This document shows, piece after piece, positions 1 to 10,642 of a DNA stretch of 10,642 nucleotides (the first letter of the stretch is position 1; the number at the start of each line of letters is the position of its first letter). The translations under genes were made by a program, and so were the position numbers. The DNA is from an uncultured archaeon (GTDB lineage: Archaea; Iainarchaeota; Iainarchaeia; Iainarchaeales; CSSED10-239). Below the pieces are notes generated by a model, which was given only the letters and a program-made list of their open reading frames with translations, was not told where the DNA came from and ran no database searches. The stretch lies in contig CAZPGO010000041.1 of the NCBI GenBank assembly GCA_964586355.1, positions 1-10,642 of the forward strand, in the 5' to 3' direction.

Positions 1-1863
1 GATTTAAGAGTAAATGGGTATCTTAAAAGATCAGGAAGAGATGATAAAAGATGTAATATTAGATCAAATATAAAAATAAACTTAGTAGATCAAGGAAGCA
101 CAAGTTATTCTCCTACCACAAACTGTAATAATATTAAAATATTTGCACCAAATATTTCTCAATTAGAAAACACCTTATCAAATTATGGAAAAGATAATGG
201 TTTTTTTATAGTTAATAACTCAAATCAAAAATTTACAATAAACCATCTTTTAATAAACGATAACACTAGTTATGCTGATTTAAAAATAAGCAATTATAGT
301 TCAGCAATCTATCCCTCCCAGACATTACCAATAAACTTTGAATTAACAACCAGAGAAGTAGCAACAACAGAAAGCACAAATGCAAAGATTGAAATTTCTG
401 GAAGATTTGATGATGGTACTGTTTGTAATTATTCAAATATTAATAAAACCTTTACAATAAATATTTTAGATACACAAGACAACTATTGTGGGTCTGTTGG
501 TGTTTTGTCTCAAAGAGTAAATGAAGGAAGATCTGATGTGGTTTTGTTTAATAATACTAGTAAAAAATTCTATGTAACAAACATACTATTTCAAGAAAAA
601 TATAAACTAGATGCAAGAATTGATACAACACAGCACACAATATCAAAAAACAGCTCATTATCTGTTCCTGTTAACTTTACTGGAGACGGATCATTACAAA
701 TGGTTATTTCTGGAAAATTTGAGGATGGAAAGACTTGTAATTATACTCAAACCACTTCTGGTGCTTTGAGTGTTAGTGGTAATCTTAATTATCCAACATA
801 TAATTTTTCAGAAAACAATTGTTCAATAGACTTAATTGCTCCAGCAAGTTATGAAATTGACGACGCTTTAGAAAAATTTGTTTTGTCTATAAAAAATTAT
901 AGTAAAAATTCAGGAAGAATAGTTATTTATAGTAACGGCGCAACAATAAATCCTGCAATTATTTATTTAGATGGATATGATAATTTTAATCAGGAATTGA
1001 CTTTATCAAATTTTAGTAATCCAACAGCAGTAAACTATTCTATTCAATTAAATAATTGTAATGCTTCTTTGAGAAGTACAACCTTAATTAATAAATTAAC
1101 AACAGATAATAGAATAGAACTAGTTTCATATCCCCAAAAATACACACCAGTAGATAACAAAATATTTTTTACTGTTCAAGTAAGAAATGATTTTTCACAA
1201 AATAAAAACATATTAATAAGATTAGCAGGATTTCCAAAAAATTGGGATCTGGATTCAAGAGATGTTTCTATAGATCAAAGAAGTTCACAAAATATTACAT
1301 TAACCGGAACAATACCAGCAGGAGCTGTTGGTGTTTATAATGGATATATAGAAATTTATGAAAATAATCAACTTGTTGATAGCAAGCCAATAGCAATAGA
1401 TCTAACAATTAAGGAATCAGATCTTTCTGTAAATAATAAAAAATTAGATCCAATAAGTAAATCTAATGGTTATCAATTAACCTTTACTCTAAAAAACAAC
1501 ACAACATTTAGAAAAGAAACAACCATCTCTTTTGATCTTGATGATTCTTGGATAGTTGATGGTGAAAAAAATATTGCTCTATTACCAGAAGAAACAAAAG
1601 AATTAACTTTTAGATTAATGCCAACAAATAAAGCAACAGATCAAAGCTTTAAAATAATTTTTAAAGAAAAAGGTACTGATAAAATATTGTTGGAGGAAAT
1701 AATAAATATTGAATCAAAAAAAGATTCATTTGGTTTAACTGGTTTTCTTGGTTTTGGTTCTAATAATTGGATTGGTTTTTTCATAGTTTTGATTATTGTT
1801 ATAATCATAGTAGTTTATGTTTTAAAAAAAAAGAGAAAAGCAAAAATGCAAAAATTAAATTAA
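1..1863 (+). CDS. Cell-surface repeat protein, 5'-truncated by the window edge, with C-terminal TM anchor
   Basis: Frame +1 is open from base 1 (my translation: DLRVNGYLKRSGRDDKRCNIRSNIKINLVDQGSTSYSPTTNCNNIKIFAPN...) and runs without a stop into ORF-track ORF 505..1863. The same repeat unit occurs on both sides of 505, so the TTG at 505 is an ORF-finder artefact. Stop TAA 1861-1863. Two C-terminal domains (about 1114-1416 and 1417-1710) carry a pattern (GFPKNWDLDSRDVSIDQRSSQNITLTGTIPAGAVGVYNGYIEI) that recalls NEW3/CARDB-like archaeal surface domains. Many N-x-S/T sequons. Confidence 0.85.
   Translation, partial: DLRVNGYLKRSGRDDKRCNIRSNIKINLVDQGSTSYSPTTNCNNIKIFAPNISQLENTLSNYGKDNGFFIVNNSNQKFTINHLLINDNTSYADLKISNYSSAIYPSQTLPINFELTTREVATTESTNAKIEISGRFDDGTVCNYSNINKTFTINILDTQDNYCGSVGVLSQRVNEGRSDVVLFNNTSKKFYVTNILFQEKYKLDARIDTTQHTISKNSSLSVPVNFTGDGSLQMVISGKFEDGKTCNYTQTTSGALSVSGNLNYPTYNFSENNCSIDLIAPASYEIDDALEKFVLSIKNYSKNSGRIVIYSNGATINPAIIYLDGYDNFNQELTLSNFSNPTAVNYSIQLNNCNASLRSTTLINKLTTDNRIELVSYPQKYTPVDNKIFFTVQVRNDFSQNKNILIRLAGFPKNWDLDSRDVSIDQRSSQNITLTGTIPAGAVGVYNGYIEIYENNQLVDSKPIAIDLTIKESDLSVNNKKLDPISKSNGYQLTFTLKNNTTFRKETTISFDLDDSWIVDGEKNIALLPEETKELTFRLMPTNKATDQSFKIIFKEKGTDKILLEEIINIESKKDSFGLTGFLGFGSNNWIGFFIVLIIVIIIVVYVLKKKRKAKMQKLN
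121..1068 (+). repeat. Three tandem, diverged protein-level repeats of about 80-120 aa (the third shortest), each starting with N-(N/Y)-C; the first two end with a G-(R/K)-F-(D/E)-D-G-x-x-C-N-Y motif
   Basis: Unit starts are NCNNIKIFAP at 121, NYCGSVGV at 481 and NNCSIDLIAP at 814, with NNCNAS at 1051. Unit ends are ISGRFDDGTVCNYSNINKTFTINI and ISGKFEDGKTCNYTQTTSGALSV. A further partial copy (VNGYLKRSGRDDKRCNIRSNIKINL) lies at bases 10-84, so the array continues upstream of the window. Confidence 0.7.
1768..1863 (+). other. C-terminal transmembrane anchor plus basic cytoplasmic tail
   Basis: WIGFFIVLIIVIIIVVYVL (1768-1824) is followed by KKKRKAKMQKLN and preceded by the Gly/Phe-rich GLTGFLGFGSNN. 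Confidence 0.8.
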
Positions 1864-1913
1864 ATGTTTGCTAATTGAAGTTAACTATTTCGGGTTAATC
1901 AAAGAAGCAAACC

Positions 1914-1921
1914 TTTAAATA
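1914..1921 (+). promoter_or_regulatory. TATA-box-like element (TTTAAATA) placed for a leaderless transcript of the protease gene
   Basis: The element is centred about 26-27 nt upstream of the A of ATG 1944, which is the canonical archaeal TATA-to-TSS distance. No Shine-Dalgarno-like motif lies between it and the ATG. The AT-rich background makes chance matches likely. Confidence 0.35.
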
Positions 1922-1943
1922 TATATTTTCTCTTAATATATTT

Positions 1944-2012
1944 ATGATCAAGAGAACTATTTTTTTATTTTCATTGATATTTCTATTTATGTTTTTAAAT
2001 CCTATTTTTGCA
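1944..2012 (+). other. Sec-type signal peptide of the protease
   Basis: Basic n-region (KR), a 17-residue hydrophobic core, then I-F-A followed by E (predicted cleavage after Ala23). Confidence 0.7.
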
Positions 2013-4778
2013 GAATCAACAAATCAAAATAATGTTTTTTCTGCTGGTGGTTTGGAAATTTATGGTAATAAAGATGATCTGATTTCATCTCATTTATCTC
2101 AAGACAACAACTTAGATCTGATATCATTAAGAAATAATAGAGTGGCAAGCAGTGTTCCGAATACAATGGGTAGTGCACCAAGAACAGGAGTCATAAATAT
2201 CCCTGTGTTATTTGTGAATTTTTCTGATGAGGCTCAAGATCCAGCAATTCCTCCATCGACATTTGATGATCTTTTTAATAGTTCTAATTATTTAAATGGT
2301 AATGGAATTAGTGTAAAAAAATATATTGAATCTCAATCATATTATAATGCAAGTTTAGGTCAAGGAGTAACTGTAAATTTTGTGATCTATCCAACCATAA
2401 GAACATTACCTCAAACAAGATCATTTTATACTCAATCAGGATCAATTGGATTAGTTGTAGTTCACGCAGTTCAAGCAAGTGACCCATATATTGATTTTTC
2501 ACAGTATGATGCAGATAATGATGGAAAAATGGATGGATTGATTGTTATAAGACCAGGCACACAATCTACGGCGTTATATTTGCCAACTGCAACCACCTGG
2601 GGTGCAAATTATAGTTATGTTTTTGATGGCAAAACACTAGGTAATTCATCAGTAATTCCTCAAAAAATAACTTCCACCGCTTGTTCTTCTGCACAAAATT
2701 ATGGGCACCCTGCCGATTGTAGACTTTCTACTATTATTGCAATACATGAGTTCATGCACGTTTTTGGTCTTCCTGATCTTTATGAGATTTGTAATGGTGC
2801 TCAGGTGGGCATGGGTTTAACTAATGCAAGTATGATGACTGTTAGTCGTCCTCCAAACAAACCAATCAATCTAGATCCATGGTCTAAGTTTTTTTTAGGT
2901 TGGGTTGATGCTATTGATGTTAATAGTTTAGATTATAGTAATTTTAATATTCCTTCTCCAGATAATAATAGAACCATTTTTATTTTAAGAAATAGTTCTA
3001 TGAACCCAAGAGAGTTTTTTATAGTAAGCAATCGTACAATTGTCTCAACCTCTCCAGACTATGGAATCCTTTGGCAACCAGGGTTTCCTCCATTTGGTGA
3101 TGGTGGTGTAGAGATCTATCATGTTGATGAGCAATATATTTCAGAGAAATATGTAATCAATGAGATCATGTGTGATCCTGATGGTCAATTTTATTCTGAT
3201 GCTGTATCTCATCCAGGCATTGTTTTTGAAAAAAATGTTATTTTTAATAGCACTTCTACTAGTTATGATTTAGGTTATCATAGTTTTTATTATAATGGAA
3301 CGTTTACTTATAATGGCACAACAATAAGTCAAAGTAATTTTGATGCCATTCAACGCCTGATTCCACCAAGTATTACTTTTGACGCCACCTCTAAATCTTA
3401 TAATGGTCAAGATACAAATATTGTTGTTCAAGCATTGACTGGTCCATCTTCAAATATGCCAGCAATATTAAAAGTGAAACCCGAAAGTCTTACACCAGAA
3501 GCCTCTGTTGTTGGTGGTCTTTATTATGCTCCAATTTCTGTTTCATTATCTACCACTCAACCAAACACAATTATTTATTATACAACAGATGGTTCAACAC
3601 CAACCTCTCAAAGTCAAGTTTACACAACACCTATTTCTGTAAATTCTAATACAACAATGACCATAAAAGCTAGAAGTTATGCTGATGGTTATTTACCAAG
3701 TCAAGTAATGACTCACACATATCAAGTAACCGGCACTGTGACGCCAGTTGTTTCTGATACTTCTAGTGGTGATCTTTATTTAGGTTCTTTGATCACTTTA
3801 AGTAATACCACTCTGGGTTCAACAATAAAATATACTCTTGATGGTAGTGATCCTACTCTTAGTTCTTTAACCTATGGCTCTCCAATAATTTTAAACAATG
3901 TTGGGCAAATCACTTTAAAGACAAGAGCCTTTTTAACCAATTGGCAACCAAGCGAGATATCTACATATAATTATAATGTTCTTGCTATTCCTGAAAATAA
4001 AATCTTAAGTTTTGGTTTTTTAAATGACATAAATATTTTAAATATGGTTATTGATCATGATCAAAATCTTGTAAATATTTATGTGCCATATAATAGTTAC
4101 ATTTCAGATTTAATTCCAGTAATTGTAATTTCAGAAAATGCAACCATTACTCCTGATCCTTCTATTCCACAAAATTTTTATAATAATCCAATTGAGTATA
4201 CAGTTACTTCATTATTAGGTTCAGAGCGCACCTATGTTGTAAGTGTTATTAGAAATCCAGCAGTAGAACCAGTAATTGTTAGTTTAGATAGTGGCAGTTA
4301 TTCTGGCCCACAGCAAATAACTTTATCAACTGCAACGCCTGGTGCTGTTATTAGATATACTCTTGATGGTTCTTATCCTTTATTATCTAGTCCAGCCTAT
4401 GTCGGTACACCAATAACAATAACAGACAGTTGTATCTTAAAAGCAAGAGCATACAAATATATCGGTCCAACTTTTGTTGCAGAAAGTATTGATGTTAGAT
4501 CTGCAAACACAAAATCTGATAATTCTAAATCAAACAACAACTCTTCAAAAAATATTCCAAATGTTACTCCTGCAAGCATTGTTTGGTTAACAAGTTATGA
4601 TAGTGTAAGAGAGTATGAAATTACAAGAGGAATAACTGAAACAATAATTTCAGAAAGAATATCAAGAAATAGTAATTCAAAAAATGAAAGAGAAAAACCC
4701 AAACCAGAAAAACAAGAAGTTATAACTTCAAATGAGGGTAAAGTGAATAATTCTGGATTATCGAAATCCAGGGATTAA
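1944..4778 (+). CDS. Secreted M6-family (immune inhibitor A-like) zinc metalloprotease with three C-terminal chitobiase-C-terminal-like modules
   Basis: 944-aa ORF. N-terminal Sec-type signal MIKRTIFLFSLIFLFMFLNPIFA|E. The catalytic region (about 2178-3135) has FSQYDADNDGKMDGLIVI, HEFMHVFGLPDLY (HExxH at 2745-2759) and LDPWSKFFLGWVD. As I recall, these match the M6 domain signature (InhA: HEFGHDLGLPDEY; ..WSK..LGW). No TM anchor. The tail is K/S/N/E-rich and low in complexity (about 4497-4775). Confidence 0.8.
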   Translation: MIKRTIFLFSLIFLFMFLNPIFAESTNQNNVFSAGGLEIYGNKDDLISSHLSQDNNLDLISLRNNRVASSVPNTMGSAPRTGVINIPVLFVNFSDEAQDPAIPPSTFDDLFNSSNYLNGNGISVKKYIESQSYYNASLGQGVTVNFVIYPTIRTLPQTRSFYTQSGSIGLVVVHAVQASDPYIDFSQYDADNDGKMDGLIVIRPGTQSTALYLPTATTWGANYSYVFDGKTLGNSSVIPQKITSTACSSAQNYGHPADCRLSTIIAIHEFMHVFGLPDLYEICNGAQVGMGLTNASMMTVSRPPNKPINLDPWSKFFLGWVDAIDVNSLDYSNFNIPSPDNNRTIFILRNSSMNPREFFIVSNRTIVSTSPDYGILWQPGFPPFGDGGVEIYHVDEQYISEKYVINEIMCDPDGQFYSDAVSHPGIVFEKNVIFNSTSTSYDLGYHSFYYNGTFTYNGTTISQSNFDAIQRLIPPSITFDATSKSYNGQDTNIVVQALTGPSSNMPAILKVKPESLTPEASVVGGLYYAPISVSLSTTQPNTIIYYTTDGSTPTSQSQVYTTPISVNSNTTMTIKARSYADGYLPSQVMTHTYQVTGTVTPVVSDTSSGDLYLGSLITLSNTTLGSTIKYTLDGSDPTLSSLTYGSPIILNNVGQITLKTRAFLTNWQPSEISTYNYNVLAIPENKILSFGFLNDINILNMVIDHDQNLVNIYVPYNSYISDLIPVIVISENATITPDPSIPQNFYNNPIEYTVTSLLGSERTYVVSVIRNPAVEPVIVSLDSGSYSGPQQITLSTATPGAVIRYTLDGSYPLLSSPAYVGTPITITDSCILKARAYKYIGPTFVAESIDVRSANTKSDNSKSNNNSSKNIPNVTPASIVWLTSYDSVREYEITRGITETIISERISRNSNSKNEREKPKPEKQEVITSNEGKVNNSGLSKSRD
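2745..2759 (+). other. HExxH zinc-binding / catalytic motif (HEFMH)
   Basis: Codons cat gag ttc atg cac in the ORF frame, immediately followed by VFGLPDLY. Confidence 0.8.
3513..4496 (+). repeat. Three CHB_HEX_C / Fn3-associated-like beta-sandwich modules (3513-3728, 3762-3980, 4290-4496), interrupted by a different beta-sandwich module (3993-4250)
   Basis: Shared pattern: I-(S/T)-L-S..(5-6)..I-(I/K/R)-Y-T-(T/L)-D-G-S-x-P...S..Y..PI......(I/L)-K-(A/T)-R-(A/S)-(Y/F). Examples are IIYYTTDGSTPTSQSQVYTTPI...IKARSY, IKYTLDGSDPTLSSLTYGSPI...LKTRAF and IRYTLDGSYPLLSSPAYVGTPI...LKARAY. Modules 2 and 3 share a 16-nt identity, atatactcttgatggt. Confidence 0.65.
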
Positions 4779-4800
4779 TTTATAAACTTAATTAATTATA

Positions 4801-4807
4801 TTTTTTT
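4801..4807 (+). terminator. Oligo-T (T7) tract downstream of the protease stop codon
   Basis: Seven consecutive T begin 23 nt after the TAA at 4776-4778. Archaeal RNA polymerase terminates at oligo-T tracts. Weak specificity in AT-rich DNA. Confidence 0.35.
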
Positions 4808-4831
4808 ATTGACATTATAATTATAAAATTA

Positions 4832-4840
4832 GGAAGTGAT
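4832..4840 (+). promoter_or_regulatory. Shine-Dalgarno-like site GGAAGTGAT upstream of the giant pilin-like gene
   Basis: Matches the complement of the generic archaeal 16S 3' end (GGAGGTGAT) at 8 of 9 positions. The GTGA core ends 6 nt before TTG 4846. The same spacing occurs at L4, L23 and L2 (see findings). Confidence 0.5.
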
Positions 4841-4845
4841 GAATT

Positions 4846-4944
4846 TTGATAAATATGAATAAAAAAGGGCAAATTGCAATAGAAATATTAGTTGTTTTAT
4901 CGATCTTAGTTATTGGCGGTATTTTTGTTGGAGTATATTATATC
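4846..4944 (+). other. Class III signal peptide / pilin-like N-terminal helix
   Basis: Short basic leader M(INM)NKKG, Gly at -1 (4867-4869), Gln at +1 (4870-4872), Glu at +5, then about 20 uninterrupted hydrophobic residues. This is the pattern processed by archaeal prepilin peptidases (PibD/FlaK/EppA). Q at +1 is typical of the DUF361 / Class_IIIsignal pilins of Methanococcus. Confidence 0.7.
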
Positions 4945-7900
4945 CAAGGAATTGGACAAAATCAACAAAAAGGAGCCACAACAAATTCAACTTTAGATTC
5001 TTTAGTTGATAATTTTACGGATCCATTTGATATTCCAGATAATACAGATGTTCCATTAAATAAAGTTGCAGCACCTGTTGCAATTCCATCAGAAGGTTTT
5101 TATCCTTACGGCACTTTAATTACATTAATATCTCACACAGATGATGCGATAATAAGATACAAACTTAATAGTGCTGATGTAAATGAATCATCGCCAATTT
5201 TTCCAAATAATTTTTATTTAACAGAAGATGTTCAAATATCAGCAGTTGCTTATAAGACTGGAATGGAACCAAGTTCAAAAGTTAAATTTACTTATACTGT
5301 AAATACAGTAATCGCAGCTTTTTTTACTGATATTCAAGTTGATGAAACTGCTCTGCCAACAGGGGTTGTGGCAGGCGCACCATTTACTTTGAAAGTTGTG
5401 GCAGAAGCAACTGTTCCATCTGTAAGATTATCCGAAGTAAGAATTAGCCAAAATGATGTTCCTACATCTGCTTGTAAATTTTTAGGTGTTGGTGCTGTTG
5501 GTAAAGATATTACTTGTACTAATGGTTCTTGTACAGATCTAGGTTATTTAACTAACCCAGAAGTTGCAGGTACAAGTTATTATAATAATTTTAAATTTTC
5601 TTGTAGTGAACCAGGATCCTATAGTTTTATATTTACTGGTGTCTTAAAAACAGAAGATAAAGAATATTCGCATATGACTTCTTCTCAATCAATTGTAATT
5701 GCACCACCAACACCAAACACAATTGTTGCAGAAATTATTTCTCCTCAAGATGGTTTATATTATAAAGATAAACCACTTATTTTGTCTTCAAACATAATTG
5801 GAGCAGAAAAAGAAGATGTTTTTTGTAATTGGTATGCAACAAGTAAAGAATCACAAGCAAGTTTATTTTTAAGTGATAATTGTGATGCTTTATATGACTT
5901 ATCTAATTCTGCTGATTTTGAAGTAGATAAAACATATGAAATAAATTTGTTTGTTTCTTCAAGATATGAAGATATTTCTGTTGCGGCAAATCCAAAAGTA
6001 ATTACAATTGTAGATTTTGAAAATTCAGATTATTTATTTTTTAAACCAGGTAGCGGTCAAGAAATGAATCAAACATTTGAAATGTATTTTTATACATCAA
6101 GAATTGCTGATTTTGAACAAGGCGGTTATTTTGATGTTCACGATTCCGATAATCATTGTAATTTTGAATTAACACGTGCAGCTCCTGAGCAACATGAGTT
6201 TGTTGATCCGGTTACTAGTGAAATTACTTATTATTATTCATATACTTTTAATTCTATTTGTAATGCCCCTGGCACAAAAACAATAACTGTTGAGTTTTTT
6301 CAACCAGATTTGCCAGAAGGAAAAGGCGAAGTTTTACCAGTAAGTTCTGTTACTACGACATATTTGATTTATGATGTGGTGCCTTTTGTTGATGTTGAAT
6401 TTGGAATATATTTTAATACTGGTCCAGCACTTCCATCAATGACCGAGGTATTTGATGAAGCATTGATCGTGAAAGGAAAAGAATCTTATTCAGATGAATT
6501 TTATTTTGCGGCACCATATCCTCCGAACCCAACAGCTTTTGTAGATATTTATCAAGGTCAGGAATTTTATATTTATCCATCAATTATATCAAACCCTCCA
6601 CAATATTTAGATGGTCAAGGAATTTGTACTGTTAAATTTACCCCTATGGCTTCAAATCCAGAAGGTAAACTACAAATTTATCAACAACCATGTAATCAAT
6701 ATAAAGGTTATCAAATCACAAAGTTAATTGGAGAATATAATGCACAATTATCTGTTACCGGGCCAAATGGGATGAGCTTTAGTAAAAGCAAATTAGTGCG
6801 TTTTAATACAAATCCGATATATTTTATTAACGATAATGTTTATCCAATTTATTATAAGGACAATAGTTTCCAAATAGAATTAGCAATTTCTAATCTGAAT
6901 AATTTATCGTTAACCGTTACAAATGATATATATAAAACTACAGACACATCCACAGCAGTTTCTTATATTTCTGCAATAACAGGAACATTACGTTTTTCTG
7001 GTGTTTTTGATCCTATGGAAGGATATGTTTTAATTAATTCATCTACATTTGCTTGTAATTCCTCAAATTCAATTTGTACAAATAATTATCAATTCTCAGA
7101 ATCTGGAAACTATAGAGTAAAAATTACTGCAACTACTCCATACGGAAATCAAGTAATAAAATGGGTTAATTTTAAAATTGTAGAGGAACCAGATGGTGCA
7201 GAAATTAGTTATGTTATAAGTAAAACACCAACAAATGTGGGTTTAACTGGATTATTATATAGGACCGTTGGTGCTAATACCTACTATAAGATAGGAGATT
7301 TTTGTGTTTGGAATATAGCTGGACAAATAATCAGAGGTAGTTGTAATATTACTCACAATTTTTCAACATTTGGTCCAAAAAATGTATCTGTTATTGTTTC
7401 TGAACAATCCGGAACACCAATTGCACAAGATGCAACAGCAATAATAAATATAGTGTCTCCACCACCAATTAATTCAAAGATCATTGCTGATAATCCAAAT
7501 TTATCTCTTGTTGTTGGAGAAAGCCGTGAATTCTTTGCTGGTTTTGAGTATCCAATAGGTGGTGGTGAAATTAAGTTTATTCAAGCCACAAGTTGTGCAG
7601 ATTATTGGTATGTTGAAGGAGTTCCATTCTACAATTATGGTTCCTGTCATTTTGATCATGAATTTAATGTGCCAGGAATATTTGAAATTTCTGCAATGAT
7701 TAATAACCCAGATGGAACACAGACAGAAGTTCTAACTTATGTAACTGTTTCAGAATCTCAAATTCTTGATCCTGTAAGTTATGGTGCTCAATGTACGTTA
7801 TATTATGATCCTGGCAACCCAGGAAATCCTAGTGATGCTTGTAAAATATATCAAATTGATTTCCAAGGTGGTGCTCGTCTGAATACACATGCAACTCATT

Positions 7901-8175
7901 TTAGATATAACTTTGTATTAAGAAATTCAAACAATCAACCAATTCATCAAACGGTTGGGGTATATAATCCATCAAAGTTAGCTAATGTTATTTCAGAATA
8001 TGATTACAAAAAAATAGATTTGGATTATATCGATTTAGTTGTGCCGTTATCCACGAGTATAAACACAGGTGGGAATTTACCATATACTTTTTGGATAGAG
8101 AACAACAATAATCAAAATGATTATACTGAGCAAAGTGGTGTAATTCAATGTTCTGTTATTCCGGGTTGTCCATGA
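4846..8175 (+). CDS. Giant (about 1100 aa) multidomain surface protein with an archaeal class III (type IV pilin-like) signal peptide
   Basis: Long ORF with stop TGA 8173-8175. The start is either TTG 4846 (favoured by SD spacing) or ATG 4855 (MNKKGQ...). N-terminus KKG|QIAIEILVVLSILVIGGIFVGVYYI. Then one CHB_HEX_C-like module, PPTP and SPPP linkers (5701-5715, 7456-7467) and multiple beta-sandwich domains, several of them PKD-like. 20 Cys residues, all in close pairs. Confidence 0.88.
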   Translation: MINMNKKGQIAIEILVVLSILVIGGIFVGVYYIQGIGQNQQKGATTNSTLDSLVDNFTDPFDIPDNTDVPLNKVAAPVAIPSEGFYPYGTLITLISHTDDAIIRYKLNSADVNESSPIFPNNFYLTEDVQISAVAYKTGMEPSSKVKFTYTVNTVIAAFFTDIQVDETALPTGVVAGAPFTLKVVAEATVPSVRLSEVRISQNDVPTSACKFLGVGAVGKDITCTNGSCTDLGYLTNPEVAGTSYYNNFKFSCSEPGSYSFIFTGVLKTEDKEYSHMTSSQSIVIAPPTPNTIVAEIISPQDGLYYKDKPLILSSNIIGAEKEDVFCNWYATSKESQASLFLSDNCDALYDLSNSADFEVDKTYEINLFVSSRYEDISVAANPKVITIVDFENSDYLFFKPGSGQEMNQTFEMYFYTSRIADFEQGGYFDVHDSDNHCNFELTRAAPEQHEFVDPVTSEITYYYSYTFNSICNAPGTKTITVEFFQPDLPEGKGEVLPVSSVTTTYLIYDVVPFVDVEFGIYFNTGPALPSMTEVFDEALIVKGKESYSDEFYFAAPYPPNPTAFVDIYQGQEFYIYPSIISNPPQYLDGQGICTVKFTPMASNPEGKLQIYQQPCNQYKGYQITKLIGEYNAQLSVTGPNGMSFSKSKLVRFNTNPIYFINDNVYPIYYKDNSFQIELAISNLNNLSLTVTNDIYKTTDTSTAVSYISAITGTLRFSGVFDPMEGYVLINSSTFACNSSNSICTNNYQFSESGNYRVKITATTPYGNQVIKWVNFKIVEEPDGAEISYVISKTPTNVGLTGLLYRTVGANTYYKIGDFCVWNIAGQIIRGSCNITHNFSTFGPKNVSVIVSEQSGTPIAQDATAIINIVSPPPINSKIIADNPNLSLVVGESREFFAGFEYPIGGGEIKFIQATSCADYWYVEGVPFYNYGSCHFDHEFNVPGIFEISAMINNPDGTQTEVLTYVTVSESQILDPVSYGAQCTLYYDPGNPGNPSDACKIYQIDFQGGARLNTHATHFRYNFVLRNSNNQPIHQTVGVYNPSKLANVISEYDYKKIDLDYIDLVVPLSTSINTGGNLPYTFWIENNNNQNDYTEQSGVIQCSVIPGCP
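5089..5301 (+). other. CHB_HEX_C / Fn3-associated-like module in the pilin-like protein, homologous to the three in the protease
   Basis: SEGFYPYGTLITLISHTDDAIIRYKLNSADVNESSPIFPNNFYLTEDVQISAVAYKTGMEPSSKVKFTYTV aligns position for position with the protease modules (ITL.S....IIRY.L......S..) and ends Y.V. Confidence 0.6.
5728..7749 (+). repeat. Series of degenerate Ig/PKD-like beta-sandwich domains, one Cys pair per domain
   Basis: The clearest PKD-like cores are CVWNIAGQIIRGSCNITHNFSTFGPKNVSVIVSEQSG...INIV (7303-7455), CADYWYVEGVPFYNYGSCHFDHEFNVPGIFEISAMINNPDGTQTEVLTYVTV (ends 7749), NNYQFSESGNYRVKITATTPYGN (about 7080-7150) and FCNWYATSKE...YEINLFVSS (about 5820-5960). Compare the PKD consensus W.FGDG....H.Y...G.Y.V.L.V.D..G. 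Confidence 0.5.
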
Positions 8176-8191
8176 TTGAATTAAGGTAAAA

Positions 8192-8218
8192 AGATAAGAT
8201 ATCCTCTTATCTCTTTTT
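8192..8218 (+). terminator. Hairpin plus T5 tract 17 nt after the giant gene's stop codon
   Basis: AGATAAGA (8192-8199) and TCTTATCT (8205-8212) form a perfect 8-bp stem with a 5-nt loop (TATCC), followed by C and TTTTT (8214-8218). Confidence 0.55.
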
Positions 8219-8305
8219 AAACCTTTCGCCACCATAATTATTCTTACATGTATTAGTTATATAATATATGAGTAACAAGTAAATTACCGTTACTGTAGAC
8301 TGTAT

Positions 8306-8355
8306 GTTAACAAACTTTTTAAAAAAGATCTAAACTTTTTTTTAAAAAAAGTTAA
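8306..8355. repeat. Two adjacent A/T palindromes of the form AAAC-T(n)-A(n)-G, flanked by GTTAA(C/T)
   Basis: First palindrome: CTTTTT a AAAAAG (8315-8327). Second: AACTTTTTTT t AAAAAAAGTT (8333-8353, 10-bp arms). AAACTTTTT is directly repeated at 8312 and 8332. GTTAAC lies at 8306-8311 and GTTAA at 8351-8355. The T8 run (8336-8343) could also act as a termination signal. Confidence 0.6.
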
Positions 8356-8362
8356 TATATAA

Positions 8363-8400
8363 ATGCAGAGATTCTAAAAAATCTTTTTCTGCATGTTTTT
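8363..8400 (+). terminator. Second hairpin followed by a T5 tract
   Basis: ATGCAGA (8363-8369) pairs with TCTGCAT (8388-8394). An inner GATT/AATC pairing (8370-8373 / 8380-8383) is possible. Followed by G and TTTTT (8396-8400). Confidence 0.4.
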
Positions 8401-8422
8401 AAAAAAATTAAATTAAAATATA

Positions 8423-8430
8423 TTTATATA
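8423..8430 (+). promoter_or_regulatory. Candidate TATA box (TTTATATA) for the ribosomal protein operon
   Basis: Best TATA consensus match in the A/T-rich stretch 8401-8475. It would place the TSS near 8453, about 23 nt before ATG 8476. Several alternative A/T octamers nearby are equally possible. Confidence 0.3.
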
Positions 8431-8475
8431 TATCATAAATTAAAAAATAACACACAAAAATAAAAAAAGATTATT

Positions 8476-9468
8476 ATGGGTAAAACAAATAAACCAAGAG
8501 CAGGATCAATGAGCTTTTATCCTAGAGTAAGAGCAAAATCCATTATTCCAAAGTTTAATTCTTTTGTAAGTCCACAAAAAGTAGGAATAACTGGAGTAAA
8601 GCCAATGTGTTTCTATGTCTTTAAAGCAGGAACCACACACGTTATTGCAAAAAATGCAAAAAAAGGCGCATCTTCTTATGGTCAAGAAAACTCTATTTCT
8701 GTTAGTGTGTTAGAAGCACCAGATATGAAAGTTATTGGAGCTAGATTTTATAAAGAAAATTTTCCTACAAAAGGTAAAACTGCTATCTTTGAATTTAGTA
8801 ATCAAGATAGTTTAGTTAAAAAAAGAATTTCTGGAAAAAAACAAAAAAAAATAACTCCTTTAGAAGAAGCTTTAAAAAGAAAAGATGAAGCAGACTCTTT
8901 AGTTTTATTAGCAACAGTTAATCCAGACAAAACAACAGTTGGTCAAAAAAAGCCAGTTATTGTTGAAGTTCCTTTATCTGGAACTTATGAAGAACAGATC
9001 AACTATTTAAAAGAAAAATTAAACAAAACTATTTCAGTTTCAGAAGTATTTGATATTGAAACAGTTTTAGATGTTAAAGGAGTAACCATTGGTCATGGAA
9101 CACAAGGACCAGTAAAAAGATTTGGCATAAAGATTCAAAGACCAAAGGCTCAAAAAATACAAAGACATGTAGGATCTATCAACCCATGGCATCCTGCAAC
9201 AGTAATGTATACTATTCCTAGAGCAGGTCAATATGGTTTCCATAATAGAACAACATTTAATAAAAAATTGTTAATGATTGACGAGGATACCTCAAAAATA
9301 AATCCAAAAAAAGGATTTATAAACTATGGTTTAGTAAAAAACAAATATCTGTTAGTTGCAGGATCTGTACCTGGTCCAACAAAAAGAATATTAGCTCTAA
9401 GACACACAATTAGAGAAAAACCAAAAACAAAATTAGAAGTAACCGATATAAATTACATCTCAAAATAA
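8476..9468 (+). CDS. rpl3: 50S ribosomal protein L3 (archaeal uL3)
   Basis: N-terminus MGKTNKPRAGSMSFYPRVRAKS matches the archaeal L3 start (MGK..RPRRGSL.F.PRKRA). Internal FKAGTTHV, GVTIGHGTQGPVKRFG and PWHPATV...RAGQYGFHNRT motifs are present. 330 aa is a typical length, and the gene sits first in the L3-L4-L23-L2 order. Confidence 0.95.
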   Translation: MGKTNKPRAGSMSFYPRVRAKSIIPKFNSFVSPQKVGITGVKPMCFYVFKAGTTHVIAKNAKKGASSYGQENSISVSVLEAPDMKVIGARFYKENFPTKGKTAIFEFSNQDSLVKKRISGKKQKKITPLEEALKRKDEADSLVLLATVNPDKTTVGQKKPVIVEVPLSGTYEEQINYLKEKLNKTISVSEVFDIETVLDVKGVTIGHGTQGPVKRFGIKIQRPKAQKIQRHVGSINPWHPATVMYTIPRAGQYGFHNRTTFNKKLLMIDEDTSKINPKKGFINYGLVKNKYLLVAGSVPGPTKRILALRHTIREKPKTKLEVTDINYISK

Positions 9469-9498
9469 TGTTATTTTAAAAATAAAAACTGATCTACA

Positions 9499-10308
9499 AT
9501 GAAAGCAAATGTTTATGATTTAGACGGAAAAGTAGTAAAAGAAATAGAACTACCTGTAGAAGTATTTAATGAAGAATATAGACCAGACTTGATAAAGAAA
9601 GCAGTAATTTCACAACAATCAAATTCTTATCAAAAGAAAGGTAATTCTCCATATTCTAATAGAGACAATACAGCAATCTATATTGGTATTAGAAAAGCAA
9701 ACCATGCAAATATTACTATTAATTCAGGACACGCAAGACTTCCAAGACTAAAAAATAGAAGAGTTTTAATGGCTGGAAGAGTTATGGGTGTTTCTCAAGC
9801 TGTTGGTGGACCAAGGGCTCACCCTCCAAAAACCACTAAAAATCTTATTAAAAAAATAAACTCAAAAGAAAGAACAAAGGCAATTCTTTCTGCAATATCT
9901 GCAACCACTAATCCAAAATTAGTAAGTGGTCGTGGACATATTATTAATGAAAATATGACTTTGCCAGTTATTTTTGATAATAGCCTAGAAGCAATGACAA
10001 AAACTAAAGAAGTATTAACAACTTTAGAAAAAATAGGCTTAGATAAAGATATCTTAAAAGCAAAAGAAAAAAAATCAGTAAGAGCTGGTAAAGGAAAATA
10101 TAGAGGAAGAAGATACAAGAAAAGAAAAAGTCTTTTAGTAATCCTTTCAGATGGAAAAAACAAAAAAGCTTTTACTAACCTAGAAGGTGTTGATGTAATT
10201 TCAGCAAAAAGACTTTCTATTAAAGATCTTGCACCAGGAACACATGCTGGAAGATTAACAATATTTAGTGAAGGGGCAATCTCAGAACTTAAAAAAAGAT
10301 TTGAATAA
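9499..10308 (+). CDS. rpl4: 50S ribosomal protein L4 (archaeal uL4)
   Basis: MKANVYDLDGKVVKEIELPVEVFNEEYRPDLIKKAVISQQSN matches the archaeal L4 N-terminal pattern (V.dl.G......eLP..F....R.DLI.rAV). Also GGPRAHPPK and a basic KGKYRGRRYKKRKS loop. Synteny between L3 and L23. Confidence 0.93.
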   Translation: MKANVYDLDGKVVKEIELPVEVFNEEYRPDLIKKAVISQQSNSYQKKGNSPYSNRDNTAIYIGIRKANHANITINSGHARLPRLKNRRVLMAGRVMGVSQAVGGPRAHPPKTTKNLIKKINSKERTKAILSAISATTNPKLVSGRGHIINENMTLPVIFDNSLEAMTKTKEVLTTLEKIGLDKDILKAKEKKSVRAGKGKYRGRRYKKRKSLLVILSDGKNKKAFTNLEGVDVISAKRLSIKDLAPGTHAGRLTIFSEGAISELKKRFE

Positions 10309-10321
10309 ATGTGAATTGATT

Positions 10322-10594
10322 ATGACTAATACTTTAGAATATTACCAGGTAATTGAATACCCTGTAATTACTGAAAAAACAGTAAATCTTATCTCAGCAG
10401 ATAACAAGATAACATTTGTTGTTAACAAAGTAGCAAAAAAAAGCGAAATAAAATCAGCTGTTGAGAAGCTATATAATGTTAAAGTAGAATCTGTTAACAT
10501 ATTATTTGATAGAAAAAACAGAAAAAAAGCATTCGTTAAACTAAAAAAAGGTTTTAATGCTCAAGATCTAGCAAACAAACTAGGAATATTATAA
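10322..10594 (+). CDS. rpl23: 50S ribosomal protein L23 (archaeal uL23)
   Basis: Contains I.YPVITEK. .NLI...NK.TF.V...A.K.EIK.AVE.LY.VKV..VN, the L23 signature. I place the start at ATG 10322, giving 90 aa (a typical length) with a GTGA motif 7 nt upstream. The ORF-track GTG 10268 would overlap the L4 3' end by 41 nt. Confidence 0.9.
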   Translation: MTNTLEYYQVIEYPVITEKTVNLISADNKITFVVNKVAKKSEIKSAVEKLYNVKVESVNILFDRKNRKKAFVKLKKGFNAQDLANKLGIL

Positions 10595-10607
10595 AATGTG
10601 ATATTTT

Positions 10608-10642
10608 ATGGGTAGACGTTTAAAAATACAGAGACGTGGAAA
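10608..10642 (+). CDS. rpl2: 50S ribosomal protein L2 (archaeal uL2), N-terminal 11 codons only, truncated by the window end
   Basis: ATG 10608 followed by MGRRLKIQRRG(K), compared with the archaeal L2 N-terminus MG(K/R)R(I/L)..Q.RGRG. Correct synteny after L23, with GTGAT 6 nt upstream. Confidence 0.8.
   Translation, partial: MGRRLKIQRRG

Follow-up and report, generated by a model that had tools for sequence, protein, structure and literature searches.

Islands of hypervariable surface-protein genes in otherwise near-identical strains are known from Haloquadratum walsbyi and from marine bacteria, and the exchange of C-terminal modules is familiar from phage tail fibres and polymorphic toxins. 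Among secreted proteases, the M6 peptidases include immune inhibitor A (InhA) of Bacillus and PrtV of Vibrio (MEROPS M6; TIGR03296, PF05547), and bacterial 'modular pilins' are a further class with which ORF3 of the locus described here can be compared. The S-layer glycoprotein of Haloferax volcanii has a tripartite C-terminal architecture and undergoes ArtA-dependent processing (PMC6098224); a pattern for archaeal SPase III substrates has been defined (PMC3387779), and loci for archaeal type IV filaments encode large adhesin-like proteins (bioRxiv 10.64898/2026.04.22.720090).

Layout of the locus

We analysed a 10,642-nt stretch of DNA (the window) from an uncultured archaeon, in which ORF1, ORF2 and ORF3 lie consecutively on the plus strand and are followed by archaeal rpl3-rpl4-rpl23:

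1-1863, plus strand: ORF1, the last 620 codons of a gene for an envelope protein of ~990 aa with tandem Ig-like beta-sandwich domains
1944-4778, plus strand: ORF2, a 944-aa secreted M6-like zinc metalloprotease
4855-8175 (ATG start) or 4846-8175 (TTG start), plus strand: ORF3, 1106 or 1109 aa with a class III (prepilin-like) signal
8476-10594, plus strand: start of the ribosomal protein operon, the conserved right anchor, with Pfam and NCBIfam equivalog matches (rpl3 8476-9468; rpl4 9499-10308; rpl23 ~10322-10594)

The ribosomal operon runs on for more than 20 genes in the retrieved loci L004, L007 and L036. The nearest named relatives of the window host are 'Candidatus (I)ainarchaeum sp.' of the Iainarchaeota, and a small-genome DPANN-type archaeon, Iainarchaeota-like, is supported as the host, in agreement with a preliminary description of this DNA. 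The three co-directional large genes with short gaps of that description were recovered when ORFs were re-called on the plus strand, with spacers of 80 nt (ORF1-ORF2) and 67 nt (TTG start) or 76 nt (ATG start; ORF2-ORF3), as were its three exported or surface proteins with different targeting devices: a transmembrane (TM) segment with a basic tail in ORF1, a Sec-type signal in ORF2 and a class III signal in ORF3. Its claim that all three are rich in sequons held for ORF1 (z = 2.65 against shuffles of each protein's own amino-acid composition; 3.4 for a full-length homologue in L007), was marginal for ORF2 (z = 1.2) and failed for ORF3 (z = -0.25).

The reading that we favour, with a probability of roughly 0.65, is that of a conserved S-layer-like protein (ORF1) beside a hypervariable cassette slot of surface proteins with pilin-type signals, often with an M6 protease alongside.

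ORF1 is probably an S-layer-like archaeosortase substrate

The 5' end of ORF1 is missing as the contig ends inside the gene at the left edge of the window; its full-length L007 homologue has 993 aa, 80% identity and an N-terminal Sec-type signal peptide. Only nine homologues, all of ~960-990 aa, were found among 5.8e9 proteins, and no Pfam or NCBIfam family matched. The AlphaFold (AF2) model shows all-beta tandem domains (pLDDT 72.7), for which Foldseek returned generic tandem Ig-like/MG/ASH proteins; the domain unit is ~104 aa, and there is an internal 312-nt repeat at 394-432/706-744. The beta-sandwich repeats previously ascribed to the trio are thus borne out for ORF1, but not for ORF3 past residue ~290. 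The C-terminus resembles a tripartite sorting signal:

1732-1863, plus strand: L-T-G-F-L-x-x-G motif, TM helix and KKKRKAK

The motif comprises T580, G581, F582 and G586; a single hydrophobic segment (582-612; AF2 helix 591-619) follows, and then KKKRKAK. Across 10 ORF1 family members G581, F582 and G586 never vary and T580, L583 and L585 hardly do, and the distant ORF1-like proteins of L009-L011 also end in xGF/xGL, a TM segment and a charged tail. None of the curated C-terminal sorting-domain models reaches its cutoff with the ORF1 tail, the motif of which is TGF and not PGF.

Upstream of ORF1 the gene order is known from relatives, since the window contig starts inside ORF1. In L007, L023, L024, L029, L031 and L045 it reads rpS8e, an archaeosortase-family gene, a gene for a basic protein, an opposite-strand coiled-coil gene and the ORF1 homologue, which places the archaeosortase-family gene three genes upstream of the latter. 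Its product (184-193 aa) matches the exosortase/archaeosortase signature TIGR04178 at 36-40 bits (cutoff 23), has invariant Cys98, Arg140, His160 and Arg165, and weakly matches a 'pacearchaeosortase' model. The TM segment and basic tail had been taken for a membrane anchor; both are present, but given the invariant G-F...G and the archaeosortase-family gene in relatives, a cleavable archaeosortase-type sorting signal is more likely than a simple anchor. ORF1 would be a Sec-exported, probably N-glycosylated chain of Ig-like domains, the tail of which an archaeosortase-family enzyme would cut, joining the protein to lipid, as ArtA does with the Haloferax S-layer glycoprotein; ORF1 would thereby be the major coat (S-layer-like) protein. 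We consider it probable that ORF1 is an S-layer-like archaeosortase substrate.

ORF2 and its class III neighbours

ORF2 has the following features:

Residues 1-23: signal peptide (hydrophobic stretch 4-25)
1912-1925, plus strand: TATA/BRE-like element CCTTTAAATATATA, lying 19-32 nt before the start codon of ORF2
2205-3062, plus strand: catalytic domain (residues 88-373; TIGR03296)
2745-2777, plus strand: intact zinc site HEFMHVFGLPD (residues 268-278)
3513-4493, plus strand: three CHB_HEX_C_1/Fn3_assoc domains and a DUF5018-like domain (residues ~524-850)

TIGR03296, the model of the M6 domain, aligns over 280 of 286 positions (E = 4.8e-25), at 89 bits and so under the curated cutoff of 110.8; PF05547 was not matched. 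Many of the 215 homologues are called M6 or carry PF05547; 112 of 119 homologues have the motif HExxH(x5)D, as does every archaeal neighbour. Beyond the N-terminal signal there is no TM segment, and the charged low-complexity tail has no anchor, which agrees with the signal-bearing, unanchored M6 protease described before. CCTTTAAATATATA is the same in L007 bar one base while the remaining spacer is variable; the element could be ORF2's own promoter, judged by motif resemblance in AT-rich DNA.

One alternative holds that the genes are unrelated, a coat protein, a feeding protease for a fermentative or scavenging life and a pilin-like protein, gathered in a recombination-tolerant gap between conserved operons. 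The variable content of the slot fits this, as does the GC content of the ORF2 region, which is above that of its flanks. The M6+CHB_HEX_C_1 family is moreover widespread, and its occurrence in Cloacimonadota bacteria, in one case on a 2.27-Mb contig, suggests that a generic secreted protease has passed between domains of life. However, an M6 homologue adjoins a class III-signal protein in all four archaeal contexts examined, including L028, where the pair lies at a different chromosomal place with no ORF1 homologue nearby; recurrence in four lineages suggests a functional coupling tighter than a purely 'loose neighbourhood' model would imply, a point that also counts against the reading that we favour. 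The CHB_HEX_C_1 module is common to ORF2 and the class III proteins, and in a six-frame search of 231 kb of retrieved loci all 13 occurrences of the class III motif lay in the slot or flanking M6. We therefore regard a gathering of unrelated genes as unlikely. In the reading that we favour ORF2 would be a soluble M6 zinc protease that often travels with class III proteins, and it may stay on the same surface as these or process the same targets.

A variable slot between ORF1 and rpl3

The ORF1 homologue keeps its position in more distant relatives, and the genes between it and rpl3 vary. In L009-L011 (rpl3 39-43% identical) an ORF1-like gene, with signal, repeats and C-terminal TM segment, adjoins rpl3 upstream, with no M6 and no ORF3. 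Elsewhere the slot, of 3-13 kb, contains:

Window and L007: M6 and ORF3
L024/L027: four class III proteins, then M6
L029: class III fragment, M6, class III protein of 555 aa, Hint protein
L031: two small class III proteins
L033: class III Glug protein and RCC1 protein

No integrase, tRNA or transposase was seen at the slot. Two features lie at its right-hand end:

8192-8218, plus strand: terminator-like hairpin AGATAAGA-tatcc-TCTTATCT followed by T5, the right-hand boundary
8200-8310, no strand assigned: highly conserved block of non-coding DNA in the ORF3-rpl3 interval; identity with L007 is 96% across 118 nt (flanks ~84%)

The block is not a tRNA, has no Rfam match and no significant fold; it exists in two versions that match the cassette type. 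Other cassettes end, at this position, in a hairpin and T-run of their own, in register with the common block.

Closer relatives show replacement within the slot. L036 and the window-type contig L001 come from one sample. From position 8210 onwards L036 and the window share 98% identity (rpl4 100% and rpl3 98.5% at the amino-acid level), yet L036 has a Glug-like repeat protein in place of ORF3. L037-L044 (92.5-94.7% identical) have Hint-type or Glug-type genes, with homology beginning at 8206-8213. In nine related contigs with different or unassembled upstream genes, homology begins at 8206-8213, or at 8290 if that is where the contig itself begins. For the replacements in strains of 92.5-98% identity the right boundary is seen and the contigs break at the left side; independent assemblies repeatedly break within or just past the slot. 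ORF3 had been placed in the conserved chromosome backbone, a view we abandon because it is swapped for unrelated Glug-repeat or Hint-domain proteins where the rpl3 region is 92.5-98% identical. The secreted proteins of the slot cassettes mostly have a class III signal and a CHB_HEX_C_1 domain just past the N-terminal helix, ORF3 being one of them.

These observations bear on the proposal that ORF1-ORF3 co-evolve as the three components of one system dedicated to host interaction (an anchor layer, a long-reach adhesin and a breaching protease) and are conserved as a backbone unit. The trio does lie in the same order beside rpl3 in L007 and L008 (~84% DNA identity), L045 has ORF1 and then M6 before the contig ends, and the ORF2-ORF3 spacer is 94% conserved; the class III neighbours of M6, also in L028, and the CHB_HEX_C_1 modules in both ORF2 and ORF3 point the same way. 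Yet the trio recurs as such only in these ~84% identity relatives: the slot is filled differently in L024/L027, L029, L031 and L033, ORF3 is exchanged between strains with near-identical flanks, ORF1-like genes in L009-L011 have neither partner, M6 in L028 has no ORF1 homologue nearby, and ORF2 seems to have its own promoter-like element. Some linkage stands, that of M6 with a class III neighbour above all, but a fixed three-part unit does not; we think such a system improbable, and an 'attachment and breach' role of the three genes would be pure conjecture.

ORF3 combines a conserved base with a fast-diverging distal part

ORF3 is divided as follows:

4855-4944, plus strand: signal and helix
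4855-5958, plus strand: conserved N-terminal module (signal, CHB_HEX_C_1 and next domains)
5086-5277, plus strand: CHB_HEX_C_1 domain (residues 78-141)
5959-8165, plus strand: hyperdivergent distal two thirds, orphan, with weak PKD-like signatures

The ATG at 4855 is the likelier start as it sits behind a Shine-Dalgarno-like site, GGAAGTGATG. The N-terminus, MNKK-G|QIAIE (K -2, G -1, Q +1) and then a hydrophobic helix of 25 residues, matches the archaeal SPase III pattern and upholds the class III signal proposed earlier, although curated models stay below cutoff (TIGR04205 19.5 bits against 65; N_methyl E = 0.03). A word-index search found only three homologues in 5.8e9 proteins; in an exhaustive HMMER search, homology beyond close relatives extended only through residues ~70-290, past which there is no recognisable domain bar sub-threshold PKD, and no Pfam or PDB relative. 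The AlphaFold model failed (pLDDT 34.7).

Between the window and L007, DNA similarity of 84% is unbroken from 1 to 5958, blastn finds nothing between 5958 and 8166, and both flanks of this gap are 84-85% identical. ORF3 amino-acid identity is 71-88% over residues 1-400 and 27-41% in the distal part, where dN (0.55-0.85) compares with a background dS of 0.53-0.67 (ORF1, ORF2, rpl3 and rpl4); the C-terminal two thirds of ORF3 diverge about as fast as silent sites. After a prepilin peptidase cut, the helix would hold ORF3 in the membrane or in a type IV pilus-like fibre; the proximal ~370 conserved residues would serve as a stalk and the distal ~740, fast-evolving and exchangeable, would lie exposed and bind ligands or act as antigen. 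No prepilin peptidase, pilus ATPase or platform gene occurs in any locus retrieved.

A conserved N-terminus, a divergent C-terminus and sharp DNA boundaries would also suit polymorphic-toxin-like effectors of the Rhs/CDI type, with a conserved delivery part and an exchangeable effector, and in L029 and L037-L042 the slot does hold Hint or pretoxin-HINT proteins. ORF3, however, diverges over ~740 residues, a stretch that stays collinear at 27-41% identity and contains beta-strand, PKD-like modules, as opposed to a short toxin domain; no toxin domain was detected, and ORF3 is followed by no small immunity-like ORF, the spacer holding only chance ORFs of 23-52 aa. We find this explanation very unlikely. 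That the replacement of cassettes only arose in assembly or binning is scarcely credible: the evidence is all from short-read metagenome contigs, many ending in or near the slot, but independent JGI, ENA and Logan assemblies repeatedly show the 8206-8213 junction and the same kinds of alternative gene, each cassette's own hairpin is joined in register to the common block, and L007 and the window are contiguous over the whole locus.

Comparison with known systems

The ORF1 family shares with the H. volcanii S-layer glycoprotein (PGF-CTERM, ArtA; Haft et al. 2012; Abdul Halim et al.; reviewed in PMC6098224) a Sec signal, tandem Ig-like domains, sequons and a C-terminal motif, TM segment and basic tail, and the genomes of relatives, as in the ArtA system, code for a protein of the archaeosortase family in which Cys, Arg and His are conserved. 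The ORF1 motif, however, is L-T/S-G-F instead of P-G-F, and the lineage DPANN instead of Euryarchaeota. Unlike ArtA, the enzyme is short, matches the family signature but none of ArtA-E, and is encoded three genes from its presumed substrate.

ORF2 resembles InhA and PrtV in its HEXXHXXGXXD zinc site, near-full alignment to the M6 model and secreted multidomain form with Ig-like accessory domains; it differs in falling below the NCBIfam trusted cutoff, in not matching PF05547, in its three CHB_HEX_C_1 and DUF5018-like domains, and in its archaeal host and class III neighbours.

ORF3 is like archaeal class III proteins and modular pilins in its short basic N-terminus (K -2, G -1, Q +1, E +5), its hydrophobic helix and the large globular or Ig-like modules that come after it. 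At 1106 aa it is far larger than structural pilins and lies, among the loci retrieved, outside pilus-machinery loci; unlike either class, it has a distal 740 residues without homologues and is encoded in a strain-variable slot. TIGR04205, which describes a class III signal protein that goes with archaeosortase D/PIP-CTERM, provides a precedent among database models for co-occurrence of the two systems, although it models a 67-aa protein, the N-termini of ORF3 and two neighbours match it weakly (17-21 bits against 65), and the archaeosortase here is not ArtD.

Like the hypervariable surface-protein islands, the slot has conserved flanks around unrelated or divergent surface genes, sharp boundaries and assemblies that break; unlike them, it is small, has a coat-protein gene on one side and the main ribosomal protein operon on the other, and holds cassettes united by the class III signal and CHB_HEX_C_1.

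Three large genes beside the ribosomal protein operon

ORF1, ORF2 and ORF3 are real genes, given their length in AT-rich DNA (the G+C content of the window is about 30%) and the homologues that all three have.

Large genes of the window and the adjoining operon
1..1863, + strand: ORF1, gene of an Ig-like, putatively coat-type protein; its 5' part lies beyond the left window edge
1944..4778, + strand: ORF2, gene of an M6-like protease
4846 (TTG) or 4855 (ATG)..8175, + strand: ORF3, gene of a giant protein with a prepilin-like (class III) signal
3' of the three large ORFs: archaeal rpl3, rpl4 and rpl23

The preliminary description was largely right in reporting three large co-directional genes with spacers of 80 nt (ORF1–ORF2) and 67 nt (ORF2–ORF3), the latter being 76 nt if ORF3 starts at the ATG, which stands behind GGAAGTGATG, a ribosome-binding-like site kept in one relative. 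It had also considered all three products to be rich in sequons; measured as enrichment relative to each protein's own composition, this is so for ORF1 (z 2.65), marginal for ORF2 (z 1.2) and wrong for ORF3 (z -0.25). Beyond the genes named, the only ORF of 80 aa or more in the window is an antisense one within rpl4. Statements on promoters and terminators are based, for this archaeal host, on motif inspection and conservation only. A TATA-like element, so named by motif resemblance and conservation, lies 19–32 nt 5' of the ORF2 ATG and is kept in L007, one of two related loci with the same genes; with ORF2 having its own element, obligatory co-transcription with ORF1 is doubtful.

The ORF1 family is constant in position and the trio is lineage-specific

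The three genes had been proposed as a conserved three-part system in the chromosome backbone. Checked in relatives, their conservation as a unit beside rpl3 holds at short range: L007 and L008 carry the same three genes there (L007 versus window: rpl3 89% and rpl4 87% amino-acid identity, DNA about 84%), and in L045 ORF1 is followed by the M6 gene, where the contig ends. Farther away, however, the unit breaks up. At the next level (ORF1 about 40% identical) an ORF1 homologue is in place, but the content of the slot between it and the rpl3 operon differs: four class III proteins of 913–1148 aa with PARCEL/DUF285 or Glug-like repeats, then M6 (L024/L027); M6 preceded by a class III fragment of 150 aa and followed, up to rpl3, by a class III protein of 555 aa, a pretoxin-HINT protein of 680 aa and a protein of 94 aa (L029); two small class III plus CHB_HEX proteins (L031); or a class III Glug protein of 566 aa together with a protein of 109 aa and one with RCC1 repeats (L033). 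The M6 homologue of L028 lies at another site, 3' of rps2 and TrmB, between 105-aa and 582-aa class III proteins. In the most distant relatives (rpl3 39–43% identical) a protein of 627–640 aa is encoded directly 5' of rpl3; it combines a signal peptide with repeats like those of ORF1 (blastp to 1e-11) and a transmembrane helix at the C-terminus. M6 and class III proteins are absent from this rpl3 locus. A scan of GTDB genomes with rpl3 returned only distant relatives, at no more than 43% identity. By this synteny, the ORF1 family is the positional constant, M6 often accompanies class III proteins, and the exact trio is lineage-specific. A dedicated trio system, the first of the alternatives to be weighed, would account for L007 and L008, but the slot content changes between relatives and even between strains.

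Class III proteins were also sought with a strict pattern ([KR][GA][QA]xxxE, a hydrophobic helix and at least 80 residues after it) in six frames of the 231 kb of archaeal loci fetched. The pattern occurred 13 times (ORF3 and 12 others), always in the slot or flanking the L028 M6 gene and nowhere else. CHB_HEX_C_1 modules are common to class III proteins and M6, the ORF3 domain sharing 45% identity with one from the L028 protease. A second alternative, that the genes are unrelated housekeeping genes, has to be set beside this association. By a codon adaptation index against ribosomal genes, ORF1, ORF2 and ORF3 were indistinguishable from ordinary genes.

The slot is exchanged between close strains

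DNA identity between the window and L007 is 84–85% over 1–5958 and 8166–10642, with none across 5959–8165. At the protein level ORF3 residues 1–400 are 71–88% identical, against only 27–41% for residues 401–1106, where dN (0.55–0.85) reaches the level of synonymous divergence seen in adjacent genes (0.53–0.67). L036 and the window-type contig L001 come from one JGI sample. From 8210 on, L036 and the window share 98% identity (amino-acid identity 100% for rpl4 and 98.5% for rpl3), but the L036 gene 5' of rpl3 differs from ORF3: its product has CHB_HEX_C_1, a single Ig-like domain (36% identity with ORF3 residues 107–264) and GGLxG (Glug-like) repeats ending in NNGYPYLRNNPPN. In seven more contigs, whose rpl3 protein shares 90% or more identity with that of the window (DNA 92.5–94%), homology starts at 8206–8213, and one related contig begins at 8290. 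The protein encoded 5' of rpl3 is Hint/intein-like in L037, L038, L039, L041 and L042 and of the Glug type in L044; L043 has no upstream gene assembled. The slot is a hypervariable island, with unrelated genes between conserved flanks in close strains and a reproducible right junction, the left junction (5958) being known from window versus L007 only. The placement of ORF3 in a conserved backbone is untenable, as unrelated proteins replace it in strains that are 92.5–98% identical downstream.

Pretoxin-HINT (Hint/intein-like) slot proteins are found in other strains and lineages (L037–L042, 5' of rpl3; L029:14717–16759), hinting that some cassettes, the exchangeable contents of the slot, may be self-cleaving or toxin-like. 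A locus of polymorphic toxins, the third alternative, would fit these genes, which share their site with genes of the Glug and ORF3 types. Many independent assemblies stop inside or just past the slot, as expected of a population-variable region; an assembly artefact, the weakest alternative, would have to produce the same right junction (8206–8213) in L036–L039 and L041–L044 across three cassette types. A diversity-generating retroelement was rejected (no reverse transcriptase ORF and no TR/VR-like repeat in the window), as was a mobile element (no integrase, transposase or tRNA in the window).

The right junction falls in the terminator-like hairpin and T-run that close ORF3 (8192–8218), and the alternative cassettes each have their own hairpin at this position. 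Directly 3' of ORF3, the non-coding block 8200–8310 is 96–100% identical to L007, compared with about 84% for the flanking genes. All strains have CTTTTTAAACCTTT (8213–8226) and TTACTGTAGACTGTATGTTAACA (8290–8312), and the intervening sequence of about 65 nt exists in two versions that sort by cassette type (window and L007 versus the Glug/Hint strains) and not by rpl3 flank. Searches of the block gave no tRNA, no Rfam family and no significant fold on either strand, and its ORFs are chance mini-ORFs only. Candidate roles are those of a small RNA, of an operon leader or regulator, and of a recombination arm.

The slot protein ORF3 and the protease ORF2

The ORF3 N-terminus reads MNKK-G and then QIAIEILVVLSILVIGGIFVGVYYI (QIAIE followed by the hydrophobic helix), and has the short charged N-region, K/R at -2, G/A at -1 and hydrophobic helix of about 20 residues of a class III signal. 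Its Lys at -2, Gly at -1 and Gln at +1 conform to the pattern that PMC3387779 emphasises for substrates of archaeal SPase III. Curated class III and N-methylation models stayed below cutoff (TIGR04205, 19.5 bits versus 65; PF07963 N_methyl, 14.3 versus 21.2) or gave no match (PF04021). One CHB_HEX_C_1 domain occupies residues 78–141. Close relatives aside, an exhaustive HMMER search found homologues for residues ~70–290 only, and some 800 residues are therefore orphan sequence; a profile search against the PDB and Pfam scans of ORF3 segments returned only CHB_HEX_C_1 and a sub-threshold PKD signal, and an AlphaFold2 model built with the only two homologues was unusable (pLDDT 34.7). The genes of the fetched loci included neither a prepilin peptidase nor a pilus assembly ATPase or platform. 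An ending ...C-x(5-6)-C-P is shared by ORF3 (8162–8175), its 50%-identical L007 homologue and an unrelated Hint protein of the slot (L029:16700–16759), and may be a common C-terminal disulfide or processing motif.

ORF2 begins with a signal peptide, contains an M6 domain and ends in a charged tail that lacks an anchor. TIGR03296 aligned over 280 of its 286 positions (E 4.8e-25; 89 bits, cutoff 110.8); PF05547 was not reported for ORF2 itself and is precomputed for many of its homologues. The zinc site HEFMHVFGLPD (residues 268–278) is intact, fits HEXXHXXGXXD with Asp as third ligand, and is kept in L007, L027, L028, L029 and 112 of 119 homologues. The accessory domains are three CHB_HEX_C_1/Fn3_assoc and one DUF5018-like, the last giving the only match in a PDB sequence search with ORF2. 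Proteases combining M6 with CHB_HEX_C_1 are common to these archaea and to Cloacimonadota/Bacteroidales bacteria, including a 2.27-Mb bacterial contig (homologues P0008, P0013 and P0016); some bacterial matches are 41–43% identical over 65–74% of ORF2, compared with 32–33% for the M6 proteins of related archaeal lineages. The ORF2 region is slightly richer in G+C (0.33–0.35) than its flanks (0.27–0.30). Inter-domain transfer of this protease is likely; bacterial occurrence and ORF2 G+C content are both consistent with it.

ORF1 and its C-terminal tail

ORF1 matches no family in Pfam and NCBIfam scans, and only nine homologues, all of 960–990 aa, were found among 5.8 billion proteins, their sources being named 'Candidatus ainarchaeum sp.' or 'archaeon' (the genus Iainarchaeum is a member of the DPANN phylum Iainarchaeota). 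A metagenome scan with an ORF1 profile returned only six loci. In L007 the full-length homologue (993 aa; 80% identity) starts with a Sec-type signal, and its sequon z is 3.4. The AlphaFold model of ORF1 (pLDDT 72.7) consists of beta-sandwich domains in series with a terminal helix at 591–619, and an internal repeat of 312 nt gives a domain period of about 104 aa; Foldseek returned generic tandem Ig-like/MG/ASH matches only and no specific S-layer match. The family is conserved, apparently as a single gene at a fixed locus. From the tandem Ig-like folds, the sequon excess and this fixed single-gene locus, we infer that ORF1 is a glycosylated S-layer-like coat protein.

The N-terminal ~150 aa of full-length homologues (L007:4028–4500) are strikingly Tyr-rich throughout the family (for example YGNYYDNV, YYYPNIFYLQPPYTGYQ, YVSGYPTYYYPAEP). 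Independent assemblies of the window strain (the left contig end at window position 1; L001, L002, L003 and L034) all end within ~30–220 nt of one point in ORF1, and the N-terminal third of the protein may be another population-variable or repeat-rich stretch.

ORF1 ends in ...GLTGFLGFGSNNW-IGFFIVLIIVIIIVVYVL-KKKRKAKMQKLN, a tripartite tail in which a short conserved motif is followed by a hydrophobic helix and, at the very terminus, a basic cluster. G581, F582 and G586, directly before the transmembrane helix and Lys/Arg cluster, are invariant across 10 homologues, and the distant proteins of L009–L011 have the same C-terminal layout. Wherever upstream DNA of relatives is available, the series is rpS8e, a 184–193-aa polytopic protein, a basic protein, an opposite-strand coiled-coil gene and then the ORF1 homologue. 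The polytopic protein, three genes upstream, passes the exosortase/archaeosortase signature model TIGR04178 (L007, L023 and L024; 36–40 bits versus a cutoff of 23), and its Cys, Arg, His and Arg are invariant, L029 and L031 included. The gene lies outside the window and is known here from the loci of relatives alone:

Archaeosortase-family genes in related loci
L007:~2000–2580
L023:8028–8582
L024:8275–8832
L029:4072–4626
L031:6930–7481

The source annotation leaves this gene uncalled in L007 and L045. At L009:1032–1922, L010:8–847 and L011:6878–7795 and 6028–6717, conserved polytopic membrane proteins (one a DUF4013 protein) precede the ORF1-like gene, with no archaeosortase neighbourhood. The C-terminal transmembrane helix and basic tail of the preliminary description are present, but given the invariant G-F...G and the archaeosortase-family gene upstream in relatives, we prefer a sorting signal to the plain anchor it had assumed.

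Discussion

To our knowledge, few candidate determinants of DPANN partner recognition and attachment have been put forward at the gene level, and both processes are largely unknown. The locus offers a DPANN coat-type protein that is probably processed by an archaeosortase, a recurrent pairing of M6 protease and class III protein, and a small, precisely bounded slot which, holding different giant class III proteins in near-identical strains, suggests itself as a candidate basis of specificity or antigenic variation. In practical terms, the slot breaks metagenome assemblies beside ribosomal-protein markers used for phylogeny and binning.

Given the observed anatomy, synteny, cassette replacement and divergence pattern, the following mechanism can be proposed. 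ORF1 would be cleaved by an archaeosortase and then anchored as a glycosylated S-layer-like coat. The slot proteins would be cleaved by a prepilin peptidase, their N-terminal helix then lying in the membrane or in a type IV pilus-like fibre; the conserved proximal part would serve as a stalk, and the distal part, which is exchangeable, as an exposed binding or antigenic module. The M6 protease might act on the same surface, on the envelope of a partner or on environmental protein. Taken together, we give a chance of roughly one in five to the reading that the gap between coat gene and rpl3 serves Iainarchaeota-like DPANN archaea as a dedicated site of cassette exchange, at which exposed heads are swapped with M6 as functional partner. 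Such a site would recombine through the class III/CHB_HEX_C_1 stalk as left arm and the very highly conserved 8200–8310 block as right arm; the swapped heads would belong to pilus-displayed or membrane-tethered giant proteins and would set host or partner specificity or permit escape from viruses, and the co-travelling M6 would mature these proteins or breach the partner's envelope. If true, an uncultivated symbiont lineage would have a compact host-range determinant that is defined genetically; if the cassettes are ordinary variable surface proteins, the locus is one more flexible island, useful but unsurprising.

Each component is of a known kind (archaeosortase substrate, M6 peptidase, class III surface protein), and variable islands are also known. 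Our literature search returned no paper on this locus or on an M6/class III pairing in DPANN; that pairing, and the arrangement of coat gene, class III/CHB_HEX_C_1 slot and rpl3 operon, appear to be undescribed in the searchable literature. Archaeosortases have been assigned to a subset of Euryarchaeota (PMC6098224), and NCBIfam already includes a 'pacearchaeosortase' model, which the short archaeosortase-family protein weakly matches; this protein may belong to a DPANN archaeosortase subfamily not yet described, whose sorting signal would be of the xGF type. The paradigm of a tripartite archaeosortase substrate is the S-layer glycoprotein of H. volcanii, which ArtA cleaves and lipid-anchors (PMC6098224). 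The ORF1 tail has the same tripartite architecture as the substrates of sortases, exosortases and archaeosortases, but its motif is T/S-G-F rather than the Pro-Gly-Phe of the PGF-CTERM type, and no curated C-terminal sorting model reached its cutoff (best GG_III-CTERM, Heimdall-CTERM and LPXTG, at 13–14 bits and E ~0.04). For these two reasons we claim likeness and not membership: by analogy with PGF-CTERM/ArtA, the tail of ORF1 probably works like an archaeosortase substrate.

Follow-up and report, generated by a model that had tools for sequence, protein, structure and literature searches.

The plus-strand gene at positions 4846-8175 of the 10,642-nt stretch of archaeal DNA analyzed here (hereafter the window) encodes a giant surface protein in which a short head resembling the N-terminus of type IV pilins precedes a long chain of beta domains, and this chain is exchanged for unrelated sequence between closely related strains. 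The ORF is genuine and can be read from a TTG codon, yielding 1109 aa, or from an ATG at 4855, yielding 1106 aa; public gene callers pick both starts, and either one provides a legal leader (MINMNKKG or MNKKG, respectively). Immediately upstream is a putative control region (4779-4845, plus strand), AT-rich and conserved, that contains two TATA-like boxes, TTTATAAA (4779-4786) and TTATAATTATAAAA (about 4815-4828), and the SD-like element GGAAGTGA (4832-4839). Mean column identity across the 76-nt upstream region is 96% in three genomes (the window, L001, which is a relative with 83-84% identity, and L003), and 4779-4845 may function as a promoter. Further, the protein segment from codons 1-50 shares 94% identity with a homologue whose overall identity is 51%, yet synonymous differences occur in 17% of the identical codons; by this comparison of coding sequences, the N-terminal part is translated and under purifying selection.

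The leader M(INM)NKKG (4846-4869, plus strand) is short and basic, and ends in the Gly at -1 (residue 5 from the ATG, residue 8 from the TTG) after which a prepilin peptidase is predicted to cut. The pilin-like hydrophobic helix QIAIEILVVLSILVIGGIFVGVYYI (4870-4944) then begins with Gln at +1 and carries Glu at +5, so that the motif reads MNKK-G/QIAIE and is followed by 28 uncharged residues. Sliding Kyte-Doolittle averages exceed 1.6 only from residues 3-16 onward, making this the one hydrophobic segment of the protein. EppA substrates are characterized by both a +1 Gln and a +5 Glu, and the KGQI processing-site tetrad is that listed for the major pilin EpdE of Methanococcus maripaludis (PMC4371748, Table 1); the G/QIAIE of the target is identical to this substrate pattern, and its KGQI tetrad is the same as that of EpdE. 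A class III leader ends in Gly or Ala at -1, no more than about 35 residues into the protein. The PilFind rule calls for a stretch of 14 or more uncharged residues straight after the cleavage motif, and for exactly one TM segment (PMC3244431). The target agrees with every PilFind criterion except the length filter and, because this filter demands fewer than 350 aa, PilFind would reject the 1106-aa protein regardless of its N-terminus.

The original prediction had assigned the N-terminus to the class III signals of the Q+1, EppA type. Curated models made no such call on the target N-terminus, with sub-threshold scores for Pfam Class_IIIsignal (PF04021; 11.1 bits against a cut-off of 23.7), N_methyl (PF07963; 15.9 against 21.2) and TIGR04205 (19.7 against 65). 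The recall of HMMs on pilin motifs is poor, at about 49%, and the cleavage motif by itself is frequent in proteomes (PMC3244431). PF04021 matched 14 of 19 aligned N-termini at E≤1 (best E 1.6e-7), and an HMM made solely from small pilins gave the target 31.9 bits compared with 4.2 bits for the Sec signal of the neighboring protein, in a leave-one-out test that is partly circular in that the comparison loci were retrieved with a pattern from the target's own motif. In a genome-wide scan, the motif began 1-8 residues from the initial Met in about 50 archaeal hits; of the ∼30 hits in bacteria, most lacked this placement.

It is the comparison with other giant proteins that carries the assignment. 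The head (residues 1-50) is the sole region that the target has in common, at 32-50% identity, with at least 10 giants of 770-1167 aa (loci L019, L087, L090 and L091), the helix being the shared part, and the passengers of those giants, which have DUF285/BspA-like, GLUG or no known domains, bear no mutual relation to that of the target. The motif lies at the exact N-terminus and is invariant in orthologues, [GA]-Q-x-x-x-E is kept in most of 10 paralogues with unrelated bodies, and Glu+5 and the Gly-rich face of the helix are retained in most of the giants. A conserved head on a variable body is the pattern of pilin families. The recurrence of one conserved head across many paralogues whose passengers are unrelated supports the view that the N-terminus acts as a genuine class III signal of the Q+1/E+5 EppA subtype, as assigned in the original prediction. 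Genomes hold several giants, up to four in tandem, and a filament incorporating them would have to be a fibre that they share, which speaks against such incorporation.

Small pilins with the same motif, and the machinery to handle them, are present in the phylum. Two genes upstream of the giant in L019 is a 105-aa protein whose helix is of the same type and whose short length leaves little space for a globular domain (Class_IIIsignal, 22.5 bits; weak Flp1_like match), and four small pilin-like genes are clustered in L042, from the same genome. In four loci from Iainarchaeum MAGs (L029, L060, L062 and L085), a small KGQIS.E pilin is encoded right after a large multi-TM protein, which in L060 and L085 was matched by Pfam to Peptidase_A24 plus Arc_PepC and is preceded by T2SSE (150-164 bits in these MAG operons) and two T2SSF genes. 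As judged from these family matches, complete type IV filament operons, comprising an ATPase gene, a pair of platform genes and a gene for an A24 peptidase that also has Arc_PepC, adjoin same-motif pilins in Iainarchaeum MAGs. Within the 10-33 kb covered in the target's own lineage, no cognate peptidase, ATPase or platform gene was found; these were seen only in other genomes of the phylum. Likewise, neither the window nor 23 kb of L001 contains pilin, peptidase or ATPase genes, and the target lies outside any pilus operon. A type IV filament (TFF) system 1, whose major pilin is without a globular domain, has been reported in DPANN (bioRxiv 10.64898/2026.04.22.720090).

Downstream of the helix, residues 31-77 (4945-5085, plus strand) form a low-complexity linker rich in Gln, Asn, Thr, Asp and Pro, in which Pfam detected no pilin globular domain and no other family; a sequence search likewise found no match to solved pilins. 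The one structure model of the linker belongs to a full-length model that is unusable (pLDDT 34.7 overall, 21-39 in the linker) and says nothing on disorder. The linker is followed by D1 (5086-5277; residues 81-144 of the 1109-aa form), a CHB_HEX_C_1/Fn3_assoc beta-sandwich that scored 30.2 bits against a Pfam cut-off of 22, confirming the CHB_HEX_C-like module that had been proposed; a library search gave 6,717 distant hits, nearly all of them due to this domain. D2 (5302-5724) is the sole domain folded with confidence: AlphaFold2 with a 9-sequence alignment gave an all-beta, Ig-like sandwich (pLDDT 88.8, pTM 0.83) with four invariant Cys (207/250 and 221/226), Foldseek against the PDB returned TRAP-beta, PapD-like and complement MG domains (TM 0.45-0.5), and hmmsearch showed that copies of D2 are repeated in the related proteins P0019 and P0047. 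The structural prediction proposed for the whole protein was informative for D2 and unusable at full length, and the four segments other than D1, D2, D3, D7 and D8 are beta-rich only in a poor model.

The remaining domains all contain Cys pairs, and some are mutually related. D3 (5713-6018), a small beta domain with C324-C343, follows an APPTPNT linker and is related to D7 (hhalign probability 64%, E 6e-5); D7 and D8 (together 7186-7758; C817-C830 and C914-C931), joined by an SPPPINS linker, are related to each other (71%, E 3.8e-5), and D3, D7 and D8 form a mutually related set (64-71%). Between them, D4-D6 (6019-7185) are three segments that are beta-rich in a low-confidence model and have invariant Cys pairs 435/469, 591/613 and 734/741. 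D9 (7759-8175), with Cys pairs 980/996 and 1099/1105, ends in CSVIPGCP directly before the stop codon, has no C-terminal anchor by sequence and is split off as a separate ORF in L002. Apart from D1 and a sub-threshold PKD_4 match at 747-768 (22.8 bits against 27), Pfam recognized none of the domains. Every homologue retains all 20 cysteines, which lie in local pairs, and the protein contains 12 N-x-S/T glycosylation sequons. Overall, these features support an extracellular multi-domain stalk without a second anchor; of the about ten beta-sandwich domains predicted originally, the CHB_HEX_C module, the Cys pairing and the Ig-like D2 were recovered, but the count is about nine and the PKD element remained below threshold.

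The gene belongs to a conserved island, in which one to four giants are encoded together with an M6-like metalloprotease and a surface protein that is anchored at its C-terminus. The first island gene enters the window at its left edge, where positions 1-1863 (plus strand, frame 1) encode the C-terminal 620 aa of a surface protein of ∼993 aa with a Sec signal, of which L001 has a full copy (L001:4028-7009). It ends in a TM helix and a KKKRK tail, a CTERM-like anchor with weak matches to NCBIfam CTERM sorting domains, and a protein of the same type precedes the giants in L087. The next gene (1944-4778, plus strand) encodes a secreted, InhA-type M6-like metalloprotease of 944 aa, identified with Pfam and NCBIfam, with a Sec signal peptide, an HEFMH zinc motif, three CHB_HEX_C_1 domains and a DUF5018-like domain. 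Its L019 orthologue (33% identity over 781 aa, E 3e-98) also has a class III giant downstream of it, and the pairing recurs in L087 and L091. On the right, the variable slot of the giant, described below, is bounded by the start of a ribosomal protein operon (rpl3, rpl4 and rpl23; 8476-10594, plus strand; Pfam), which serves as a fixed anchor and a taxonomic marker: the best named relatives of L3 are from Candidatus Iainarchaeum sp. (61%) and Diapherotrites (38-47%), and the gene is that of a tiny DPANN archaeon of the Iainarchaeota. The partnership with the protease, the tandem arrays of giants and the cassette-like replacement described below had all gone unnoticed in the original prediction.

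Comparison with L001 by blastn and sliding identity revealed that the distal segment of the gene (6172-8165, plus strand) is hypervariable, with 85-89% protein identity in the flanking genes but almost no DNA similarity within the segment, where the sole match is 76 nt (7188-7262, 75%) and protein identity is 24-47%. Further, when the window was compared by blastn with L090 and L095, to which it is 94-98% identical downstream, unrelated passenger sequence stood in place of the whole of 4900-8212 (plus strand): the L090 protein is a class III giant of 1167 aa with CHB_HEX_C and GLUG, and the C-terminus of the L095 protein is Hint-like. Upstream of rpl3 there is thus a hypervariable slot, with three unrelated passengers among strains that are 94-98% identical in the flanks. 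Because quite different proteins occupy the same spot in related strains, the target is probably an exchangeable adhesin.

Taking these results together, we tentatively favor the reading that the target is a giant modular surface adhesin of the Iainarchaeota whose type IV pilin head serves for export and display, with the helix residing in a filament. The N-terminal helix would insert the protein into the membrane, an EppA-like A24 prepilin peptidase would cleave after the Gly of M(INM)NKKG to expose Gln+1 and Glu+5, and a type IV filament system 1, with one ATPase and two TadC-like platform proteins, would load the freed helix into a helical core. The destination might be a thin Epd/Flp-type fibre or a short pseudopilus, with the protein as a terminal or minor subunit from which the ∼45-residue linker and a stalk of about nine disulfide-stabilized beta domains project outward. 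The distal domains may attach to a ligand, either on a partner cell or on some other surface, and be exchanged between strains by recombination, and the co-encoded M6-like metalloprotease could have that surface, or else the adhesin, as its substrate. What directly follows the helix is a linker of ∼45 residues and not a recognizable globular pilin domain, which counts against a place in a filament, as do the sub-threshold scores of the curated models, the location of the gene outside any pilus operon and the occurrence of the machinery in other genomes of the phylum only. More broadly, we consider it an unlikely extension that, in Iainarchaeota and perhaps other DPANN, a dedicated recombination-prone slot, and in some genomes tandem arrays, join one conserved pilin head to swappable giant adhesin bodies, as alternative Epd/Flp-type pilus tips that set partner or host specificity with the M6 protease co-acting; if true, archaea would have a counterpart of their own to the switching of antigenic or tail-fibre cassettes.

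Archaeal class III-signal proteins other than filament subunits are well known, as illustrated by the Sulfolobus sugar-binding proteins, and a similar fate of the target, also raised in the original prediction, is possible, although we rate it as somewhat improbable: a prepilin peptidase would cleave the signal, the helix would tether the stalk in the cytoplasmic membrane or in a small non-filamentous assembly, and the head would be a cleavable anchor. The likeness lies in a class III signal on a large extracellular protein that is not itself a fibre-forming pilin and is encoded outside an assembly operon; consistent with it are the presumably flexible linker with no recognizable pilin globular domain, the setting of the gene, which is a surface island that also encodes an M6 protease and a protein anchored at its C-terminus, and the thousands of archaeal class III substrate-binding proteins that take such a route (bioRxiv 10.64898/2026.04.22.720090; PMC4371748). 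However, the Sulfolobus-type proteins are single solute-binding domains that are linked to ABC transporters, processed by PibD and under no Q+1/E+5 requirement, whereas the stalk of the target has several domains and its gene has no transporter genes around it. A plain anchor would also need less than the strict Glu+5 and Gly-rich helix pattern kept across the paralogues. In bacterial pilins, Glu5 is required for assembly, not for cleavage. Moreover, one related island includes a gene for a small, helix-only pilin whose helix is of the target's type, and the Sulfolobus binding proteins themselves rely on a pilus-like assembly system.

It is distinctly unlikely, in our judgment, that the helix is an ordinary uncleaved TM anchor in type II topology, with a G-Q...E motif that has no role in processing. 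The sub-threshold curated models and the frequency of the motif (PMC3244431) would agree with this, as would P0042, a related CHB_HEX_C protein that has a plain N-terminal TM anchor lacking the motif; set against them are the exactly N-terminal position of the full motif, its invariance in orthologues and retention in most of 10 paralogues with unrelated bodies, its placement close to Met in archaeal but mostly not in bacterial scan hits, and the matching large A24 peptidase beside same-motif pilins in the phylum. That the protein is a structural envelope or S-layer-type component, or is secreted in soluble form by Sec, rather than an adhesin, appears highly improbable: a large Cys-stabilized beta protein with 12 sequons next to another large envelope protein might suggest it, but the 25-residue hydrophobic stretch has no Ala-x-Ala-type site, in contrast to the clear Sec signal of the neighbor, wholesale replacement between strains 94-98% identical in the flanks is unexpected for a structural envelope protein, and the paralogues carry adhesin-type modules (BspA-like DUF285 and GLUG).

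The claim that the architecture is not a described family holds for the exact family, which is confined to three clusters in 5.8 billion proteins, but not for its kind, since both pilins of modular build and large proteins with an archaeal class III signal are known. More than 1,200 bacterial modular pilins of 264 architectures and up to 860 aa have been catalogued (PMC8179133), and earlier work drew attention to large proteins that are FlaFind-positive and to adhesin-like proteins encoded in archaeal type IV loci (PMC4371748; PMC4858521; bioRxiv 10.64898/2026.04.22.720090). The bacterial proteins, such as PilB and PilC of Streptococcus sanguinis (Raynaud et al. 2021, PMC8179133), likewise fuse a class III signal and alpha1-N head to adhesion modules that are not pilus-specific; according to the proposal for these proteins, the module is borne on the fibre by the head, probably as a tip, and multi-domain architectures also occur in ultrasmall CPR bacteria (PMC8179133). 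They differ in having a complete pilin fold (alpha1 packed on a beta-sheet) before the module and a match to IPR012902/N_methyl, whereas in the target only the helix is recognizable; the target is archaeal and of the Q+1 subtype, and at 1106 aa exceeds the largest of them. The Epd pilins of M. maripaludis, which are EppA substrates of the Class_IIIsignal (ex-DUF361) family, share with the target the K-G/Q-I site and Glu+5, their major pilin is helix-dominated, and the target's phylum has system 1 machinery, with a large A24 peptidase and a pair of platform genes; the Epd pilins are small, however, whereas the target is about ten times larger, is encoded apart from the machinery and falls short of the Pfam model.

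Ig-rich/PilY-like archaeal adhesins (arCOG05616, and the DUF2341 proteins of arCOG03508) are also large and beta-rich, with multiple conserved cysteines and a proposed role in tip decoration (PMC4858521; bioRxiv 10.64898/2026.04.22.720090). No sequence similarity of the target to these adhesins was found, and they are defined by their position in pilus loci, whereas the target's island holds a protease and a CTERM-anchored protein. A further likeness is to giants of 930-974 aa in Micrarchaeota and Marsarchaeota (L010, L032, L033 and L034), in which an N-terminal [KR][KR]G/QIALE is followed by lectin-type domains (Class III plus Laminin_G_3); these differ from the target in that no M6 protease is seen in their visible flanks, in their helix type and in their three ConA-like lectin domains.

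The target gene lies in a window of low G+C content (about 30%) in which every gene is on the + strand. Two genes lie upstream. The first (1–1863, +) is cut by the window edge and encodes the last 620 aa of a large surface protein that ends in a TM helix and a basic tail and, in full-length relatives, carries a Sec signal; the second (1944–4778, +) encodes a 944-aa M6-like metalloprotease with a typical Sec signal, an HEFMH motif, and three CHB_HEX_C_1 domains. Downstream follow rpl3, rpl4, and rpl23 (all +). Because, among named relatives, the L3 protein is closest to those of "Candidatus (I)ainarchaeum sp." (61% identity) and Diapherotrites (38–47%), the organism is an Iainarchaeota (DPANN) archaeon. 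No structured RNA was found by an Rfam scan of the window at gathering thresholds.

The target ORF (4846/4855–8175, +) and its N terminus are as described in the original prediction of a 1109-aa "mega-pilin": from the ATG at 4855 the protein begins MNKK-G/QIAIE-ILVVLSILVIGGIFVGVYYI, the TTG at 4846 adds three residues, and both starts give a valid leader. The PilFind motif [GAS]-x4-[DE] at residue 5 is followed by 28 uncharged residues, the stretch after the motif is the sole hydrophobic segment of the target, and of the PilFind criteria the target fails the length filter (<350 aa) alone. Further, the KGQI tetrad is the listed processing site of the Methanococcus maripaludis major pilin EpdE, and Gln+1 combined with Glu+5 is described as the mark of substrates of EppA, the Q+1-type prepilin peptidase (PMC4371748). 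The proposed check with the Pfam Class_IIIsignal HMM went against the prediction (11.1 bits), and N_methyl (15.9 bits) and TIGR04205 (19.7 bits) also scored below cut-off; the signal is therefore not called by dedicated HMMs. With an HMM built from small pilin N termini alone, the target scored 31.9 bits and the Sec signal of the neighbouring gene 4.2 bits; as far as the motif is concerned, this result is circular, since the motif of the target had served to retrieve the comparison loci. A word-indexed search with residues 1–68 returned no match, and PDB sequence searches with the N terminus and with the family profile returned nothing useful. Codons 1–50 are 94% identical at the protein level to those of a homologue that is 51% identical overall, with synonymous differences in 17% of identical codons; an SD-like GGAAGTGA lies upstream of the start, and the upstream region has 96% mean column identity across three genomes. 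A start codon past the helix, which the original prediction had named as fatal to it, is rejected on the strength of this conservation of the helix codons through synonymous change and of the preceding SD-like site; by these signs, there is no reason to doubt that the helix is translated.

The extracellular part of the target contains a CHB_HEX_C_1 domain above the Pfam threshold, and its cysteines (20/20 invariant across all homologues) form local pairs that delimit about nine successive segments (D1–D9), with Pro-rich linkers between some of them. In an exhaustive HMMER search, D2 recurred as repeats in two other proteins; of the 6,717 matches, nearly all via the common CHB_HEX_C domain, only the proteins P0019, P0047, P0042, and P0093 were informative. 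A D2 model from a 9-sequence alignment was confidently all-beta (pLDDT 88.8, pTM 0.83), and a Foldseek search with it retrieved generic Ig-like sandwiches (TRAP-beta, PapD-like, and complement MG domains; TM 0.45–0.5). The full-length AlphaFold2 model from a 3-sequence alignment (pLDDT 34.7) was unusable for fold search, so that the proposed structural check succeeded for D2 and failed for the whole protein. D3, D7, and D8 are mutually related (hhalign probability 64–71%), Pfam gave no significant match for eight separate domain segments, and no C-terminal anchor was found in the target. On the evidence for D1, D2, and D3/D7/D8, a beta-sandwich chain is therefore supported for five of the nine segments and plausible for the rest; the predicted chain of about ten such domains thus stands in its CHB_HEX_C domain, its Cys pairing, and these five segments, and its count is corrected to about nine. 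In L002, from the MAG GCA_028693335.1, the target homologue ends with domain 8, and an ORF of its own, beginning 13 nt further on (L002:2639–3061), encodes domain 9; pseudogenization, a programmed split, or an error in the sequence may account for this.

Among 5.8 billion proteins, whole-protein resemblance to the target was confined to three clusters, all with the same gene order and in related MAGs. When the target was compared by BLAST with more distant relatives, among them the giants, large proteins carrying such a class III head, the common part was residues 1–50 only (32–50% identity), except in P0019, which additionally has D1 and D2 in common with the target. Further giants with this head occur in genomes related to that of the target. 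At L019, a class III DUF285/BspA-like protein comes directly after the orthologue of the M6 protease (33% identity, E 3e-98), and a helix-only, small class III protein of 105 aa (L019:3147–3464) lies two genes upstream. In L087, a CTERM-anchored surface protein, four tandem class III giants (1047, 923, 913, and 1148 aa), and an M6 protease occur in that order, and in L091 an M6 protease and three class III proteins lie upstream of rpl3. In four genome groups, the M6-like metalloprotease accompanies the class III giants, on either side of them, and no other partner is as conserved.

Scanning 185,579 species genomes for [KR][KR]GQI[AS]xE plus two hydrophobic residues yielded 81 loci. About 50 are archaeal (DPANN phyla, Thermococci, and Methanobacteria), with the motif 1–8 residues past the Met; roughly 30 are bacterial, and most of these are internal or within tiny ORFs and so are chance matches. 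The archaeal proteins are mostly 93–290 aa, several reach 711–974 aa, and the large ones from Micrarchaeota and Marsarchaeota carry three ConA-like lectin domains. L010 (933 aa) and L032 (974 aa) combine an N-terminal [KR][KR]G/QIALEFLIVYS helix with three Laminin_G_3 lectin domains (Pfam, run on these two); L022 (711 aa), L033 (930 aa), and L034 (546+ aa, partial) resemble them in head and size, and the L033 giant is adjoined by a 629-aa Laminin_G_3 protein. These Laminin_G_3 giants (Micrarchaeota, including Ca. Micrarchaeum sp. A_DKE, and Marsarchaeota) are a second family, unrelated to that of the target.

The slot beside rpl3 varies between strains. Compared with L001, the corresponding locus of a related genome, the flanking genes are 85–89% identical at the protein level; in 50-residue windows, target residues 1–400 are 61–94% identical and those past residue 450 are 24–47% identical, and across 6172–8165 DNA similarity is absent except for one 76-nt stretch at 75%. 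The L090 DNA is 94% identical from 38 nt past the target stop onward, and its slot holds a different class III giant (1167 aa, CHB_HEX_C and GLUG domains), of which the putative promoter and signal region alone aligns with the target (72%). The breakpoints of the exchange are predicted near 4900 and 8212. A third, Hint-ended passenger is found in L095, whose downstream region is 98.5% identical to that of L090; the Hint/intein-like C terminus of this passenger (L095:5609–7384, minus strand; Intein_splicing 34.3 bits, just under cut-off) suggests an autoprocessing or toxin-like function. Between L001 and L003, which hold the same allele type, the target gene is a mosaic of 100% identity blocks between 68–82% blocks, which points to intragenic recombination, and recombination between strains is the likely source of the variability as a whole. 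The window contains no reverse transcriptase, template/variable repeat pair, or long repeats, and the divergence spans whole domains, not adenine-templated sites; a diversity-generating retroelement (DGR) was accordingly rejected as its cause. A genuine DGR (bAvd and RVT_1 reverse transcriptase) does occur in Ca. Iainarchaeum sp. GCA_028700115.1 (L092:1–2631), with a template repeat (1239–1359) and a variable repeat (162–282) that are 88% identical and mismatched nearly always at template adenines. A few kb separate this element from the surface-protein gene preceding rpl3, but the gene that it targets is another one, at the contig edge.

Pilus machinery is present in the phylum. At four Ca. 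Iainarchaeum MAG loci (L029, L060, L062, and L085), a small pilin with the same motif is encoded directly 3' of a large multi-TM protein. In L060 and L085, the latter is a 361–374-aa Peptidase_A24+Arc_PepC protein (Pfam) with a T2SSE ATPase and two T2SSF platform genes upstream, and this compact operon (L060:1455–8000; L085:1740–8000; Pfam), with a KGQIS.E pilin immediately behind it, is an Epd-type "system 1", the type IV filament machinery with one ATPase and two platform proteins. The ORF layout is the same in L029 and L062, where the Pfam scan covered the pilin ORFs. According to a recent survey, system 1 occurs in DPANN, and its major pilins lack a globular domain (bioRxiv 10.64898/2026.04.22.720090). 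AMR_MDS_2477, the genome with the L019 pair of M6 protease and class III giant, also has a run of four small pilin-like genes (149, 168, 97, and 167 aa) at L042:2869–4606 (minus strand).

We tentatively favour a reading in which an EppA-like peptidase would process the head and the system 1 machinery would display the target via its pilin-like helix; in the resulting thin Epd/Flp-type fibre or pseudopilus, the protein would be a minor subunit or the terminal one. This is favoured because bodies with nothing else in common carry the same head, Glu+5 and Gly-rich helix face included, because system 1 major pilins without a globular domain make a helix-plus-linker subunit sterically conceivable, and because one related island (L019) also encodes a small class III protein with this type of helix. 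The main rival, a bindosome-like fate in which the protein is cleaved and stays tethered to the membrane, would account for the absence of a pilin domain and for a genomic context other than a pilus locus, and we regard it as less likely. An uncleaved signal-anchor is improbable given the positional and evolutionary behaviour of the motif, and a structural role in the envelope, at odds with the wholesale replacement of alleles, is very improbable. The domain types, with BspA-like and GLUG domains in the paralogues and lectin domains in the analogues, and the conserved pairing of the genes suggest that the target may be an adhesin and that the M6 protease may have some role.

Bacterial modular pilins are well documented (>1,200 proteins and 264 architectures, the largest of 860 aa; PMC8179133). 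In archaea, class III signals on non-pilin proteins are known (PMC4371748; bioRxiv 10.64898/2026.04.22.720090). FlaFind-positive pilins described as "relatively large" are on record too, and so are large adhesin-like proteins of type IV loci (PMC4371748; PMC4858521; bioRxiv 10.64898/2026.04.22.720090). The target is predicted to work like these modular pilins and class III proteins; unlike known pilins, it is not small, falls below the curated HMM thresholds, and has no recognisable pilin fold. What is new is an unannotated Iainarchaeota family, the island that it forms with an M6 protease and a CTERM-anchored protein, the arrangement of giants in tandem, and the hypervariable slot beside rpl3. 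To our knowledge, little has been established about how DPANN archaea recognise partner cells and attach to them, and few of their large surface proteins carry an annotation. The locus is a sequence-defined candidate for partner recognition, with one pilin-type head on many predicted adhesin bodies, a conserved protease partner, and replacement of the whole passenger between near-identical strains, the signature expected for a specificity determinant. PilFind demands <350 aa, and the recall of profile HMMs for pilin motifs is about 49% (PMC3244431). Giant class III proteins are therefore excluded by design from standard pilin censuses and, with Pfam models sub-threshold on such heads, systematically missed in archaeal type IV surveys.

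In two related genomes, a small ORF (149–183 aa) precedes the large Sec-signal surface protein with its TM helix and basic tail (L001:2129–2578 then 4028–7009; L092:3603–4154 then 5175–8402), the counterpart of which occupies window positions 1–1863. This ORF, missed by gene callers in L001, has Cys/Arg/His motifs and a weak Exosortase_EpsH match (E 0.005, 16.7 bits), and the pair may represent a mini-archaeosortase with its substrate.
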